DNA from: an uncultured Gemmatimonadaceae bacterium
GTDB lineage: Bacteria > Gemmatimonadota > Gemmatimonadetes > Gemmatimonadales > GWC2-71-9
Direction: 5' to 3'
DNA length: 64,000 nt
Assembly (NCBI GenBank): GCA_964465315.1
Contig: CAYXIK010000008.1
Span: forward strand, 21,735 to 85,734
Shown: in pieces, positions 1-64,000 of the stretch
How the letters are laid out: each line of letters starts with the position of its first letter
Position numbering within the stretch: position 1 is the first letter of the stretch
The notes under the pieces: generated by a model
Told to the model about the DNA's origin: nothing
Seen by the model: the letters and a program-made list of their open reading frames with translations, nothing else
Database searches by the model: none
Program-made: the position numbers and the translations under genes

Positions 1-436
1 CCAGGTCCTCGCGAGGCACGCTCCCATCCGGGACGTGCACGCATTCGGGCCGGATGTTCACGTGCGCGAACAGGTTCTCCCACATGTACCGACGGTAGCT
101 GTGGGGGCTGTCGGCGGGCATCGGGTAGTACTCGTCCAGGTTGAACGTGACGACCCGCGAGAAATCCACCTCACCCGCCTGGTGCCGCCGGATCAGCTCG
201 CGATAGATCCCGAGCGGAGTGCTCCCGGTGGCGAGGCCGAGCACGCAGCGTCCGTTGGTCGCCGTCGCGTTCGTGATCACCTGGACGATCCGGTCGGCGA
301 GGCGGAGCGCGAGGTCATCGTGGTCGGGAACCACGATCGTCGGGATGCGCTCCCGCTCGCGCAGCGCCCTCCCGTCGGTGGACGCCCGCGCGGGCTCCAT
401 CGGGCGGCGCCCGAACTGGACGTCGTCCTTGATCAT
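1..436 (-). CDS. nagB: Glucosamine-6-phosphate deaminase, partial (runs off window start; not in ORF track)
   Basis: Manual translation from ATG 436: MIKDDVQFGRRP...CVLGLATGSTPLGIYRELIRRHQAGEVDFSRVVTFNLDEYYP...SYRRYMWENLF; contains the NagB motifs GLATGSTP and TFNLDEY. Confidence 0.92.
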   Translation of the reverse strand, partial: MIKDDVQFGRRPMEPARASTDGRALRERERIPTIVVPDHDDLALRLADRIVQVITNATATNGRCVLGLATGSTPLGIYRELIRRHQAGEVDFSRVVTFNLDEYYPMPADSPHSYRRYMWENLFAHVNIRPECVHVPDGSVPREDL

Positions 437-481
437 ACGGAAGAATACGTTCGGCGAAGGCGGCGGGGCAGGTGCGTGTCG

Positions 482-1108
482 CTACACCTTCACCTCGATG
501 GTCGCGCCGCGTTTGTGGCGGATGTACAGCCATGCCATCGGCACCACCATCATCCCGGCCGTGAGAATCGTCAGCGCCAGCAGCACGGCGGCGAGCAACA
601 CGCCACGCTGCGCGGTCGCGGCGGCATCGAACATCGCGGCGTCCTGACGCGCGAGGAGCACCACCATCGCCTGTCGGGCCTGCGTGGCGGCCGCCGGGTC
701 GAGGCTCGACAACCCCGCCGCGACGGTATACGCGAGTTCTCGGTCCTCGGGCTTTTCCATCGCGTTGCCCAGCGAGGCGAGCTGCTCTCGCAGCGCGGCG
801 CGGATGCTGTCGCGTTGCGCCAGCGCCTCGGGACGTCGGTAGGCGGGGTCGGTGCTGGTCATCATCTGGCGCCACACCTCGAGACCTGCGTTGTACCGGT
901 GGAGGGTCTGCGTGGTCCGGGCCCCCCGTTGCACGGTGGCGGCGGCCCGCTTGAGCGAGGCGATCAGGTCGAGCCCGAAGAAGAGCGCGACGACCAGAGT
1001 GACGGCGCTGATGGTCACCGCGATGCCCGGTCGGATGAACGTGTAGTCCTTCATCGCGATCGCGAAGGAGGAACGGGGCATCGAAGGGCGCGGCTCTGAC
1101 GGGGTCAT
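482..1108 (-). CDS. Two-TM membrane protein with a helical extracytoplasmic domain and no cytoplasmic output domain
   Basis: TM1 GIAVTISAVTLVVALFFGLDLIA, helical middle, TM2 GVLLAAVLLALTILTAGMMVVPMAWLYI, 12-aa tail. Start is ATG 1108 (or 1054) because a promoter lies at 1142-1170. Confidence 0.7.
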   Translation of the reverse strand: MTPSEPRPSMPRSSFAIAMKDYTFIRPGIAVTISAVTLVVALFFGLDLIASLKRAAATVQRGARTTQTLHRYNAGLEVWRQMMTSTDPAYRRPEALAQRDSIRAALREQLASLGNAMEKPEDRELAYTVAAGLSSLDPAAATQARQAMVVLLARQDAAMFDAAATAQRGVLLAAVLLALTILTAGMMVVPMAWLYIRHKRGATIEVKV

Positions 1109-1141
1109 GGGACGGTCGTTCCCGAGGACGAGTGAGCGGAG

Positions 1142-1170
1142 AGGGTATCCGCGGCCGGAGGATGTGTCAA
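1142..1170 (-). promoter_or_regulatory. Sigma70-type promoter TTGACA-N17-TACCCT
   Basis: Perfect -35 at 1170-1165, 17-bp spacer, -10 at 1147-1142. Confidence 0.6.
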
Positions 1171-1239
1171 GCAACCCTCGGAACGGAAGAGAGCGGCTGT
1201 TCGGCGGCGTAACGTGGCTGGTGAGAGTCGAGACGCCGA

Positions 1240-2103
1240 TCAGCTGAAGCGGGAGGCGTAGTCGCGCGCAAAATCGCGGATCGTGCGGGGCGGCCGGCCG
1301 AGTAGCCGCTCGGCATTCGGCGAAACGGTGGCGGTCGGTCCTCCCGCCCGCTGGTACGCCGCGATTGCGAGCATCGCATCGATGGTGGTCGTGGCGACAC
1401 CCCGCGCGGTCAGGCGCGCGCGGGCCTCCTCCATCGTGATGGGCCGATAGTCGATCGTTCGTCCGGTCGCCTCCGAGAGCGCGCCCGCGAGGTCCGCGTA
1501 CCCGACGGCTTCGCCGCCGGTGAGAACGTACTTTTGGCCGACGTGCGCCTCCGCATGGAGCAGCACCTCGGCGGCAACCGCCGCGATGTCCCGCGTGTCG
1601 ATGAACGGCACGCGCCCGTCGCCGATGGGCGCGTAGATGACGCCTTCCGCACGCACCGAATCGGCCACGTCACCCAGCCAGTTCTGCATGAACGCGTGTG
1701 GACGCAAGATGGTCCATTGGAGCCGCGTGCTCAGCAGCGCCTGCTCGACCGCCCAATGCTCGCGCGCGATGGTCGACCTGGAGTGGTCAGATGCACCCAG
1801 TGCGGAGAGCTTGACGACGTGCTTGACGCCCAGCTCTTCGGCTGCCCGAAGAACGCCGATCTGGGTCCGCGCGAAATCCGGCTCGTTGCCGGTCAGGAGG
1901 AAGAGTCGATCCGTCCGGTCCAGCGCGACCTTGAGCCCGCGGGTGTCCTCGAGATCGGCGCGCACCCAGGAGACGTTCGGTAACGCACGCGTCTTCCTCA
2001 CGTCGCGGTGCAACGCACGGCTGTCCACCCCCGCGGCCGACAGCAGGCGAACCAGCTCGCTACCGATGGTACCGGTGCTGCCCGTGACCGTGATCAGCAC
2101 CAC
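1240..2103 (-). CDS. NmrA-family / atypical SDR NAD(P)H-binding oxidoreductase
   Basis: Rossmann motif VTGSTGTIG, WTILRPHAFMQN, GDGRVPFIDTRDIA. Confidence 0.88.
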   Translation of the reverse strand: MVLITVTGSTGTIGSELVRLLSAAGVDSRALHRDVRKTRALPNVSWVRADLEDTRGLKVALDRTDRLFLLTGNEPDFARTQIGVLRAAEELGVKHVVKLSALGASDHSRSTIAREHWAVEQALLSTRLQWTILRPHAFMQNWLGDVADSVRAEGVIYAPIGDGRVPFIDTRDIAAVAAEVLLHAEAHVGQKYVLTGGEAVGYADLAGALSEATGRTIDYRPITMEEARARLTARGVATTTIDAMLAIAAYQRAGGPTATVSPNAERLLGRPPRTIRDFARDYASRFS

Positions 2104-2128
2104 GGTCTCACGTTCGGCCGCCGCGTCT

Positions 2129-2284
2129 CTATAGGCCAGCGGCGCGCAGGGCGGCCGGGGGGACGGGCCCCGCTGCCAACAGCAGCTCCGGCCGGAGCGC
2201 GCTCGAGCCTAGGCACCACCAGGCCGCTAAGGCGCGAAGGCGTCGCTCGTACAACTGCGTTGGTAGGTAGACGGTGATGGGCAC
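2129..2284 (-). CDS. Possible 51-aa small ORF (MPITVYLPTQLYERRLRALAAWWCLG...)
   Basis: GTG 2284 to TAG 2129, purine-rich AAGGAAAAGG about 10 nt upstream; no family recognised. Confidence 0.2.
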   Translation of the reverse strand: MPITVYLPTQLYERRLRALAAWWCLGSSALRPELLLAAGPVPPAALRAAGL

Positions 2285-2354
2285 GGGCTGCGAACCTTTT
2301 CCTTAGTAATCAACCTTCTCCATCTATAGTTCCTGCCGCCACCGGTTGTGCATC

Positions 2355-2383
2355 TTGACCCTTTTCCAATTTGGGCGCATATG
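2355..2383 (+). promoter_or_regulatory. Putative sigma70 promoter TTGACC-N17-CATATG for the histidine kinase
   Basis: Located in an AT-rich intergenic stretch about 100 bp before the GTG start. Confidence 0.35.
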
Positions 2384-2480
2384 TACTGCGCGCCCCAAGT
2401 GCCAACGGAATCGTCGACGTGACCGGCGGCCGCGTGCTGCGTCGCCGCCCGGTTGGGGTAGTGCGCGTGTGGGAGCCTCG

Positions 2481-3614
2481 GTGACGGAACCGGAGACATT
2501 CGTCGACGGCAGGCGCGAGATCCTGCGGCAGGCGAGCGTGGCCCTCGGCGGCCGTCCCGTGACGGTCTGGGAGGTCTCCGCGCGCGCTGAGCTCGAGCCG
2601 CAGAGCTCGAGCGACCCGGCGCCTACCCATCACGCCACCAAGTTGGACGTCGATGCCACGCTGCGGCGCTGGAACATCCCCATCGTCCAGGGGAGCCGGT
2701 GGGTGGGGTGCCAAACGCCGGCCGGGCCCTGGGTGGTCGCGCCCGTGCGTACCCGGCCTCCCGCGCCGCCCCCGGAGGGCCGCGAGCGGCGCAGCCGCGA
2801 ACGCCTCACACTCGAGCTCGCCGGCTTGTGCCTCGGTCTCCTGGACCGCCGGGAGCCGGTGCAGGGCCCCGCCCGGGCGGACCCGCTTCAGGACATCACC
2901 ACGCTCCCGGGCATCATCGCTCACGAGCTGTCCAATCCCCTCACTGGCGCCCGCGCCGGCTTGCAGGCCGCCATGGAGTCGCTGGGTCGCTGGACGGAAG
3001 TGGCGGCTGACCGGCGACTCGAGCTGCTCGACGAGCTCGGACAGATCGTCGAGGACATCGACCGCTCGGTCGCGTTCCTCCGAGCGGTCAAAGATCGCGC
3101 GCGCGGGGCGCTGGCGCGTTCGGAGCGATTCGACGCGGTTCGGGTCGTCCGCTCCTGCTGCACGCTCGAGAGCCGGGTGCTGAAGGAGAAGCGGATCCCG
3201 CTCGAGTTCGACTCTACGCTCGAGACGGTGTATCTGAAGGGCGACCCCAACGCGTTCTACGATCTCCTCGTCAATTTGGTCCGCAACGCCGCGGACGCGA
3301 GCGCGGCCCGCCCCGCGCCGATCCGCGTTGGCCTCGCCCATGTGGGGAACGCTCTCCGACTGACCGTACGGGACGAGGGCGCGGGCATCCGCCCCGCGGA
3401 CTTGGATCGGATCTTCGAGCCCGGCTTTACCACCAAAGAGTTCGGGGAGGGGAGTGGCATGGGCCTGGTGGTTGTGCAGAGCGTGGTCCGCAACATGTTC
3501 GCCGGCAACATCGCCGTAGATTCGGCGGTGGGGAAAGGCACCACTGTTTCGGTGACGATCCCGATCCCTCCGCAGCGCTCCGTCGATTGGGTGCCCGAGG
3601 GCAGTCGTCCGTAG
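2481..3614 (+). CDS. Cytoplasmic sensor histidine kinase (HisKA + HATPase_c), orphan
   Basis: H-box IAHELSNPL, N-box NLVRNA, G1 DEGAGI, F-box FEPGFTTK, G2 GSGMGL; GGAG before GTG 2481; no TM segment. Confidence 0.9.
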   Translation: MTEPETFVDGRREILRQASVALGGRPVTVWEVSARAELEPQSSSDPAPTHHATKLDVDATLRRWNIPIVQGSRWVGCQTPAGPWVVAPVRTRPPAPPPEGRERRSRERLTLELAGLCLGLLDRREPVQGPARADPLQDITTLPGIIAHELSNPLTGARAGLQAAMESLGRWTEVAADRRLELLDELGQIVEDIDRSVAFLRAVKDRARGALARSERFDAVRVVRSCCTLESRVLKEKRIPLEFDSTLETVYLKGDPNAFYDLLVNLVRNAADASAARPAPIRVGLAHVGNALRLTVRDEGAGIRPADLDRIFEPGFTTKEFGEGSGMGLVVVQSVVRNMFAGNIAVDSAVGKGTTVSVTIPIPPQRSVDWVPEGSRP

Positions 3615-3639
3615 CGACACGTATTGCCAGGAGATCTTC

Positions 3640-5187
3640 GTGAGACCTTTTCGTCTACTGGCGGCAGCCGCGGCGCTCGCCGCGTCGGCCCCGTGCCCCG
3701 TTCACGCCCAGGAGCTGACCGTCGACACGGCCGGCGCCGGCGTACTCATCGATCAGGCGTTGAACCACTCGCAGGTGATGGAAAATCTCCAATACCTGAC
3801 GGACGTGATCGGTCCCAGGCTCACCGGGTCGGCCGCTGTGCGCCGCGCGAACGATTGGACGCTCGATCGCTTCAAGAGCTACGGGCTGGACGGACGCCTC
3901 GAGGCCTGGACGTTCGGGGGCACCTGGACGCGAGGTCCGATTCGGGTGCGGCTGGTGGCGCCGCGGGCGCACGATGTGACGGCCGCGAGCTGGGCCTGGG
4001 CCCCAGGGACCGGCACGGGAGGAGCCACGTGGACAGGTCCGGTCGTCCGGATCGACGCGACCACCCCGGACAGCTTCGCCATGTACCGAACCCGGGTGAA
4101 GGGCGCGTGGGTTATGACGCGCGCGCCGGCGCCCGTCTGGAATGGCGACGGCCCCGCCATGTCCGCGGCCGACTCGCAGAGCCAGCGGGAGTATTTCCGC
4201 AACGTCTTCACGCCGTTCCGGGACGCGGACTCGCTCACGCGGGCCCGCATGCAGCAGTTCGCGAACGACGTCCCGTTCCTGCTGCAGCGCGCCGGCGCGC
4301 GCGGCATCGTGCTCGACGCCGGCAAGGAGCACGCGCTCCTCAACATGAGCGGCTCGCCGAATCGCATCCTCCCTCTCCCGCAGATCGTGGTAGCGCACGA
4401 GGACTACGCGATGTTCGATCGCCTGCTCCGCGCAGGCACCACACCGCGGCTCGCCGTGAGCGTCACGAACGAGCTCACGCGTGACTCGGTCGCGCAATGG
4501 AACACCGTCGCGGAGATCCGCGGCAGCGAGCGCCCGGGACAGGTGGTGATCGTCGGCGGGCACCTCGACTCCTGGGACCTGGGCACGGGCACCACTGACA
4601 ACGGCACGGGGGCGATGTGCGTGCTCGAAGCGGCGCGCGCGATCGCGCAGTCAGGCTTGAAGCCCAGGCGGACGGTGCGCTTTGTTCTCTTCACGGGTGA
4701 AGAGCAGGGACTCATCGGCTCGCGCAAGTACGCCGAGGCGCACGCCGCCGAAGCCGATTCGATCCAGGCCGTCATCGTGCTCGACAACGGCACGGGCGCA
4801 ATCACGGGACAGGCACTGCAGGGGAGGACGGATCTCGAGGCCCTGTGGCGCGCCCTCCTGGCGCCGGTCGCGAGCCTGGGTGCTGACTCGGTCGTGAACC
4901 GCACCAAGGGCGGCACCGACCATCTCTCGTTCCTGCCGTACGGCGTGCCGGGCTTCAACTTCAACCAGCTCGAGCGCGGTTACAACCACACGCACCACTC
5001 GCAGTCGGACACATACGACATGGTGATCCGGGCCGACCTCACGCAGGCGACGGCCGTGATGGCGGTATCCGCCTACGAGCTCGCGAACCTCTCGGCCCTC
5101 ATCCCGCGGGGCGAGCGGACCCCACCGATGCCGGTGGAAGCGGTGAAGGTCAGCGACAGCTTGTTGGTGAAGGGGAAGCGGCGTTGA
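3640..5187 (+). CDS. Exported M28-family metallopeptidase (carboxypeptidase Q-like, PA insert)
   Basis: Signal peptide; Zn ligands GHLDSWD, DNGTG, GEEQG, TDH, HHSQSD. Confidence 0.9.
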   Translation: MRPFRLLAAAAALAASAPCPVHAQELTVDTAGAGVLIDQALNHSQVMENLQYLTDVIGPRLTGSAAVRRANDWTLDRFKSYGLDGRLEAWTFGGTWTRGPIRVRLVAPRAHDVTAASWAWAPGTGTGGATWTGPVVRIDATTPDSFAMYRTRVKGAWVMTRAPAPVWNGDGPAMSAADSQSQREYFRNVFTPFRDADSLTRARMQQFANDVPFLLQRAGARGIVLDAGKEHALLNMSGSPNRILPLPQIVVAHEDYAMFDRLLRAGTTPRLAVSVTNELTRDSVAQWNTVAEIRGSERPGQVVIVGGHLDSWDLGTGTTDNGTGAMCVLEAARAIAQSGLKPRRTVRFVLFTGEEQGLIGSRKYAEAHAAEADSIQAVIVLDNGTGAITGQALQGRTDLEALWRALLAPVASLGADSVVNRTKGGTDHLSFLPYGVPGFNFNQLERGYNHTHHSQSDTYDMVIRADLTQATAVMAVSAYELANLSALIPRGERTPPMPVEAVKVSDSLLVKGKRR

Positions 5188-5192
5188 GCAAG

Positions 5193-5672
5193 CTATTCGG
5201 CCTCAGCCAGTAGCTTTTCGAGATCGAGCGCCCGCGTATGCATGGCGATTGTGCCGTCGGGCGCCCGCGGCCACTCCCGTTCCGGCCGATCCCGGTACAA
5301 CTCGACTCCATTGCCGTCGGGGTCTCGCAGGTAGATCGCCTCGCTGACGCCGTGATCGGCCGCTCCCTCGAGGGGCACGCCCGCGTTCAGCACGCGTCGC
5401 AACGCGGCGGCCAGGGCCTTACGGTCGGGGAAGAGAATGGCGAAGTGGTACAGCCCAGTCGTTCCAGGCGCGGGCGCGGGCGCGCCTCGCCCGGCCCAGG
5501 TGTTGAGCCCGATGTGGTGGTGGTAGCCCCCCGCCGAGAGGAACACGGCATCCCGCCCGTAGGTGGTCGTGACCTCGAAGCCGAGCACGTCGCGGTAGAA
5601 GGCGAGGGCGCGGTCTAGGTCCGCCACAGTGAGGTGGACGTGGCCGATACGGGTGCTGGGGTGAATGGCCAT
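5193..5672 (-). CDS. VOC/glyoxalase-family protein (CatE-like)
   Basis: MAIHPSTRIGHVHLTVADLDRALAFYRDVLG...YHHHIGLNTW...DHGVSEAIYLRDPDGNGVELY; the true start is far downstream of the 722-aa track ORF. Confidence 0.88.
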   Translation of the reverse strand: MAIHPSTRIGHVHLTVADLDRALAFYRDVLGFEVTTTYGRDAVFLSAGGYHHHIGLNTWAGRGAPAPAPGTTGLYHFAILFPDRKALAAALRRVLNAGVPLEGAADHGVSEAIYLRDPDGNGVELYRDRPEREWPRAPDGTIAMHTRALDLEKLLAEAE

Positions 5673-5717
5673 CAATGTGTGAACGCTCGAGAGTTCCACG
5701 ACGGTTACATTCTTTGC

Positions 5718-7346
5718 ATGAACTCTATTCCTCCGATCCCAGCCCCGGTCAACGAGCCCGTCCTGAGCTATGCGCCCGGTGCTCCCGAGCGGGCGGAGCT
5801 CAAGCGCACGCTCAAAGACCTCTCCAGCCGTCAGCTCGACGTCCCCCTGATCATCGGTGGCCGGGAGGTCCGGACGGGGACCACGACCGATGTCGTCATG
5901 CCGCACTGCCACCACCACGTTCTCGCGAAGGTCCAGCAGGCGGGTCCCGCAGAGGTGCAGGCGGCAATCGCGGCCGCGCTGGACGCCTGGCGTGAATGGT
6001 CCGGATGGGGGTTGGAACGCCGGGCCGCGATCTTTCTCAAGGCCGCGGATCTCCTTGCGACGCGATATCGGCCGATCGTGAACGCGGCGACCATGCTCGG
6101 GCAGTCGAAGACCGCTCATCAGGCGGAGACCGACGCGGCCTGCGAGCTGATCGACTTCTTCCGCTTCAACGTCCACTACGCCGAGCGGATCTACGCCGAG
6201 CAACCGCTCTCCGTGGCGGGCGTATGGAATTACCTCGACTTTCGCCCGCTCGAAGGGTTCGTGTATGCGATCACGCCCTTCAACTTCACGTCCATCGGCG
6301 GGAACCTGCCCACGGCGCCGGCGATCATGGGCAATACCGTGGTGTGGAAACCCGCGGCGACATCGGTGCTCTCGAACTATTTCATCATACGATTGCTGGA
6401 GGAAGCGGGTCTTCCGCCGGGCGTAATCAATTTCGTCCCCGGCCCATCGGCGCAGGTGTCCGAGCGCCTGTTGGCCGACCGGGCCTTCGCCGGTATCCAC
6501 TTTACCGGCTCGACCGAGGTGTTCCAGACCCTGTGGAAGCAGGCGGCCGCGAACCTGACGTCCTACGCGACCTATCCGCGCCTGGTCGGTGAGACGGGAG
6601 GGAAGGACTTCGTGCTGGCGCACGAGAGCGCCGACGCGGACGCGCTCGCGACGGGGCTCGTGCGTGGCGCCTTCGAGTATCAAGGTCAGAAGTGCAGCGC
6701 GGCGTCCCGCGCCTACGTCCCGGACGCAATCTGGCCACAGGTCCGCGATCGGATGCTGGCGATGCTGGCGGAGGTCAAGGTGGGCGACCCCGCGGACTTC
6801 CGCAATTTCATGGGAGCGGTGATCGACCGGAAGGCGTTCGACAAGATCAAGGCCTACATCGATGCCGCGAGGCGCGCGCCGGGGGTGAACGTGCTCTTCG
6901 GCGGCGGTGCGCACGACTCGGACGGCTACTTTATCGAGCCCACCGTGCTCGAGAGCCAGGATCCGACGTACCGCACGATGTGCGAGGAGATCTTCGGCCC
7001 GGTGCTCACCGTGTACGTGTACCAGGCCGCGCGCTGGTCCGAGACGCTCCGCGTGGTGGGCGAAACATCGCCCTACGCCCTCACCGGCGCCGTCTTCGCG
7101 CAGGATCGACGCGCGGTGGAGGAAGCCAAGCAGGCGCTCCGATACGCGGCGGGCAACTTCTATATCAACGACAAGCCCACCGGGGCGGTCGTAGGTCAGC
7201 AACCCTTCGGCGGAGCCCGCGCCAGCGGCACCAACGACAAGGCGGGCAGCCTGTTCAACCTGATTCGCTGGGTGAGCCCGCGGGCGGTCAAGGAGAACTT
7301 CATCCCGCCCCGGAGTTTCACCTACCCGTTCATGGCCGAGTCGTGA
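5718..7346 (+). CDS. pruA: L-glutamate gamma-semialdehyde (P5C) dehydrogenase
   Basis: NEPVLSYAPG, PFNFT, FTGST, GETGGKDF, catalytic GQKCSA, EEIFGP, NFYINDKPTGAVVGQQPFGG. Confidence 0.93.
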   Translation: MNSIPPIPAPVNEPVLSYAPGAPERAELKRTLKDLSSRQLDVPLIIGGREVRTGTTTDVVMPHCHHHVLAKVQQAGPAEVQAAIAAALDAWREWSGWGLERRAAIFLKAADLLATRYRPIVNAATMLGQSKTAHQAETDAACELIDFFRFNVHYAERIYAEQPLSVAGVWNYLDFRPLEGFVYAITPFNFTSIGGNLPTAPAIMGNTVVWKPAATSVLSNYFIIRLLEEAGLPPGVINFVPGPSAQVSERLLADRAFAGIHFTGSTEVFQTLWKQAAANLTSYATYPRLVGETGGKDFVLAHESADADALATGLVRGAFEYQGQKCSAASRAYVPDAIWPQVRDRMLAMLAEVKVGDPADFRNFMGAVIDRKAFDKIKAYIDAARRAPGVNVLFGGGAHDSDGYFIEPTVLESQDPTYRTMCEEIFGPVLTVYVYQAARWSETLRVVGETSPYALTGAVFAQDRRAVEEAKQALRYAAGNFYINDKPTGAVVGQQPFGGARASGTNDKAGSLFNLIRWVSPRAVKENFIPPRSFTYPFMAES

Positions 7347-7939
7347 GCGGGGGGGGCCCACGGCCGCCCATCCTCGTGCTGGTGATGGGCGGCGTCTTCG
7401 TGCTCCTCGTGGCGTCGCTCCTGATCGGATCGCTCACACGCCCTGAATTCCCCCCGTTCGCGCTCACGCGGCCGCGCCCCACGCCGGTGGGTGACTCACT
7501 CGTGGGTCCGGCCACCTATACGGTGGACGCGGCCGCCACGGACCGCTGGCGGACTTTCGATTTCGGACGCAACGCCGCCGTGGACTCGGGTCCGTGGGAC
7601 ATCGCGTTCCGTCGCTTTCATCTGATCACCGCCCCCGGCGGCGGCATCCTTGATCTCGGCACGGTGCCGTTCGACTCGGTGCGCGAGCTCCCGGCGACGG
7701 GCTACCTCCCGAACACCGTCGGGTCCGACACCACCAATCCGGGTGTGGGCAAGTGGTATGCGTACAGCATGCTGAGCCACCTCCTCACGACCAAGCACCA
7801 CGTGTTCGGAGTCCGCACGCCGGCCAAGAAGTACGCCAAGCTCGAGCTGTTGGCCTACTACTGTAAAGACGCCGGGACGGCCTGCATCACCTTCCGGTAC
7901 GCCTACCAGGGCGACGGGAGTCGACGCGTCGCTCCGTAA
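7343..7939 (+). CDS. HmuY-family heme-binding protein with an N-terminal membrane anchor
   Basis: GTG overlaps the pruA stop (GTGA); WDIAFRRFHL, YAKLELLAYYC, ITFRYAY. Confidence 0.72.
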   Translation: MSGGGPRPPILVLVMGGVFVLLVASLLIGSLTRPEFPPFALTRPRPTPVGDSLVGPATYTVDAAATDRWRTFDFGRNAAVDSGPWDIAFRRFHLITAPGGGILDLGTVPFDSVRELPATGYLPNTVGSDTTNPGVGKWYAYSMLSHLLTTKHHVFGVRTPAKKYAKLELLAYYCKDAGTACITFRYAYQGDGSRRVAP

Positions 7940-7947
7940 GCGAAGAA

Positions 7948-7971
7948 CCCCCGGCCTCGGTCGGCCGGGGG
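7948..7971. terminator. GC-rich hairpin between convergent genes
   Basis: CCCCCGGCC / GGCCGGGGG 9-bp stem. Confidence 0.6.
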
Positions 7972-7999
7972 CTCGCGGTGTCGTCTATTGGTTGGCGGC

Positions 8000-8176
8000 T
8001 TACTTCGGCGGCAGGATCTTGAACATCCCCGTGCCGCAGACCGGGCACACGCCCTTCAGCGCGGGACGGCCGTTGGCCATCTTCACCTGCTGGGGATTCG
8101 AAATCTTGCGCTTCGCCTTGCACTTCACGCAGTAGCCCTCATCCGCTGCCATCGGGGCTTTTCCACCCTTCGCCAT
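8000..8176 (-). CDS. 58-aa basic zinc-ribbon protein, DUF5679-like (not in ORF track)
   Basis: MAKGGKAPMAADEGYCVKCKAKRKISNPQQVKMANGRPALKGVCPVCGTGMFKILPPK; two CxxC; GGAGGA RBS upstream. Confidence 0.85.
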   Translation of the reverse strand: MAKGGKAPMAADEGYCVKCKAKRKISNPQQVKMANGRPALKGVCPVCGTGMFKILPPK

Positions 8177-8288
8177 TGCGCGTTCCTCCGTTCGGGGGCA
8201 TGGGCAGGGGGGTGTGCATCACTCGCTGGCGGGGGTAGCTCCCCCGGTTCACCCCCGCCCCGGACGGTGACAACATAATACCCCCTGC

Positions 8289-8531
8289 TTAATTCGTGGG
8301 AGCGGGGCCTGCGGGAGCAGCGTCCGAGAAGCCGTTCCGCTTGTGAGTTCCGTCACAAAACGGTTTGGTCGCCGACCCGCCACAACGGCACAGGACAACG
8401 ACTTCCGCCGGCCGGCCGTCCTTCCGGGGGGGCACCGGTAGCTCCCGGCCGTCGGGGGTGACGATCCGAACCGGACCCTCGACGACGAGGGGCCCATTGG
8501 CCTTGGGCGTGATACGGGTGACGTCGTTCAT
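8289..8531 (-). CDS. CDGSH iron-sulfur domain protein
   Basis: NGPLVVEG...LCRCGGSATKPFCDGTH. Confidence 0.9.
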   Translation of the reverse strand: MNDVTRITPKANGPLVVEGPVRIVTPDGRELPVPPRKDGRPAEVVVLCRCGGSATKPFCDGTHKRNGFSDAAPAGPAPTN

Positions 8532-8745
8532 GCCCAACAATAACGGTCCGGGTGGGCGATCCAAACGGGGGATGCGTCGGGGTGGACATCGCCGGCGAGA
8601 TTGCGCAAACTGCACGCGGCCTGGGAGGAGTCGCTCGGGGCAGAAGGAGGGACCGCACGCCCGACTTCGCCGACGGCGCCCCCAGGCCTTCGTTCCTCCG
8701 TTCTGGAACGGGCGTGCGATGGATAGGGTATCTTCCACCGCGCTC

Positions 8746-10296
8746 ATGAGAACCGTCGGGTTGTTCCGTCTCCGTTTCGTCCTGCCGGTCCCCCTGCCGC
8801 TCCTCGCCCTGGCCTGCGTTTCCGAGCACGGACCACTCACCAACCGCATGGCGCAGTCGGCCACGCCATACCTGGCGCGCGCAGCCAAGCAACCGGTCAG
8901 TTGGCAGCAGTGGAGTCGCGACGCGTTTGCGCTCGCCGCGCGCCTCGACCGGCCCGTTCTCCTTTATATAGGAGCCGATGATTGCCGCTGGTGCGGCGTC
9001 ATGGACCGCGAGGTGTACGGGGACCCGCTGCTCGGCGCCTTGATCGATTCACTCTTCGTTCCGGTGCGCGTCGACCGCGACGAGCGTCCCGACGTGGCGC
9101 AGCGGTTTGCGACGGCGGTGCAGCTCCTCGCCGGCCTCCGCGGCTACCCCATCACCGTTTTCCTGACGCCCGACGGCGCCGCATTCTTCGGCGGCACGTA
9201 TTTCCCGCTCGACGACCCTGTAACCGGCCGCGGTCTGAAGCAGCTCTTGCCCGAAGTGGCGAAGAGCTATCGCGAGCAACGCGCGTCGGTGTTTCGACGG
9301 GCGGAGCTGATCCGGCAACTCTCGCTCGGACGTCCCGCGGCAGCCGGGGCGCTCAAAACGGCGCGGCTGCAATTCGAGACCACCGTCGTCCGGGACGCGG
9401 TTGCGGCGGCCGCCCAGGCTGGCGCCGACCTCGCGACGTTGCGCTACATCCGTGCGGCCGATCTGCTGCTGGCGACGTACGCACGCACGACCGATTCCAG
9501 CTACCTCAACCCGGCGCGAGCCGTGCTCGCCTACATCGCGGATTCGGGCGAAGGTGGGCTCGCCGGGGCCGCGCGCGACGACCCGCCGGAGATTCAACGC
9601 GCTGGGTGGCTCCACGATCTGACCGTGGCGTGGGCCGCCACGGCCGACGCGCGGTATCGCGACGAGTCGCGGGTCGTCGCCCGTCGGCTGGCCGCCGAGG
9701 TAGCCTCCCCGGTGGATCGGACGGTGTTCACAGACCGCGACGCGTACGTGATCAGCTCGGTACTCGACGCAGCCGCCGCGCTCGGCGACTCGGGGACCGT
9801 GGCACGCTCGCGCGCCACCCTCGATACGCTGCTGCGACGCGTGTACGCGCGCGGTCGTCCTGTGCGGCACACGGTAGGCGGCGGCTCGTCGGGGCGCGCC
9901 CTGCTCGACGATCAGGTGCAGGTGGCGTGGGCGTGTCTGGCGGCCCGAGAGGCCACGGGGGCGCGACGCTACCTCGAGATCGCGCAGGACCTGGTGGTGG
10001 TTTTGGAGCGGGATTTCGCCGACTCCACGTCGCCGGGCTACTTCGAGGCGGCGGCGACCGATCCGGCGGCCCCGGCGCTCATCGAGCGGACCAAGCCGGT
10101 GCTGGACGATTTGCTACCGGCGGGTAACGCCACGGCCGGGCGCGTGCTGCTGCGGCTCGCCGGTGCCACGGGGCAGGCGAGCTATCGACGGCGCGCACAG
10201 GCGCTGGTCGATGCGCTCGCGCCGGGCGTTACGGGGGCGGGGTTGCGCGCATCCAGCTATCTCGCGGTTGCGCAGGACCTCCTTCGCAGCCACTGA
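8746..10296 (+). CDS. DUF255/YyaL-like thioredoxin plus alpha/alpha-barrel lipoprotein
   Basis: Lipobox LALAC; TNRMAQSATPYL, CRWCGVMD, VDRDERPDV, GYPITVFLTPDG, FFGGTYFP, LLDDQ. Confidence 0.8.
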   Translation: MRTVGLFRLRFVLPVPLPLLALACVSEHGPLTNRMAQSATPYLARAAKQPVSWQQWSRDAFALAARLDRPVLLYIGADDCRWCGVMDREVYGDPLLGALIDSLFVPVRVDRDERPDVAQRFATAVQLLAGLRGYPITVFLTPDGAAFFGGTYFPLDDPVTGRGLKQLLPEVAKSYREQRASVFRRAELIRQLSLGRPAAAGALKTARLQFETTVVRDAVAAAAQAGADLATLRYIRAADLLLATYARTTDSSYLNPARAVLAYIADSGEGGLAGAARDDPPEIQRAGWLHDLTVAWAATADARYRDESRVVARRLAAEVASPVDRTVFTDRDAYVISSVLDAAAALGDSGTVARSRATLDTLLRRVYARGRPVRHTVGGGSSGRALLDDQVQVAWACLAAREATGARRYLEIAQDLVVVLERDFADSTSPGYFEAAATDPAAPALIERTKPVLDDLLPAGNATAGRVLLRLAGATGQASYRRRAQALVDALAPGVTGAGLRASSYLAVAQDLLRSH

Positions 10297-10393
10297 TTCG
10301 GTTTCTGTCCGCAACACCTCGCTCGCTTCCAAGTCGCTGGGGCGCCGCGTGCTACGCGCGCCGTGGTGACGCTCGAATCCCCTTGCAGGTCCT

Positions 10394-10942
10394 ATGGATG
10401 TAAACGGCGCGCCCTCCGACGTAGAGATCGTCGCCCGGGTCCTCGGCGGGGACACGGAAGCCTTCGGCTTCGTGATCCGCCGGTACGAGGCCGGGCTCCT
10501 GCGGTTCGCGACCCGGATGCTGGGGAGCCGGGACGCCGCCGCGGACGCGGTCGCCGAGGGGTTGGTGCGTGCATACCGCCACCTCGCGAGCTGCCGGGAG
10601 CCAGCCAGGCTACGGACGTGGCTCTACCGGATCGTGACGAACCGGTGCAAGAGCCATCTGGCCCGCCGGTCCGTCGGAGATGTCCCGCTCGACGAGGCGC
10701 CGCCGGTGGCGGATCCGTCCGACGGCGAGGCGGACCTCGAGCGAGCAGAGCAGCTCACCCTGGTGCAACGGGCCCTGACCGGCCTGTCGCCGGACAAGCG
10801 TGAGGCGTTCGTGTTGAAGCACGTCGAAGGGTTGAGCTATGAGGAGATGGCCGCGATCACGGGTGAGCGGATCCCGACGCTCAAGATGCGGGTGCACCGC
10901 GCCCGAGAAGCGTTGTTGAAGGTGCTGGAGGAGAATACATGA
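10394..10942 (+). CDS. ECF sigma factor
   Basis: GDTEAFGFVIRRY, region 2 TWLYRIVTNRCK, region 4 [23 protein letters not shown]...TLKMRVHRAR. Confidence 0.92.
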   Translation: MDVNGAPSDVEIVARVLGGDTEAFGFVIRRYEAGLLRFATRMLGSRDAAADAVAEGLVRAYRHLASCREPARLRTWLYRIVTNRCKSHLARRSVGDVPLDEAPPVADPSDGEADLERAEQLTLVQRALTGLSPDKREAFVLKHVEGLSYEEMAAITGERIPTLKMRVHRAREALLKVLEENT

Positions 10943-11547
10943 TCATGATCGACCCAAGGATTCACCAGGCGTTGGACGGCGAGCTCCCGACGGATGCCCT
11001 GCCGGCCGAGCTGCGTCGAGCCGCGCAGACGGTCCGGGCGGCCGCCGATCTGTTGGCTGCGCCCGTCCGGGGTCCGAGCCTCGAGTCGCGTGTCATGACC
11101 GAGGTCCGCCGCCCGGCGCCGTCGCTACTGCGCCGGGTGGCGAGCTGGCTCGCGACACCCCACGCCGTCACGTTCCGCGTCCGGCCCGTCTGGAGTCTCG
11201 CCTTCGCGACGGGCGCGGCCGTGTTCACCCTGTTCTTCGCCGGCGACGCCGGACCCCGGCTCGGCGAGCATGAGGGCATTGCCCAGTTCGTCGGCCGGTT
11301 TCCGAACGCACGGTCGGTGCACGTGGTCGGAACGTTCAACGACTGGCGGCGCGGCAGCATCGCGCTCGAGGACCTGCACCACGACGGCGTATGGACCGCC
11401 ACCGTGGTCCTGCCGACGGGCACCTACGAATACATGTTCGTGGTAGACGGAGAACGGTGGGTCCCCGATCATCTGGCGGACCGCTTGGTGGCCGACGATT
11501 TCGGCCGGGAGAATTCCGTCGTGATCGTGCGGCCGGTCCATCGATGA
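10939..11547 (+). CDS. Putative anti-sigma factor: N-terminal ASD, one TM, C-terminal CBM48/AMPK-type glycogen-binding domain
   Basis: ATGA overlap with sigma; IHQALDGEL; TM; ARSVHVVGTFNDW...GVWTATVVLPTGTYEYMFVVDGERWVPD...DDFGRENS. Confidence 0.8.
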   Translation: MIMIDPRIHQALDGELPTDALPAELRRAAQTVRAAADLLAAPVRGPSLESRVMTEVRRPAPSLLRRVASWLATPHAVTFRVRPVWSLAFATGAAVFTLFFAGDAGPRLGEHEGIAQFVGRFPNARSVHVVGTFNDWRRGSIALEDLHHDGVWTATVVLPTGTYEYMFVVDGERWVPDHLADRLVADDFGRENSVVIVRPVHR

Positions 11548-12209
11548 GACTTGCGGTTGCACTGGCTCTGCTCGCGGCGCCCCTCGCTGCCCAGTCGGTG
11601 CAGAGCCGGCTGGAGGGCCGGATTCCGAGCGACGCGGTGCCGGTGGTGGACTCGCTCGTCCAGGTCGCGCTCCACGACGGCCTGCCTTCGGAGCCGCTGG
11701 TCCAGAAAGCACTCGAGGGCGGCGCAAAGCAGGTGCCCGGCCCACGCATCGTGGCAGCCGTGCGGGTGAGCCTCGGACAGCTCCGCGAGGCGCGCGACCT
11801 GCTCGTTCGTGCCGGCGATCAGCCGCCGGTGCGACCTGGGGAGGTGACGACCGTTGCCTGGGCGTTGCGCCGGAAGCTGCCCTCCTCCACGGTCGCGCGC
11901 GTCATCGCCGAACTCCCCCATCCGCCGCGGGCGGCAGCGATCCACGCGATCGCGGACCTGGTTGCCCACGGATTTGATCCCGACTCGTCCGCCGGGTTGA
12001 TCATCGATGCGGTCCACAATGGACTGCAGCGCGATCGCCTGTTGGACGTGTCGACGGCGGCGCTGCACGAAGTTCAGCGCGGGCGTACGCGAGACGAGGC
12101 GATCGCCGTCGTCCGGCACCAGCTCCCCAACGTCCCCGGGCCTCCCAAGCCGGAGCGGGGCACCGTGACCCGGGCGCGCCGGCCGGACAGCACGACTACG
12201 CCACGATAA
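11544..12209 (+). CDS. Exported alpha-helical hypothetical protein
   Basis: ATGA overlap; signal peptide MRLAVALALLAAPLAA. Confidence 0.72.
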   Translation: MRLAVALALLAAPLAAQSVQSRLEGRIPSDAVPVVDSLVQVALHDGLPSEPLVQKALEGGAKQVPGPRIVAAVRVSLGQLREARDLLVRAGDQPPVRPGEVTTVAWALRRKLPSSTVARVIAELPHPPRAAAIHAIADLVAHGFDPDSSAGLIIDAVHNGLQRDRLLDVSTAALHEVQRGRTRDEAIAVVRHQLPNVPGPPKPERGTVTRARRPDSTTTPR

Positions 12210-12341
12210 CCGTAGGGTTGCAGTCTGTAACGTCGGAGATGGAAACGGCTTGCGGAACATGCGTGACGCGCGGGGACGGGCGTGGGTCTCAACGGTGAAG
12301 CGGGCCAGGGTGGTCCGCGCTCCCTCCGGAGGTATAGAGAC

Positions 12342-12551
12342 ATGATGCGTCGCACGCTCCTCGCATTGGCGCTGCTCGCCGCTCCCGCGATCGTGATCGC
12401 GCAGCAGCCGTCGCCGATGCAGGGCCAGGCGCCGTCGGCGGATACGTCGAAGGCGATGGCGAAGAAGGGTAAGAAGCACGCTGGGAAGAAGCACGCGGCC
12501 AAACCCGCGGCCAAGCCCGCTGCCAAGGATACCAGCAAGGCCAAGCCGTAA
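12342..12551 (+). CDS. Small exported Lys/Ala/His-rich protein (69 aa)
   Basis: GGAGGT RBS, signal peptide, KKGKKHAGKKHAAKPAAKPAAK. Confidence 0.75.
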   Translation: MMRRTLLALALLAAPAIVIAQQPSPMQGQAPSADTSKAMAKKGKKHAGKKHAAKPAAKPAAKDTSKAKP

Positions 12552-12560
12552 GCGGCTGAG

Positions 12561-13796
12561 CTACGAGGTGTAGTCGGCGTTGATCCGGACGTAGTCCGGC
12601 GTCAGATCGCAGGTCCACACCACCGCCTCCGCGCGACCGAGTCCCAGGTCGACGCGGAGGCGGATCGTTTTCTGCCGAAAGATCGCCCGGGCGGCGCCGG
12701 TGTCCGGGTTGGCTGTGGCGCCTCCGCTCGCGAGCGTCAGCCATGGGTCGTCCGCGGCGGCGGCCTGCAGCGAGAGGCGCTCGACGGCGAGCGGTACGCC
12801 GGCGGTGCCCGCCGCGGCCAGGACGCGACCCCAATTGGGGTCTCCGCCGTAGATCGCGGTCTTGACGAGGGTCGACCGGGCGATCGCCCGACCTACCTCT
12901 CGAGCCGCCGCTTCGCTCACCGCGCCCACGATGTGAATCTCCAGCACCTTGGACGCCCCTTCTCCGTCCGCCACGATCGCGAGCGCCAGCGTGCGCGCTA
13001 CCTCCTGCACCGCCTCCTCGAACGTCTTCCAGACCGCGCCGTCGCGCGACGGATCGACGCCCGAGGCGCCGCTCGCGAGCAAGAGGACGCTGTCGTTCGT
13101 GCTCGTGTCGCCGTCCACCGAGATCGCGTTGAAGCTCCGGTCGGCCACTCGCCGCAGCAGCGGCTGGAGGGTCGCCGGCTCCCCCGCCGCGTCGGTCGTC
13201 AGCACGGCGAGCAACGTGGCCATGTCCGGGTGGATCATGCCCGCTCCCTTCGCGATCCCGCCTACGGTGACCATGCCGGCGGGCGTCTCGAACCGGACCG
13301 CGCAGTGCTTGGGTCGTGTGTCCGTGGTCATAATGGCACGTGCGGCGTCGAGGCCGCCGTCCGCCGCGAGGCGCCCCGCGGCCGTCCGCAGCCCTTCCGC
13401 GACCCGCTCGAGCGGGAGGGGCATCCCGATGACGCCCGTCGAGAGCACGAGCGCCGTGCGGGCCGGGAGTCCGGCCGCCTGTTCGGCGGCTTGGGCCATC
13501 GCGCGCGCGGCGGCGAGCCCCGGCGCCCCCGTGCACGCGTTCGCGACTCGCGCGTTCATCGCGACGGCGCGGATCCGTCCCGGGCGCTCGGCCAGGAGTT
13601 CCGCGTCGTAGGCCACGGGCGCCGCGCGGAGGACGTTCTTCGTGAACACGCCGGCGGTGGCGCAACTGGTGGCGCTGACGAGCAGCGCAACGTCCGGAGC
13701 GCCGTCGCTCTTCAGGCCGGCGTGCGCGGCGGCGGCGGTGAAGCCGCGCGGTGTGGTGACGGAGCCGTCGGGGATGAGCGCGAAGGCGGCGGGCAT
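12561..13796 (-). CDS. argJ: Bifunctional ornithine acetyltransferase / N-acetylglutamate synthase
   Basis: STGVIG, GIAKGAGMIHPDMATLL (autocleavage Thr), DGDTSTND, DPNWGR, YVRINADYTS. Confidence 0.95.
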   Translation of the reverse strand: MPAAFALIPDGSVTTPRGFTAAAAHAGLKSDGAPDVALLVSATSCATAGVFTKNVLRAAPVAYDAELLAERPGRIRAVAMNARVANACTGAPGLAAARAMAQAAEQAAGLPARTALVLSTGVIGMPLPLERVAEGLRTAAGRLAADGGLDAARAIMTTDTRPKHCAVRFETPAGMVTVGGIAKGAGMIHPDMATLLAVLTTDAAGEPATLQPLLRRVADRSFNAISVDGDTSTNDSVLLLASGASGVDPSRDGAVWKTFEEAVQEVARTLALAIVADGEGASKVLEIHIVGAVSEAAAREVGRAIARSTLVKTAIYGGDPNWGRVLAAAGTAGVPLAVERLSLQAAAADDPWLTLASGGATANPDTGAARAIFRQKTIRLRVDLGLGRAEAVVWTCDLTPDYVRINADYTS

Positions 13797-13825
13797 CGGC
13801 GGGGAAGATAGCGGGCGGCTCTCGC

Positions 13826-13854
13826 TTGTGTAACCGCCCGGCGTCTCGTATCAT
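13826..13854 (+). promoter_or_regulatory. Sigma70-type promoter TTGTGT-N17-TATCAT
   Basis: About 30 nt upstream of ATG 13883. Confidence 0.45.
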
Positions 13855-13882
13855 AGCACAACCTTCCCGGGAGGCCCGTTCG

Positions 13883-14998
13883 ATGTCGGAACCGTTCTTG
13901 AGCTCCGACGATTACGACGAACGTGCACATCAGCTCTACAACGAAGCACGATACGACGACGCCATCGACACCCTGAAAGCCGGCCTGGGGCTGTATCCCC
14001 ACGCCGTCGAGCTGCACGTGGGCATGGGCTATGCGCGCCTCGCGCGCGAGGAGTATCTGTGGGCGCGCCGGGCCTTCGAGGAGGCGGTCGGCCTCGACCC
14101 CGAGCACGAGGATGCGCTCGCCGGGCTCGGTGAGGTTCTTCTCAAGTTCGGTGACCGCGCCGGAGCGGTCGCGTGCTTCGATCGCATCGTGGCCCTCGGG
14201 TTTCGAGATGACCACGACCTCATGCTTCAAGTCGGGCGGGCCCTGTTCCGTGAGGGCGTGTTGGACCAGGCCCGGCGCTTCTTCGAAGTGGCCATCACCG
14301 GGCATCCGGACTCGGCGGAGGCCGCCGCGTGCGTGGGCTACGCCGCCCACCGGCTGGCGGACGAGGGCGGCGCGCTCTACTGGCTCCGGCGCGCGCTCGA
14401 GCTGGACCTCGAGCACGCCGAAGCGCGAATCTACCTCGCCAACCTGCTGTACGACCGCGGCGAGTACGAGGCCGCCCTCTTCCACTTGGAGCGCAGTGAG
14501 CCGAGCGACCATTTCGACGGTCTCGCCATCTGGCGGCTGATCGAGCTCAAAAGGAGCGTCTACCGCCTCGCCGACGACGACCCCGAGCTTGTGCCGTGGC
14601 ACCATCGGCTCGACGAACTCGCCGCCGATGCCGCGCCCGATGACCTGCTCCTCGCCGAGATCGAGGCGATGGGGCCCGACGGCCAGATTCGGGACCCTCG
14701 CCAGCTCGAGCTGTTCGGCACGCTCCTCACCGAGCTGCAGGGGATGAAGGCGCGCTCGGGGGGGGAAGTCCATCGCATCAGCATGCTCAACGGCGCGACC
14801 TACGTCGGCACGTGGGAAGAGATCGTACGGCAGATGAAGGACGATGCGGCGGAATGGGCACGCGGCTCGCTCGAGCAGTACATGGCCGCGGTGGCCAATC
14901 GCGGGCGGAAAGAAACCGGGGTCGCGATCCCGGCGACGGATCCGGAGAGCTTCATCAGAGGGAGCGCCGATGCGGGGCTCCTTCGGATTCTCCACTAG
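13883..14998 (+). CDS. TPR-repeat protein with a small uncharacterised C-terminal domain
   Basis: GGAGG RBS; several TPRs (ALAGLGEVLLKFG, ARIYLANLLYDRGEYEAA). Confidence 0.8.
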   Translation: MSEPFLSSDDYDERAHQLYNEARYDDAIDTLKAGLGLYPHAVELHVGMGYARLAREEYLWARRAFEEAVGLDPEHEDALAGLGEVLLKFGDRAGAVACFDRIVALGFRDDHDLMLQVGRALFREGVLDQARRFFEVAITGHPDSAEAAACVGYAAHRLADEGGALYWLRRALELDLEHAEARIYLANLLYDRGEYEAALFHLERSEPSDHFDGLAIWRLIELKRSVYRLADDDPELVPWHHRLDELAADAAPDDLLLAEIEAMGPDGQIRDPRQLELFGTLLTELQGMKARSGGEVHRISMLNGATYVGTWEEIVRQMKDDAAEWARGSLEQYMAAVANRGRKETGVAIPATDPESFIRGSADAGLLRILH

Positions 14999-15082
14999 CC
15001 GCGACAATCCGCTGAGCAGCCGGTAACAGGCCGGGGAAAGGGGAGGAGTGGCTCTTCTCCGGCCGTTTACGCGTTCCTGGCT

Positions 15083-15472
15083 TTACACGGTCGAATGCTT
15101 GAGCTTCACGGCGATCGAAAGTGGCCCGTCCCCTAGAGCGACGAGCGTAATAGCTCCCGCGAACAGCAACCCTTCCAGCTCGATATTCGCGCCGTGTGGC
15201 AGTCTCACCGCCAGGATGGCCACAGCCATCTCCACGGCCATGCAGATGGCCCACAGGCGCGTGAAGATCCCGAGGATGACGCAGGTGGCGCCGATCGTTT
15301 CGATCGCAATGAGGATCACGGCGAACACTGTGGCGAACGGGAACCCGACCTCGTGCAGGAACGTGGCGGTCGCGGGAATGCCATGGTGAAATTTGGTCAA
15401 GCCGTGCAGTAAGAACACGCCGCCCACTGCGAGGCGCATGAAGAATGCCGCGTAGGGGGTGAGTCGGTTCAT
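15083..15472 (-). CDS. DoxX-family membrane protein
   Basis: RLAVGGVFLLHGLTKF, IETIGATCVILGIFTR; GGAGG RBS. Confidence 0.85.
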   Translation of the reverse strand: MNRLTPYAAFFMRLAVGGVFLLHGLTKFHHGIPATATFLHEVGFPFATVFAVILIAIETIGATCVILGIFTRLWAICMAVEMAVAILAVRLPHGANIELEGLLFAGAITLVALGDGPLSIAVKLKHSTV

Positions 15473-15834
15473 GAACCCTCCGGGTGGATGGCTTGGGTCA
15501 CGGGGCCCCGCCGGCGCGCGCCGGTGCGGACTTCGCGCGCCCCGAAGCGTTTGACGATCACGTCGAGACCCCGCTGTGGTAGGGCACCGCCCAGACCCGC
15601 TACGTCGACGAAGCACAGTCCCGCCTCCGGCAAGCCGTGCAGGGCGACGTGCCCGCCGTGGCACACGAGCGCCGCCGAGACCCCTCTCGGCCCGAGCTTC
15701 ACGACCGGCGGGTTCGCCGGATTCAATCCAGCGGCGTTCGCCGCTGCGAGCAGCACGCCGGCGAGCGCCTGGTCGTCGGTGAGGCGGTTCGCGGGGATGC
15801 CTCCCAGATCAGCGAAGACGTGGTCGAACGTCAA
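15469..15834 (-). CDS. AdoMet decarboxylase (SpeD)-fold protein lacking the E-S autocleavage site
   Basis: TTG start overlaps the upstream stop; HVFADLGG...GPRGVSAALVCHGGHVALHGLPEAGLCFVDV aligns by eye with SpeD [28 protein letters not shown]. Confidence 0.68.
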   Translation of the reverse strand: MTFDHVFADLGGIPANRLTDDQALAGVLLAAANAAGLNPANPPVVKLGPRGVSAALVCHGGHVALHGLPEAGLCFVDVAGLGGALPQRGLDVIVKRFGAREVRTGARRRGPVTQAIHPEGS

Positions 15835-16961
15835 CCGCTGCAGCTTGCCTGATAGGTGAGCAGCGGAGCCACGAACGTTCCCCGGATGACTTCGGCGCCC
15901 AGCGGATCGTCGTACAGATCGGTGCGCTGCGCCGTGAACTGATAGCGGCCGCTGATGATCGCCCCACCGCCCGCCGCCGGGGCGTACTGCGTGATGATCA
16001 ACTGTCCCGCGACCTGACTGCTCGACGTGCCGTGCGAGTAGGAGCGGATGCCCGGTGTGGGAAGCGCGCTGAACCACAACGCCCAGGGCCGCTTCGGCTG
16101 GCAGAAGGCGCTGAGTTGACTGATCGTGGTCGTCGCCTCCGCCGGGCTGATCGAATCGATTTCGTACGTACCCGTAGCGATCACCGAGTCGGGCAAGGTG
16201 ATCACGACCTTCTCGTCGATCGTGGAGCCATTGGCCAGCGTGTCGCGCAGTTGAAACGCCAGCTTCCCGTTCAACCGCTGGTAATTGCGCGCTCTGGCCT
16301 GGCCGCCCTGATGCCGCACCGCGGACCCGAGCGCCGTCATGAAGAAGTGCCCGACCTCGGTCGTGTCGGTCAGTGTGAGCACAACGACGAAGCTCGACTC
16401 GGAAACGGTGGTGGTGCCGTCGGTCAGATGCGCGCGGTAGCGGATCGGACCGCCGGTGGCGTGGGCGGTCACCTCGCCGCTCAGGGTGTCGATCGTGATG
16501 ACACTCGGCGTCGTGGAGCTGTCGAATGTGAGCGTCGTCGGACCCGGGGTCCTCTGTTTGATGGCGCGCGGGATCGTGATCGTATCGCCCGGCATCACGA
16601 AGATCGTGTCGAGCAGCAGGCTCAGGTCGAGGGGACGCGATACGACGACGACGGCCCCACTCTGCGCGCCGGCCACCGTGGCGACGACCACCGCCGTGCC
16701 CCGCCCGATCCCCGCGACCTTCCCCGACGTATCGACGGTGGCGACCGTCGGCGGACTGACGCTCCACGTGATGTGACCTGGAGGATGCCGGCTGCCGTCG
16801 CTGTCGAGGATGTACACGGTTCGGGGTGGGAGCGTGTCTCCCACGAAGGTCGAGTCAAGAACCGGGCCGATGATCAAGAACTGCTGGCCGGTGCCGGAGA
16901 CGTTCACGCAAGTCAGGGAGGTGGATGCGACGAGGAGGAGCGCGAACAAGGATCGTTTCAT
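15831..16961 (-). CDS. Lipoprotein with Ig-like (Big_2-type) domains
   Basis: Lipobox SLTC; ITWSVSPPTVATVDTSGKVAGIGRGTAVVVAT. Confidence 0.75.
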   Translation of the reverse strand: MKRSLFALLLVASTSLTCVNVSGTGQQFLIIGPVLDSTFVGDTLPPRTVYILDSDGSRHPPGHITWSVSPPTVATVDTSGKVAGIGRGTAVVVATVAGAQSGAVVVVSRPLDLSLLLDTIFVMPGDTITIPRAIKQRTPGPTTLTFDSSTTPSVITIDTLSGEVTAHATGGPIRYRAHLTDGTTTVSESSFVVVLTLTDTTEVGHFFMTALGSAVRHQGGQARARNYQRLNGKLAFQLRDTLANGSTIDEKVVITLPDSVIATGTYEIDSISPAEATTTISQLSAFCQPKRPWALWFSALPTPGIRSYSHGTSSSQVAGQLIITQYAPAAGGGAIISGRYQFTAQRTDLYDDPLGAEVIRGTFVAPLLTYQASCSG

Positions 16962-17054
16962 AGTCGCCTAAGGTTGAGAGGGTGCGGTCGCGAGCCGCCG
17001 GAAGCCGTGGGTATCCTATGGAACACCGGGAGCGTCCGATTGCTCCGGCCCGGC

Positions 17055-17513
17055 CTAAAACATCGACATTGCGAGGAAGGAACGAAGGTTGTCGTTGGTG
17101 ACCCGGAGCCGGGCCGAGAGCAGGCGCACCACCGACCAGAGCACCTTGTAGGCGATATCGCGGTTGAAATCGAGCAGCAGCTCGAAATCCGAGCGGGCGA
17201 TCGTGAGGAGCGTGCAGGATGTATTGGCGATGGCGTCGGTGGAGCGCTCGGAGCGATCGAAGATCGCCATCTCGCCGAAGCAGGCGCCCGGCTTCAGGAC
17301 GGCGAGGGCCTCCTCCCCGGACCCCGGAATGGTCCGCGAAATGCGCACTTCGCCGTCGGAAATAATGAACAGCCGGTTTCCTGGCTCGCCTTCCTTGAAG
17401 ACATGCTGTCCGACGGCGAACTTTTGCTCCCGGCAAACCTCGGACACCCGGGCGAGCTCTCCGTCGTCCAGGTCTTGGAAGATCGCCGCCTGCTTCAACA
17501 GATTGAGGTTCAC
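17055..17513 (-). CDS. Stand-alone cyclic-nucleotide-binding domain protein
   Basis: VFKEGEPGNRLFIISDGEV, GACFGEMAIFDRSERSTDA; no HTH. Confidence 0.9.
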   Translation of the reverse strand: MNLNLLKQAAIFQDLDDGELARVSEVCREQKFAVGQHVFKEGEPGNRLFIISDGEVRISRTIPGSGEEALAVLKPGACFGEMAIFDRSERSTDAIANTSCTLLTIARSDFELLLDFNRDIAYKVLWSVVRLLSARLRVTNDNLRSFLAMSMF

Positions 17514-17548
17514 GGCACGAAGCTACGGCGCACCGGAGGGAGGGGCAA

Positions 17549-18061
17549 GTGAAACCGTGGGTGACGCCGGCGGATCTGCTTACCGCCCTTCGCCTTCCGC
17601 TCGCGGTAGCGTTTCCATTCGTGCATCGGCCCGCGTGGCAGCTGGCGCTGGTGGGCGCGGTCGCGGCGTCGGATTTCTTCGACGGCATGCTCGCGCGTCG
17701 CTTCGGCGGCTCGCGCACGGGCGCGGTGCTCGATCCGATCGCCGACAAGTTCTTCATGGCGGTGGCGTTTCTGACGGTCGCTCGCAGCGGATTGCTGTAC
17801 CCGCTCGAGATCGCTGGGGTACTGGCCCGGGACATCGTCGCGGCCCTGGGGTACGTGGGAGCGTGGTTGTGGCGCGGGCCCATGGCGTTGCCCGCGCGCG
17901 CCGGCGGCAAGGCCGTGACCGTCCTCCAGTTGCTCACGCTGGTGGCCTGCATCGTGAACTCGCCGCACGTGCGCCCGCTGGCCTGGGCCACCACGGCGGT
18001 GGGTCTCTACGCCATCTGGGACTATGGCCGCGCCGCAGCTCGGGCGAGCGCGCGACGTTGA
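17549..18061 (+). CDS. CDP-alcohol phosphatidyltransferase family protein
   Basis: DFFDGMLARR...GAVLDPIADK signature. Confidence 0.88.
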   Translation: MKPWVTPADLLTALRLPLAVAFPFVHRPAWQLALVGAVAASDFFDGMLARRFGGSRTGAVLDPIADKFFMAVAFLTVARSGLLYPLEIAGVLARDIVAALGYVGAWLWRGPMALPARAGGKAVTVLQLLTLVACIVNSPHVRPLAWATTAVGLYAIWDYGRAAARASARR

Positions 18062-18081
18062 CACCGGAAGGAGGGCACGAC

Positions 18082-18609
18082 ATGCGTAGGGCATGGCTCG
18101 TCGTGCTCCTGCTCGCGGGCGGGACGCCGCTGCTCGGCGCGCAGGAGTTCCATCCGCCGCCCGTGCAACGGTCCGGCGACCACGGGACGAGGTTCGGCCT
18201 GTTCGGCTTTGGCGTACGCGGCGGCGTGGACGCGTCGGGGCGCAAACAGATGGTGTTCGGCGTCACGCTCGACGCCGGCCACCTGTTCGGCTCGCGTTTC
18301 CGCATCCGGCCATCCGGCGAGATCGGCGTGTTCAATGGCGTCAACAGCTACATCGGCAGCATGGAAGCCCTGTATCGCTTCACGCCCGACGATCAGACGG
18401 CGACGCCGTACGCCGGCGGGGGGTTCAGCATCGTGGGGCACGACGCCTGCGGCGCCGACCCCGATTGTCCGGACCTCTGGGTCAACCTCGTCGTGGGCGT
18501 GGAGCTCCACTATCGCTCGACGTTCAACTGGCTGATCGAGTATCACGCGATGGATCACTTCAACCACAGTCGATTCTACGTGGGGTTAACCACGCGGCGG
18601 GGCAACTGA
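18082..18609 (+). CDS. Small outer-membrane beta-barrel protein
   Basis: AAGGAGG RBS, signal peptide, amphipathic strands, PYAGGG. Confidence 0.65.
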   Translation: MRRAWLVVLLLAGGTPLLGAQEFHPPPVQRSGDHGTRFGLFGFGVRGGVDASGRKQMVFGVTLDAGHLFGSRFRIRPSGEIGVFNGVNSYIGSMEALYRFTPDDQTATPYAGGGFSIVGHDACGADPDCPDLWVNLVVGVELHYRSTFNWLIEYHAMDHFNHSRFYVGLTTRRGN

Positions 18610-18610
18610 G

Positions 18611-19021
18611 ATGGCGAGCCGGATCGCCGAGGTCACGATGCGCTGGCGCGAGCGCCTCGTGTTCGAAGCTGGTGCCCCGGGCCGACCGCTCGTGCTCGTG
18701 GACGGAGACGGCACGGTCGCGACGTCCCCCGTCGAGATGCTGCTGGTGGCCGCGGCGACCTGCACGGCGTCGGACGTCGTGCTGATCCTCGAGAAGCAGC
18801 GGGTCGCCTTGCGTTCGCTCGAGGCAAAGGTGCAGGGCACTCGTCGTGAAGAGCAGCCTCGGCGCTACACCGCTCTCCACTTCGTCTTCACCATTGCGGG
18901 AGACGGGGCCGACGAGGTGAAGGCACGCCGCGCGATCGACCTGTCGCTCGAGAAGTACTGCTCCGTGGTGGCGTCGCTCGCCCCCGACATCCGTATCAGC
19001 TACGACGTCCAGCTTCGCTAA
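18611..19021 (+). CDS. OsmC/YhfA-family protein
   Basis: SPVEMLLVAAATCTASDV, RRAIDLSLEKYCSV. Confidence 0.9.
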   Translation: MASRIAEVTMRWRERLVFEAGAPGRPLVLVDGDGTVATSPVEMLLVAAATCTASDVVLILEKQRVALRSLEAKVQGTRREEQPRRYTALHFVFTIAGDGADEVKARRAIDLSLEKYCSVVASLAPDIRISYDVQLR

Positions 19022-19070
19022 GGCGCTCCGCACCGCCACCGGCCTCGCCATCTGCGCCACCGCGCCCGGG

Positions 19071-19496
19071 GTGGGAAGCGCGCAGGCCCCCCCCCGTCTG
19101 CAGGGCCCGGAACTCGCCGCGGCCGCCACAGTTGTTCTCGCGCGGCGTACGTTCTGGGGTCCGGAGCTGGGCGTGGCCTGGCGAGCTGGGGGCCAGGGGC
19201 GCCTCGCCGTGACGGCCGCCGGCGGGAGCTACGAACAGGCCCTGGGCCTTCGCTGCGAGGCGACCGCGCAATTTCTGCTCCGGCCCGGCGAGCGCAGCGG
19301 CGCCGGGCCGTACGCCGGTCTAGGTCTCGCCTTCGTCGGGTCGGAAAGCGCGCGCGGAGCGAGCTATCTGACGGCGCTGCTCGGCCTCGAGTCCGCTCCG
19401 GCGGCCCGCGCCGGCTGGTATGCGGAGCTCGGGTTGGGTGGTGGTGTCCGCTTGGCGTTCGGCCGCCGGTTCCGGCGCTTTCCGCCGGGGGGTTAG
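19071..19496 (+). CDS. Probable beta-barrel hypothetical protein (start uncertain)
   Basis: GPYAGLGLAF, WYAELGLGGGVRLAFG; in-frame signal-like stretch upstream of the GTG. Confidence 0.5.
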   Translation: MGSAQAPPRLQGPELAAAATVVLARRTFWGPELGVAWRAGGQGRLAVTAAGGSYEQALGLRCEATAQFLLRPGERSGAGPYAGLGLAFVGSESARGASYLTALLGLESAPAARAGWYAELGLGGGVRLAFGRRFRRFPPGG

Positions 19497-19557
19497 GGAA
19501 GAAAGGGGCGCCCGTCGCTGAGCCCCTCGACTTCCCCCGACCAGCCGCAGCGGACCG

Positions 19558-19827
19558 TCAGGCCGGGGCGCCCACCGTCGCGTTGCGCCCCACCACCGGT
19601 CGGCAGTAGCGCTCGCCCAGGACTCGGAGCTCCGCGAGCTGGCGCTCATCAAGGCCGTCGTAGCGATCGGCCAGGTAGAGCATCGTGTCGTCAAACCATT
19701 CCTTCTGGTGCTCGGGTCCGGCTTCCAGGACGCCGCAACGCAGAATATGAGAGAACAGCTCGTCGCGGGCCTGCTCGAACAGGGTGGGGGTGGACATTTT
19801 GCGGGGTTCCGAACGCTTCTTGGCCAT
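19558..19827 (-). CDS. Hypothetical protein (about 89 aa)
   Basis: GGAG RBS; globular-looking sequence PTLFEQARDELFSHILRCGV...WFDDTMLYLADRY. Confidence 0.7.
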   Translation of the reverse strand: MAKKRSEPRKMSTPTLFEQARDELFSHILRCGVLEAGPEHQKEWFDDTMLYLADRYDGLDERQLAELRVLGERYCRPVVGRNATVGAPA

Positions 19828-19999
19828 GCGTGGCGTGCTCCTGTCGTCTCTGGGACCGGGGGCGTGGGCGCGAGGCGGCGCGGTCGCCCGGCCGCCGATG
19901 AATCGGCGCCGCAATGTAATAAGCCGCTTTGGGCCGCGCAAAGGGCCGACCACGCAAATCGTGGCGATATTATCATGAACGGGGCAGTGGGGTGCCGTC

Positions 20000-20020
20000 G
20001 GGAGCGGGGAGCGGGAAGCG
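20000..20020 (+). repeat. Heptamer tandem repeat (GGGAGCG)x3, intergenic
   Basis: GGGAGCG GGGAGCG GGAAGCG. Confidence 0.6.
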
Positions 20021-20046
20021 GGACCACGCGTCAGGAAGGTGGGCGT

Positions 20047-20364
20047 ATGGGCGACACGTCAGACGAAGTGTACGGTCCGGAGCGCGCAAAGCGTCTGCTG
20101 GCGCTGCTGCGCGGTCTGGCGGAGCGGATTCAGTCGCTGGACGGAAGCGGGCAACTGCTCGAGCGGGTGCCGGAGCTGCAAAAGCTGCTCGGGAACGCGC
20201 GCAGCGAGCTGTTCCACTATGAAGTGCGACTCACGTACGATACTCCGGAAATCGCGGAGAGCCGGCGCCTCGTCGAGGAGGCGGAGCAGCGGGCGTTGGA
20301 CGCGACGGCCGGTTTCGAGGACGAGGAGGACGACGAACCGTGGCGGAGGGCTCGGGACGAATGA
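20047..20364 (+). CDS. Acidic helical hypothetical protein
   Basis: GGAAGG RBS; ATGA overlap with the dsbA-like gene. Confidence 0.65.
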   Translation: MGDTSDEVYGPERAKRLLALLRGLAERIQSLDGSGQLLERVPELQKLLGNARSELFHYEVRLTYDTPEIAESRRLVEEAEQRALDATAGFEDEEDDEPWRRARDE

Positions 20365-21014
20365 ACCGGTTCTATCTGCTGCTCGTGGCGGTGGCGCTCA
20401 TCGGTGGCGGCATGCTCTGGTACGGATCCCGGCAAGAGGCTGCACCGGCTCCGAACGCGCCGGTTCCGGTCGCGGCCGCGGACGGGTTCCAGGGCTTCAC
20501 CCTGGGCTCGGACTCCGCGAAGGTGGAGGTGACGGAGTACTCCGACTTCGAGTGCCCGTTCTGCGCGTCGTTCGCCACGGTCCAGATGCCGGTGATCCGC
20601 CAGCAGCTGATTGCCACCGGCAAGGTGCGCTGGCGGTATCGCGACTTCCCGTTGCCCACCCACCAGTACTCTCGGTACGCCGCGCTCGCGGCCCAGTGCG
20701 CGGGTGAGCAAGGGAAGTTCTGGGAGATGCACGACCAGCTCTTCGCCAATCACCAGTGGGCCCAAACCGGGAAGAACCCCTCGGCGCTGTTCCGTGATTT
20801 CGCGAAGACCATCGGCCTAGAGGTCGACAAGTACGACGCCTGCATGGACGGCCAGCGATACGCCGGGCGAATTCAGGCGAGCGTGGAGGAGGGGGAGAAA
20901 CAGGGCGTGCGGGGCACGCCCAGCTTTTTCGTGAGCGGCCACCCCTTTCGGGGACGCGCCACCTCCGACGACTTCAAGGCCCTGGTCGACAGTCTGACAA
21001 CAAAGCACAAGTGA
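20361..21014 (+). CDS. DsbA-family thiol-disulfide oxidoreductase
   Basis: N-terminal TM; EYSDFECPFC; RDFPL; cis-Pro GTPSF. Confidence 0.9.
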   Translation: MNRFYLLLVAVALIGGGMLWYGSRQEAAPAPNAPVPVAAADGFQGFTLGSDSAKVEVTEYSDFECPFCASFATVQMPVIRQQLIATGKVRWRYRDFPLPTHQYSRYAALAAQCAGEQGKFWEMHDQLFANHQWAQTGKNPSALFRDFAKTIGLEVDKYDACMDGQRYAGRIQASVEEGEKQGVRGTPSFFVSGHPFRGRATSDDFKALVDSLTTKHK

Positions 21015-21451
21015 TCCGGCGCCAGGCGATCGCGCTCCTCGCGCTCGTGGGGCTTTTGGTCGCCACCTACCTCTGGCTCTACAAGATCGGCGTGCTCGAC
21101 GAGCTCCAGTGCGGCACCGGGAGCTGCGAGTACGTCCAGACCAGCCCGTACGCGGAGATATTCGGCGTCCCCGTCGCGTTCATCGGCGTCGTCGGGTACG
21201 TGGCCCTCTTCCTGGTCGGCCTGGCGGGCGTGCAACCGCGGTTCGCTGCTGACCGGCGCGTAACCGTCCTGATCGCGGTACTCGCCACGATTGGGTTCGC
21301 CTTCACGCTGTATCTCACGGCGATCGAGCTGTTCGTGCTCCACGCGATCTGCCGCTGGTGCATGGGGTCTGCGGTCATCATGACGGCCATCTGGAGTCTC
21401 GCGCTGGCCGGACTGGTCCGCCCGCCGTCGCCCGCCGCGCCCACCCGCTAG
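21011..21451 (+). CDS. Vitamin K epoxide reductase (VKOR) family protein
   Basis: C-x4-C loop (CGTGSC), SPYAEIFGVPVA, active-site CRWC. Confidence 0.92.
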   Translation: MIRRQAIALLALVGLLVATYLWLYKIGVLDELQCGTGSCEYVQTSPYAEIFGVPVAFIGVVGYVALFLVGLAGVQPRFAADRRVTVLIAVLATIGFAFTLYLTAIELFVLHAICRWCMGSAVIMTAIWSLALAGLVRPPSPAAPTR

Positions 21452-21462
21452 GTTTCACGCCG

Positions 21463-23382
21463 ATGACGCCACCCGTGGACGTCCCCGCGAACCGACGCGG
21501 CCGGTATCAACTGACGCTCGCGCTGGCGGCTCTCGGCGTGGTCTACGGCGACATCGGCACGAGCCCGCTGTACGCAATCCGCGAGTCCTTTTACGGCACC
21601 CATGCCATTCCCGTCAGCCCGGCGAACGTGCTCGGCGTCCTCTCGCTGGTGCTTTGGTCCCTGCTGATCGTCGTGACGATCAAGTACCACGTCGTGATCA
21701 TCAGGGCGGACAACAAGGGCGAAGGGGGCGTGCTCGCGCTGATGGCGCTCGTGAACGGCAGCCGTCTGGCGCGGGGGCTCTCGCCGCGACGCGTCATGAT
21801 CGTGCTCGGCATCTTCGGATCGGCTCTCCTGTACGCAGATGGCGCCCTCACACCGGCGATATCCGTGCTGAGCGCCGTGGAGGGGCTCGAGATCGCGACG
21901 CCCGCGCTGGCGTCGTGGGTCATCCCCGTGACGCTCGTGATCCTGATCGGTTTGTTCCTGTTGCAGAGTCGCGGCACCGCCAGGATCGGGGCCATGTTCG
22001 GCCCGGTGATGCTCGTCTGGTTCGCCGCCATAGGGGTGCTCGGACTGAGCGAGATCCTCCGGCAGCCGGGCGTGCTGGCTGCCGTTTCGCCGTTCTACGC
22101 CGTGCGCTTTTTCGCTGAGAACGCGGGGCGGGGCTTTGTGGTGCTGGGCGCCGTTTTCCTCGTCGTCACGGGCGGCGAGGCGCTGTACGCGGATCTGGGT
22201 CACTTCGGGCATCGCGCGATCCAGATTGCCTGGTTCAGCACCGCGTTCCCGTGCCTCCTGCTCAACTATTTCGGGCAGGGCGCACTCATGTTGCGCGACC
22301 CCACGGCCGCGGAGAACCCCTTCTATCATCTCGCGCCGAGCTGGGCGTTGTACCCCCTGATCGCGCTGGCGACCCTGGCGACCATCATCGCGTCGCAGGC
22401 GGTGATCTCGGGAGCGTTCTCCCTCACCCGCCAGGCGGTGCAGCTCGGCTACAGCCCGCGGCTCCAGATAGAGCACACGTCGTCGCGCGAGATCGGCCAG
22501 ATCTACGTTCCCCTGGTCAACTGGGGACTCATGCTGCTCACCTGCGTGCTGGTGCTCGGGTTCCACTTGGTCAACACCGAGCAGCCCACGTCCAGCAACA
22601 TCGCTGGCGCGTACGGCGTGGCTCTCTCGACCCTGATGCTCATTACGACGTTGATGTTCTACGTGATGAGTCGCGAGGTGTGGGGCTGGAGCTTCCTGCG
22701 GGCCGGGAGCGTGGCCGGCCTGTTCTTGTGGGTGGACATCCTGTTCTTCGCCGCGAACATGCTCAAGATTCGTTACGGTGGTTGGGTCCCCCTGGTGATC
22801 GCGGGAGCCATCTTCCTGCTCATGACGACCTGGAAGAACGGCCGCGAGATTCTCGGCAAGCGCATGCAAGAGAAGACGGTCGCGCTCAAGATGCTGCTCG
22901 CCGATCTCGCCGCCGAGCCGCCGCTCCGCGTCCCGGGGACGGCGGTGTTCATGTACGGTACCACCGACGGCACGCCTCCGGCGCTGGTGCACAACCTCGC
23001 GCACAACAAGGTGCTGCATGAGCGGATCGTGTTCCTGACCATGGTGACCGAGGACGTGCCCCACGTCTCGCCCCCAGAGCGCGTGAAGGTAAAGCCGCTC
23101 GGGAAGGGGTTCTACAGCGTGATCGCCCGCTACGGGTTCATGGACGACCCGAACATCGAGGACGTCCTGGCGGCGTGCCAGGTGAAGTCTCTCGATATCC
23201 CGATCACGGGAACGACGTTCTTCCTGGGTCGTGAGACGCTCGTCGCCTCGGAGCGGCCCGGCATGGCCCGGTGGCGCGAGCAACTGTTCGCATTCATGTC
23301 GCGCAACGCCCTGCGGGCTACAGCCTTCTTCAAGATCCCGGCGGACCAGGTGTTCGAGGTCGGGGCGCAGGTGGAGCTCTAA
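21463..23382 (+). CDS. kup: KUP/HAK/KT potassium transporter
   Basis: GVVYGDIGTSPLY, ADNKGEGG, GGEALYADLGHFG, FEVGAQVEL. Confidence 0.95.
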   Translation: MTPPVDVPANRRGRYQLTLALAALGVVYGDIGTSPLYAIRESFYGTHAIPVSPANVLGVLSLVLWSLLIVVTIKYHVVIIRADNKGEGGVLALMALVNGSRLARGLSPRRVMIVLGIFGSALLYADGALTPAISVLSAVEGLEIATPALASWVIPVTLVILIGLFLLQSRGTARIGAMFGPVMLVWFAAIGVLGLSEILRQPGVLAAVSPFYAVRFFAENAGRGFVVLGAVFLVVTGGEALYADLGHFGHRAIQIAWFSTAFPCLLLNYFGQGALMLRDPTAAENPFYHLAPSWALYPLIALATLATIIASQAVISGAFSLTRQAVQLGYSPRLQIEHTSSREIGQIYVPLVNWGLMLLTCVLVLGFHLVNTEQPTSSNIAGAYGVALSTLMLITTLMFYVMSREVWGWSFLRAGSVAGLFLWVDILFFAANMLKIRYGGWVPLVIAGAIFLLMTTWKNGREILGKRMQEKTVALKMLLADLAAEPPLRVPGTAVFMYGTTDGTPPALVHNLAHNKVLHERIVFLTMVTEDVPHVSPPERVKVKPLGKGFYSVIARYGFMDDPNIEDVLAACQVKSLDIPITGTTFFLGRETLVASERPGMARWREQLFAFMSRNALRATAFFKIPADQVFEVGAQVEL

Positions 23383-23481
23383 AGGAGGTTGCGGAGGTTG
23401 AGGAGGTTGGGGGAGGCGGTGTCGCTGACGCCTCAATCTCCCCCGTCCTCCACCAATCTCCCCCAACCTCCCCAACCTGCC
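23383..23481. repeat. Inverted element of 9-mer tandem units (NGGAGGTTG)x3 ... (CAAYCTCCC)n between convergent kup and acs
   Basis: AGGTTGGGGGAG (23404-15) is the perfect reverse complement of CTCCCCCAACCT (23458-69); GAGGCG/CGCCTC inner stem. Confidence 0.75.
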
Positions 23482-23484
23482 GTC

Positions 23485-25431
<1,947 letters not shown>

Positions 25432-25462
25432 GGCTGTTGATTGCGCGGCTGAAGGAGAGGGT

Positions 25463-25493
25463 AAGGTACGCCCCGCTCAAGGGGCGGGGTCAA
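25463..25493 (-). promoter_or_regulatory. Putative acs promoter TTGACC-N19-TACCTT with an internal dyad
   Basis: CCCCGC-N7-GCGGGG dyad starting inside the -35 element. Confidence 0.35.
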
Positions 25494-25661
25494 GGCGGTC
25501 CTTGCAAACTGCGCCCCGACCGTTCGCTCTGCGGTAGCGCCATGCGTGTGGGACCGTACACAACTTTGACAACCGGTTGACCGCCCGCAGGTTAGCTGCA
25601 TGGCACCGGAGTCGCGTAGCCCCCACGCGGCGAACTTCAGGAGCCGACTGTGGAGGAGATG

Positions 25662-25979
25662 ATGACCATGTCCACGCGTCCGAGCGAGAGGATCTTGGCC
25701 GCACCCGAGGAGCTGGGGCTCGATTCCCGTACGGCGTTCCGCCGTGCGGCCACCGAGCTGCTTGAGCAGCTCTCGGAGGGTGCCGGACGCCTGGTGATCG
25801 ACCTGTCGGGCACGCGCCAGATCGACAGCGCGGGGCTCGGAGCGCTGATGCTGATCCAGCGGAAGGCGGCCGAGCGCCGGCTGACCGTGTGCCTGCGCGG
25901 GGCCAACGAGGAGCTGCGCTTCCTGCTGGTATTGACCAAGCTCGACGACCTGTTCGAGTTGGAGACGGGCGCCAGCTGA
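25662..25979 (+). CDS. STAS-domain anti-sigma factor antagonist
   Basis: GGAGG RBS; LVIDLSGTRQIDSAGLGAL with the phosphorylatable Ser. Confidence 0.9.
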   Translation: MTMSTRPSERILAAPEELGLDSRTAFRRAATELLEQLSEGAGRLVIDLSGTRQIDSAGLGALMLIQRKAAERRLTVCLRGANEELRFLLVLTKLDDLFELETGAS

Positions 25980-26024
25980 ACCGCCGGTAGACGGGATGGG
26001 AGACCGCCATATATTGGCCCACCA

Positions 26025-26399
26025 ATGGCGTCCTCCCCTTCCGGCTCGCGGCGCAAGGTGCTGTTCGTCGAGGACGAATCGACGCTGCGGCGCACCTACA
26101 AGCGATTCTTTGCCGGGCGGTACGACGTGGCCTTCGCGGCGAGCGGCAGCGAGGCCCGTAGGCAAATTGATCACTTCTCCCCCGAAGTCCTCGTCCTCGA
26201 TCTCCGGCTGCCCGACACCGACGGGATCACGCTCCTGCAGGAGATCCGGCAGTCACAGCCGTCTCTCCCGGTGATCGTCACGACGTCATACGTCAGCATG
26301 GAGCCGCTGATCAACGTGCTCGACCTCGGGCACTCGGGGTACCTCGTCAAGCCGTTCGACCTGGAAGATCTCGCCGCACGCATCGATGCTCTGGGCTGA
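26025..26399 (+). CDS. Single-domain response regulator
   Basis: VLFVEDE, LVLDLRLPDTDG, VTTS, VKPF. Confidence 0.9.
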   Translation: MASSPSGSRRKVLFVEDESTLRRTYKRFFAGRYDVAFAASGSEARRQIDHFSPEVLVLDLRLPDTDGITLLQEIRQSQPSLPVIVTTSYVSMEPLINVLDLGHSGYLVKPFDLEDLAARIDALG

Positions 26400-27078
26400 A
26401 GGCCTGCGACACGCCTTCAACGAGGGGCGGATCGTCGCGCTGGACGACGTGTCGTTCAGGCTCACGGCGGGGCAAACGCTCGCCATCTTCGGACCGAACG
26501 GCGCGGGCAAGACGACGCTGCTCAAGGTGCTCGCAGGTCTGATCCGACCGCAGGCGGGGTCGGCCCACGTCGCCGGCGGACGGGGCGCGATCGGCTGGAT
26601 CGGGCACCAGTCGCACCTGTACGGTCACCTGAGCGTGCGCGAGAACCTCCTCTTCTGGGCCTCGCTCTACGATGTGCCGCGGGCGCAACGCGGCTCTCGG
26701 GCCACGGATGTGATGGCGCGCCTCGGAATGATGGATCGCGCCGAGCAGCCGGTGTGGTCGCTCTCCCGCGGTCTCGTCCAACGCGCCGCTATCGCCAAAG
26801 CCCTGATCCACGATCCGCAGGTGTTCCTCCTCGATGAGCCGTTCACCGGCCTGGACCTCGCCGCGGCTGCGGAGCTGCGGGCCCTGCTGGGCGCACTCCG
26901 GGGCGCGGGCCGCGTGCTCGTGCTGGCCACCCACAACGTGGATGAAGGCGCGGAGCTCGCGACCGACGTGGCGTTCCAGCTGCGCGGGCGGTTGGTGCAA
27001 TACGCCCCGCGGGGCGGGCGCCGGTCCGCGGAGATCGCCGACGCGTACCGTCGCGCCGTAGCGGGTGCCCATGCGTGA
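26386..27078 (+). CDS. ccmA: Heme exporter ATP-binding subunit
   Basis: GPNGAGKTT, LSRGLVQR, LLDEPFTGLD; followed by ccmB and ccmC. Confidence 0.85.
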   Translation: MLWAEGLRHAFNEGRIVALDDVSFRLTAGQTLAIFGPNGAGKTTLLKVLAGLIRPQAGSAHVAGGRGAIGWIGHQSHLYGHLSVRENLLFWASLYDVPRAQRGSRATDVMARLGMMDRAEQPVWSLSRGLVQRAAIAKALIHDPQVFLLDEPFTGLDLAAAAELRALLGALRGAGRVLVLATHNVDEGAELATDVAFQLRGRLVQYAPRGGRRSAEIADAYRRAVAGAHA

Positions 27079-27751
27079 GCTGTTACGTCAGGCCTGGACG
27101 ATTGCGCTCAAGGACCTGACGCTCGAATTCCGCTCGCGCACGGCGATCGTGTCGGCGGTCGTGTTCACGGCGCTCGTGCTCACCGTATTCAACTTCGGGC
27201 GCGATCCCACGGCTGTGTCGACCATTGATCTGGCGCCGAGCATTCTGTGGGTGACGTTCACGTTCGCCGCGATGCTCGCGCTCAACCGGGCGTTTCAGCT
27301 CGAGCTCGAGAACCAGGCGCTCGAAGGGTTGCTCATCTCGCCGCTCGATCGCCGGAGCCTGTATTGGGGGAAGCTCCTCGCCAATCTGGCGTTCGTGGCC
27401 GTGGTCGAGGCAGTCGGGTTGCCGTTGTTCGTGCTGTTCTTCAACGTTTCGGTGGGACACGTCCTCGTCCCACTCCTGACGGTGATGGCGCTCGCGACGC
27501 TGGGATTCGTCGCGGTGGGGACGCTGTTCAGCGCGATGGTGGTGCGGACGCGATTCGCGGAGCTCATGCTCCCGGTGTTGCTGCTGCCGTTCCTGCTGCT
27601 CCCGCTGACCTACGCCGTTCAGGCGACCGCACGCCTGCTCGCCGATCGTCCCTTGAACGAGGTGGCGGGCTGGCTTAGGTTGCTCGCCGCGTACGACATC
27701 GTGTTTCTCGCGGTGGCCTCCTGGCTTTTTCCGTACACGGTGGACGAATGA
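27071..27751 (+). CDS. ccmB: Heme exporter permease
   Basis: ALKDLTLEFRSR, LAPSILWV, ELMLPVLLLP. Confidence 0.9.
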   Translation: MRELLRQAWTIALKDLTLEFRSRTAIVSAVVFTALVLTVFNFGRDPTAVSTIDLAPSILWVTFTFAAMLALNRAFQLELENQALEGLLISPLDRRSLYWGKLLANLAFVAVVEAVGLPLFVLFFNVSVGHVLVPLLTVMALATLGFVAVGTLFSAMVVRTRFAELMLPVLLLPFLLLPLTYAVQATARLLADRPLNEVAGWLRLLAAYDIVFLAVASWLFPYTVDE

Positions 27752-28413
27752 CGATCGCACAGAAGGGTCGTTGGCTCGTGGCCACTGGGCTGGTCTTGCT
27801 TGGCGGCGTATACGTGCGGGCGCTCGCGTTCACGCCGGTGGAGCGGTTCCAAGGACCGGCACAGAAAATCTTCTACGTGCACGTTCCCGCCGCCGTCACC
27901 ACGGAGCTGGCGGTGATCCTGCTCGGGATCGCGGGCGTCTTTTATCTGTTCCTTAAGGATCCGCGGCTCGACCGGTTCGCGGAAGCGTCGGCGGAGGTCG
28001 GCACCGTGTTCGCAGGGATCGTCCTCACGACCGGTCCGATCTGGGGGAAGCCGATTTGGGGCACGTGGTGGACCTGGGACGCCAGGCTCACGAGCACGTT
28101 GTTCCTGTTCTTTCTGCTCGTCGGCTATCAGGTGCTGCGCGGGGCGGTCACGGACGGGGGCCTGCGGGCGCGCTACTCGGCCGTCCTCGGAATTTGCGCG
28201 GTCATCCTGGTCGGGTTCGTCCATCTGAGCGTGTACCTCTTTCCCACGCTCCATCCGCAGCCGATCGTCCTGAAGCCGAGCAAGCCCTCCCTGCCGGGCG
28301 AGATGCTGCTCACGTTGGTGCTGTCGTTCGGAGTGTTCTTGCTTCTCTACGTCGGTTTCGTCATGCAGCGATACGCCATCGCAACACGGCGGGCGGAGGC
28401 CTTCCATGGGTGA
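27748..28413 (+). CDS. ccmC: Cytochrome c biogenesis protein CcmC
   Basis: IFYVHVP; WWD domain WGKPIWGTWWTWDARLT. Confidence 0.92.
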   Translation: MTIAQKGRWLVATGLVLLGGVYVRALAFTPVERFQGPAQKIFYVHVPAAVTTELAVILLGIAGVFYLFLKDPRLDRFAEASAEVGTVFAGIVLTTGPIWGKPIWGTWWTWDARLTSTLFLFFLLVGYQVLRGAVTDGGLRARYSAVLGICAVILVGFVHLSVYLFPTLHPQPIVLKPSKPSLPGEMLLTLVLSFGVFLLLYVGFVMQRYAIATRRAEAFHG

Positions 28414-28519
28414 CCAAGTCCCGCAAAACGCCGGCTACCTCATGGCGGCCTACATCCTGGTCCCGACGATCCTGATTGCGTACGCCGTGTCCTTGTACCG
28501 TCGCAGTAAGAGTCTCTAG
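28406..28519 (+). CDS. ccmD: CcmD-like small single-TM protein, 37 aa (not in ORF track)
   Basis: MGDQVPQNAGYLMAAYILVPTILIAYAVSLYRRSKSL; GGAGG RBS; overlaps the ccmC end; hydrophobic core then basic tail. Confidence 0.75.
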   Translation: MGDQVPQNAGYLMAAYILVPTILIAYAVSLYRRSKSL

Positions 28520-29100
28520 GCGTCACGCTTCTCGGCAAACAACTCCGCGCGCGCCTCGGAAAGACGCGCCAGGCCGTCGGGCACCTGCGTCGCCCACAGG
28601 TGCAGCGCTTCGTCGGCGGCGCGGAGGTCTCCCGCCAGGAAGAGGGCCTGGGCGTTGAGCCTGAGCGCTTCGGCCCCGCCGCCGGCCGCGTAGGCGCGGG
28701 CGAATCGTGCAGCCGCGTCCGCTGGGCGCCCGCTGCGGCGATACAGGTCGCCGGCCGCGAGCGCGGCGTCGGGGCGCTCCTCGAGCGCGAGGACCTGCTC
28801 GTACGCCGCCAACGCGTCCTGCTGGCGGAACACCATCTGGCACGCCTCGCCCAACAGCATCCACGCGTCGGGATTCTCAGGAAAGCGTACCGAGGCCTCC
28901 TGGGCCGCGGCGAGCGCGCCCCAGCGGTCTTCGATCGAGCGCCGCAACCGCACGAGCGCGGAGTACGCTTCAGCGAACGTGGGCGTGAGCGTGCATCCGA
29001 GCCGCAGCCACGCGGCGGCGCGCCTGGGCGCGTCGCGCTGACATGCGGCGGCTCGCCGCACGGTGAACCGCGTGAGCGCGGAGCGCAGAGAACGCAGCAT
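28516..29100 (-). CDS. TPR-repeat protein
   Basis: PDAWMLLGEA...ALAAYEQVLALE; head-to-head with hemD. Confidence 0.7.
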   Translation of the reverse strand: MLRSLRSALTRFTVRRAAACQRDAPRRAAAWLRLGCTLTPTFAEAYSALVRLRRSIEDRWGALAAAQEASVRFPENPDAWMLLGEACQMVFRQQDALAAYEQVLALEERPDAALAAGDLYRRSGRPADAAARFARAYAAGGGAEALRLNAQALFLAGDLRAADEALHLWATQVPDGLARLSEARAELFAEKRDA

Positions 29101-29101
29101 G

Positions 29102-29120
29102 ATAGATTGCAACAATCTAT
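29102..29120. promoter_or_regulatory. AT-rich perfect palindrome ATAGATTG-caa-CAATCTAT between divergent start codons
   Basis: 8-bp arms; each arm contains a TAGATT -10-like hexamer on its own strand. Confidence 0.6.
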
Positions 29121-29931
29121 GTCACGCGCGTCGCAGCCGCCCGGATCCGGGCGTCCGCTCCTCGGCCGGCGCATCGCCGTGACTCGCGCGCGCGAGCAGG
29201 CCGCCGAACTCGTGCGACAGCTCGAGGCGCTCGGCGCCGAGGTCGTGTCCGCTCCGGCGATTCGGATCGAAGCGCTGAGCGACCTCGAGCCGTTGCGGCG
29301 CGCCCTCGCAGGTCTCGCCGAGTATCGCTGGGTCGTATTCACGAGCCAGAACGCCGTCGAGGTCGTCTTCGAGCGGCTCGAGCAGTGGGGTTTGTCGGAT
29401 CGCGAATTCGCGGGGCGGCGCGTTGCGGCCATCGGACCGGCGACGGCCGACGCCCTGGCCGCCAGGGGCGTGCGCGTGGACGTGCTGCCCGAAGGCTACG
29501 TTGCCGAGTCACTCGTCGCGGCGATGGCCGCGCAGGGCGACTTGCGCGGAGCGCGCGTCCTCGTGCCCAGGGCCGCGATCGCCCGCGATGCGTTACCCGA
29601 GGGGCTGCGGGCCCATGGGGCCGTGGTGGACGTGATTCCGGTCTATCGCACACTCCCCGCGCTCGGGGACGGTGCCGCGCTCGCAGACGAGATCTTGGCG
29701 GGCCGCGTCGACGTCGTCACGTTCACCGCGTCCTCGACCGTGCGGTACTTCGTCGAGTCCGTGGGTCGCGAGGCCGCGGCCTCCGGGCGATTCCGCGGAG
29801 CGGTGATCGGGCCGATTACCGCCGCTACCGCACGGGAGTACGGTATCCCCGTCGAGATCGAAGCCCTGGAATACACGACGAGCGGTCTCGTGGACGCGCT
29901 CGTGCGGCACTTCGGGGGCGGGGTTGCGTGA
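29119..29931 (+). CDS. hemD: Uroporphyrinogen-III synthase
   Basis: LLGRRIAVTRAREQA, VVFTSQNAV, AAIGPATA, VTFTASSTV. Confidence 0.92.
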   Translation: MSRASQPPGSGRPLLGRRIAVTRAREQAAELVRQLEALGAEVVSAPAIRIEALSDLEPLRRALAGLAEYRWVVFTSQNAVEVVFERLEQWGLSDREFAGRRVAAIGPATADALAARGVRVDVLPEGYVAESLVAAMAAQGDLRGARVLVPRAAIARDALPEGLRAHGAVVDVIPVYRTLPALGDGAALADEILAGRVDVVTFTASSTVRYFVESVGREAAASGRFRGAVIGPITAATAREYGIPVEIEALEYTTSGLVDALVRHFGGGVA

Positions 29932-30851
29932 GCCGCGGCCTCAGGTTGGGCACCCGCGGCAGCGAGCTCGCGCTGTGGCAGGCCGAGTGGGTGAAGTCCG
30001 CCCTCGCCCGCACCGGCATCGCGGCCGAATTGGAAATCATCAAGACCCAGGGCGACGCCGACGTCGACCGCCCACTGCACATGCTCGAGGGCAAGGGCTT
30101 CTTCACCAAGGAAATCGAGCAAGCCCTGATTGAGGGCCGCATCGATGTCGCGGTGCACTCTCTCAAGGACCTGCCGACCGCGCTGCCGGCCGGGCTGGCG
30201 CTCGGGGCGGTGCCCCCACGCGCGGATCCGGTGGACGTGCTGGTCACCCGAGCCCCTGCGGTCGCGTCGCTCGCGGTATTGGGGTCGGGCGTGCGGATCG
30301 GGACGTCGAGCTTGCGGCGGACGGCGCAGATCCGCTACCTGCGGGCCGACCTGGACATCGTCCCACTGCGCGGCAACGTCCCGACACGCGTGCGCAAAGT
30401 GCAGGAGGGACGGGATGGCCTCGAGGCGGCGCTCCTCGCGCATGCGGGACTCGAGCGGCTCGGACTCGCCGGCCACGGCGTCCGGCTGGATCCGCTGGAA
30501 GTGATGCCCGCCCCCGGACAGGGCGCGCTCGGGCTCGAGGTGCGCGAGGACGACCGCAGGGTCCGAACGGCCCTCGCGCCGCTCGAAGACGCGGCCAGCG
30601 CGCGAGCGGTAACGGCTGAGCGTAGCCTGCTGGCGGCGCTCGAGGGAGGCTGTCAGGCGCCGGTGGCCGCGTACTGCGGGACCGTGGAGCCGGGAGCCGT
30701 GAACAGGTTGTATGGGCGGGTGACCGCGCAGGACGGGTCCGTGCAGATCACCGCGTCGGCTGAGATCGACGAGCGTGAGCCTGGCGCCGCTGGGGTGCGC
30801 GTAGCGGACTTGCTCCGCGCCCACGGCGCGTCGAGATTGCTCGGCCGATGA
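29928..30851 (+). CDS. hemC: Porphobilinogen deaminase
   Basis: GTRGSELALWQA, GFFTKEIE, VHSLKDLP, LRGNVPTR, LEGGCQAP (cofactor Cys). Confidence 0.95.
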   Translation: MSRGLRLGTRGSELALWQAEWVKSALARTGIAAELEIIKTQGDADVDRPLHMLEGKGFFTKEIEQALIEGRIDVAVHSLKDLPTALPAGLALGAVPPRADPVDVLVTRAPAVASLAVLGSGVRIGTSSLRRTAQIRYLRADLDIVPLRGNVPTRVRKVQEGRDGLEAALLAHAGLERLGLAGHGVRLDPLEVMPAPGQGALGLEVREDDRRVRTALAPLEDAASARAVTAERSLLAALEGGCQAPVAAYCGTVEPGAVNRLYGRVTAQDGSVQITASAEIDEREPGAAGVRVADLLRAHGASRLLGR

Positions 30852-31819
30852 GCCAATACCCCACTCGCCGGATGCGCCGGCTGCGTCGCACGTCGGCCCT
30901 GCGCCGGTTGGTGCAGGAGACGCATCTCGTGCCCTCGCAGCTCGTGTGGCCCCTCTTCGCGTGCCACGGGGATGGCGTGCGGAGCGAGGTGGCGACCTTG
31001 CCCGGGGTGTACCAAACGTCGGTCGATGAGCTGGTCAAAGACGCCGAGCGGGCACAGCGCCTCGGGCTCGGGGGAATCATCCTGTTCGGCCTTCCAGCGG
31101 CCAAGGACAGCACGGGCTCGGAGGCGTACGACGAGCAGGGCATCGTGCAGGAGGCCACCCGGGCGGTGAAGCAGGCGGTGCCGGAGCTACTCGTGATCGG
31201 CGACGCGTGCCTGTGCGAGTACACCGATCATGGCCACTGTGGCGTCGTGCACGACGGCGAGGTGGACAACGACGCGTCGGTGTATTTGCTGGGCAAGGTG
31301 GCCGTGACGCAGGCGCGCGCCGGGATCGACATGGTGGCGCCGAGCGACATGATGGACGGTCGGGTGGCGGGCATTCGCAAGGCGCTCGACGCCGCGGGGT
31401 TCTCCCACGTCCCGATCATGTCGTACGCGGCGAAGATGGCGTCGGCGTTTTACGGACCGTTCCGCGAGGCGGCGGGCTCGACGCCGCAGTTCGGTGATCG
31501 CCAATCTTACCAGATGCAGGGGACCAATGGCGACGAGGCGATGAAGGAGATCCAGCTCGATGTCGCCGAAGGCGCGGACATCGTCCTGGTGAAGCCGGCA
31601 CTGCCGTGCCTCGATCTCATCCGTCGCGCCAAGCGGCAATTCGGCTCACCGCTGGCCGCATATCAGGTGAGCGGCGAGTATGTGATGATCAAGGCGGCCG
31701 CGGCCCGCGGCATGCTCGACGAGGAGCGCGCCATGTGGGAAACGTTGTACGCCGTCCGCCGGGCCGGGGCGGACATCATCCTCACGTATTTCGCGCCTAC
31801 TGTCGCCGAGCTGCTCTAG
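30848..31819 (+). CDS. hemB: Porphobilinogen synthase (Zn-type)
   Basis: CLCEYTDHGHCG, APSDMMDGRV, YAAKMASAFYGPFR, VKPA. Confidence 0.96.
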   Translation: MSQYPTRRMRRLRRTSALRRLVQETHLVPSQLVWPLFACHGDGVRSEVATLPGVYQTSVDELVKDAERAQRLGLGGIILFGLPAAKDSTGSEAYDEQGIVQEATRAVKQAVPELLVIGDACLCEYTDHGHCGVVHDGEVDNDASVYLLGKVAVTQARAGIDMVAPSDMMDGRVAGIRKALDAAGFSHVPIMSYAAKMASAFYGPFREAAGSTPQFGDRQSYQMQGTNGDEAMKEIQLDVAEGADIVLVKPALPCLDLIRRAKRQFGSPLAAYQVSGEYVMIKAAAARGMLDEERAMWETLYAVRRAGADIILTYFAPTVAELL

Positions 31820-32499
31820 CGACGGGGCAGCAGCACCGCCTTCCACAGCGCACCAGCGACACTGGCTCCGATCAGCGGGCCGATCCAATACACCGCGTGC
31901 GCGTCCCACTGCCCGGCGATCACCGCAGGCCCGAGGGCCCGGGCCGGGTTCATGACGGCCCCGGTCAGGCTCCCACCTACTAAGACGTCGACGAAGATCG
32001 CGAGGCCGATGCCGAACCCCGCGATCTTCGGCGCCTCGGACGACACCGCCGTCCCGAAGACGGCGCTTACCAGGAAGAACGTGAGCAGCGCTTCGATCCA
32101 GACGCCCTGCATGAATGTCATTTCGCTCGCGAGCCGCGGCGTGCCCACGAGCGCGGTGGCGACGGCGACGTGCGGGAACAGCGCCTTCACGAGAGCGGCG
32201 CCGGCGATGGCGCCGAGCAGCTGGGCCACGATGTACGGCCCGACCAGTCGGCCGTCGAACCTGTTCGCGATCCACAGGCCCACACTGACGGCGGGGTTCA
32301 TGTGACCGCCGGAGATGCTCATCGTCATCGACACGATGATTGCCATGCCGACGCCATGAGCCAGGGCCACGCCCAGGGGACCAATGCCGCCCGTCGTTGG
32401 TCCGTTGGCGATGAACGCCACCACGCTGCCGGCGCCAAGGAACACGAACAGCAGGGTGCCGACGAACTCGGCCGTGAGCGGCCGGAGCTGCTGAGGCAT
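31816..32499 (-). CDS. MIP/aquaporin family channel
   Basis: AEFVGT, GGHMNPAVS, MNPARALGP. Confidence 0.93.
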   Translation of the reverse strand: MPQQLRPLTAEFVGTLLFVFLGAGSVVAFIANGPTTGGIGPLGVALAHGVGMAIIVSMTMSISGGHMNPAVSVGLWIANRFDGRLVGPYIVAQLLGAIAGAALVKALFPHVAVATALVGTPRLASEMTFMQGVWIEALLTFFLVSAVFGTAVSSEAPKIAGFGIGLAIFVDVLVGGSLTGAVMNPARALGPAVIAGQWDAHAVYWIGPLIGASVAGALWKAVLLPRR

Positions 32500-32543
32500 C
32501 ACGAGGTCCTCGAGGTTGTGGGCCGCGGGCAATCTAGCCCGCG

Positions 32544-33788
32544 CTACGGTCGCCGCAACACGACCGCCGCGTTGATGCCACCGAAGCCGAACGAGTTGGT
32601 GAGGACGACGTCGGGCGACGCATCGCGCCCTTCACCGCGCAGGCAGTCGAGATCGCAGGCGGGGTCGGGCCGCTCCAGGTTGATCGTGGGGGGGAGCCAG
32701 CGCCGCTCCATGGCGAGCGCGCAGATCGCCGCCTCGATCGCTCCGCTCGCGCCGAGCGCGTGGCCATAGTAACCCTTGGTGCCGCTGACGCTGAGCCGGT
32801 ACGCGTGGTCTCCGAACACCTGCTTGATGGCGGCGGTTTCGGTCGAATCGTTGAGCGGCGTGGACGAGCCGTGCGCGTTGATGTACCCCACTTCGGGGGG
32901 CGCCACGTGTGCGTCCGCCAGGGCCAGCTGCATGGCGCGGGCGGCCTGGCGGCCGTCGGGGCGGGGGGCGGTCATGTGGTACGCGTCGTTCGTGAACCCG
33001 TAGCCCACCAGCTCGGCGTAGATCTTCGCCCCACGCGCGACCGCCCGACTTCGCTCCTCGAGCACCAGGACCGCGGCGCCCTCGCCCATCACGAAGCCAT
33101 CCCGATCCTCATCGAACGGTCGCGACGCATGGGCCGGGTCGTCGTTCCGCGTACTCATAGCGCGGATCACGCTGAACGCGGCATACGTCATCGGGGCTAA
33201 CGGCGCCTCGGCGCCTCCGGCCAGCATCACGTCGGCGCGGCCCGCGCGGATCGTGTGGAACGCTTCTCCCACGGCGATCGTGCCCGACGCGCAGCTCATG
33301 GCGTTGGTGGAATTCGGTCCGGTGAATCCGAACTCGATGGCGATGTTGCAGCTCGCGGCCCCGGGGAACACGGCCAGAGCGAGCGCGGGATCGAGCCCGC
33401 GCGGTCCTTCCGCGCGGAACCTCGCCACCTGCGACTCGGCGAAGGCCACGCCCCCGAGCGCGGAGCCCATCATCGCGCCCACCTGATCCCGGTCTTCGCG
33501 CGCCGGGTCGAGCGCCGCGTCGGCGAGTGCAAACCGCGCGCTCGTCACCGCGAGCTGGGAAAACCGGTCGAGCCGCTTCGCCCGCTTCGCGTCGAGATGA
33601 TCCTGCGGGCGAAAGTCGGGGATCTCGGCGGCGATGCGACTGCGGAACGGGGTCGGGTCGAAGCGGGTGATCTCGCGCACGGCCGAGGCGCGGGCCGCGA
33701 GCCCCGCCCACAGACCCTCCGCGGCCGTGCCGATCGGCGTCACCGCCCCGACGCCCGTGATCACCACTCGCCGTAATCCGTTTTTCAT
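32544..33788 (-). CDS. Beta-ketoacyl-ACP synthase (FabF/KS-alpha-like), catalytically intact
   Basis: RRVVITG, SCASG (Cys), NAHGSSTPLND, KGYYGHALGA, NSFGFGG. Confidence 0.92.
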   Translation of the reverse strand: MKNGLRRVVITGVGAVTPIGTAAEGLWAGLAARASAVREITRFDPTPFRSRIAAEIPDFRPQDHLDAKRAKRLDRFSQLAVTSARFALADAALDPAREDRDQVGAMMGSALGGVAFAESQVARFRAEGPRGLDPALALAVFPGAASCNIAIEFGFTGPNSTNAMSCASGTIAVGEAFHTIRAGRADVMLAGGAEAPLAPMTYAAFSVIRAMSTRNDDPAHASRPFDEDRDGFVMGEGAAVLVLEERSRAVARGAKIYAELVGYGFTNDAYHMTAPRPDGRQAARAMQLALADAHVAPPEVGYINAHGSSTPLNDSTETAAIKQVFGDHAYRLSVSGTKGYYGHALGASGAIEAAICALAMERRWLPPTINLERPDPACDLDCLRGEGRDASPDVVLTNSFGFGGINAAVVLRRP

Positions 33789-34261
33789 CCTCGCGCTCTC
33801 CCCTCCTGCTCGATGACCCGCTTTATCCCCGACAGCGTTCGCTTCGCGATCCCGCGGATGAACACCGGTCCGATCACGAGACGTGCCGCGAGCGAGCCGA
33901 TGATCGGCCACGCGGGGCCGGTCCACTCATGCTCGATCGTCACATCGACACCGTGCGGTTGCGCCACGAGCCGCCAGCGGACGTCCATACCGCGCGTGAT
34001 ACCCCAGACATGGCGGTAGCGGATCTCGTGCGCGCCGGGATCCACAATCATGTTCGACACCCACCGTGCCGGATAGCGGATCACGCCGAACGGGCGCCAG
34101 GCCGCCATCTCCACGCTTCCCCCTCCCGTGCCGTCGGTCCCGTGAAGGAACCGAACCCAACGATAGTGCGGCAAAATCCGCGGCCACCGTTCGACGTTCG
34201 CTGCGACCTCGAAGACGCGCCCGATTGGCGCGCGGATGGTGATCCGGTCGACGGTCCGCAT
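33785..34261 (-). CDS. SRPBCC/START-family polyketide cyclase-like protein
   Basis: ITIRAPIGRVFEVAANVERWPRILPHY, IRYRHV, GMDVRWRL. Confidence 0.8.
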   Translation of the reverse strand: MRTVDRITIRAPIGRVFEVAANVERWPRILPHYRWVRFLHGTDGTGGGSVEMAAWRPFGVIRYPARWVSNMIVDPGAHEIRYRHVWGITRGMDVRWRLVAQPHGVDVTIEHEWTGPAWPIIGSLAARLVIGPVFIRGIAKRTLSGIKRVIEQEGRARG

Positions 34262-34263
34262 GG

Positions 34264-34956
34264 TCAGGCTGCCGGCTCCCACGCCGCCACGATACGGAAG
34301 CCTGCCCGATGGCGCGCCCGCGCGGGCACGCCCGCCTGGGAGAGCAGGGCGTCGAACTCGGCCCGCGTGTAGCCCCGCCGGAGCGATACAACGGCATCGT
34401 GCCGCGTCAGACCGCCCATCGCGAGCCCGAAACACGCGGCCCACACGCCGGCCATGGCGACGCGCGAGCGGCGGAGATCGGCGAGCACCACCACCCGACG
34501 GGCGACGCGATCGAACTCGCTCACCCAGCGTGCGGCCGTCGCACAGGGCACGTGGTGCAGCACCTGGCTCGCCACGATCACGTCCACCGAGCGGGACGCG
34601 AGCGGCAGCGCGCCGCCATCCGCCAGGATCGACGCGAGCGGCACGTCGCGCTCGGCAACGCGGGCGAGCCGCGCCGCGGTCCTGTTGCGCTCGACCCCCA
34701 CGAGACGAAGTGTGATCCCATGCCTCCGGGCCGCGCGGGCGGCGGCGCGGGGGATGTCGCCGAATCCCGTGCCGACGTCGAGCAGCGTCCAGTGCTTGGC
34801 TCCCCCGGCTGTGCCCCGCGCAAAGAACGGCGTGAGCTCCCGCACCACCGCCCGCGTCCCACCGAAGAGCGTGTTCAGTCGTGCGATGTCGCGCAGCTCG
34901 CGGTCCACGGCCCGTGGGTCGGCCCGCGGATCGTCCAGCAGCTCCGTGCCGATCAT
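34264..34956 (-). CDS. Class I SAM-dependent methyltransferase
   Basis: ELLDDP...LRDIARLNTLFGG, LLDVGTGFGD, SQVLHH, DLRRS. Confidence 0.85.
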   Translation of the reverse strand: MIGTELLDDPRADPRAVDRELRDIARLNTLFGGTRAVVRELTPFFARGTAGGAKHWTLLDVGTGFGDIPRAAARAARRHGITLRLVGVERNRTAARLARVAERDVPLASILADGGALPLASRSVDVIVASQVLHHVPCATAARWVSEFDRVARRVVVLADLRRSRVAMAGVWAACFGLAMGGLTRHDAVVSLRRGYTRAEFDALLSQAGVPARARHRAGFRIVAAWEPAA

Positions 34957-35435
34957 GTGTCCGCGAGACCCGTGTAGCTGCTCCGGTAATACAGCAGCGG
35001 CCGGCGGTCGGACACGCTGCCGCCCGTGACCAGGCCGAAGAACACCGTGTGGTCTCCGCCCGGCGCCTCGGCCTGCTTTTCACATTCGATGCTCGCCACT
35101 GTGCCCTCGATGATGGGAAGGGCATGCCCCGAGTCCCGATAGGGGACTCCGTCGAAACGGTCGGAATGCTCCGCCGCGAAACGTCGCGACAGCGCTTCCT
35201 GATCGTCGGCCAGCACGTTCAACACGAACCGCGAGGCCGCCCGTAACGCCGGGTGCATGTCGTTCGCCTGGTCGATCGACACGAGCACGAGGGGCGGGTG
35301 GAGCGAGACCGAGGCCACGGAGCTCGCGGTCATGCCGATGGGACGGCCCGCGGGGTCGCGCGTGGTCACGACGGTGACGCCGGTGGCAAAACGGCCGAGC
35401 AGCTGACGAAACAGAGCGGGATTGACGCCGGGCAT
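34953..35435 (-). CDS. Flavin reductase family protein
   Basis: FRQLLGRFATGVTVVT, GMTASSVASVSLHPPLV, GGDHTVF, PLLYY. Confidence 0.92.
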   Translation of the reverse strand: MPGVNPALFRQLLGRFATGVTVVTTRDPAGRPIGMTASSVASVSLHPPLVLVSIDQANDMHPALRAASRFVLNVLADDQEALSRRFAAEHSDRFDGVPYRDSGHALPIIEGTVASIECEKQAEAPGGDHTVFFGLVTGGSVSDRRPLLYYRSSYTGLADT

Positions 35436-35439
35436 CCCG

Positions 35440-36651
35440 TCACCAGAGGAGTTGGGCGAGGACGCGCGGAGCGAGCACACGACCCGCGGGCACCGTATTC
35501 CCGGCCGCGCTGACCAGAAGATCCGCGAGGTCGGAACGCCGCGCCAGGCGACGGACGACGCGGTTGGTGAGCGCGGGCCAGCCGACGCCCACGCCGATCA
35601 GGCGCTCGAGCATCCACTTCCCGAGGAATGCGCGCCTTCGCGCCCGTGCGTAGGGCCGGAGCATCCCGGCCGTGACTGGTGCACGGGCCCCGCGCGCGAG
35701 CACTGGAACCAGGCAGTCCGCCGCGAGCTCGGCGCCGCGTAGTGCGGTATGAATGCCCTGTCCGGTGAACGGGTCGAAGAAGTCCGCGGCATCGCCCACG
35801 AGCAGCGCTCCACCTCCTGGCGCGACGGCCGTACGCGACCACTGTCCGAACGGGCCGGTCGCGAGAACGCCCCGCACCAGGCGATGGGGGTCAAACCTGC
35901 CGGCGAGTCCCGGAAACCGGTCGAGTTCGGCGAAGAAGTCGTGGCGGTGGTCCCGTCGCAACTGGCGCACCGGCACCACCAATGCAACAGTCGTGATCCC
36001 GTCGCCCACCGGGCCAAGCCCCACGTACCCCCGATTGCTCACGTGCAGCTCTCCCATGCCGTCGACGCCGGCCACGTCCGCCACGTGCGCCGTGAAGGCC
36101 ACGCGCCGCGGTGGCGCGGTGCGCACCAGGCCGAGTCGCCGCGCGACGAAAGAGTGAAGCCCGTCGGCTCCAATGGTGACCCGAGCCCGACATACAGCAC
36201 GCGCGCCGGTTGCGGACCGCGCGACGACTCCGGCGACGGCGCCGCCCTCCGACACCAGCTCATCGACCATGACCCGCTCGTGCACCACGGCTCCGGCGCG
36301 GGCCGCGGCCGCGACGAGGATCGAGTCGAACGTCGTGCGGGGCAGAGCGAAGCTGTACGGTCGCGGGGCATCGAGGAACCGGCCGCACATGGCTGCCCCG
36401 TCGGGCGCGACCACCTTCATTCCGTAGAGCTTTGCGTGTGGCGCGCCTTCGACGGCGCCGAGGATGTCCTCTCCCAAGCGCTCGAGGATCGCCGTCGTGG
36501 CTGGGCTCAGGTATTCGGAGCAGGGCTTGTCGCGAGGGAATCGGGCGCGGTCGAGGACTAGTACTCGTCCACCGGCCCGAGCGAGAAGCAGCGCGCTGGT
36601 CGCGCCGGCGGGGCCCGCTCCGACCACCACCGCATCCCAACCGTCCGTCAT
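35440..36651 (-). CDS. FAD-dependent oxidoreductase (geranylgeranyl-reductase/halogenase-like superfamily)
   Basis: VVGAGPAG, FPRDKPCSEY, IGADG, LVGDAADFFDPFTGQGI. Confidence 0.88.
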   Translation of the reverse strand: MTDGWDAVVVGAGPAGATSALLLARAGGRVLVLDRARFPRDKPCSEYLSPATTAILERLGEDILGAVEGAPHAKLYGMKVVAPDGAAMCGRFLDAPRPYSFALPRTTFDSILVAAAARAGAVVHERVMVDELVSEGGAVAGVVARSATGARAVCRARVTIGADGLHSFVARRLGLVRTAPPRRVAFTAHVADVAGVDGMGELHVSNRGYVGLGPVGDGITTVALVVPVRQLRRDHRHDFFAELDRFPGLAGRFDPHRLVRGVLATGPFGQWSRTAVAPGGGALLVGDAADFFDPFTGQGIHTALRGAELAADCLVPVLARGARAPVTAGMLRPYARARRRAFLGKWMLERLIGVGVGWPALTNRVVRRLARRSDLADLLVSAAGNTVPAGRVLAPRVLAQLLW

Positions 36652-36688
36652 ACGATCCGCCGAAGCGGGCAGCCCCGCACTACGATCA

Positions 36689-37372
36689 TCACCGTGGCGC
36701 GTGCGCTCCGATTGCCGCCACGGCGGCACCCACGAGGGTGGCTGCGAAGTTCACGCCGTCGTTGTCGAGCCATCGCACTCCCATCATGAGCCGTACCGGC
36801 TCATGACACACCGTATTCCCGCGCTCGAATCGCGCGTCACACGCGGGGCACGCGTACTTGCCCTGGAGCGTCGCGCCCAGGACCGAGTCCGCAAGCATGC
36901 CCGCGGCGCCAGCAACCACCAGGAGTGAAAACCCCGGGGCCACGCCCCGGGGTGAAAGCGAGACTGCGAGCCCGGCAATCAGCGCAGCCCCCGCCACGCC
37001 GCCAAGCGTCCCGAGCAGCGTGATACCCCCTGAGGTGCCGCGGGTCACGCGCCGCCAGGTCGTCGCGAGGCGAGGTGGGATGGGGGAAAACGCTCCGATC
37101 TCCGTGGACCACGTGTCGGCCGCCGCGGCGGCGATGGCTCCCGCTGCCGCGGCCCAGGATCCGAGCAATGCGGCGACTGCGGCGACGCCGCCGTTCGCGA
37201 GCACCTGCCTCGCGGTGCGGTGCGGGGAGCGACGCTCGGCCAGCTGCGTGAGGATGCTACCGGAAAGAAAAAAGGCCGCGAGCACCGCCAGCCCCGGCCA
37301 ACCCCACCCCCACGTGACTCCGATCCCCACGGCGCAGGCCGCCACCAGCCCGCCCGGGGTGAGCCATCTCAC
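36689..37372 (-). CDS. DUF92-family membrane protein
   Basis: RTARQVLANG, AADTWSTEIG, GTSGGITLLGT, DSVLGATLQ, NDGVNF. Confidence 0.85.
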   Translation of the reverse strand: MRWLTPGGLVAACAVGIGVTWGWGWPGLAVLAAFFLSGSILTQLAERRSPHRTARQVLANGGVAAVAALLGSWAAAAGAIAAAAADTWSTEIGAFSPIPPRLATTWRRVTRGTSGGITLLGTLGGVAGAALIAGLAVSLSPRGVAPGFSLLVVAGAAGMLADSVLGATLQGKYACPACDARFERGNTVCHEPVRLMMGVRWLDNDGVNFAATLVGAAVAAIGAHAPR

Positions 37373-37593
37373 TCGTCGAACAGCTCGTTCAAGATGCGGC
37401 GTTTCAGCTCGGGAGGCGCGCCCTGTGCCCGGCACCGGGCCTGGAGGAATTGCAAGAACAGCTTTTCGAAATCGAAGTGCTCGCCGCAGGGAGGACACTC
37501 GACCAGATGCTCGCGGATGTCCCGCTCCACCTCGGGCGTGAGCTCGCGATCGAGGTACTCGTAGAGGTGCTCTTTGCACTCCCGACAATTCAT
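37369..37593 (-). CDS. Zinc-binding (ZAS) cytoplasmic anti-sigma factor, RsrA/RshA-like
   Basis: C...[10 protein letters not shown]...HLVECPPC (HxxxCxxC); no TM. Confidence 0.88.
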
Positions 37594-38213
37594 TTCGAGC
37601 TCCCCTTGATGTACCCCATGCCGACCGCGTAATCGTACAGCTTCTGCTGGAGCAGCCGGCGGGCCCGAAATAGCCGGGATTTCACCGTCCCCACCGGCAC
37701 CTCCAAGACTCGCGCGATCTCCTCGTACGACAATCCCTCCACGTCGCTCAACACCACGGTCTCCCGGAATTGTTCCGGGAGAGTGTCTATGGCGCGTAGG
37801 ACCTCGTCGTCCACGATGCGATCGAAGAACGTCCCCTGGGGGTCGTCGTCCTGGACCTCCTGAAAGACGGAGAACGGCTCGATAGCGTCGATATCGACGG
37901 TCTCGGGGTGCCGCGTGCGCCGGCGGTATTCATTAATGAAGGCGTGACGCAGAATCGTGAGAAGCCACCCCTTGGCATTGGTCCCTCGCTCGAACTGATG
38001 CCAGGCCCGATACGCCTTGAGCATCGTTTCCTGCACCAGGTCGTCGGCCTCGGCAGGGTTCCCGGTGAGGCGGAGCGCGACCCGGTACAGACTGTCGAGG
38101 TGGACCAGCGCCTCGCGCTCGAAGCTCGCGCGCTTCTCGGCTTCGGCTGCGGAGCCCCCCGGCGCAGGGGGGGCGGGCGGGGCAGGAGGGACCGGCGGGT
38201 TGGGGGGCGTCAT
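37590..38213 (-). CDS. ECF sigma factor, SigR/SigH-like
   Basis: [47 protein letters not shown]. Confidence 0.92.
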
Positions 38214-38222
38214 GGCGTGCCG

Positions 38223-38249
38223 TAACCTCTCCCCACTCGCCTGGGTTTC
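38223..38249 (-). promoter_or_regulatory. SigR/SigH-type promoter GAAAC-N18-GTTA just upstream of the sigma ATG
   Basis: Resembles the GGAA(T/C)-N18-GTT consensus; -10 ends 9 nt before ATG 38213. Confidence 0.55.
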
Positions 38250-38284
38250 GCAATGGGCCTCGGAAGTGCTAGGTTTCGCGCGCC

Positions 38285-38890
38285 GTGGTCCACAGTATCG
38301 TGCCACTCGCCGTCCTCGAGGCGGTCAAGAACCTCGACACACCGGTCGAGGACGGGCTATCGGAATTCGCCGAAGAGCTCCTGTCGAAGCGTCTCGGCCT
38401 TTCTCCGACCGTCGCCATGCAACTCCGCGAATACGAAGTGATGGTGCGGCGCAACGCCGCCCCCGACCCGTCGCATGTGGAGGCGCTGTTGCGGCTCGTG
38501 GGGCGCCGTCCCGACGCGGACCTGGTGTTCGCGGACGCCGGACGCCGCGCCGCCCGGCGCGGGGTGCGCGGCCTGTTCACCGTTACGCGCCTGGCTGCCC
38601 GCGCCATCCCCCGGGCGTTTGGATACGTGGCCGCGCGGCGGGCCGCTCGCGCCGTTTTCGGGGGGGAGCTGAACCGGGAGAGCCAGATCCCCGTGGCGCG
38701 GGTGAGGGATCCACTGGCCCTCAACGCGACGCCGGACGGCGCCGCCTGCGGGCTGTATGGCGCCGGGTTCACCGAGCTCCTGCGGCTGCTCGTGGGCTTC
38801 GAGGGTGCCATGCTTCATGTGTCCTGCCGGGCGACGGGAGGCACCGCTTGCGAGTGGCGCGGCGCGCCGCCCGATCCGAGACATCACTGA
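38285..38890 (+). CDS. Hypothetical protein with a C-terminal V4R-like Cys-containing domain
   Basis: [14 protein letters not shown]...[14 protein letters not shown]. Confidence 0.65.
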
Positions 38891-40071
38891 TGCCCCTGCT
38901 CGACGGCTTCGAATTCTCCGCGCTGGGGGAAGCGCTCGCCGCCCTCGGGGCCGACGGCTGGCTGCTGTACGACTTCCGCAAAGTGAATCCGATCGCCGGG
39001 CGCATCCTCGGGGACACGGGGATGGGGACCCGGCGGCTCTTTGTTCTCCTGCCACGTGCCGGCCGCCCGGTGGCCGTGGCCCACCGTATCGAGCTGCAGG
39101 CCCTGGCGGACTTTCCGGGGGAGGTGCGGCCGTATGGCTCGTGGCGCGAGCTGCACGAGCACCTCAAGGGGATTGTGCGGGGTCGCACTCTCGCGATCGA
39201 GACCTCCGCGCTCGATCAGGTGCCCTACCTCGATCGCGTGCCGCATGGCGTGATCCAACTGCTCGAGTCGTTCGGTGCGCGCCTCGTGACCTCGGCCCCG
39301 CTGGTGTCCCGGTTCGCGGCGCACTGGTCGGCGGCCGAGCTCGCCGGTCATCGCCGGGCCGCGGGTGCCCTGGCGGCCATCGCGCGTGACACCTTCGCGT
39401 GGGTCGGGAGCGAGATGACCCGCGGCGCCGAGGTGCGGGAGACCGGCGTCAAACAGCGGGTGCTGGACGCCATCGAGCGCGCGGGGCTCTGGACCAATGA
39501 GGGACCCATCGCCGCGTTCGGCCCCACCACCGCGATGCCCCACTACGAGCCGCACCCGGGGGCGGATCGGCGGCTGGCGACGGGCGACGTGGTGCTGCTC
39601 GACCTGTGGGCAGGGCCCGGTCGGGGGTCAGTCTTCGCCGACCAGACATGGATGGGGTTCGCCGGACGCGCTCCCGAGGCCGAGGTGCGCCGTGTGTGGC
39701 AGACCGTGAAGGGAGCGCGGGACGCCGCCGTTCGTTACCTGCGGGAGCACTGGCGCCGCAACGGCGCAATCACGGGCGCCCAGGTCGACGACGCGGCGCG
39801 CACCGTGGTCCGCGACGCAGGGTTCGCCGAATATTTCGTACACCGCACGGGGCACTCGATCGACCGCGATCTCCACGGCTCCGGGCCTCATATCGATAAT
39901 TTCGAGACGGAGGACGCCCGCGCGCTGGTGCCCGGCGTCGGGTTCTCCGTTGAGCCCGGTGTCTACCTCCCGGGACGCTTCGGCATGCGGAGCGAGATCA
40001 ACGTGTACATCGACACCTCCGGACCCGAAGTGAATCCTCCAATGCCGCAGGACGAGCTGTTTCTGATCTAG
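38890..40071 (+). CDS. M24-family (Xaa-Pro) aminopeptidase
   Basis: TGATG coupling; AMPHYEP, LLDLW, ADQTW, HRTGHSI, SVEPGVY, RSE. Confidence 0.9.
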   Translation: MPLLDGFEFSALGEALAALGADGWLLYDFRKVNPIAGRILGDTGMGTRRLFVLLPRAGRPVAVAHRIELQALADFPGEVRPYGSWRELHEHLKGIVRGRTLAIETSALDQVPYLDRVPHGVIQLLESFGARLVTSAPLVSRFAAHWSAAELAGHRRAAGALAAIARDTFAWVGSEMTRGAEVRETGVKQRVLDAIERAGLWTNEGPIAAFGPTTAMPHYEPHPGADRRLATGDVVLLDLWAGPGRGSVFADQTWMGFAGRAPEAEVRRVWQTVKGARDAAVRYLREHWRRNGAITGAQVDDAARTVVRDAGFAEYFVHRTGHSIDRDLHGSGPHIDNFETEDARALVPGVGFSVEPGVYLPGRFGMRSEINVYIDTSGPEVNPPMPQDELFLI

Positions 40072-40084
40072 CGCTCCTTGCTAT

Positions 40085-40903
40085 TCACAAGACGGCGAGC
40101 ACCAGCGCCGCCCAGACGGCCCCCCCCACGGCGACGTGCGCGGCTTGGAGGGGTTGGGGCAGTGCCTGCAACACCATGGCGGCGGCTACCATGACTTGCG
40201 TGGTCACGATGGCAACCACGCACCACGCAGCGCGCGTTTTCGTCCGCAACCCCCACCACCAGACATATCCGAAGAGCGCGTAGGCGAGCAGGCGATGCGT
40301 CCATTGCACGTACTGGAGATAGTTCCCCGCGGGTACGAGCTGGCCATTGCAGAGCGGGAACCCGAGGCACGCGCTGGCGGCGCCCAAGTTGGCCGTGAGC
40401 GCGCCGAACAATACGGTCACGAACCCGAGTGCCAGTGCCACCAATCCCGTGCGCGAGCCCGGGGTCACTCGAGTCCCCTTCGCGATCACGATCAGCGTCG
40501 CGAGCAGGAGCATCGCCGTGCCTAGGTGGAGAATCACGGTCCACGGCGGCAGACGCAGCTTCACGGTCACGGCGCCGAGCAGGACTTGGGTGACGAGCAA
40601 AGCAAGCGCGACGTACGGCGTCTTGCCGAGAACGTAGCGCTCCCCGCTCCCCGCTCCTCGTCGCAACCACCACGCGTAACCCGCGAGTCCGGCCACGAGC
40701 ACGCTCACCGCGGCCGCCGCCAACCGATGACCGTACTCGATCATCGTCGGGACGTCGAGCGGCGGGAGCAGCTTGCCATTGCACAACGGCCAATGCTCGC
40801 CGCATCCCAGACCGGAGCCGGTGATCCGGACGATGGCCCCGAGGATGACGAGCAGATAGGTGAACGTGGCCGCGGTCCACGCCAGCTGGGTGAAGCGTTT
40901 CAT
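40085..40903 (-). CDS. ctaA: Heme A synthase (COX15/CtaA family)
   Basis: GAIVRITGSGLGCGEHWPLCNG, EYGHR, HLGTA, ACLGFPLCNG, QWTHR, HVAVG. Confidence 0.85.
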   Translation of the reverse strand: MKRFTQLAWTAATFTYLLVILGAIVRITGSGLGCGEHWPLCNGKLLPPLDVPTMIEYGHRLAAAAVSVLVAGLAGYAWWLRRGAGSGERYVLGKTPYVALALLVTQVLLGAVTVKLRLPPWTVILHLGTAMLLLATLIVIAKGTRVTPGSRTGLVALALGFVTVLFGALTANLGAASACLGFPLCNGQLVPAGNYLQYVQWTHRLLAYALFGYVWWWGLRTKTRAAWCVVAIVTTQVMVAAAMVLQALPQPLQAAHVAVGGAVWAALVLAVL

Positions 40904-40932
40904 GGGGGCCGAAATGTATATTCCGGCCGCGC

Positions 40933-42327
40933 ATGTCCGCCTCCCCTCCTTCCGCTCCCTCACCGGCTCCCGACCGCTGGGGCGATCGGCTACCTCGCCA
41001 GCTCGGCCTGTGGAGCGCCGTCGCGGTCCTCATCGGCTCGACCATCGGCAGCGGGATTTTTCGGACTCCGGCGATCATCGCCGGGCGTGTGCCCGAGCCG
41101 CTCCCGATGTTCGGCGTCTGGATTCTGGGCGGCCTGCTCGCGTTGTGCGGCGCGCTCACGTATGCGGAGCTCGCCGCGCTGTTTCCGCGCTCGGGCGGCG
41201 TCTATGTCTACATCCGCGAGGCATTCGGCCGGCTGCCGGCGTTTCTCTTCGGTTGGACGGAGCTGCTTCTGATCCGGGCCTCCGCGCTCGGGGCCATCGC
41301 CACGCCGTTCGCGGAGTACCTGCTGCGCTCCTTGGGCCTCGATCCCAAGGTCGAGCCGAACGCCACCTACGTCCATTACGTCGCGGCGGGTGCGATCGTC
41401 TTCACGGCGGCGCTGAACTACGTGGGCGTGCGCTGGAGCTCGCTCATCTTGAACCTCACGACGGGTGCCAAGTACGGGGCGCTCCTCCTGCTCGTACTAC
41501 TGGCCTTCCTCGTAGGGCAGGGCGACTTCGGTCACTTCGCGGCCGGAGGGACGGGGCCGGTGAACGCAGGCTTGTTTGGTCTCGCCCTCGTGTCCGTGCT
41601 ATGGGCATATGACGGATGGGGTGACCTGTCCTTCGTCGGTGGCGAGGTGAAGGACCCCGAGCGCAACATGCCTCGCGCCCTTATCCTCGGCACCACGGCG
41701 ATCATCGGCATCTACCTGCTCGTCAACGCGGCGTATCTGTACTTGATCCCGATTGGACAGGTGGCACGTTCCCCGCTCGTCGCGGCCGACGCGGCACAGC
41801 TGATCGTCGGGCGGGTGGGGGTCGGGCTCGTGGCGGTCGTGGTCATGGTCGCCACGTTCAGCACGCTCCTCGGCTCGATCCTGACCTCGCCGCGCATTTT
41901 CTTCGCGATGGCGGACGACGGGTTGCTCTTCAAGCGGGTGGCGCGGGTGCACCCGCGGTTCCAGACGCCGTCCGTTTCGATCGTGGTGACCGGTCTCCTG
42001 GGCGTAGTGTGGGTGCTGCTCCTCAACTTCGATCAGCTCGCCGAGCAGTTCGTGGTCGCGATCTTCCCGTTTTATGCGCTCGCGGCGGCGGCAGTGTTCG
42101 TGCTCCGTCGCCGGCAGCCCGACCGGCCGCGTCCGGTGCGCGTGTGGGGATATCCGGTGGTGCCCCTTCTGTTCGTGGTGGCGACGTTCATCATTCTTGG
42201 AAACGCGCTCCGGGAGCATCCGGTCGGAACCGGGATCGACTTCTTGGGCATCCTGCTTGGCGTGCCGGTCTACCTTGCGGCGTTCGGTTCGCGCGCGAGC
42301 GCCGGCGGGAAGCGGGCGAGGATGTGA
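40933..42327 (+). CDS. APC-family amino acid permease
   Basis: IGSTIGSGIF, GALTYAELA, SGGVYVY, WAYDGW, GEVKDPERN. Confidence 0.92.
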   Translation: MSASPPSAPSPAPDRWGDRLPRQLGLWSAVAVLIGSTIGSGIFRTPAIIAGRVPEPLPMFGVWILGGLLALCGALTYAELAALFPRSGGVYVYIREAFGRLPAFLFGWTELLLIRASALGAIATPFAEYLLRSLGLDPKVEPNATYVHYVAAGAIVFTAALNYVGVRWSSLILNLTTGAKYGALLLLVLLAFLVGQGDFGHFAAGGTGPVNAGLFGLALVSVLWAYDGWGDLSFVGGEVKDPERNMPRALILGTTAIIGIYLLVNAAYLYLIPIGQVARSPLVAADAAQLIVGRVGVGLVAVVVMVATFSTLLGSILTSPRIFFAMADDGLLFKRVARVHPRFQTPSVSIVVTGLLGVVWVLLLNFDQLAEQFVVAIFPFYALAAAAVFVLRRRQPDRPRPVRVWGYPVVPLLFVVATFIILGNALREHPVGTGIDFLGILLGVPVYLAAFGSRASAGGKRARM

Positions 42328-42350
42328 CCCAAGTGTGACATTTTCTCGGA

Positions 42351-42379
42351 TTGACGTCTTTTCCCGCTGCAGGCATGTT
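42351..42379 (+). promoter_or_regulatory. Sigma70-type promoter TTGACG-N17-CATGTT, preceded by TGTGAC direct repeats
   Basis: -35 at 42351-56, -10 at 42374-79; TGTGAC at 42323 and 42334. Confidence 0.5.
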
Positions 42380-42424
42380 TACCCCGCCCTAAGACGTCCC
42401 CTCAGATTCTCGGAGATCCTTCGG

Positions 42425-45400
42425 ATGAAACGCTTTGTGTGGTCGATCGGCGCTCTCGCCGCGGTCATGGTGTTCGTGACCGGCCGTCCCGCTTCGGCGC
42501 AGGGGGTCTCGTCGTCGGCCGTGGCGGGTCGCATCACGGACGAGTCGGGACAGCCCGTCGCCTCCGGTTTGCTCACGCTGACCAACGGTTCCACGGGACA
42601 GCGGTACTCGGCGCGTACACGCGACGACGGGCTCTACTCCTTCGAGAACGTGGACGTGGGCGGCCCATATACAATGGCAGCACGCGCCCTCGGGTTCGAG
42701 CCCAAGACGTCGACGCCCTTCAACCTGCAGTTGGGGCAGCGTTTCACGCTCGACCTGAGCCTCAAGCGGGCCGCCGTTGAGCTCGCCGGAGTGATCGTCG
42801 AGACGTCGTCAAATCCATTGCTCTCGGCGGCGCGGACCGGAGCGCAAACGCTGATCTCGGATTCGGCGTTGCGAAGGCTTCCAACGTTGAACCGGGCGTT
42901 CAACGACTTCGTCAACACGGCACCCCAGATCGTGAAGACGCCGGGCGGCGGCACGTCGTTCACGGGCCAAAACGACCGGTTCAATAACATCCAGATCGAC
43001 GGCACCGTGAACAACGACCTCTTTGCCCTGGGCGCGAGCAATCAAATACCGGGCGGCGGGGTCAACGCACGCCCGCTCTCGATCGAGGCGGTGAAGGAGT
43101 ACCAGGTGCTGGTCGCGCCGTTCGACGTGCGGCAGGGCGGCTTCGTGGGTGGGCTCATCAACGCGGTCACCAAGTCCGGCACCAATGAGTTCCACGGCTC
43201 CGTGTTCGGATACCTGCAGAACGAAAACTTCGTCGGCTCCGATACCAACGGCGTCTCGGTACCCGTGGCGGATTATCAGCAGCAGCAGTACGGCTTCTCG
43301 CTTGGTGGCCCGATCATCCGGGATCGGCTGCACTTCTTCGTCACCGGCGACTTCCGCCACGACAACCGTCCGTTTGCGACGAGCATCCAGCTGGGACCGA
43401 GCGGTGATACGACCGGCGTCGGGATCACGCAGGCACGGTTCGATTCGGTTCAGAACATTCTCTTGAACCAGTACGGCATCAGCGCCGGTGACTTTCGGGC
43501 CCCGCAGATCAACAACCCGGAGACCAACCTGTTTGGAAAGCTGGATCTCGAGTTGAGCACCAACAGTCATATCGAGCTGTCCGGGACGTTGGTGAATGTG
43601 AATCAGGACAAGCTGATTCATACGTATCGGTTGGGATTCATACAGCCGCCATCGCTGTCCAACCTCAGGGATGGCTACGAGCTCTCAGGGAGCGGGTACT
43701 ACGTGAAGGACGAGACCCGCACGCTGCGAGGGAAGTGGACCACGAACTTTGGGCCGCGGTACTCGAACGAGCTGATCGTGGGGCGGACGACGATCGGAGA
43801 CAACCGGCCGCCCCGCAGCAACCACCCGCTCATTCTCGTCGGCGGCAACTCCCCCGGCACCTACATCGCCGCGGGCGGCGAGCGCTTCTCGCAGGCGAAC
43901 TCGCTCGATCAGCGGGTGGTGGAAGTCACGGACAACCTGACCTTTCCGGTGGGTGAGCATCTCCTGACGCTCGGCACGCACAACGAGTTCATCCACTTCC
44001 GGAATGTCTTCTTCCCGTTATCCGTTGGTGTGTGGAATTTCGCGAACCCTGCGGCACTCGCCGCCGGTACGCCGAACGAGTACGCTCGGGCCCTGCCCGG
44101 GCCACTCCGCCCCGACGGCCCAGTGGCGGACTTCAACGTGACGCAAGTCGGGTTCTATGGGCAGGACCGCTTCTCACCGGCCCCGAATCTCACGGTGACC
44201 GCGGGACTCCGGATCGACGTGCCGTCCCTGCCCGCACCGGCGTTCAACACCGCCCTCGACACAGGGGTTGTGTTCCCGGCGCTCGGCACCGGGGTCGATA
44301 CGCGGTCCTCACCGAGCGGAAACATTCTGTGGTCTCCGCGCCTCGGCTTCAACTACGATGTAAACGGTCGACAGGAGACGATTCTGCGGGGCGGCATCGG
44401 GATATTCAGTGGCCGCCCGCCGTACGTTTGGGTGTCAAACGCGTACGGCAACACAGGGCTCGAGCAGCAGACGCTGTTCTGTAACGGTGCGGCGTCCGCG
44501 GCCAACAACGGGTCTCTGGTGGACACCGTGCCCGCGTTCACGGTGGACCCGAACAACCAACCGACCAAGTGCGGCGGGACCAACCAGGTCGGGCCGAGTG
44601 CCGCCGCGAGCTCGATCGTGACCTACGATCCGAACTTCAGGTTCCCGCAGGCCTTTAAACTCGCGCTCGGCGCGGATCGCGCCCTGCCGTGGAACCTGTT
44701 CGCGACCGTGGACTTCGTGTACACCAAGGCAATCAATCAGTACTACCTGCAGGACATCAACCTGCAGGGCATCCAAGGAGCCTCGTTCGGTGAGGCTGGC
44801 CGCCCGCTGTACGGCACCATCAACCCCGCGACCGGCTCGGCGAGCGTATTACGTGTCACCAACCGCGCGAACGACGTCGTCCTGAACAAGAACGTAAGCA
44901 AGGATCAGTCGACGTCGCTGGCCTTTCAGGTCCAGAAGCGATTCAGCAACGGCATCGAGTTTATCGCGGCGTACACGTACTCCCACTCGCTCGACATCAT
45001 GTCGATGACGTCCGACATCACGAGCTCGAACTTCCAGTTCGGGGCGTTGGATGGAACGATTGAAAACCGAAACCTGCGCACGTCCTCGTTCGATCGGCCT
45101 CACAAGGTCTCGATCAGTGGCACCGTGAACGGGCCATTCGGCTCTCGGTTCTCGCTGATCTACAACGGGTTATCCGGGACACCGTTTACCTATGTGGTCA
45201 GCGGGGACGCGAACGCCGACGGTGTATTCGGCAACGACCTCGTGTACGTGCCCAAGAACCGGGCGGACATCACGATGGACGGGAACGGTGGCTCCGTGGC
45301 GGGGTTCGGCACCGCGGCACAGCAGGATTCGGTCTACAACCTCCTCAACTCGTACATCAGCAACGAGCCGTGCCTGGCCAACAACCGTGGGCGGCTGCAG

Positions 45401-45718
45401 CCGCGGAACGCCTGCCGCAACCCATGGCAGAACTACCTGAATGCCCGGCTGAGCTGGGCGATCCCAACCCTGTCCGGCCACACCCTCGAGATCACGGCCG
45501 ACATGCTCAACGTCCTGAACTTTATCAACTCCGGTTGGGGCCTGATCCGGCAGACAGGGACCGGCTTCGAGGAGCAGAACTTGATCCAGCAGACCGGGTA
45601 CGATGCGGCGAATGGGCGGGGGATCTACGCCCTCGCTATTCCGGTGAAGAACGCGGTGACGCTCAACAGCATCGGCTCGCGGTGGGTCTTCCAGCTGGGG
45701 ACGCGCTACACGTTCTGA
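42425..45718 (+). CDS. TonB-dependent receptor (Oar-like, N-terminal carboxypeptidase-regulatory-like domain)
   Basis: Signal peptide; plug NNIQIDG...NDLF, FDVRQGGF.GG.INAVTKSGTN; C-terminal QLGTRYTF. Confidence 0.92.
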   Translation: MKRFVWSIGALAAVMVFVTGRPASAQGVSSSAVAGRITDESGQPVASGLLTLTNGSTGQRYSARTRDDGLYSFENVDVGGPYTMAARALGFEPKTSTPFNLQLGQRFTLDLSLKRAAVELAGVIVETSSNPLLSAARTGAQTLISDSALRRLPTLNRAFNDFVNTAPQIVKTPGGGTSFTGQNDRFNNIQIDGTVNNDLFALGASNQIPGGGVNARPLSIEAVKEYQVLVAPFDVRQGGFVGGLINAVTKSGTNEFHGSVFGYLQNENFVGSDTNGVSVPVADYQQQQYGFSLGGPIIRDRLHFFVTGDFRHDNRPFATSIQLGPSGDTTGVGITQARFDSVQNILLNQYGISAGDFRAPQINNPETNLFGKLDLELSTNSHIELSGTLVNVNQDKLIHTYRLGFIQPPSLSNLRDGYELSGSGYYVKDETRTLRGKWTTNFGPRYSNELIVGRTTIGDNRPPRSNHPLILVGGNSPGTYIAAGGERFSQANSLDQRVVEVTDNLTFPVGEHLLTLGTHNEFIHFRNVFFPLSVGVWNFANPAALAAGTPNEYARALPGPLRPDGPVADFNVTQVGFYGQDRFSPAPNLTVTAGLRIDVPSLPAPAFNTALDTGVVFPALGTGVDTRSSPSGNILWSPRLGFNYDVNGRQETILRGGIGIFSGRPPYVWVSNAYGNTGLEQQTLFCNGAASAANNGSLVDTVPAFTVDPNNQPTKCGGTNQVGPSAAASSIVTYDPNFRFPQAFKLALGADRALPWNLFATVDFVYTKAINQYYLQDINLQGIQGASFGEAGRPLYGTINPATGSASVLRVTNRANDVVLNKNVSKDQSTSLAFQVQKRFSNGIEFIAAYTYSHSLDIMSMTSDITSSNFQFGALDGTIENRNLRTSSFDRPHKVSISGTVNGPFGSRFSLIYNGLSGTPFTYVVSGDANADGVFGNDLVYVPKNRADITMDGNGGSVAGFGTAAQQDSVYNLLNSYISNEPCLANNRGRLQPRNACRNPWQNYLNARLSWAIPTLSGHTLEITADMLNVLNFINSGWGLIRQTGTGFEEQNLIQQTGYDAANGRGIYALAIPVKNAVTLNSIGSRWVFQLGTRYTF

Positions 45719-45743
45719 GCTGGCAAGTCTTGTGAATAAAGCA

Positions 45744-45769
45744 GGGGCCGGGAAGTGATTCCCGGCCCC
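45744..45769. terminator. Intrinsic terminator, probably bidirectional
   Basis: GGGGCCGGGAA-gtga-TTCCCGGCCCC, flanked by AAAGCA and TTTGCTGTTT. Confidence 0.8.
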
Positions 45770-45791
45770 TTTGCTGTTTCGTGTTAGGGCC

Positions 45792-46883
45792 TCACGTCCG
45801 CGCCTTCCGCCACAGCCACACGCCCGCCGCGCCGAACAACAGATTCGGCACCCACGCGGCGAACGCCGGCGGCAGCGCCCCGCCCGCGCCCACCGCCTTG
45901 GACAGCTGGAACATGAGCAGATCCACGAACGTCGTGGCCAGGCACACCGCGACGCCCCACGCGGTCCCGCTCCGCGGCGTGGAGATTGCTAGCGGCGCCC
46001 CGAACAGGGCGATGATGATGCAGGCGAACGGCACGGACAGCTTGAGCGCCCGCTCCACGCGAAGCTTTTTGGTGTCGGAGCCCGAGCGCGACAACGCGTC
46101 GATGTAGCGCCCCAGCTCCGCGTAGCGCATCTCGTCCGGCGCCTTCGGCTCGGCGAGCAGCGCCGTCGGCGTCTCGCGCAACGCTTGGGACTTGAGGCCA
46201 TCGAAGCGGAACGTCGGCTCCCGGCCCGGACCAAGCAGGTACCGCACGGCGCCCTTGGTGAGCGTCCAGCCACGCGTCGCCCGCGCCGTGTCGTACGTGG
46301 CCCGCTGCGCGGCGACGAGAATCGTGGGGTACGCCTCCCCCGTGCCTTCCCGCTCCATGATCGGATCACGCATCTCGGCGCCGTTGGTCTTGAGCTCGAG
46401 CGAGCGGATCGAATACACCCATCCCCCGTCCGCGCGATACACGAACGGGCTGAACCGGGAGCCCGTGTTGCTCGGCGCCTTCTCCCCGAGCAACTCGGCG
46501 CGGCGGGCAGAGGTCACCGGGGCGAGCTCCGTGAGCCCGAGATCCAGGACTACCGCCGCCAGCGACGCGAGCAACAACGGGCGCACGATGCGATGGAAGG
46601 AAATGCCGGACGCCTTCGCGGCCGTCAGCTCCGAATGGCGCCCCAGCGCCCCGACCGTGAACACCACGCCGAAGAGCACGGCCACCGGGAGCACGAGCGA
46701 AATCGTCTCCGGGAGATAAAAGAGGTACGAGGAGGCGACCCGCACCTTCGACACTCCGCGACCGAGGTAGGTGTCCAGCTTGTCCGTGAGGTCGATGACC
46801 ATCACGAGAAACGGGAAGCCGAGCGCTGCGAGCAGGAAGACTTTGGTCCACTCGCGCACCAGATAGCGGTCGAGCGTGCTCAC
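45792..46883 (-). CDS. lptG: LPS export permease LptG (YjgP/Q family)
   Basis: GTG overlaps the lptF stop; LDRYL, SELTAAKASGIS, KLSVPFAC, AAWVPNLLF. Confidence 0.85.
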   Translation of the reverse strand: MSTLDRYLVREWTKVFLLAALGFPFLVMVIDLTDKLDTYLGRGVSKVRVASSYLFYLPETISLVLPVAVLFGVVFTVGALGRHSELTAAKASGISFHRIVRPLLLASLAAVVLDLGLTELAPVTSARRAELLGEKAPSNTGSRFSPFVYRADGGWVYSIRSLELKTNGAEMRDPIMEREGTGEAYPTILVAAQRATYDTARATRGWTLTKGAVRYLLGPGREPTFRFDGLKSQALRETPTALLAEPKAPDEMRYAELGRYIDALSRSGSDTKKLRVERALKLSVPFACIIIALFGAPLAISTPRSGTAWGVAVCLATTFVDLLMFQLSKAVGAGGALPPAFAAWVPNLLFGAAGVWLWRKART

Positions 46884-48460
46884 CGTTCCCCGCCGCTCGC
46901 GGTTCGCACGCCGAGCAGGGAACGGGGCCAGCGGATGACCGCCCGCGCGGCCTCCGCGACATCGCTCCAATCCCCACCGTGGGGAGAATTCCCCGGCTTC
47001 CGGAGGCGCCACAACCCGATCAAGCCGACCGCGGCAAACAGCAGATTCGGCGTCCACATCGCGAAAAACGGAGATATGATCAGCCGGTTGCCCAGCTCCT
47101 CCCCGCCGATCAACCCGACGTAGTACACGCTGAACACCGCGACGCTCAGTCCGATCACGAGCCCCACGCCGCCGCGCTGGAAGCGGAGGGCGATCGGGGC
47201 GCCGAGCAGCGCGAACACGAGGCAGGCGGTGGCGATGGCGAATTTCTTCTGGATCTCCACCTCGTACGTCGCTACGCGCGAGAGCGCGCCGTGCAGACGT
47301 TGGTCTTCGCCGACGCCGGCGCCCGGCGTGATGTACACGGCGGGCGGCTGAGGCTGAGGCGGGCGCGCGATTCCCGCTGAGGGAGGGGGCGCCTGAGGCA
47401 GGTGGCGGGGCTCCATGCGGGGACGGGGCGAGGCGGGCGGCCTCGGTTGCTGCGGCGCCTGAGCGCTGGCCGCGCGCGGGAGGAGCCACGCGCCGATGCG
47501 CCGCAGGGCGCGGCAGTACGCGCCGACCGGCGTCGTATCGGGATCGGACCGGCCCGGGACGCGCACGATGGGTACCAGGCCCGTCAGCCGGCGCAGGTCG
47601 TTTTCGATCGCGAGTCGCGTGTCGTCCGCGGCGCGCTCGGCGTCGCGGCGCGCATCGCCGGCGGCGAGCCGCATCTCGCACGTGGACATCTCACGGTCGC
47701 TTTTGTAGGTGTCATTCTCCGTGCGTTGCAGGGTGTTGCCGACTCCCGTCACCCGCATGCGATTCGTGTGGAAGAACGTCCGGTTGAACTGGGACGGATC
47801 CGTGCGGCTCACTTCCTCGATCGCCCCGTCCAGGAGCGTCAAGAAGAGATCCCGTCCGCCGGAGGCGTACGCCATGCGCCCGCTGTCCGCCGTGACGATG
47901 CGCCGACGCTCGGCGTTGCCCAGATCGTAGATCGTCACGTCCTTGAGCTTGTTCGAGCTGCCGTCGATGCGCGCCGCGCGCAGAAAGAACTGACCCGACA
48001 CGACCTCGTTGATCACTTGCTCCTTGAGCGTCAGCGACGGCTTCTTCCGTTGGATATCCACCTGCAGCGTGCGCAGCTCGTGGTTCGTGCGGGGCAGGAG
48101 CTGGTCGTTCCACAGGAACGACAGCACGGCGACGCCGGCGGCGCCGCCCAGCACTGGCGTGACGAGCCGCAACATGCTCACGCCCCCGGCCTGCAGCGCG
48201 GTGATCTCGTTGTCGCCGGCGAGCCGCGTAAACACGTGTAGCACCGCTACGAGCACGGCCATCGGCAGCGTCACGGCGATGATGAACGGCAGGGACAGCA
48301 CGAAAACCTCGATGATCACGCCGGTCGGCAGGCCCTTCCCGAGCAGGCTCGAGAGCTGCTTGGCGACCTGTTGGATGAGCATGAGCGAGGTGAGCGCCGT
48401 CAGGGCGAACCCGAGCGGCGCGAGATGCTGGCGCAGGAGATACCGGTTGATGGTGCGCAC
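46880..48460 (-). CDS. lptF: LPS export permease LptF with a Pro-rich insertion
   Basis: INRYL, LAGDNEITALQAGGVS, KKFAIATAC, AMWTPN; GTG 48460 preferred because ATG 48475 overlaps the -10 box. Confidence 0.85.
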   Translation of the reverse strand: MRTINRYLLRQHLAPLGFALTALTSLMLIQQVAKQLSSLLGKGLPTGVIIEVFVLSLPFIIAVTLPMAVLVAVLHVFTRLAGDNEITALQAGGVSMLRLVTPVLGGAAGVAVLSFLWNDQLLPRTNHELRTLQVDIQRKKPSLTLKEQVINEVVSGQFFLRAARIDGSSNKLKDVTIYDLGNAERRRIVTADSGRMAYASGGRDLFLTLLDGAIEEVSRTDPSQFNRTFFHTNRMRVTGVGNTLQRTENDTYKSDREMSTCEMRLAAGDARRDAERAADDTRLAIENDLRRLTGLVPIVRVPGRSDPDTTPVGAYCRALRRIGAWLLPRAASAQAPQQPRPPASPRPRMEPRHLPQAPPPSAGIARPPQPQPPAVYITPGAGVGEDQRLHGALSRVATYEVEIQKKFAIATACLVFALLGAPIALRFQRGGVGLVIGLSVAVFSVYYVGLIGGEELGNRLIISPFFAMWTPNLLFAAVGLIGLWRLRKPGNSPHGGDWSDVAEAARAVIRWPRSLLGVRTASGGER

Positions 48461-48473
48461 GATCGGTGGCGCC

Positions 48474-48502
48474 ATTATATTCGGAAGCTCAAGTCCCTAC
48501 AA
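48474..48502 (-). promoter_or_regulatory. Sigma70 promoter TTGTAG-N17-TATAAT for lptFG
   Basis: Perfect -10 at 48479-48474. Confidence 0.6.
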
Positions 48503-48517
48503 GACATCACTACCCCC

Positions 48518-49441
48518 GTGACCACTCGAAAGAGCCGCGTAAGGCGCCCCCCCCTGGCCGCCTGCCTCGCGCTCGCCGTTGCCTGCACGGCAAAGAGCGG
48601 GGCCGTCCGGCCCCATGAGTTCGGCGGGCAGCGCGCCTTTGGCTACCTCGAGCGTCAGATGCAGTTCGGCCCGCGCATTCCTGGCACCCCCGCCCACGAG
48701 CGCACCGGAGACTGGATCCTCGAGCGGCTCCGCGCCATGGCGGATACGGTGGTCGTGCAGTCCATCACCCACGTCACGCGCCGGGGCCAGACCCTGCACC
48801 TGCGCAACTTCCTCGCGCGGTTCCGGCCCGCCGCCACCGACCACGTCCTCCTCCTCGCCCATTGGGACACGCGCCCGCACGCGGACCAAAGTCCGAACCT
48901 GGGGCAGCAGCGCTTACCCGTTCCCGGGGCCAACGACGGCGCCTCGGGCGTCGCGGTCCTTCTCGGCGTGGCGGACGCGCTCAAAGCCAAGGCGCCCGGG
49001 ATGGGCGTCGATCTCCTGTTCGTCGACGGCGAGGACTACGGCGACTTCGCGACCGACACGAACGACGTCCTCGTCGGTTCCCGATACTTCGCCGCCCACC
49101 AGCCCCCGGGCTATCCGCCTCTCTTCGCCGTGCTGTTCGATATGGTGGCCGACAAGGACCAGCAGTTTTACTACGAAGCCAACTCAGAGGCGTTCGCTCC
49201 GGAAGTCGTCGATCGGGTCTGGCACGTTGCGGCGGATCTGGGCTACAGTCGCGTCTTCATCCCCGGCGTGAAGCACAACCTGACCGACGATCACGTCGCG
49301 CTGCAGAAGGCGGGCATCCACGCGATCGATGTCGTGGACTTCGACTACCCGTACTGGCATACGACGGACGATACGATCGACAAGGTGAGTGCCGCTTCCC
49401 TCCAGGTCGTCGGTGACGTGGCGGTGGCCTTGGTCCGCTGA
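48518..49441 (+). CDS. M28-family lipoprotein (glutaminyl cyclase-like)
   Basis: Lipobox LAVAC; AHWDTR, GANDGASG, DGED, DMV, WHTTDD. Confidence 0.88.
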   Translation: MTTRKSRVRRPPLAACLALAVACTAKSGAVRPHEFGGQRAFGYLERQMQFGPRIPGTPAHERTGDWILERLRAMADTVVVQSITHVTRRGQTLHLRNFLARFRPAATDHVLLLAHWDTRPHADQSPNLGQQRLPVPGANDGASGVAVLLGVADALKAKAPGMGVDLLFVDGEDYGDFATDTNDVLVGSRYFAAHQPPGYPPLFAVLFDMVADKDQQFYYEANSEAFAPEVVDRVWHVAADLGYSRVFIPGVKHNLTDDHVALQKAGIHAIDVVDFDYPYWHTTDDTIDKVSAASLQVVGDVAVALVR

Positions 49442-49444
49442 GTG

Positions 49445-49541
49445 GGTGCGTAGTGCGCGGTGCGCGGTTTTTCCCGTGCTGCGCCACCGACGTCAATTGG
49501 ATGCATGCCACCGGCGGATACCGCGCACTACGCACCGCGCA
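49445..49541. repeat. Inverted element built from heptamer units (GTGCGYR)x3
   Basis: GGTGCGTAGTGCGCGGT (49445-61) is the perfect reverse complement of ACCGCGCACTACGCACC (49520-36). Confidence 0.8.
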
Positions 49542-49619
49542 TCCCGGGCGCGATTCCGGCCCCCATCGCGGGAATTCGTTCTCGTCACATGTGGGTCGCT
49601 GGATTACCGTCCGCTCGCC

Positions 49620-50030
49620 ATGGACGACCGCCGCGCCGCCCTTCTACTCGCCTGCCTCACGCTCGCGGGCGCCGGCGTGCGCCTCGCGCTCGCGCCGTCC
49701 ACGGAGGCCGCGCCGGGCGACGTCCGATTGGTCGCGTTGGACACACCACCAGCGAACGGACTCCGCGCCACTGCGCGCAACGCCGCGCGGCTCGCGCGCC
49801 CGCTCTTGCCAGGCGAACGCGTCGACCTCGACCGAGCCGACGTGACGGAGATCACGCGCCTGCCGCGAATCGGGCCCGCCTTCGCTCAGCGGATCGTCGC
49901 CTGGCGCGAGCAACACGGTTCCTTCGGCGGGCTTGCGCGATTCGACAGCGTGCCGGGCGTCGGTCCGAAGCTCCTCGACGCCCTCCGACCCTACGTGATG
50001 TTTTCGGGGGTATCGGCGCCCGCGCCTTGA
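49620..50030 (+). CDS. comEA: ComEA-family helix-hairpin-helix DNA-binding protein
   Basis: N-terminal anchor; VDLDRAD...LPRIGP...FDSVPGVGPK. Confidence 0.8.
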   Translation: MDDRRAALLLACLTLAGAGVRLALAPSTEAAPGDVRLVALDTPPANGLRATARNAARLARPLLPGERVDLDRADVTEITRLPRIGPAFAQRIVAWREQHGSFGGLARFDSVPGVGPKLLDALRPYVMFSGVSAPAP

Positions 50031-50054
50031 CTTCCCTTCGCCGCCACGTATGTT
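50027..50054 (+). promoter_or_regulatory. Putative sigma70 promoter TTGACT-N16-TATGTT for pilBTC
   Basis: Overlaps the comEA stop and abuts ATG 50055. Confidence 0.4.
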
Positions 50055-51787
<1,733 letters not shown>

Positions 51788-51791
<4 letters not shown>

Positions 51792-52951
51792 CGGCTGGCG
51801 CGTCGCAAGGGCTCAATCTCCGCTCCCTGCTCGAGGAGATGATCGAGAAGGACGCTTCGGACCTGCACATCGTCGCGGGTGAGCGTCCCAAACTCCGCGT
51901 CGACGGGGACATCGTGAACGCGGGCGTCGACGCCGTCCTCACGCCAAAGGACACACTCTCGATCGCCTACTCGGTCCTCACCGAGAACCAGAAGAAGCGG
52001 TTCGAGACCGAGAACGAGCTCGATTTCTCGTTCGGGATCCAGAACCTCGCGCGCTTCCGCGGCAACTGCTTCAAGCAGCGCGGGTGCGTGTCGCTCGTCA
52101 TCCGGCAAATCCCGTTCAACGTGCGGACCTTCGAGGAACTGGGGCTGCCGCCGGTCGTGGCCAAGCTGGCCGAGAAGCCGCGCGGGCTCGTCCTCGTGAC
52201 AGGGCCCACCGGGTCAGGCAAGAGCACGACCCTCGCCGCGATGGTCGACAAGATCAACAAGGAGCTGAAGGGCCACATCATCACGGTGGAGGACCCGATC
52301 GAGTTCATCCACCGCCATCAGGCCTGCATCGTCAACCAGCGGGAGATCGGGACCGACACGAACAGCTTCGCGTCGGCGCTCAAGTATGCGCTGCGGCAAG
52401 ACCCGGACGTGGTGCTCATCGGCGAGATGCGGGACCTCGAGACGATCGCCGCCGCCCTCACCATCGCGGAGACGGGGCATCTCGCCTTCGCGACGCTCCA
52501 CACCAACTCGGCGATGGAGAGCATCAACCGCATCATCGACGTCTTCCCGTCGCACCAGCAGGCCCAGGTGCGCGCGCAGCTGTCGTTCGTGCTGGAAGGC
52601 GTCATTACCCAGACGCTCCTCCAGAAGATCAAGGGTCGCGGCCGGGTGATGGCGGCCGAGATCCTGGTGATGACCCCAGCAGTCCGCGCGCTGATCCGCG
52701 ACGAGAAGATCGAGCAGATCCCGTCGATGATGCAGGCGGGCAAGAAGCACGGGATGCAGACTCTGAACGACGCGCTCTATCAGCTGTACGTGGGCCGCGA
52801 GGTCACGAAGGACGAATGCCTGCGCGTGACATCGACGCCGAACGAGTTCCTGCGGATGATCGGCGAGCAGCCCATGGACGAAAAGGACGTGCTGTCGCCG
52901 ACCGCGGCGCCGCAGCAACCCGGCGCCGGCAAGGTCGCGGCTCGTCGTTAA
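51788..52951 (+). CDS. pilT: Type IV pilus retraction ATPase
   Basis: ASDLH, GPTGSGKST, TVEDPIE, ALRQDPD, AETGH, ATLHT. Confidence 0.95.
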
Positions 52952-52972
52952 GCGCCCGGAAGGGAGTGAGCC

Positions 52973-54178
52973 ATGCCGGTCTTTCAGTACACCGCCCGCA
53001 CGCTCAAAGGCGATCTGGTCAACGACAAGATCGACCTGCCGACGCGGGACGACGTCATCGCGCACCTGCGCAAGAACCGCATGGTGGTGGTGCAGGTCCG
53101 GGCGGCGCCGAAGGAGTTCAAGCTCAGCCTGAAGTTCGGCGGCGGCGTCCGGACCCGCGACGTCGTCGTCTTCACGCGCCAGTTCGCCACCATGATCAAC
53201 GCCGGCTTGCCCTTGGTGCAGGCCCTCGACATCCTGGCGCAGCAGACCGAGAACAAGATCCTGGCCGACGTCACCCGCCAGGTGGTGTACGACGTGGAGA
53301 GCGGCCAGACGCTCGCCGACGCCCTCCGCAAGCACCCGAAGGCGTTCAGCGACCTGTACGTCAACATGGTCGCGGCGGGTGAAGCGGGCGGTATCCTCGA
53401 CACCATTCTCGTCCGGCTCGCCGAGTTCCTCGAGAAAAACGACGCCATCGTACGCAAGGTGAAGGGCGCGATGATCTACCCAGGCGTCATTCTCTCGGTG
53501 GCGGTCATCGCCGTATCAGTGCTGCTGATTTTCGTGATTCCGACCTTCCAGAACATGTTCGCCTCCGTCAACCTGCAGCTGCCCCTGCCGACACGGATCG
53601 TGATCGGCGCGAGCAGCGTGCTGAAGAGCTACTGGTGGGCCATCCTCGGGGTCATCGGGTTCGCCGTCTTCGGCGTCAATCGGTACTACAAGACCGCGGC
53701 GGGCCGTCTCCAGATCGACACGCTGCTGCTCAAGATGCCGGTGCTGGGCGATGTGCTTCGCAAGGCCGCCGTGTCGCGCTTCACGCGGACGCTCGGGACC
53801 CTGATCTCGTCGGGCGTGTCCATCCTCGACGGCCTGGAGATCACGGCGCGCACCGCCGGGAACATGGTGATCCACAATGCAGTGATGGAGTCCCGCGCGT
53901 CCATCGCGGGTGGCGAAACCATCTCGGCCCCGCTCGCCAAGTCCAAAGTGTTCCCGCCGATGGTGATCTCCATGATCTCCGTGGGCGAGCAGACCGGCGG
54001 TATGGACGAGATGCTGTCGAAGATCGCTGACTTCTACGACGACGAGGTGGACGCCGCCGTGAGCGCCCTGCTGTCGCTCATGGAGCCGGTCATGATCGTC
54101 GTGCTGGGCGTGATCGTCGGCGGTATGGTGGTAGCCATGTATCTGCCGATCTTCGACATGGTGAACGCGGTGCAGTAG
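52973..54178 (+). CDS. pilC: Type IV pilus platform protein (GspF family)
   Basis: FTRQFATMINAGLPL, AGEAGGILD, GAMIYP, GEQTG, MYLPIF. Confidence 0.95.
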   Translation: MPVFQYTARTLKGDLVNDKIDLPTRDDVIAHLRKNRMVVVQVRAAPKEFKLSLKFGGGVRTRDVVVFTRQFATMINAGLPLVQALDILAQQTENKILADVTRQVVYDVESGQTLADALRKHPKAFSDLYVNMVAAGEAGGILDTILVRLAEFLEKNDAIVRKVKGAMIYPGVILSVAVIAVSVLLIFVIPTFQNMFASVNLQLPLPTRIVIGASSVLKSYWWAILGVIGFAVFGVNRYYKTAAGRLQIDTLLLKMPVLGDVLRKAAVSRFTRTLGTLISSGVSILDGLEITARTAGNMVIHNAVMESRASIAGGETISAPLAKSKVFPPMVISMISVGEQTGGMDEMLSKIADFYDDEVDAAVSALLSLMEPVMIVVLGVIVGGMVVAMYLPIFDMVNAVQ

Positions 54179-54203
54179 CGGGTCCGGGCAGACGTCAGCA
54201 GTG

Positions 54204-54231
54204 GATGGCCTCCCCGCAGGGGGAGGCCGTC
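54204..54231. terminator. Hairpin between convergent pilC and glycosidase genes
   Basis: GATGGCCTCCCC-gcag-GGGGAGGCCGTC. Confidence 0.7.
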
Positions 54232-54236
54232 GCGCA

Positions 54237-57200
54237 TCAGGGTCCCGTGTGAGGTGGGGCCCCACGACCGCTTTCGTCGATCGCCGAGATGACGTCCTTG
54301 AGGGGGGTCTTGCGGAGCTCGACGCCGAACGCCGGTAGCGCGCGCTCGATCACGTCGCCGAACCGGCGGGCGGCGTCGGTGAGCCGTTGGGCGAACAAGT
54401 CGTGCACGGCGATCTGCTGCGCGGTGGGCGCGAAATCGGCTCCGTTCTCGGAGACGTCCGACTGCAGCGCTGCGAGCCTGCCGTAGAGCTGCATCGGCGA
54501 GCGGAACGCATCCTCCCGCGCGCCCGTCAAGTGCACGTCGAAAAGGACACCCTCCACACCGAGGGCGCGCGCGTCGAGCGAGTCGGCCAGCGCGGCGATG
54601 CGCTTGGCGTTCGAGTCCCCAACCACCGCGGAGTCGCCGCGCAGCTGCCCGACGAGGTCACGCAGCTGCTTCCGGACCCATTCGAGCCGGTTGATCATCC
54701 GGGCGACACTGTCCTGCTCGCCCCGGATCGCCAGCGCCAGCCGCGTTTGCGCCTGCACATCGCTGTCCGTCCCCGTTGTATTGGGGTCCTTGAGGACCGT
54801 GAGAGGTTGCGTAAGCGTGACCGCGGAGTTCGCCCGGCTCCCCGTGTCGGCGACCGTCAGGCGCACGGTGTAGGTGCCGGGAGGCGCGAGCGGACCCCGG
54901 AGCGACAGGTCCAGGTCCCAGGTCACGAGCGGACGCGTACCGTCGGACCCGACCCGGACGAACGCCTTGCCCGGCGGCGGGGTCCGAAGCTTGGGCACCG
55001 TGGGGGACGCGTAGCGCAGGTCCCACCACACCCGGTTCAAGCCTGGCCGCCGCTCTCCCTCGAGCGTGCGCACGGTATCCCCCGTCGGGCCGAGGATGAC
55101 GATTCTGGCCGGCTTCAGCCGGTGCGCGGTGTCGGGCGGCGTGCTCGTATCCGCCACCGACGGTGACACGTAGTACGTCAGGTCCGCGCCGTACGGAACC
55201 GTGTCGGGCTCCACCGCGCTGTTCGGCGCGCTCGCGACGCCCTGTTGTGGCCGGTACCGGTACGCCTGGCGGGGCGTGAAGAGGAAGGCCTTCGCGGCCA
55301 GTGTCACGGGCTCGAGCTGCTCGAGCGGCGATATGTCCTCCAGGATCCACGCGCCCCGTCCATAGGTGGCGACCACGAGGTCGCGGGCGTGGGGCTGCAC
55401 CGTCAGCCAGGAGACCGGCGCGTGGGGTAGGTTGGTCTGCAACGGCAGCCAATGCGCGCCATCGTCGATCGTCACGTATACGCCGCTTTCGGTACCCGCG
55501 TAGAGCATGCCGGCTCGGCTCGGATCCTCGCGGACCACGTGTACGAACCCGAGGGGAGAGCGGGGCAGGGCATCCGAGATTCGCTTCCAGGTCTTGCCGA
55601 AGTCGGTCGTCTTGTAGATGTACGGGTCGAGGTCGTCGAGCTCGTGCAGGTCCGCCGAGAGGTACGCGGTTCCCGGGTTGAAGCGCGACGGCTCGATGTT
55701 CGAGATCTTGGCCCACGGCGCGAGCTTGGGGATGCCCGCAGTGACGTTCACCCATGTACCGCCGCCGTCACGGGTGACGTGCACGAGGCCGTCGTTCGAG
55801 CCCGCCCAGATCACGCCCGATTGCACCGGAGACTCGGCCAGGGCGAACAGCGTGGCCCCGTCGAAGGTCATGAGGTTGTCGGTCGTGACGCCGCCCGAGC
55901 TCTGCTGGTGCGTGGTGTCGTTCCGCGTGAGGTCCGGGCTGATCACCTTCCAGCTCGCCCCGCCGTCGGTCGTTACATGCACGTACTGGCTGCCGACGTA
56001 CACGCGGGCGTGGTCGTGCGGCGAGATGGCGATCGGGAACGTCCAGTTCCAGCGGTACTTCAGATCGGCCGGCCGCCAGCCGTACGCGGCCTCCGGCCAA
56101 ACGCGCACGTTCCGGGCGTGGTCCGTTCGCACGTCGTACACCTCGAGGCCTCCGTCGTAGCAACCCGACCAGACCGTCGTGTTGGTGACCGTGTCGGGGA
56201 TGCCGAAGCCGCTCTCGCAGCCGCCCACGTGCCCCCATTGGCCCTCCGATGCCCCGCCCGACAAGCTCCGGCTCGGCATGCGGTACGACGTACCGTCCTG
56301 CCGGTTGCCGTACAAGTTGTAGGGGACGCGAGTGTCGGTATGCACGTGGTACAGCTGGGCGATGGGCAGCACGACCCGCGTGAACGTCTTGCCCCGATTG
56401 AGCGTGATGCTCGCGCCCCCATCGTGCGCGATCATGAAGCGGTCGGGGTTCAGCGGGTCGATCCAGACGTCGTGATTGTCACCGCCACCGTGGAAATCCG
56501 ACCGACCGAGCGAGCGGCCGCCATCCCGGGAAATGCTGAAGCGGACGGAGACGAAGTACAGGCGGTCCTCGTCGTCCGGCGCCACGGCGAAGCGGACGTA
56601 GTACGGCGCGCGCTCGGCCATGTTGTGATCCCGGCTCACGAGGCGCCACGTGACGCCCCGATCGTCGCTCCTGTAGAGCGCCGGATCCTGATCCTCGATC
56701 AGCGCGTACACGGTATTCGGGTTCGAGACGGCGACCGCGACGGCGATCTTGCCCACCGTGTGCTGCGCGTCGGGCAGTCCGCGTCCGGCGAGGCGCGTCC
56801 AGGTCACGCCGCCGTCGCGCGAGACCCAGAGGCCGCTGCCCGGTCCGCCGCTCTGGAGATGCCACGTCTTGACCTCGAACTGCCACATCCCCGCAAAGAC
56901 GGTGTTGGGATCGCCCGGATCCATGGCGAGGTCGGAGCACCCGGTGTTGGGATCCACGAACAGCACCCGCGCCCAGGTCTTCCCGCCGTCTGCCGTGCGG
57001 TACACCCCGCGATCCTGGGCCGGACCGTAGGCCCGCCCCAGGGCGCACACGAGCACCACCTCGGGGTTCGTCGGGTCGATCACGATGCGCGCGATTCGAC
57101 CCGTGGCGTCGAGCCCCATGTGGCGCCAACTGCGGCCGCCGTCCGTCGATCGGTAGACGCCGTTGCCGAGCGCCGTCGTCGACCGGATGAAGAACGTTTC

Positions 57201-57515
57201 GCCGGTGCCCGCCCACAGCACGTTGCGCGCCGAGGGCGCGATAGCGAGGGCGCCGATCGCCTGCGCCGGCGCGCTGTCGAACACCGCCCGCCAGTGTACC
57301 CCGCCGTCTTCCGTCTTCCAGATTCCGCCGGACGCGGCGCCAACGTAGGCCACCAGAGAATTGCCGGGCTCCCCCACGACGGCGATCGCGCGGTTCCCTT
57401 CGGGGCCGACGAAGCGGTAGCGGAGACGCGTCCACAGCGTGGTGTCAAGCTGTTGGGCGCCGAGGCCGGCGGCGAGCAGCGCGTGCATCGCGAAGACGAT
57501 ATGAAACCGGATCAT
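54237..57515 (-). CDS. Large exported BNR/Asp-box (VPS10-like) beta-propeller glycosyl hydrolase
   Basis: Signal peptide; many S/TxDGGxxW Asp-boxes (TEDGGVHW, STDGGRSW, SRDGGVTW, TTDFGKTW). Confidence 0.88.
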   Translation of the reverse strand: MIRFHIVFAMHALLAAGLGAQQLDTTLWTRLRYRFVGPEGNRAIAVVGEPGNSLVAYVGAASGGIWKTEDGGVHWRAVFDSAPAQAIGALAIAPSARNVLWAGTGETFFIRSTTALGNGVYRSTDGGRSWRHMGLDATGRIARIVIDPTNPEVVLVCALGRAYGPAQDRGVYRTADGGKTWARVLFVDPNTGCSDLAMDPGDPNTVFAGMWQFEVKTWHLQSGGPGSGLWVSRDGGVTWTRLAGRGLPDAQHTVGKIAVAVAVSNPNTVYALIEDQDPALYRSDDRGVTWRLVSRDHNMAERAPYYVRFAVAPDDEDRLYFVSVRFSISRDGGRSLGRSDFHGGGDNHDVWIDPLNPDRFMIAHDGGASITLNRGKTFTRVVLPIAQLYHVHTDTRVPYNLYGNRQDGTSYRMPSRSLSGGASEGQWGHVGGCESGFGIPDTVTNTTVWSGCYDGGLEVYDVRTDHARNVRVWPEAAYGWRPADLKYRWNWTFPIAISPHDHARVYVGSQYVHVTTDGGASWKVISPDLTRNDTTHQQSSGGVTTDNLMTFDGATLFALAESPVQSGVIWAGSNDGLVHVTRDGGGTWVNVTAGIPKLAPWAKISNIEPSRFNPGTAYLSADLHELDDLDPYIYKTTDFGKTWKRISDALPRSPLGFVHVVREDPSRAGMLYAGTESGVYVTIDDGAHWLPLQTNLPHAPVSWLTVQPHARDLVVATYGRGAWILEDISPLEQLEPVTLAAKAFLFTPRQAYRYRPQQGVASAPNSAVEPDTVPYGADLTYYVSPSVADTSTPPDTAHRLKPARIVILGPTGDTVRTLEGERRPGLNRVWWDLRYASPTVPKLRTPPPGKAFVRVGSDGTRPLVTWDLDLSLRGPLAPPGTYTVRLTVADTGSRANSAVTLTQPLTVLKDPNTTGTDSDVQAQTRLALAIRGEQDSVARMINRLEWVRKQLRDLVGQLRGDSAVVGDSNAKRIAALADSLDARALGVEGVLFDVHLTGAREDAFRSPMQLYGRLAALQSDVSENGADFAPTAQQIAVHDLFAQRLTDAARRFGDVIERALPAFGVELRKTPLKDVISAIDESGRGAPPHTGP

Positions 57516-57624
57516 GAGTGACTGCGCCTGGGCGGAAGGTCGGCTAAGAATGGCGGCCGGCTCGCCCACGCGCGAGAGGCGGCCAGGGGTGGCTGGGACG
57601 CGGGCGGCCAGTACATTCGGGCGG

Positions 57625-58300
57625 ATGAGCGTTTCCGACCATCGGGAGCCGACACCGGCCCGCACCGGCACTCTGCGCCACGACGCTCCGCCCATGCGCC
57701 TGTACCATGAGGCCAAGACGTTCGGCGCGTGGGACCCACGGAGTCTGGATCTGCGGCGCCCTGGCGGAAGAGGGGCACCACACCGAGTTCTTCCGACGCG
57801 TGCTAGACGAAGTGTGCCACCAATCCGGCGACCTCCAACGCTACCAGACACCGAGCTTCCGCCGGTTGTTTGCCGAGCACGTACCAGCGGCCATGCACCT
57901 GCTGCTCACCGATCCCTCCCCCGTCGCTCAGGGCGAGGCGCTCGTCGCGTACAGCCTGGTCGGCGAGGGTGTCCTCGGCGACGCAGGCTATCATTTGTTC
58001 GAGACCGCGTTCGCGGGCGGCCAATTGATGCCAGGGTTCCGCGATGGCCTCGCGCGCTCTCAGGCCGATGAGGCCCGACACGTGGCGTACGGCCTGTTCC
58101 TGCTGTCCCGCCTCGTGGCCGCTGATCCCCACGTGTGGATCGCGGTAAGCCGGCGCATGGAGGAGCCGCTGCCGCCCACGCTTGACGTGATCGCCGCGCT
58201 CCGGGCGCACCACGTTCCCGAGCGGCTCCGCACGGGCGGCAAGATGCGGCTGACGTTTCTGGCCACGCGCGGCAAGATCATCGTGCAGCCGTCGGAATGA
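57625..58300 (+). pseudogene. R2-like ligand-binding oxidase (R2lox) with an internal deletion and frameshift near 57755-57765
   Basis: One frame gives PPMRLYHEAKTFGAWDPRSLDL (R2lox N-terminus); another frame resumes at EEGHHTEFFRR...VGEGVLGDAGY...DEARH; about 60-70 codons are missing between them. Confidence 0.78.
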
Positions 58301-58314
58301 CGGCAGGTGGCGAC

Positions 58315-58932
58315 CTAGGGGACGGAGGGCGCGGGCGGCGGCTGGTTGGGATCCGCGCCCGCCAGATTCGGAAGCTCGAGCCACTGCCGCGGAAAGCGCG
58401 GTAGGAACTTCACGTGGCGGTTCACCACCGCCTGCACGCGTCGCCACCAGCATACGATCGGGCCGCGGGTGTGGCCCACGCTGACCACCGCGAAGGGAAT
58501 CGAGTCCGCCACCACGGTGCGCAGGTCGGGCTGGCTGAGCGAGCACAGGTCCTCCGGCGTCTTCACACCGAAGCTCGAGTCCGGTCCCGCCCAGACGTGG
58601 TTGTGCCAGACCGCTAGCGTCCCGGGCGCGCACGGCAGTGGCTCGACGTGATCCGCCGCGGAGCTCACCACGTCAGGCATCACGAACTCGCGCACCAGCG
58701 CCGTATCACCAGCTGTCGTCCCGTGGAGGCATAGCACCACTTCGCGATCGAGGCCCGCTGCGAGCAGGCTGATCCGGCGGAGCAGCGAGGGGGCGATAAC
58801 CAGGCGCTTGAGGGGTTGGGACGCGAGGATCGCCGAGTCGGCCGGGGTGAGGGCGGCCTGAGCCGCCGCGATGCTCGGCAGCAGCAGCGCTACGACCATC
58901 TGCCAGACCGAGACCCGAGGCGCGAGCGGCAT
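58315..58932 (-). CDS. Exported protein with a JAB/MPN+ (JAMM)-like motif
   Basis: Signal peptide; LVIAPSLLRRI...REVVLCLHG; LAVWHNH; SLSQPD. Confidence 0.62.
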   Translation of the reverse strand: MPLAPRVSVWQMVVALLLPSIAAAQAALTPADSAILASQPLKRLVIAPSLLRRISLLAAGLDREVVLCLHGTTAGDTALVREFVMPDVVSSAADHVEPLPCAPGTLAVWHNHVWAGPDSSFGVKTPEDLCSLSQPDLRTVVADSIPFAVVSVGHTRGPIVCWWRRVQAVVNRHVKFLPRFPRQWLELPNLAGADPNQPPPAPSVP

Positions 58933-59117
58933 ATCGTAGGATAGCGAACTCCGAGCGGTGCCGCGCTCTTGCACTTTGCCACATCAATCCCAATACTTAC
59001 GCCCGGCGCCCGCGGTCACGAGATCCCGAGTACGAATCAATAAGTCGTTGCTAATATTACCCTTATGAAGCTGGGCCTGCCCGCTTCCCGGCGGGGCCCG
59101 CTTGCAAGGAGAGCGGT

Positions 59118-60779
59118 GTGAGCTGGCTCGGGGGCGGCTCGCGGGGATCGGCGATCCCAACTCCACAGAGTCTGTTGCGGTCGGTGTACGCCGGGCGGCT
59201 GTGTGTGGCCACCGCGATCTACCTGGCTGCGACGTTCAAGTTCTCGGTCGTGGCGCCCCTCGACCTGCTCGTCACGTCGTTCCTGCTCGTGACCGCGGTG
59301 CTCGTCACGATCGCCTCCTACTGGCACACGCACATTCGGAATCGCTCTCCCGGCCGGACGTTCCTGTACGGGCAAGCGCTGTTCGACGTCGCGCTCATTA
59401 CTGCCGTCGTGCACATCACCGGCGGTCCGCAGAGCGACCTGACTCCGCTGTACGTCCCCCTCATCGCCGTCACTGCCGTGCTGATGCCGCCGGCAAGCAC
59501 GGGGCTCATCACGGCGCTCGTCGGGCTGGTCTACTTCGCCGACGTGCTCTTTGGGCACCGGACGCCAATGACGGCGCAGATCGCGCTCCAGCTGCTCGTG
59601 TTCGTGGCGGTGGCGGCGGTGACGGCGTACTTCGCGAGCCGCGTCTCCGTGATGGGGGCGGAGCGGGAGGCGCTGGCGGGCGAGCTCCGGCAGGCGCGGC
59701 TCGAGGCCTCCGACGTGCTGCGCAACATCCCGACGGGCGTCGTCACGGTGGACCAGAGCGGCCACCTCTTGTACTGCAACCCCGCCGCGGAGCAGATCCT
59801 CGGCTTCAAGGAGCGTGGCTGGCGAGGCCGACCTATCATGCCGGAGTTCGCGCGGATCGCGCCCGAGTTCTGGGCCGCCATCACGGCGACCGCCAGGCGA
59901 GGCGTGCGGGCGATGCGGGTCGAAGCGACGGTACGCCGCCCGGATCGGACGTTCACGATCGGCGTCACCACGACCACGCTCGAGGTCGAGCCGGATGGCG
60001 AGCCGAGAGTGACGGCGATCTTCACCGACATCTCGGACTCGAAGCGGCTCGAAGAGCTGCACTTGCGCGCCGAGCGGCTCGAGGCGGTGGCCGAGCTCTC
60101 GTCGAGCCTGGCCCACGAAATCAAGAACCCGCTCGCCTCCATCCGCTCGTCGGTGGAGCAGTTGGGGCGCGCCAAACGGGTCAACGCCGACGAGAAGTTC
60201 CTCACGTCGCTCATCGTGCGCGAGAGCGATCGCCTGTCGCGGCTGTTGTCGGAGTTTCTCGACTTCTCACGCGTGCGCGCCACCGAGTGCCGGCCGCTCG
60301 ACCTGCGGGACGTGGCCGCCGCCGCTATCCGCTTGGTGCGCGAGCATCCCGACTGCCCGGACGACGCGGTCATCGATCTCCGGGGGGACGCCGCGCCCAT
60401 GGAAGGAGACGAGGACCTGCTCCATCGCGTCGTCTCGAACCTCGTGCTCAACGCCGTCCAGGCCACGGGGAAGGGGGCGCGCGTCGAAGTCACGGTCGGT
60501 CGGCCCGCGTCCCAGGAGCTGCCCGGCGGCGCCGGGATCGAAAACCCTGTGTCGCTCGCGGTGAGCGACAACGGGCCGGGCATTCCCGAGGGCCTGCGGG
60601 CGCGCCTGTTCGAGCCGTTCGTGACGGGGCGGGTCGGCGGCACCGGGCTCGGCCTCGCGATCGTGCAGCGCGCGGTGGACGCGCACCGCGGGTTGGTCCT
60701 CGTCGATTCCACTCCGGGGAAGGGAACGACCTTCACCGTGTACCTCCCAGCCGCCCGAAGGAAAGAGGAAGCCGCATGA
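59118..60779 (+). CDS. pilS: PilS-like membrane sensor histidine kinase with PAS domain
   Basis: About 6 TMs, PAS (NIPTGVVTVD...CNPAAEQILG), LAHEIKNPL, GTGLGL. Confidence 0.8.
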   Translation: MSWLGGGSRGSAIPTPQSLLRSVYAGRLCVATAIYLAATFKFSVVAPLDLLVTSFLLVTAVLVTIASYWHTHIRNRSPGRTFLYGQALFDVALITAVVHITGGPQSDLTPLYVPLIAVTAVLMPPASTGLITALVGLVYFADVLFGHRTPMTAQIALQLLVFVAVAAVTAYFASRVSVMGAEREALAGELRQARLEASDVLRNIPTGVVTVDQSGHLLYCNPAAEQILGFKERGWRGRPIMPEFARIAPEFWAAITATARRGVRAMRVEATVRRPDRTFTIGVTTTTLEVEPDGEPRVTAIFTDISDSKRLEELHLRAERLEAVAELSSSLAHEIKNPLASIRSSVEQLGRAKRVNADEKFLTSLIVRESDRLSRLLSEFLDFSRVRATECRPLDLRDVAAAAIRLVREHPDCPDDAVIDLRGDAAPMEGDEDLLHRVVSNLVLNAVQATGKGARVEVTVGRPASQELPGGAGIENPVSLAVSDNGPGIPEGLRARLFEPFVTGRVGGTGLGLAIVQRAVDAHRGLVLVDSTPGKGTTFTVYLPAARRKEEAA

Positions 60780-62149
60780 GCCAGCAGCCTTCGATTCTGG
60801 TCGTCGACGACGAGATGGGGATCCTCGACGTGCTGCGGATCCTCCTCAAGGGCGAAGGATTCGAAGTCACCACCGCGCAGGGGGGGAAAGCCGGGCTCGA
60901 GGCCTTGAAGGGCAGCCCGCCCGACATCGTCCTCACCGACATCAAGATGCCGGGCGTGTCGGGGACGGAGATCCTCGCGGCCGTCCGCGAGCAGGATCCC
61001 GAGACGCCGGTGATCCTCATGACTGCTCAAGCCTCGCTCCAAAGCGCGATTCAGGCGGTGAACCAGGGTGCCTTCTACTACATCCAGAAGCCGTTCTCGA
61101 ACGACGACCTGGTGGCCATCTGCCGCCGCGCCGCCGAGCAGCGACTGCTGAAGGCCGAGAACAAGCAGTTGAAACAGGAGATCCGCCGCCGCGAGCGCTC
61201 CGGTCTCGTCAAGCCTCTGGGGAAGTCGCGGACGTTCCTCGAAGTCCTGAAGCTCGCCGAGCAGGTGGCCCCGACCGAGAGCACGGTGCTCATCCAGGGA
61301 GAATCGGGCACCGGGAAGGAGGTGATCGCGCGCTACATCCACGAGCTCTCGGCGCGATCGGACGGCGGGTTCTTCTCGCTCAACTGCGGCGCGCTGCCGG
61401 AGAGCCTGCTCGAGTCGGAGCTGTTCGGGCACGTCAAGGGATCGTTCACCGGCGCGGTGCGCGACAAGCAGGGCCTGTTCGCTGCCGCGCGGGGCGGCAC
61501 GTTCTTCCTCGATGAGATCGGCGAGATGTCGGCCGCGACGCAAGTGAAGCTGCTGCGCGTCCTGCAGGAGCGCGAAGCGATCCCCGTCGGCGGCACCGAG
61601 GCCATTCCGGTGGACGTCCGCGTCGTGGCCGCCACGAACCGGGATCTCGAGGACGACATCAAGCGCGGCCGCTTCCGGACCGATCTGTACTACCGGCTCA
61701 ACGTGATCGCCATCCATCTCCCCCCGTTGCGGGACCGGCGGGACGACATCCAGATCCTCTGGGAGGAGTTCCTCGGCCGCATCGCCAAGGAGCGCGGCGA
61801 GCCGCCCAAGACCCTCACCGAAGGGGCGAAGGGCTCGCTCCTCGCCTACGACTGGCCCGGCAACGTCCGCGAGCTCGAAAACGCGCTCGAGCGCGCCGTG
61901 GTGCTCTCGAAGAGCACCAGCATCGATCTCTCGGCCCTGCCGGACAAGCTGACCGAGCCGCGCGCCGAGCCGCTCGTGGCCGAGCGGGCCCATCCCAACC
62001 CCACGCTCGACGTCATCGAGCGCGCCTACATCACGTGGGTGTTGCAGACCGAGGGCGGCAACAAGACCCGGGCGGCCGAAGTGCTCGGGATCGACCCTTC
62101 CACCCTGTATCGCAAGCTGAGCCGATACGAGGGCGATGCGACCGGCTGA
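60776..62149 (+). CDS. pilR: PilR-like sigma54-dependent response regulator (REC-AAA+-HTH)
   Basis: [41 protein letters not shown], Fis-type HTH. Confidence 0.85.
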
Positions 62150-62861
62150 CGCGGCCCCGCCCCCCGTCGATCAGGTCGGGGCCGCGACGCTCGAGCGCAT
62201 GGCCGCGGCCCCCCGGTACAACCGATGGATGTTCGAGCGCCTGCGCCCCTGGGTGGGGCGCCGCGTGCTCGAGGTCGGCGCCGGGATCGGCAACATGTCC
62301 GCGTTCCTCGTCGATCGGGAGCGGCTCGTGCTGGCCGACACGGAGCCACACTACCTGGCCCGGCTGCGCGAGCGCTTCGACGATCGGCCGAACGTGCGCG
62401 TGGTAGAGCTCCGCCTACCGGCGTTCGATCCCCAGCTCGTCGCGGAGCGGATGGACACCGTCATTTGCCTCAACGTGCTCGAGCACATCGAGGACGACCG
62501 CGCGTCGCTCTTCGCCATGCGCCAGCTGCTCGATCCCGGCGGGCGGCTCGTGCTCCTCGTGCCCGCCCTGCGGCCTCTGTACGGCACTCTGGACCAGGCG
62601 CTCGGTCACTTTCGCCGGTATGTCCCCACCGAGCTTAGGAGCATGGTCGAGGAGTCGGGTTTTCGCGTCCGTCATCTCGAGTACTTCAATCTGGCGGGCG
62701 TGCCCGGGTGGTGGCTCGCGAGCCGCGTCCTTCGACGGCGCCTCATTCCGACCGGGGCGCTCCGCTGGTACGAGGCGCTGGTGCCACTGTTTCGATTGGA
62801 GCGATGGCTGCCGCGGCGTGTGGGACAGTCGCTGATCGCGATCGGCCAGGTGCCCGCGTGA
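62136..62861 (+). CDS. Class I SAM-dependent methyltransferase
   Basis: VLEVGAGIG, NVLEHIEDD, LDPGGRL. Confidence 0.88.
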   Translation: MRPADAAPPPVDQVGAATLERMAAAPRYNRWMFERLRPWVGRRVLEVGAGIGNMSAFLVDRERLVLADTEPHYLARLRERFDDRPNVRVVELRLPAFDPQLVAERMDTVICLNVLEHIEDDRASLFAMRQLLDPGGRLVLLVPALRPLYGTLDQALGHFRRYVPTELRSMVEESGFRVRHLEYFNLAGVPGWWLASRVLRRRLIPTGALRWYEALVPLFRLERWLPRRVGQSLIAIGQVPA

Positions 62862-63592
62862 CGTCCCCATCGCTACGGCCCGCGGACGACCTTTTGCTCT
62901 CCGTAATCATCCCGGCGTACAACGAGGCGGGGACCATTGAGGCGGTGCTGCGGCGCCTGCGGCAGGTGCCGCTTCGGCTCGAGGTGGTCGCGGTGGACGA
63001 CGCCTCGACCGACGGAACGGGCGCTCTCCTCGACCGGCTCGCGAGCGACGGGCTCGCGCAACTGGTCATCCACCACCGCGCGAACCGCGGGAAGGGCGCC
63101 GCGCTGCGCAGTGGCATTGCGGCGGCCACCGGGCACGTGATCGTCCCCCAGGACGCTGATCTCGAGTACGACCCCATGGACCTGCCCCGCTTGCTGGGAC
63201 CGATCGCGGAGGGTCGGGCCGATGCCGTGTACGGCTCTCGCTTTCAAGGCGGGCCGCATCGCGTGCTCTTTTTTTGGCACGCGGTCGGCAACAATCTGCT
63301 CACGCTCGTCTCCAACATGTTCACGAACCTGAACCTCACGGACATGGAGACGTGCTACAAGTTGGTCCGGGCGGACGTGATGAAGCGGCTCTCGCTGACG
63401 GCCGAGCGGTTCGGGATCGAAGTCGAGCTGACGGCACGGCTGGCGCAGGCGGGCGCGCGCATCTGGGAGCTGCCGATCTCCTACAGCGGCCGGACCTACG
63501 CCGAGGGAAAAAAGATCACGTGGCGGGACGGGCTGGCAGCGCTGTTTCACATCCTGCGCTATAACGTGTTGCCATCTCGGCGCAAGGCGTGA
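62858..63592 (+). CDS. GT2 glycosyltransferase, DPM1-like (polyprenol-phosphate sugar synthase type)
   Basis: IIPAYNE, VDDASTD, NRGKGAA, QDADLEYDP, YGSRF, DMETCYK, FGIEVELT. Confidence 0.9.
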   Translation: MTSPSLRPADDLLLSVIIPAYNEAGTIEAVLRRLRQVPLRLEVVAVDDASTDGTGALLDRLASDGLAQLVIHHRANRGKGAALRSGIAAATGHVIVPQDADLEYDPMDLPRLLGPIAEGRADAVYGSRFQGGPHRVLFFWHAVGNNLLTLVSNMFTNLNLTDMETCYKLVRADVMKRLSLTAERFGIEVELTARLAQAGARIWELPISYSGRTYAEGKKITWRDGLAALFHILRYNVLPSRRKA

Positions 63593-64000
63593 GCGCCAGG
63601 CGCCTCTACGCCGCGGTGGCCGCCGGCGCCCTGGTCTTCTACTTCGGAGCGCTGGGGAATCGCTTCGCGCTCGACGACAACCACATCATCGCGTTCAACG
63701 CCCTGGTGCATCACATCGGTGGCATGTGGCGCACGTTCGCGGCGCCCTACTGGCCGCCCGAGGTAGGCGGCGGGCTCTACCGACCCTTACCGATCGCGTC
63801 CTACACCCTCGACTGGTCGCTCAGCGGCGGCGCGCCTTGGTGGTTCCATCTCGTGAATCTTGCCTGGCACGCCGGCGCGAGCGTCGCTGTGGCGTTCTTG
63901 GCGAGGCACTTGAGTGGCGACCGCGCCGCGTGGACCGCCGGCCTGCTCTTCGCGGTCCATCCGGTCCACGTCGAAGCCGTCGCCAACATCGTCGGACGGG
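63589..64000 (+). CDS. TMTC-like GT-C glycosyltransferase, partial (runs off window; not in ORF track)
   Basis: Manual translation from GTG 63589: MSARRLYAAVAAGALVFYFGALGNRFALDDNHII...LYRPLPIASY...FHLVNLAWH...LLFAVHPVHVEAVANIVGR; contains the DD, YRP, H.VN...H and F.VHP.H.EAV motifs. Confidence 0.82.
   Translation, partial: MSARRLYAAVAAGALVFYFGALGNRFALDDNHIIAFNALVHHIGGMWRTFAAPYWPPEVGGGLYRPLPIASYTLDWSLSGGAPWWFHLVNLAWHAGASVAVAFLARHLSGDRAAWTAGLLFAVHPVHVEAVANIVGR

Follow-up and report, generated by a model that had tools for sequence, protein, structure and literature searches.

A short reading frame beside type IV pilus regulatory genes raises the question of whether a JAMM/MPN+-like enzyme can work outside the cytoplasm, and on what. 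JAMM/MPN+ proteins are textbook intracellular isopeptidases of the proteasome lid, the COP9 signalosome, ESCRT, sulfur-carrier maturation and CBASS. The frame lies in a 64,000-nucleotide stretch of DNA (the window) from an uncultured Gemmatimonadaceae bacterium, a member of the Gemmatimonadota, an abundant and poorly studied soil phylum. An earlier interpretation, made from the letters of the window (the sequence-only reading), had proposed an extracytoplasmic JAB (iso)peptidase. The fold, the conservation of the motif and the signal-peptide-like N-termini support this proposal, with catalysis predicted. With a probability of about 0.7, we favour a Sec-exported, disulfide-stabilised zinc hydrolase of the JAB1/MPN class acting on an amide or isopeptide bond of the cell envelope; export, zinc binding, disulfides, catalysis and substrate class are all predicted properties.

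A conserved gene of a family restricted to Gemmatimonadota

58315..58932, minus strand: coding sequence of the predicted exported JAMM/MPN+-like protein, 205 residues plus stop (open reading frame list and translation)

The description of this frame in the sequence-only reading was reproduced, with an identical translation that included the motif elements, the 20-residue spacer and the four cysteines. If translation began instead at a GTG upstream, at 58974, the product would be 219 residues long; the ATG at 58932 agrees with the N-termini of most orthologues. Compared with its orthologues, the frame showed dN/dS values of 0.05-0.31, indicating purifying selection. We found 366 close homologues of the protein and about 100 distant ones at 22-45% identity. 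The frame is a real, conserved gene. Matches to its sequence were found in DNA runs only, from rock and soil metagenomes, and a search for RNA data on the gene returned none.

About 185,000 species genomes were scanned, and true family members were present in Gemmatimonadota only. Within the phylum the family is patchy, with a match in 48 of 301 genomes, and it has decayed in some of them: one genome carries an internal TAG (G142) and in another the match is split into two pieces (G023). This combination of patchy presence and decay indicates that the role of the family is dispensable. Every naming source calls its members 'hypothetical protein'. The family is thus new, unannotated and Gemmatimonadota-restricted, and its definition adds a protein family covered by no Pfam or NCBIfam model.

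The predicted structure is a JAB1/MPN fold

58363..58812, minus strand: MPN/JAB fold domain, residues ~41-190 (AlphaFold2, Foldseek and hhalign)

The AlphaFold2 model of the protein had a pLDDT of 86.2 and a pTM of 0.76. Blocks across residues 41-180 scored pLDDT 86-98, falling to 86 at the loop of residues 113-129. All of the top 50 Foldseek matches in the PDB were JAB1/MPN proteins at probability 1.00, among them CSN5, Rpn11, AMSH and archaeal JAMMs. The best E value for eukaryotic JAMM isopeptidases was 9e-6, and, with the small archaeal JAMMs 5ld9 and 6fno_B as the reference for normalisation, TM scores were 0.62-0.63. In a viral structure library (BFVD) the best matches were JAB/MPN/RadC-type proteins. 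By its model, the protein is a JAB1/MPN fold. The metalloprotease-like fold proposed in the sequence-only reading was thus borne out by AlphaFold and Foldseek, which returned JAB1/MPN matches only.

The catalytic residues are conserved around a variable loop

58741..58743, minus strand: codon of Glu64, predicted general base, in E-V-V-L-C-L-H-G (RLVIAPSLLRRISLLAAGLDREVVLCLHG), kept in 92 of 93 members
58597..58605, minus strand: codons of His110-Asn111-His112, predicted zinc ligands, in W-H-N-H (alignment and model)
58546..58596, minus strand: expanded loop, residues 113-129, between HxH and C-x-L-S-x-x-D (direct count)
58525..58545, minus strand: codons of Cys130-Ser-Leu-Ser133-Gln-Pro-Asp136 (CSLSQPD; alignment and model)

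Conservation was counted in an alignment of 93 diverse family members sharing 22-73% identity with the query. Glu64 was kept in 92 of them, His110 in 91, His112 in 93, Ser133 in 86 and Asp136 in 90, with Glu at the last position in three more. Asn111 (85/93) and Leu132 (83/93) were also widely kept. E, HxH and an acidic ligand were retained together by 91 members and the full canonical pattern including Ser133 by 81; a catalytic residue was lost in only two. The motif that the sequence-only reading had picked out (E64, WHNH and S133/D136) is therefore confirmed throughout the family, each position being kept in 86-93 of the 93 members. The predicted roles of the last two residues are oxyanion helper for Ser133 and third zinc ligand for Asp136.

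The residues around Glu64 (E-V-V-L-C-L-H-G) compare with the canonical E-x-x-G-x-L-x-G. In the model, Glu64 stands just before strand 66-74 (beta2), the HxH ends strand 107-112 (beta5), and S133 and D136 lie at the start of helix 134-143, after beta5. These are the secondary-structure elements that bear E, HxH and S/D in JAMM enzymes. Exactly 20 residues separate H112 from S133, compared with about 7 in the canonical motif. The protein departs from the canonical spacing H-x-H-x(7-10)-S-x-x-D in that an extra loop precedes the canonical C-x-L-S-x-x-D element. Across the family this spacer ranges from 7 to 38 residues (14 being commonest and 20 next), indicating that the loop is a hypervariable insertion site.

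Related loci were also sought with the degenerate DNA pattern WHNHP...CxLSxxD, which gave 76 matches. Ten of these, comprising all the matches outside Gemmatimonadota, were rejected as false by HMM.

A predicted exported sister family provides the link to known JAB proteins

C11:40175-41005 and C54:7897-8646: Prok-JAB sister family in the same genome, predicted to be exported; named 'Mov34/MPN/PAD-1 family protein' by some sources

Neither the protein nor the 93-member profile gave a usable match in Pfam, NCBIfam or PDB sequence searches, and the protein had no match to the JAB-family Pfam models PF14464, PF01398 and PF04002 even at E <= 10. Sub-threshold RadC or Prok-JAB Pfam matches were found in five of the 93 members (best E 0.005), weak RadC matches occurring in three. 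RadC and Prok-JAB were the only JAB-type families in a Pfam scan of the 93 members at E <= 0.1, in which DUF4329 (Tox-JAB-2) was absent.

The family profile detected a paralogue at C11:40319-40645 with an E of 1.2e-7. The C11 and C54 sister paralogues exceed the PF14464 cut-off of 25 bits, scoring 27.2 and 32.5 bits, respectively, and the family of the C11 paralogue passes it too. The two families were matched by hhalign at 96.7% (E 3.9e-10, 128 columns), an alignment that brings E, two cysteines, HxH and D into register. Glu64 pairs with the Glu of TEFMGCMIG in the sister family, and H110/H112 pair with its HSH. In a weak match, the sister-family Glu in turn pairs with the Glu of 'nlEvMGLMLG' in CSN5 and the HSH with the HSH of CSN5, the aligned sequence including the CSN5 stretch 'HSHPGYGCW'. 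A direct hhalign comparison of the family with a small set of canonical Prok-JAB and RadC proteins, aligned ad hoc, covered the N-terminal Glu region only, at 18% probability, and paired Glu64 with the Glu of EACGLIGG in the canonical Prok-JAB of this genome. Since the direct alignment is limited to the Glu region, we drew the superfamily link via the sister family.

Both families have a predicted signal peptide, a Cys at Glu+4, another before the HxH strand and a long Cys-bearing loop between HxH and S/D, and both come from the same phylum. They also differ. Identity over aligned columns is only about 20%, and the sister family has H-S-H-P and an S-S-D element and places the loop cysteine and the final cysteine elsewhere. 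Its genomic contexts also differ, featuring an upstream partner of about 155 residues that is predicted to be exported, and Pfam recognises it, unlike the target family. The small genes lying upstream in the sister families show no relationship to one another. The genome encodes three further JAB-like paralogues that are predicted to be exported, a pattern more in keeping with a radiation within this lineage than with an isolated case.

The N-terminus and cysteines point to the cell envelope

58855..58932, minus strand: predicted Sec signal peptide, residues 1-26 MPLAPRVSVWQMVVALLLPSIAAAQA, with cleavage between A-Q-A and A (heuristic call)

The protein starts with MPLAPRVSVWQMVVALLLPSIAAAQA, followed after the predicted cleavage point by ALTP. 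This segment combines a basic n-region with a hydrophobic core and carries a conserved A-Q-A signal-peptidase site; the stretch MVVALLLPSIAAA, given as the signal peptide in the sequence-only reading, is its hydrophobic core. In orthologues the signal region is variable in sequence and constant in hydrophobicity, and the conserved mature part begins directly after (A/G)Q(A/G). Nearly all of the 93 family members have a hydrophobic, signal-peptide-like N-terminus, with a lipobox in seven. On this heuristic call, the A-Q-A site and the family-wide hydrophobic N-termini uphold the proposed signal peptide.

The four cysteines are kept almost without exception: C68 and C101 in all 93 members, C130 in 92 and C161 in 91. 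One member lacks both C130 and C161. The total number of cysteines is even in 92 of the 93 members and is four in 76. Even numbers of invariant cysteines are typical of oxidising compartments. The family is most likely exported to the periplasm or cell envelope, and its four invariant cysteines are most likely paired as two disulfides, with C68-C101 and C130-C161 the probable pairs. In its predicted signal peptides, A-x-A site and even cysteine numbers, the family is predicted to depart from the cytoplasmic location that characterises UBL-processing JABs.

It is very improbable that the N-terminal segment stays uncleaved, leaving a membrane-anchored or cytoplasmic JAB, or that the protein is an inactive pseudo-enzyme or scaffold. 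Such a reading could draw on the heuristic nature of the signal-peptide call, on a proline (residue 19) that breaks the hydrophobic core and on the two of 93 members that have lost catalytic residues. It sits poorly with a conserved A-Q-A site followed by a conserved mature N-terminus, with hydrophobic N-termini family-wide (some bearing a lipobox) and with an even number of invariant cysteines. Retention of E, HxH and the acidic ligand in 91 members, 81 of them with Ser133 and the full pattern, argues against loss of activity. Elsewhere, the genome also encodes a JAB-ThiS-ThiF set of the canonical cytoplasmic kind.

The gene neighbours pilS in its own clade only

58933..59117: 185-bp intergenic region shared divergently with pilS
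59118-60779, plus strand: pilS-like histidine kinase (Pfam 6TM_PilS/PAS/HisKA/HATPase_c)
60776-62149, plus strand: pilR-like sigma-54 response regulator (Pfam Response_reg/Sigma54_activat/HTH_8)

The neighbours of the gene in the window are pilC, a BNR protein gene, an R2lox-like remnant, pilS and pilR, and a methyltransferase, GT2 and GT-C set lies downstream of pilR. In all orthologues of at least 69% identity (about 40 species-level genomes) the gene lies inside the pilC...pilS-pilR cluster. At every locus but one of those capturing both genes, it and pilS are divergently oriented and about 100-200 bp apart. Nothing, an R2lox-like gene, or an R2lox-like plus a BNR gene lies between it and pilC. 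This fixed adjacency to pilS in its own clade may reflect co-regulation with type IV pili.

The same arrangement could mark an accessory factor of the type IV pilus, co-regulated with pilS/pilR, that trims or de-modifies pilin, a pilus-associated protein or a pilin glycan-peptide in the periplasm. The variable gene content towards pilC and the methyltransferase and glycosyltransferase-type set after pilR, as well as the nearly constant divergence from pilS, are in its favour. We nevertheless consider it quite improbable. At 61-67% identity, orthologues are found in unrelated contexts without pil genes, as are all 18 other family groups, and the gene is on the strand opposite to all pil genes. 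Scans of the flanks for sigma-70 and sigma-54 consensus sequences and terminators found nothing, leaving the proposed co-regulation with no recognisable promoter or sigma-54 site. Synteny in a single clade can also reflect inertia rather than function. Because the linkage stops at about 69% identity, we gave it less weight as a functional clue.

No conserved partner or substrate gene is adjacent throughout the whole family; with more distant members sitting elsewhere, no universal partner indicates a substrate. The second large family group is located among housekeeping genes. In six of the 19 family groups, this lineage not being among them, a gene for a predicted exported TPR protein of about 450 residues follows directly on the same strand; its closest homologue in this genome is unlinked and 30% identical.

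We also checked for the usual partners of JAB peptidases. A search of the contig that carries the gene (C8) found no ubiquitin-like or E1 genes. The only ThiF-type E1 of the genome is at C7:35990-36697, and its four ThiS-type genes are on C3, C7, C11 and C1. The sequence-only reading had noted no ubiquitin-like, E1 or sulfur-carrier gene nearby, in agreement with these locations.

A predicted zinc hydrolase of the cell envelope

The JAMM mechanism is established for AfJAMM, AMSH-LP, Rpn11 and CSN5, and we assigned the active site from this mechanism and the conserved residues. In the preferred reading, the protein would be made with a Sec signal peptide, reach the periplasm or envelope of a diderm Gemmatimonadales bacterium and fold as a JAB1/MPN domain. 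His110, His112 and Asp136 would hold Zn2+, Glu64 would activate the zinc-bound water and Ser133 would stabilise the tetrahedral intermediate; the disulfides would hold the Glu strand and active-site loop in place. The reaction would most likely be hydrolysis of an amide or isopeptide bond on an envelope component. Candidate substrates are a peptide tail, a peptidoglycan stem-peptide or protein-peptidoglycan link, and a surface-protein modification. The gene stands alone as an accessory gene, outside any ubiquitin-like, E1 or sulfur-carrier system.

An exported JAB-fold hydrolase need not be a peptidase. It might be a nuclease, an activity proposed for RadC-type and toxin-type JABs, or cleave a non-protein amide (peptidoglycan, lipid or glycan-linked), a reading we regard as unlikely. 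The W-H-N-H-P of the protein contains the same H-N-H-P as RadC from this genome, three members have weak RadC Pfam matches, and the contig has no UBL-like substrate gene. RadC-type JABs carry H-N-H-P and their peptidase activity has been doubted, and divergent JAB clades that lack the tunnel for a UBL tail have been argued to be possible nucleases (Zhang et al. 2012, PMC3482391). By contrast, the full peptidase-type E/HxH/S/D set is conserved here together with the C-x-L-S-x-x-D element, the best fold matches are isopeptidases, and the protein has no helix-hairpin-helix (HhH) or other DNA-binding module. Nor is RadC itself known from experiment to be a nuclease.

A broader idea, speculative and rather unlikely, is that Gemmatimonadota possess an extracytoplasmic isopeptide chemistry. 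This family and at least two predicted exported sister JAB families of this genome would then serve as periplasmic 'de-conjugases', removing tags or cleaving protein-peptidoglycan or pilin isopeptides, and would here be tied to type IV pilus regulation. If true, they would be an envelope counterpart of deubiquitination. The protein is in any case a small, easily expressed target for probing amide and isopeptide turnover in the Gemmatimonadota periplasm.

Comparison with known JAMM and JAB systems

Among the closest known counterparts are the minimal prokaryotic and archaeal JAMMs, such as Pyrococcus furiosus JAMM1 (5LD9), the Caldiarchaeum subterraneum Rpn11 homologue (6FNO/6FNN), AfJAMM and the Mec+/CysO peptidase. 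Like the minimal Prok-JABs (PF14464), the protein has a single MPN domain of about 130-150 residues with E...HxH...S-x-x-D, and the minimal archaeal JAMMs are its best size-normalised fold matches (TM 0.62-0.63). Minimal Prok-JABs are cytoplasmic and encoded with UBLs of the ThiS/MoaD/SAMP type and E1s, as is the genome's own C7 copy. The target differs in its predicted signal peptide, its four invariant cysteines, its 20-residue rather than ~7-residue spacer and its H-N-H in place of H-[ST]-H; it has no UBL or E1 neighbour and falls below every Pfam threshold. The absence of UBL and E1 genes from contig C8 also separates it from the UBL-processing associations of Mec+/CysO, QbsD, SAMP/JAMM, CBASS Cap3 and Bil/Bub.

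CSN5, Rpn11, AMSH/AMSH-LP and BRCC36 (MEROPS M67) share the catalytic residue set of the target and are among its top Foldseek matches. Its C130-x-L-S133-x-x-D136 has the pattern of the C-W-L-S-x-x-D of CSN5 and Rpn11. These eukaryotic enzymes are larger, carry Ins-1 and Ins-2, and act on ubiquitin or NEDD8 in multi-subunit cytoplasmic or nuclear complexes, whereas the target is a predicted secreted, single-domain bacterial protein encoded in a UBL-free region of the genome. RadC-like JABs (PF04002) share the H-N-H-P signature and account for the weak Pfam matches in three members. They differ in having an N-terminal helix-hairpin-helix, a cytoplasmic location and, as in the genome's own RadC, a short PS-x-x-D spacing, none of which the target has. 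Phage tail-tip JABs of the lambda gpK type are also distinct, the target being a single domain with no NlpC/P60 fusion and no phage genes nearby. Full-text literature searches found no characterised periplasmic stand-alone JAB.

To our knowledge, Tox-JABs, which share the E, HxH, S and D set, are the only JAB domains previously described as leaving the producing cell. The protein might be a secreted antibacterial toxin of the same kind, paired with an immunity partner, and not an envelope enzyme with a housekeeping role. The immunity protein of Tox-JAB-1 is a lipoprotein, suggesting action in the envelope or periplasm (Zhang et al. 2012, PMC3482391), and in six other family groups the TPR gene occupies the position directly after the JAMM-like gene. 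We judge this reading extremely improbable. Tox-JABs form the C-terminal tip of a large toxin, either RHS or delivered by a T6SS or T7SS, whose immunity gene lies alongside. The target, by comparison, is a 205-residue stand-alone protein consisting of a predicted Sec signal and one domain, with no N-terminal trafficking, RHS, PAAR or LXG module, and no small partner or immunity-like gene adjoins its locus. Vertical inheritance with stable synteny in about 40 species, strong purifying selection and no sign of polymorphism also differ from a polymorphic toxin, as do the absence of DUF4329 among the 93 members at E <= 0.1 and the size (about 450 residues) of the TPR neighbour, whose nearest homologue here is unlinked and only 30% identical. 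If export is as predicted, the family shows that the MPN fold came to serve in the bacterial envelope as an enzyme in its own right, and not just as the tip of a toxin.

The gene and its conserved motif

The JAB-like gene encodes a protein of 205 residues.

58315-58932, minus strand: gene for a predicted exported JAMM/MPN-like protein (ATG start; in-frame GTG at 58974)

The translated ORF (58315-58932) bears out what a sequence-only reading had described. It has a hydrophobic N-terminus (MPLAPRVSVWQMVVALLLPSIAAAQA, followed by ALTP), a predicted catalytic Glu segment (RLVIAPSLLRRISLLAAGLDREVVLCLHG, with Glu64), WHNH (His110 and His112) and SxxD within CSLSQPD (Ser133 and Asp136). The spacer, put at about 20 residues, is exactly 20 from His112 to Ser133, and the cysteines number exactly four (C68, C101, C130 and C161). 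The codons of E64, HNH, C130-D136 and the remaining cysteines were confirmed against the raw sequence.

Across 5.8 billion proteins, 366 homologues matched at E ≤ 0.01. Of the matches listed, the best were 72-96% identical to the target, and those with names were all annotated 'hypothetical protein' in MAGs of Gemmatimonadales or Gemmatimonadetes. No Pfam domain was found on any of the close homologues listed. When 1.84 billion cluster representatives were searched exhaustively with HMMER, 152 proteins matched; full-length relatives, at 27-48% identity, make up about 100 of these. The target is a real gene under constraint, with dN/dS of 0.05-0.31 for the mature region against 13 orthologues. 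Its sequence was present only in DNA runs.

We aligned 93 family members, which share 22-73% identity with the query; identity per column averages 16%. In this homologue check, proposed earlier, E, HxH and D were conserved, with a catalytic residue missing in only two members. C68, G71, C101 and H112 were invariant, and E64, P86, W109, H110, N111, C130, S133, D136, C161 and W163 were kept in at least 90% of sequences, as were Met1 and Leu54.

Conservation of predicted catalytic residues among the 93 aligned members
E64: 92
H110: 91
H112: 93
S133: 86; the rest Gly or Thr
D136: 90, plus 3 Glu

The Glu context in the family is E-x-x-x-C-L-x-G, with the Glu-to-Gly distance of the canonical E-x-x-G-x-L-x-G. 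The spacer from HxH to Ser ranged from 7 to 38 residues (mode 14; 20 in the target). The spacer is a hypervariable loop inserted before a conserved C-x-L-S-x-x-D element. C-W-L-S-x-x-D is an element of eukaryotic CSN5 and Rpn11. The target's element (58525-58545, minus strand) follows that pattern, and the Prok-JAB and RadC copies of the same genome read P-S-x-x-D.

Predicted fold

The AlphaFold2 model, built from the family alignment, had a mean pLDDT of 86.2 and a pTM of 0.76, with 10-residue blocks at 86-98 over residues 41-180. Foldseek against the PDB gave 53 matches at E ≤ 0.001. The best 50 were all JAB1/MPN proteins, the outcome expected of an MPN fold in the structural check proposed earlier. 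Matches included CSN5, Rpn11, AMSH/AMSH-LP/Sst2, BRCC36, the Prp8 MPN domain and Citrobacter BubCD. TM-scores from Foldseek, normalised to the archaeal chain, were 0.62 for the Caldiarchaeum Rpn11 homologue (6FNO_B) and 0.63 for P. furiosus JAMM1 (5LD9). In a viral structure library the best matches were of JAB, MPN and RadC type; lower ranks were weak and mixed.

The modelled elements run beta1, alpha1, beta2, beta3, two short strands, beta5, loop, short strand, alpha2, beta6, beta7, alpha3. Glu64 lies just ahead of beta2, H110 and H112 at the end of beta5, and S133 and D136 at the start of alpha2. Glu, HxH and S/D occupy these same positions in the JAMM enzymes AfJAMM, AMSH-LP and CSN5. In the model, the motif residues are placed on the elements expected for JAMM enzymes.

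Relationship to JAB proteins and paralogues

The target had no Pfam, NCBIfam or PDB sequence match, and the family profile had no match in the PDB. Weak RadC or Prok-JAB matches occurred in 5 of the 93 members. The profile picked up two paralogues within the genome. One of these (C11:40319-40645) and a third paralogue, on contig C54, exceeded the curated Prok-JAB cut-off in a genome-wide PF14464 search. Besides the target, the genome has in all three exported JAB-like paralogues, each outside the window and each with a signal-peptide-like N-terminus and conserved cysteines, in agreement with a lineage-specific radiation:

C11:40175-41005, minus strand: paralogue passing the Prok-JAB cut-off
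C54:7897-8646, plus strand: paralogue passing the Prok-JAB cut-off
C8:13268-13840, plus strand: paralogue

The C11 paralogue and a ThiS-PALP (CysO/CysM-like) pair converge, and upstream of the paralogue is an exported 152-aa protein of no known family. The sister family to which this paralogue belongs is likewise from Gemmatimonadales. Most members carry precomputed PF14464 matches, and some sources name them 'Mov34/MPN/PAD-1 family protein' or 'JAB domain-containing protein similar to deubiquitination enzymes'. Profile-profile comparison of the target and sister families gave 96.7% probability (E 3.9e-10, 128 columns), pairing E64 with E70, C68 with C74, C101 with C110, H110/H112 with H123/H125, and D136 with D144. 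Against the PDB the sister profile gave only weak matches (E about 1), all to CSN5; these put its Glu on 'nlEvMGLMLG' and its HSH on 'HSHPGYGCW'.

The genome also encodes a canonical cytoplasmic JAB-ThiS-ThiF (Mec+/CysO/MoeB-like) cluster (C7:35990-37797) and RadC (C7:5896-6660), and thus holds classical as well as exported JAB proteins.

Predicted export and disulfides

At the N-terminus of nearly all 93 members, a basic stretch leads into a hydrophobic one; seven have a lipobox. In close orthologues the variable N-terminal region always ends in (A/G)-Q-(A/G), directly before the invariant mature start LTPxDS. All but one of the 93 members have an even number of cysteines in the mature part: 76 have four, 14 have six and 2 have eight. 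C130 and C161 are both missing in one and the same member, and the third exported paralogue retains only the C68 and C101 equivalents. These patterns argue for disulfides C68-C101 and C130-C161, which are predicted in the target.

Distribution

We ran a degenerate DNA pattern for WHNHP...CxLSxxD against one genome per species (about 185,000 species) and obtained 76 loci. HMM scoring upheld 66, all in Gemmatimonadota or unnamed MAGs. It rejected as false all of the other ten, which came from Proteobacteria, Bacteroidota, Chloroflexota, Binatia, Marinimicrobia and Archaea. The family is patchy in Gemmatimonadota, with a match in 48 of 301 genomes (strong in about 25). The 100 confirmed loci form 19 groups at 60% identity. 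One member has an internal TAG stop (L029; G142:C1:45453-45857), and the match at L031 (G023:C8:39990-40440) is split into two separate, overlapping pieces and may be a frameshift. These two cases suggest decay of the gene in some lineages, and it is probably dispensable.

Genomic neighbourhood

The target lies within a pil cluster:

52973-54178, plus strand: pilC
54237 to about 57500 (ORF 54237-57851), minus strand: BNR/sortilin-Vps10-like large exported protein; start probably near 57500 at MIRFHIVFAMHALLAAGLGAQQ
57707-58300, plus strand: R2lox-like remnant (197-aa ORF), convergent on the JAB gene
59118-60779, plus strand: pilS
60776-62149, plus strand: pilR
62136-62861, plus strand: methyltransferase
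62708-63592, plus strand: GT2 glycosyltransferase

Every orthologue of at least 69% identity (about 40 species-level genomes) sits inside the pilC...pilS-pilR cluster, divergent from pilS and about 100-200 bp from it wherever both were captured, with one locus excepted. The interval from pilC is empty or holds an R2lox-like gene, alone or with the BNR gene. The JAB gene is therefore the constant resident, and the R2lox-like and BNR genes are variable inserts. The BNR/sortilin-like gene occurs there only in a subset of related species. The R2lox-like region (57514-58300, plus strand) comprises two overlapping frames; its 197-aa ORF had no Pfam match, aligns with relatives in two separated pieces and is missing from some of the orthologous loci. 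After pilR (62136-64000, plus strand) come the methyltransferase, the GT2 and a multi-pass membrane protein with overlapping starts; in relatives, GT2 is followed by genes for a 505-aa protein and an N_methyl pilin. The genes after pilR suggest a pilin-glycosylation module under PilSR control.

Adjacency to pilS would fit a pilus-related role of the target, which we consider unlikely. This adjacency is specific to its clade; the gene is located elsewhere in orthologues of 61-67% identity and in every other group. In six of the other groups the gene immediately downstream, on the same strand, encodes an exported TPR protein (about 450 aa) that carries the conserved motif APDHPNxHDSYAE(L/I)(L/M)QW. 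It is the sole recurrent neighbour and lies at:

L011:2253-3590
L014:2268-3560
L015:1-1434
L021:2014-2802
L031:2286-3317
L037:8800-10272

It may be a partner or substrate of the family. Its gene is missing from the locus in the target's lineage, and its closest homologue in the target's genome is unlinked and only 30% identical.

Contig C8 holds no UBL, E1 or sulfur-carrier gene, extending what had been noted for the target's surroundings. The genome's sole ThiF adjoins ThiS and the canonical Prok-JAB on C7. Scans around the JAB gene found no consensus for a promoter, a sigma-54 site or a terminator.

Proposed function and comparison with known systems

The MPN fold, motif conservation and family-wide signal-peptide-like N-termini support the earlier interpretation of an extracytoplasmic JAB. 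In the best-supported reading (probability roughly 0.7), the target is a JAMM-type zinc hydrolase, exported through Sec and stabilised by disulfides. H110, H112 and D136 would bind Zn2+, E64 would activate water, S133 would support the transition state, and the expanded, Cys-pinned loop would shape a lineage-specific substrate cleft. The bond it cleaves would most naturally be an amide or isopeptide of the envelope. The H-N-H-P signature is common to the target and RadC, and would fit an exported JAB-fold hydrolase with a non-peptidase activity, which we consider unlikely.

As a JAMM-type zinc hydrolase, the target would work like the minimal prokaryotic and archaeal JAMMs, and it has the C-x-L-S-x-x-D element in common with CSN5 and Rpn11. 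It departs from known JAMM and JAB systems in its 20-residue HxH-to-Ser spacing, in falling below Pfam JAB-family thresholds, in lacking a UBL/E1 association and in its predicted export in place of a cytoplasmic location. Tox-JAB-1 and Tox-JAB-2 were described as toxin tips (Zhang et al. 2012, PMC3482391). Unlike Tox-JAB toxins, the target is without a trafficking module, immunity gene or polymorphism. In our literature searches, no stand-alone JAB of the periplasm had been characterised. The family is unannotated and restricted to one phylum, Gemmatimonadota, and the protein is easy to test. Set against the known systems, it is a predicted JAMM/MPN+ hydrolase that has a novel loop, probable disulfides and a probable new location in the envelope, an unusual combination of enzyme class and compartment.

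Follow-up and report, generated by a model that had tools for sequence, protein, structure and literature searches.

Gene organization of the pilSR-linked locus

The window, i.e. the whole 64,000-nucleotide stretch of DNA analysed here, ends within a string of overlapping genes whose first member encodes a PilS-like sensor histidine kinase; pilB, pilT, and pilC lie upstream of pilS (50055-54178). The contig runs 2,894 nt past the window end, and the following features were identified in the window and in this extension (L003 coordinates are given in brackets).

59118..60779, + strand: PilS-like sensor histidine kinase, 553 aa (Pfam 6TM_PilS, PAS, HisKA, HATPase_c)
60776..62149, + strand: PilR-like NtrC-family sigma-54 activator, 457 aa (Response_reg, Sigma54_activat, AAA_lid_14, HTH_8)
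62136..62861, + strand: class I SAM-dependent methyltransferase, 241 aa (Methyltransf_12/23/25/11)
62858..63592, + strand: GT2, polyprenyl-phosphate-sugar synthase type by sequence, 244 aa (PF00535, E 2e-33)
63589..64000, + strand: GT-C1, N-terminal 137 aa in the window; full gene of 501 aa, to window-equivalent 65094 (L003:5324-6829)
65091-66593, window-equivalent, beyond the window: GT-C2, 500 aa, a paralogue in tandem with GT-C1 (L003:6826-8328)
66742-66755, beyond the window: sigma-54-type -24/-12 box, GGCACGAGGCTTGC (L003:8477-8490)
66834, beyond the window: pilA start, gene cut off at the contig end (L003:8569)

The 6TM_PilS domain of the kinase scores 30.1 bits (Pfam cut-off 27), and PilR orthologues with 68-94% identity occupy the same position in relatives. 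Adjacent genes overlap by 4 or 14 nt at all junctions from pilS through GT-C2: the overlap is ATGA at pilS/pilR and GT-C1/GT-C2, GTGA at methyltransferase/GT2 and GT2/GT-C1, and 14 nt long at pilR/methyltransferase. The 14-bp overlap and the two GTGA couplings had been recognized in the initial annotation and were confirmed at the positions listed above. A scan for sigma-70 promoters and terminators in the operon gave nothing above shuffled sequences. No flippase gene is present in the operon, including the contig extension, and a search of the genome, which is 93% complete, revealed no GtrA-family gene.

It had also been noted that no pilA follows pilR. This holds inside the window, but on the extended contig a type IV pilin gene beginning MNRKGFTLIELL starts 240 nt after GT-C2, at the contig end, so that pilA does follow. 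The sigma-54-type box (GG-N10-GC) is located 78 nt upstream of the pilA ATG; a motif of this type precedes the first pilin gene in 22 of 54 related loci, compared with about 1% expected by chance. Another contig of the same genome (C35) opens inside a pilin gene, at the part encoding the C-terminus; PilS2, PilR2, and minor pilins are encoded next, an arrangement also seen in relatives. Further pilin paralogues are found on contigs C2, C5, and C109.

As a separate observation, the putative glycosylation module appears to be tied transcriptionally to pilSR rather than to pilA, which counts against a pilin-directed reading.

Sequence and predicted structure of the encoded enzymes

The methyltransferase contains neither a signal peptide nor a transmembrane (TM) helix and is thus predicted to be cytoplasmic. 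Searches of PDB and NCBIfam yielded generic class I matches only, which name no specificity; its substrate may be a sugar or a lipid-linked sugar. GT2 has no TM anchor and carries a DAD motif within QDADLEYDP. Its top PDB match is the Pyrococcus Dol-P-Man synthase (5mlz; E 3e-14, residues 12-223), followed by ArnC and GtrB (E about 4e-11), with 31% identity to ArnC across 111 residues. With its predicted GT-A domain and DxD motif, GT2 is closest to the DPM1/ArnC/GtrB-type polyprenyl-phosphate-sugar synthases. The top NCBIfam matches (AglJ, Dol-P-hexose transferase, and PpgS) are all under their cut-offs (best AglJ, 112.7 bits; cut-off 325), and no equivalog-level match in NCBIfam names the sugar.

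GT-C1 and GT-C2 are 51% identical and represent old paralogues whose order is fixed in congeners. In the AF2 model of GT-C1 (pLDDT 83.6, pTM 0.85), 11 helices are long and hydrophobic, loops rich in Arg and Lys lie on the alternate side, and the C-terminal domain is helical. The model agrees with the topology of TMTC proteins, a GT-C fold with 11 TM helices whose N-terminus is inside and whose C-terminus is outside. The top Foldseek matches of the model were ArnT (5f15), AglB, STT3, ALG9, PglB, and AftA, the first five with a probability of 1.0. In PDB sequence searches, neither GT-C1 nor the family profile found a true relative, and the fold search alone gave matches.

The TMTC-type DD/YRP/HP.H.EAV motifs described in the initial annotation are present and invariant in the 27 family members. 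D29-D30 is found in 27/27 members (GT-C2 included) and in 32/32 longer relatives; YRP (64-66), HPVHVEAV (124-131; HPxHxEAV), K173-E174 (SKEN), and E334-R335-x-x-Y338 are likewise invariant in the family, as is D265-Y266 (DY), located at the DW position of the DUF1736 loop. The residues preceding Y64-R65-P66 are GGGL (GGGLYRP), without the His/Lys of SHKSYRP. In EL1 of TMTC proteins, these H/K residues of SHKSYRP are proposed contacts for the phosphate or mannose of the donor (PMC7801869).

In a search for PF08409 (DUF1736) at the Pfam gathering score, GT-C1 gave no match and GT-C2 stayed at 17.0 bits, below the cut-off of 27. Weak matches were obtained for 24 of the 27 family members (best E 1e-3), and relatives at 35-40% identity do reach E 4.7e-11. 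When the GT-C family was aligned with TPR/DUF1736-bearing relatives using hhalign, the probability was 100% (E 5e-106). The proposed likeness to TMTC is borne out by architecture and motifs, with the window's own proteins lying below the Pfam threshold. The initial annotation had pointed to a TPR C-terminus on the contig extension; there, residues 385-501 of GT-C1, which follow the TM domain, form seven helices, a TPR-like tail of only ~110 aa. No Pfam TPR match was obtained for GT-C1 or GT-C2; the GT-C1 tail aligns onto the first TPRs of the longer relatives (hhalign), and the whole GT-C1 model also matches the TPR structures of APC/C, OGT, and Tom70 (Foldseek). At E <= 1e-3, the bacterial TMTC-like GT-C/TPR family as a whole is represented by 39,961 clusters.

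Because ArnT is the best fold match, and because the Arn and Gtr systems share the GT2 plus GT-C layout, a non-protein acceptor was considered, i.e. lipid A, LPS, or exopolysaccharide modified by an ArnT/GtrC-like three-component logic that is merely co-regulated with pili; coupling to PilSR could serve such surface remodelling. We regard this as quite unlikely. ArnT is also the best template for TMTC models (PMC7801869), so that the fold match does not discriminate. Grouping of the GT-C with ArnT, which would speak against protein glycosylation according to the initial annotation, was not seen by sequence: the GT-C family profile showed no sequence similarity to Escherichia coli ArnT (hhalign probability 0.6%). 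Furthermore, ArnT has 13 TM helices and a periplasmic domain instead of 11 and a TPR-like tail, the locus carries no arnA/B/D-type or O-antigen genes, no GtrA was found in the 93%-complete genome, and the linkage to pilin genes is phylum-wide. Membership in the ArnT family of lipid A aminoarabinosyltransferases (GT83) was rejected on the same hhalign value and TM number and on the lack of arnA/B/D/E/F at the locus.

Conservation in Gemmatimonadota and candidate acceptors

About 90 loci, all from Gemmatimonadota (12 regions and 79 species-representative loci), share the gene order PilS-PilR-(methyltransferase)-GT2-GT-C(1-5)-pilin(s)-PilS2-PilR2. In 40 of 52 evaluable loci, a pilin gene starts no more than 1.2 kb downstream of the last GT-C gene; PilR is encoded upstream in 43/47, and the methyltransferase gene is present in 21/47. 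Every GT-C copy examined sits in the slot between pilR and the pilin gene, and the gene nearest to the last GT-C is almost always of the major-pilin type (110-137 aa). Two relatives without the TMTC-like GT-C family (G008 and G029) carry PMT_2-type GT-Cs in the same slot, indicating that two GT-C families have been drawn to the pilin gene.

It is this gene neighbourhood alone that points to type IV pilin as the probable acceptor. Another pilus-associated component (minor pilins or a tip adhesin), or pilin together with a few envelope proteins, could be modified instead: the supercluster also contains minor pilin genes, located after PilS2-PilR2, several pilin paralogues occur elsewhere in the genome, and the number of GT-C copies (one to five per locus) does not simply match the number of pilin copies. 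Such an acceptor is nevertheless rather unlikely, given the major-pilin-type nearest neighbour and the precedents TfpW and TfpO, both of which modify the major pilin.

The comparison of pilins did not yield a conserved acceptor site. D-S-[AIV] is found at mature positions 53-55 in all pilins of the genome and is near-invariant within the genus. As a conserved acceptor, D53-S54-[AIV] was rejected: other GT-C-bearing families have D-N, D-Q, D-F, or D-A at this position. Similar pilins also occur in genomes without the GT-Cs, and these two findings together leave no acceptor signal.

The GT-C had been called the obvious candidate writer for D-S/T sites, and a general protein O-glycosylation system, in which the GT-Cs write a D-S/T-hydrophobic sequon of exported proteins, was weighed on this basis. 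The sequon excess is real: in approximate gene sets (crude gene caller with a GC3 filter and heuristic signal-peptide rule), the observed/expected ratio (O/E) of D-[ST]-[AILVMT] in the source genome (G000) was 2.11 in 319 predicted exported proteins versus 1.01 in 982 cytoplasmic proteins, and E[ST]h, N[ST]h, and D[AG]h, used as controls, were not enriched. The D-S-[AIV] of all pilins in this genome fits such a system, and Neisseria PglL was first considered pilin-specific and later found to be general. However, two relatives (G033 and G031; 98-99% complete) that contain neither the TMTC-like GT-C family nor the PMT_2-type pilin-linked family show an equal excess. In 400 kb of each, with 25 and 33 exported proteins and a clear effect size, 73 sequons were observed versus 38.9 expected in G033 (O/E 1.88, Poisson p 7e-7) and 102 versus 49.1 in G031 (O/E 2.08). 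The claim that these GT-Cs write the D-S/T sites therefore fails, and among G000, G031, and G033 enzyme presence does not track the sequon excess as expected for general O-glycosylation of the Bacteroidota type. The confinement of all examined GT-C copies to the pilR-pilin slot also argues against a general system, as does the fact that the Bacteroidota D-S/T system is thought to transfer glycans built on Und-PP by a still unknown transferase (PMC12871550). General O-glycosylation by these enzymes is thus very improbable, and a different writer has to be looked for in Gemmatimonadota for their Bacteroidota-like D-S/T sequon.

Proposed pathway and comparison with known systems

The reading that we prefer, with a probability of roughly 0.6, is that the locus encodes a TfpW-like, pilin-linked O-glycosylation module dependent on a lipid carrier. 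The initial annotation had proposed a lipid-donor glycosylation pathway linked to type IV pili; in silico, this is supported by the type of GT2, the GT-C proteins, and the phylum-wide gene order, and we infer its donor and acceptor. The putative pilin-glycosylation module is phylum-wide in Gemmatimonadota and would be a version of an established type of system.

In this pathway, GT2 would act at the cytoplasmic face, transferring a hexose from a nucleotide sugar onto polyprenyl phosphate, and the cytoplasmic methyltransferase may methylate the resulting sugar or lipid-linked sugar. The lipid-sugar would then be flipped across the membrane by some route, and the paralogous 11-TM GT-C1 and GT-C2 would move the sugar to Ser/Thr of pilin at the periplasmic face, perhaps acting together or each serving its own site or step. 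Catalysis may involve the DD loop together with the K-E, D-Y, and E-R-x-x-Y loops, and the short TPR-like tail may hold the protein acceptor. The genes for the methyltransferase, GT2, GT-C1, and GT-C2 would be translationally coupled to pilS-pilR, and the pilin genes directly downstream of GT-C2 would use their own putative sigma-54 promoter.

It is also possible, although doubtful, that the pilR-pilA slot is a hot spot for the diversification of pilin glycosylation and that the methyltransferase-GT2 pair produces a methylated polyprenyl-phosphate hexose. If this joint reading is true, the latter would be an undescribed type of lipid-linked donor, and the small two-enzyme cassettes would be the first bacterial system in which protein O-glycosyltransferases of the TMTC type can readily be studied. 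Within the slot, and even among members of a single genus, unrelated GT-C families (TMTC/TfpW-like and PMT_2-like) would replace one another, with one to five paralogues and with or without the methyltransferase, a pattern expected of an arms race with pilus-specific phages.

The bacterial TMTC-like GT-C/TPR family is very large and experimental data are almost absent; among the papers searched, the one that mentions both DUF1736 and bacteria notes only the existence of homologues. This compact operon brings together a likely donor synthase, two transferases, and a likely acceptor, offering a direct experimental handle on the function of these enzymes. The host is a soil Gemmatimonadales bacterium, and Gemmatimonadota is an abundant soil phylum. 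Pilin glycosylation in Pseudomonas is reported to guard against pilus-specific phages (bioRxiv 10.1101/150227), and on that account the module may influence how susceptible these bacteria are to phages and how their surface behaves.

The ArnC-ArnT and GtrA-GtrB-GtrC systems follow the same logic of a GT2 polyprenyl-phosphate-sugar synthase and a periplasmic GT-C, but their acceptor is lipid A or O-antigen, their GT2 is TM-anchored, and they include dedicated flippases, of which ArnE/F are absent from the present locus and GtrA was not found in the genome. In the actinobacterial Ppm1 plus Pmt system (Mycobacterium, Streptomyces, and Corynebacterium), a DPM1-like GT2 makes polyprenyl-phosphate-mannose, from which a GT-C modifies Ser/Thr of exported proteins. 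Pmt belongs to the GT39/PMT family, acts broadly on Sec substrates, and has no linkage to pilin genes. The GT2 plus GT-C logic is thus shared, whereas the GT-Cs described here are TMTC/TfpW-like and linked to pilins at the locus.

The animal proteins TMTC1-4 (CAZy GT105; Pfam TMTC_DUF1736 and TPR) are Dol-P-Man-dependent O-mannosyltransferases of cadherins and resemble the GT-Cs in their 11-TM GT-C topology, extracytoplasmic TPR(-like) tail, and DPM1-type donor-synthase partner (PMC7801869). They also share DD, YRP (EL1), K-E (EL3), D-aromatic (TM7-TM8 loop), and ERxxY (EL5). GT-C1 and GT-C2 differ from them in falling below the DUF1736 gathering score, lacking the H-K of SHKSYRP, and having DY in place of DW. 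The TPR array comprises 8-12 repeats in TMTC1-4 and about 3 in GT-C1/GT-C2, and the acceptor is a cadherin domain in the former and presumably pilin in the latter.

TfpW of the Pseudomonas aeruginosa/paraeruginosa group IV (Pa5196, PA7) is a proven pilin D-arabinofuranosyltransferase. Its N-terminus is cytoplasmic, and its 11 TM helices, with DDx in periplasmic loop 1, are followed by a C-terminal TPR domain in the periplasm; the best structural template for it is ArnT, its donor is a polyprenyl-phosphate monosaccharide, and its gene adjoins the major pilin gene (bioRxiv 10.1101/2020.04.19.049825). Set beside this description, GT-C1 and GT-C2 are alike in the 11 TM helices, the TPR(-like) tail, and the DD in loop 1. 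Adjacency to a pilin gene is also common to both, although tfpW is located downstream of pilA and the GT-C genes upstream. TfpW (646 aa) has a large TPR domain, whereas GT-C1 and GT-C2 (~500 aa) have roughly three TPR-like hairpins. The TfpW donor is decaprenyl-P-arabinofuranose supplied via DprE1/E2-type genes; no DprE1/DprE2-type D-arabinofuranose donor genes are found at the present locus, where a DPM1/AglJ-like GT2 and a methyltransferase would provide a hexose donor. Unlike TfpW, GT-C1 and GT-C2 represent two retained paralogues fused to pilSR.

The pilSR-linked operon and the adjoining pilin gene

The source genome (3.1 Mb, 118 contigs) belongs to the Gemmatimonadales, and the window lies on contig C8. 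Re-reading of the locus bore out the genes, coordinates and overlaps reported for 62136-64000 in the initial annotation.

Genes at the locus (window positions)
50055-54178, pilB, pilT and pilC, upstream of pilS
59118-60779, PilS-like kinase (6TM_PilS, PAS, HisKA, HATPase)
60776-62149, NtrC-type sigma-54 activator (PilR)
62136-62861, class I SAM methyltransferase (MT)
62858-63592, GT2, putative polyprenyl-phosphate-sugar synthase
from 63589 past the window end, ORF of GT-C1, a TMTC/TfpW-like membrane sugar-transferase

The successive junctions are ATGA (pilS/pilR), a 14-nt overlap (pilR/MT), GTGA (MT/GT2) and GTGA (GT2/GT-C1). pilC and pilS are not adjacent: the segment between them (54237-58974) carries a minus-strand ORF of 1,204 aa, what may be a frameshifted ferritin-like gene, and a gene for an exported JAMM-like protein.

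The contig runs 2,894 nt beyond the window end; on the extended sequence GT-C1 has a full length of 501 aa and is directly followed, with an ATGA overlap, by GT-C2, a 500-aa paralogue (51% identical) that retains every invariant residue of the family. At 240 nt past GT-C2 starts a pilin gene (ATG AAT CGC AAG GGT TTT ACG CTC ATT GAG...), the translation of which, MNRKGFTLIELLIVVVIIGI, is the N-terminus of a type IV prepilin; the contig ends within this gene. A GG-N10-GC sigma-54 -24/-12 box (GGCACGAGGCTTGC) is located 78 nt before its ATG. The earlier statement that no pilA follows pilR is thus contradicted past the window, where pilA stands four genes after pilR. Contig C35, read in reverse, opens with a pilin C-terminus (...AVAPAVTEGAPACQ stop) followed by PilS2, PilR2 and minor pilins, and the two pilin ends together indicate an assembly break inside repeated pilin genes. 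Five or more additional genes or gene fragments of the major-pilin type, nearly identical at their N-termini, were located (C2:61625-62026, C5:67437-67811, C109:1224-1613 and 2220-2546, C45:2-130, and the C35 end). Several contigs of the source genome start or end inside pilin genes, and on C109 a single-domain response regulator is located between two pilins, beside a Big-like repeat protein. The relative G031, which lacks a pilin-linked GT-C, contains at least 14 major-pilin-like genes scattered genome-wide, three with an in-frame TAA.

Gene order was compared in twelve 12-20-kb regions from relatives found by genome search and in 79 species-representative loci from GTDB genomes, all belonging to the Gemmatimonadota (Gemmatimonadales, Gemmatimonadaceae and Longimicrobiales). 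Both sets share the order PilS1-PilR1-(MT)-GT2-GT-C (1-5 copies)-pilin (1-4)-PilS2-PilR2-minor pilins. Among the 52 of the 79 loci with enough downstream sequence, the pilin starts ≤1.2 kb past the last GT-C in 40, and in most of the exceptions the pilins are slightly more distant. Of 47 loci, 43 have PilR upstream, 36 contain the GT2 and 21 the methyltransferase. A GGCAC-N6-TGC box lies ahead of the first pilin in 22 of 54 loci, compared with ~1% expected from base composition. Many family matches are, like the window's locus, situated at contig ends, as would be expected if assembly broke at pilin repeats.

Family, fold and associated enzymes of the GT-C proteins

Sequence searches placed the GT-C enzymes in a large Gemmatimonadota family (>2,451 matches), some members of which carry the JGI label 'protein O-mannosyl-transferase'; the enclosing superfamily comprises 39,961 50%-cluster representatives at E ≤ 1e-3 and 966 at ≤ 1e-30. 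In the HMM search against TMTC/DUF1736 proposed in the initial annotation, neither GT-C1 nor GT-C2 matched any Pfam family at threshold (GT-C2 scored 17 bits against TMTC_DUF1736, cut-off 27). Weak DUF1736 matches were present in 24 of 27 family members (PMT_2 matches in five) and stronger ones in longer relatives. In this next shell (n = 32; 540-775 aa, 35-42% identical), genuine TPR domains, DUF1736 (up to E 4.7e-11) and PMT_2 were detected in 26, 9 and 10 proteins, respectively. By hhalign, the family matches these relatives with a probability of 100% (E 5e-106), its C-terminal 110 residues aligning onto their first TPRs.

In the family alignment, the invariant residues D29-D30, Y64-R65-P66, H124-P-x-H-x-E-A-V, K173-E174, D265-Y266 and E334-R335-x-x-Y338 were mapped onto the TMTC motifs as defined in PMC7801869. 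The DD, K-E and ERxxY motifs are matched; of SHKSYRP, the YRP is conserved and the H-K absent, and the TMTC DW is DY. An AlphaFold model (pLDDT 83.6, pTM 0.85) contains 11 TM helices; loops rich in Arg/Lys share the side of the N-terminus, and the C-terminal domain, made of seven helices, is on the opposite side. Foldseek matched the model to ArnT (5f15), AglB, STT3, ALG9, PglB and AftA (probability 1.0, E 2e-3 to 4e-2, TM-score ~0.4), and its tail also to TPR proteins. Clustering with ArnT, which would speak against protein glycosylation, was not seen in sequence, as the family profile did not resemble E. coli ArnT (0.6% probability). The ArnT fold match is no argument for a lipid A role because models of TMTC (PMC7801869) and of the Pseudomonas pilin D-arabinofuranosyltransferase TfpW (bioRxiv 10.1101/2020.04.19.049825) likewise have ArnT as their best template.

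The periplasmic TPR-like tail of GT-C1 carries a CxxC pair (C465, C468; L003:6716-6727, in a fetched stretch of the contig running past the window end), which is invariant in 27/27 close family members, is not retained in the longer TPR relatives and could be a disulfide or metal site. Residues 313-327 (WIGIAFSPVSNLAAP), directly ahead of the AER loop, form a W-x6-P-x6-P pattern that loosely resembles, by the published description, the proline-rich chain-length motif YX6PFX7P of EmbC and TfpW (bioRxiv 10.1101/2020.04.19.049825).

Because its best solved relatives are the Pyrococcus Dol-P-Man synthase (E 3e-14, whole catalytic domain), then ArnC and GtrB, yet its best NCBIfam models (AglJ, Dol-P-hexose transferase and PpgS) are all far below cut-off, the GT2 (244 aa, no membrane anchor) is clearly assignable by sequence to the polyprenyl-P-sugar synthase class, but the matches do not name the sugar. 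The methyltransferase, whose class I matches are all generic, has no export signals and, if in the pathway, would act in the cytoplasm on a nucleotide sugar or lipid-sugar. Of the elements to be sought past the window, the pilin start and a short (~110-aa) TPR-like tail were found; the operon contains no flippase gene, and the source genome yielded no GtrA-family gene.

The D-S/T sequon

The initial annotation had regarded the module as the obvious candidate writer for D-S/T sites. The motif counted here, D-[ST]-[AILVMT], is a Bacteroidota-like O-glycosylation sequon. Using a simple GC3-filtered ORF caller and a heuristic signal-peptide rule, both approximate, it occurred 2.11 times as often as expected from shuffling in the source genome's 319 exported proteins (749 observed, 355 expected) and 1.01 times in 982 cytoplasmic proteins; the control motifs E[ST]h, N[ST]h and D[AG]h were not enriched. 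However, 400-kb samples from G033 and G031, relatives (98-99% complete) in which neither pilin-linked GT-C family is present, showed an equal excess in exported proteins, 1.88 (73 vs 38.9, Poisson p 7e-7) and 2.08 (102 vs 49.1), with cytoplasmic values of 0.83 and 1.14. The twofold, exported-only excess, which this separate and crude method reproduced in all three Gemmatimonadales genomes, is therefore independent of the pilin-linked module, which was rejected as its writer. For the Bacteroidota system, the O-oligosaccharyltransferase has yet to be identified (PMC12871550). No conserved acceptor site emerged from the pilins: the D-S-[AIV] at pilin positions 53-55 is genus-specific and not tied to GT-C presence.

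The pilin as likely acceptor and comparison with TfpW

Gene order, fold and GT2 class support the remaining part of the proposed pathway, a pilus-linked lipid-donor glycosylation module, to which we assign a probability of about 0.6. The pilin is the likely acceptor, as suggested by the phylum-wide neighbourhood, replacement in the pilR-pilA slot, the retained paralogues and the analogy with TfpW. In two genomes without the GT-C1/GT-C2 family, another GT-C family occupies this slot.

Slot contents in relatives
G008 (congener), L137:4898-6430, PilS-PilR-510-aa polytopic protein (GVFYDDSLY loop)-pilin-pilin; no GT2 in the slot
G029, L136:11331-14476, PilS-PilR-two PMT_2 GT-Cs (527 and 521 aa)-GT2-pilin

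These slot proteins (510-527 aa) share a GVF(Q/Y)DD(G/S)(I/L)Y loop after TM1, and one of the three matches Pfam PMT_2 at threshold. GT-C1 and GT-C2 form two separate, well-supported orthologue clades, and their gene order is retained in congeners; by these sequence comparisons, they represent an old duplication kept under selection, consistent with acting as a pair, or at two different steps or sites.

A literature search on pilin glycosylation in Gemmatimonadota turned up no publication. TfpW, the one proven enzyme of this design, combines 11 TM helices with a TPR domain in the periplasm and a DDx motif; it is encoded beside pilA and uses a polyprenyl-P-monosaccharide donor (bioRxiv 10.1101/2020.04.19.049825). 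Judged by gene content and fold, the module described here would work alike, but it differs from the TfpW system in that the donor synthase is a DPM1-like GT2 instead of the DPA pathway, the GT-Cs are ~500 aa long, have only a short TPR-like tail and occur as paralogue pairs, a methyltransferase is optional, and the GT-C genes are located upstream of pilA and fused to pilSR.
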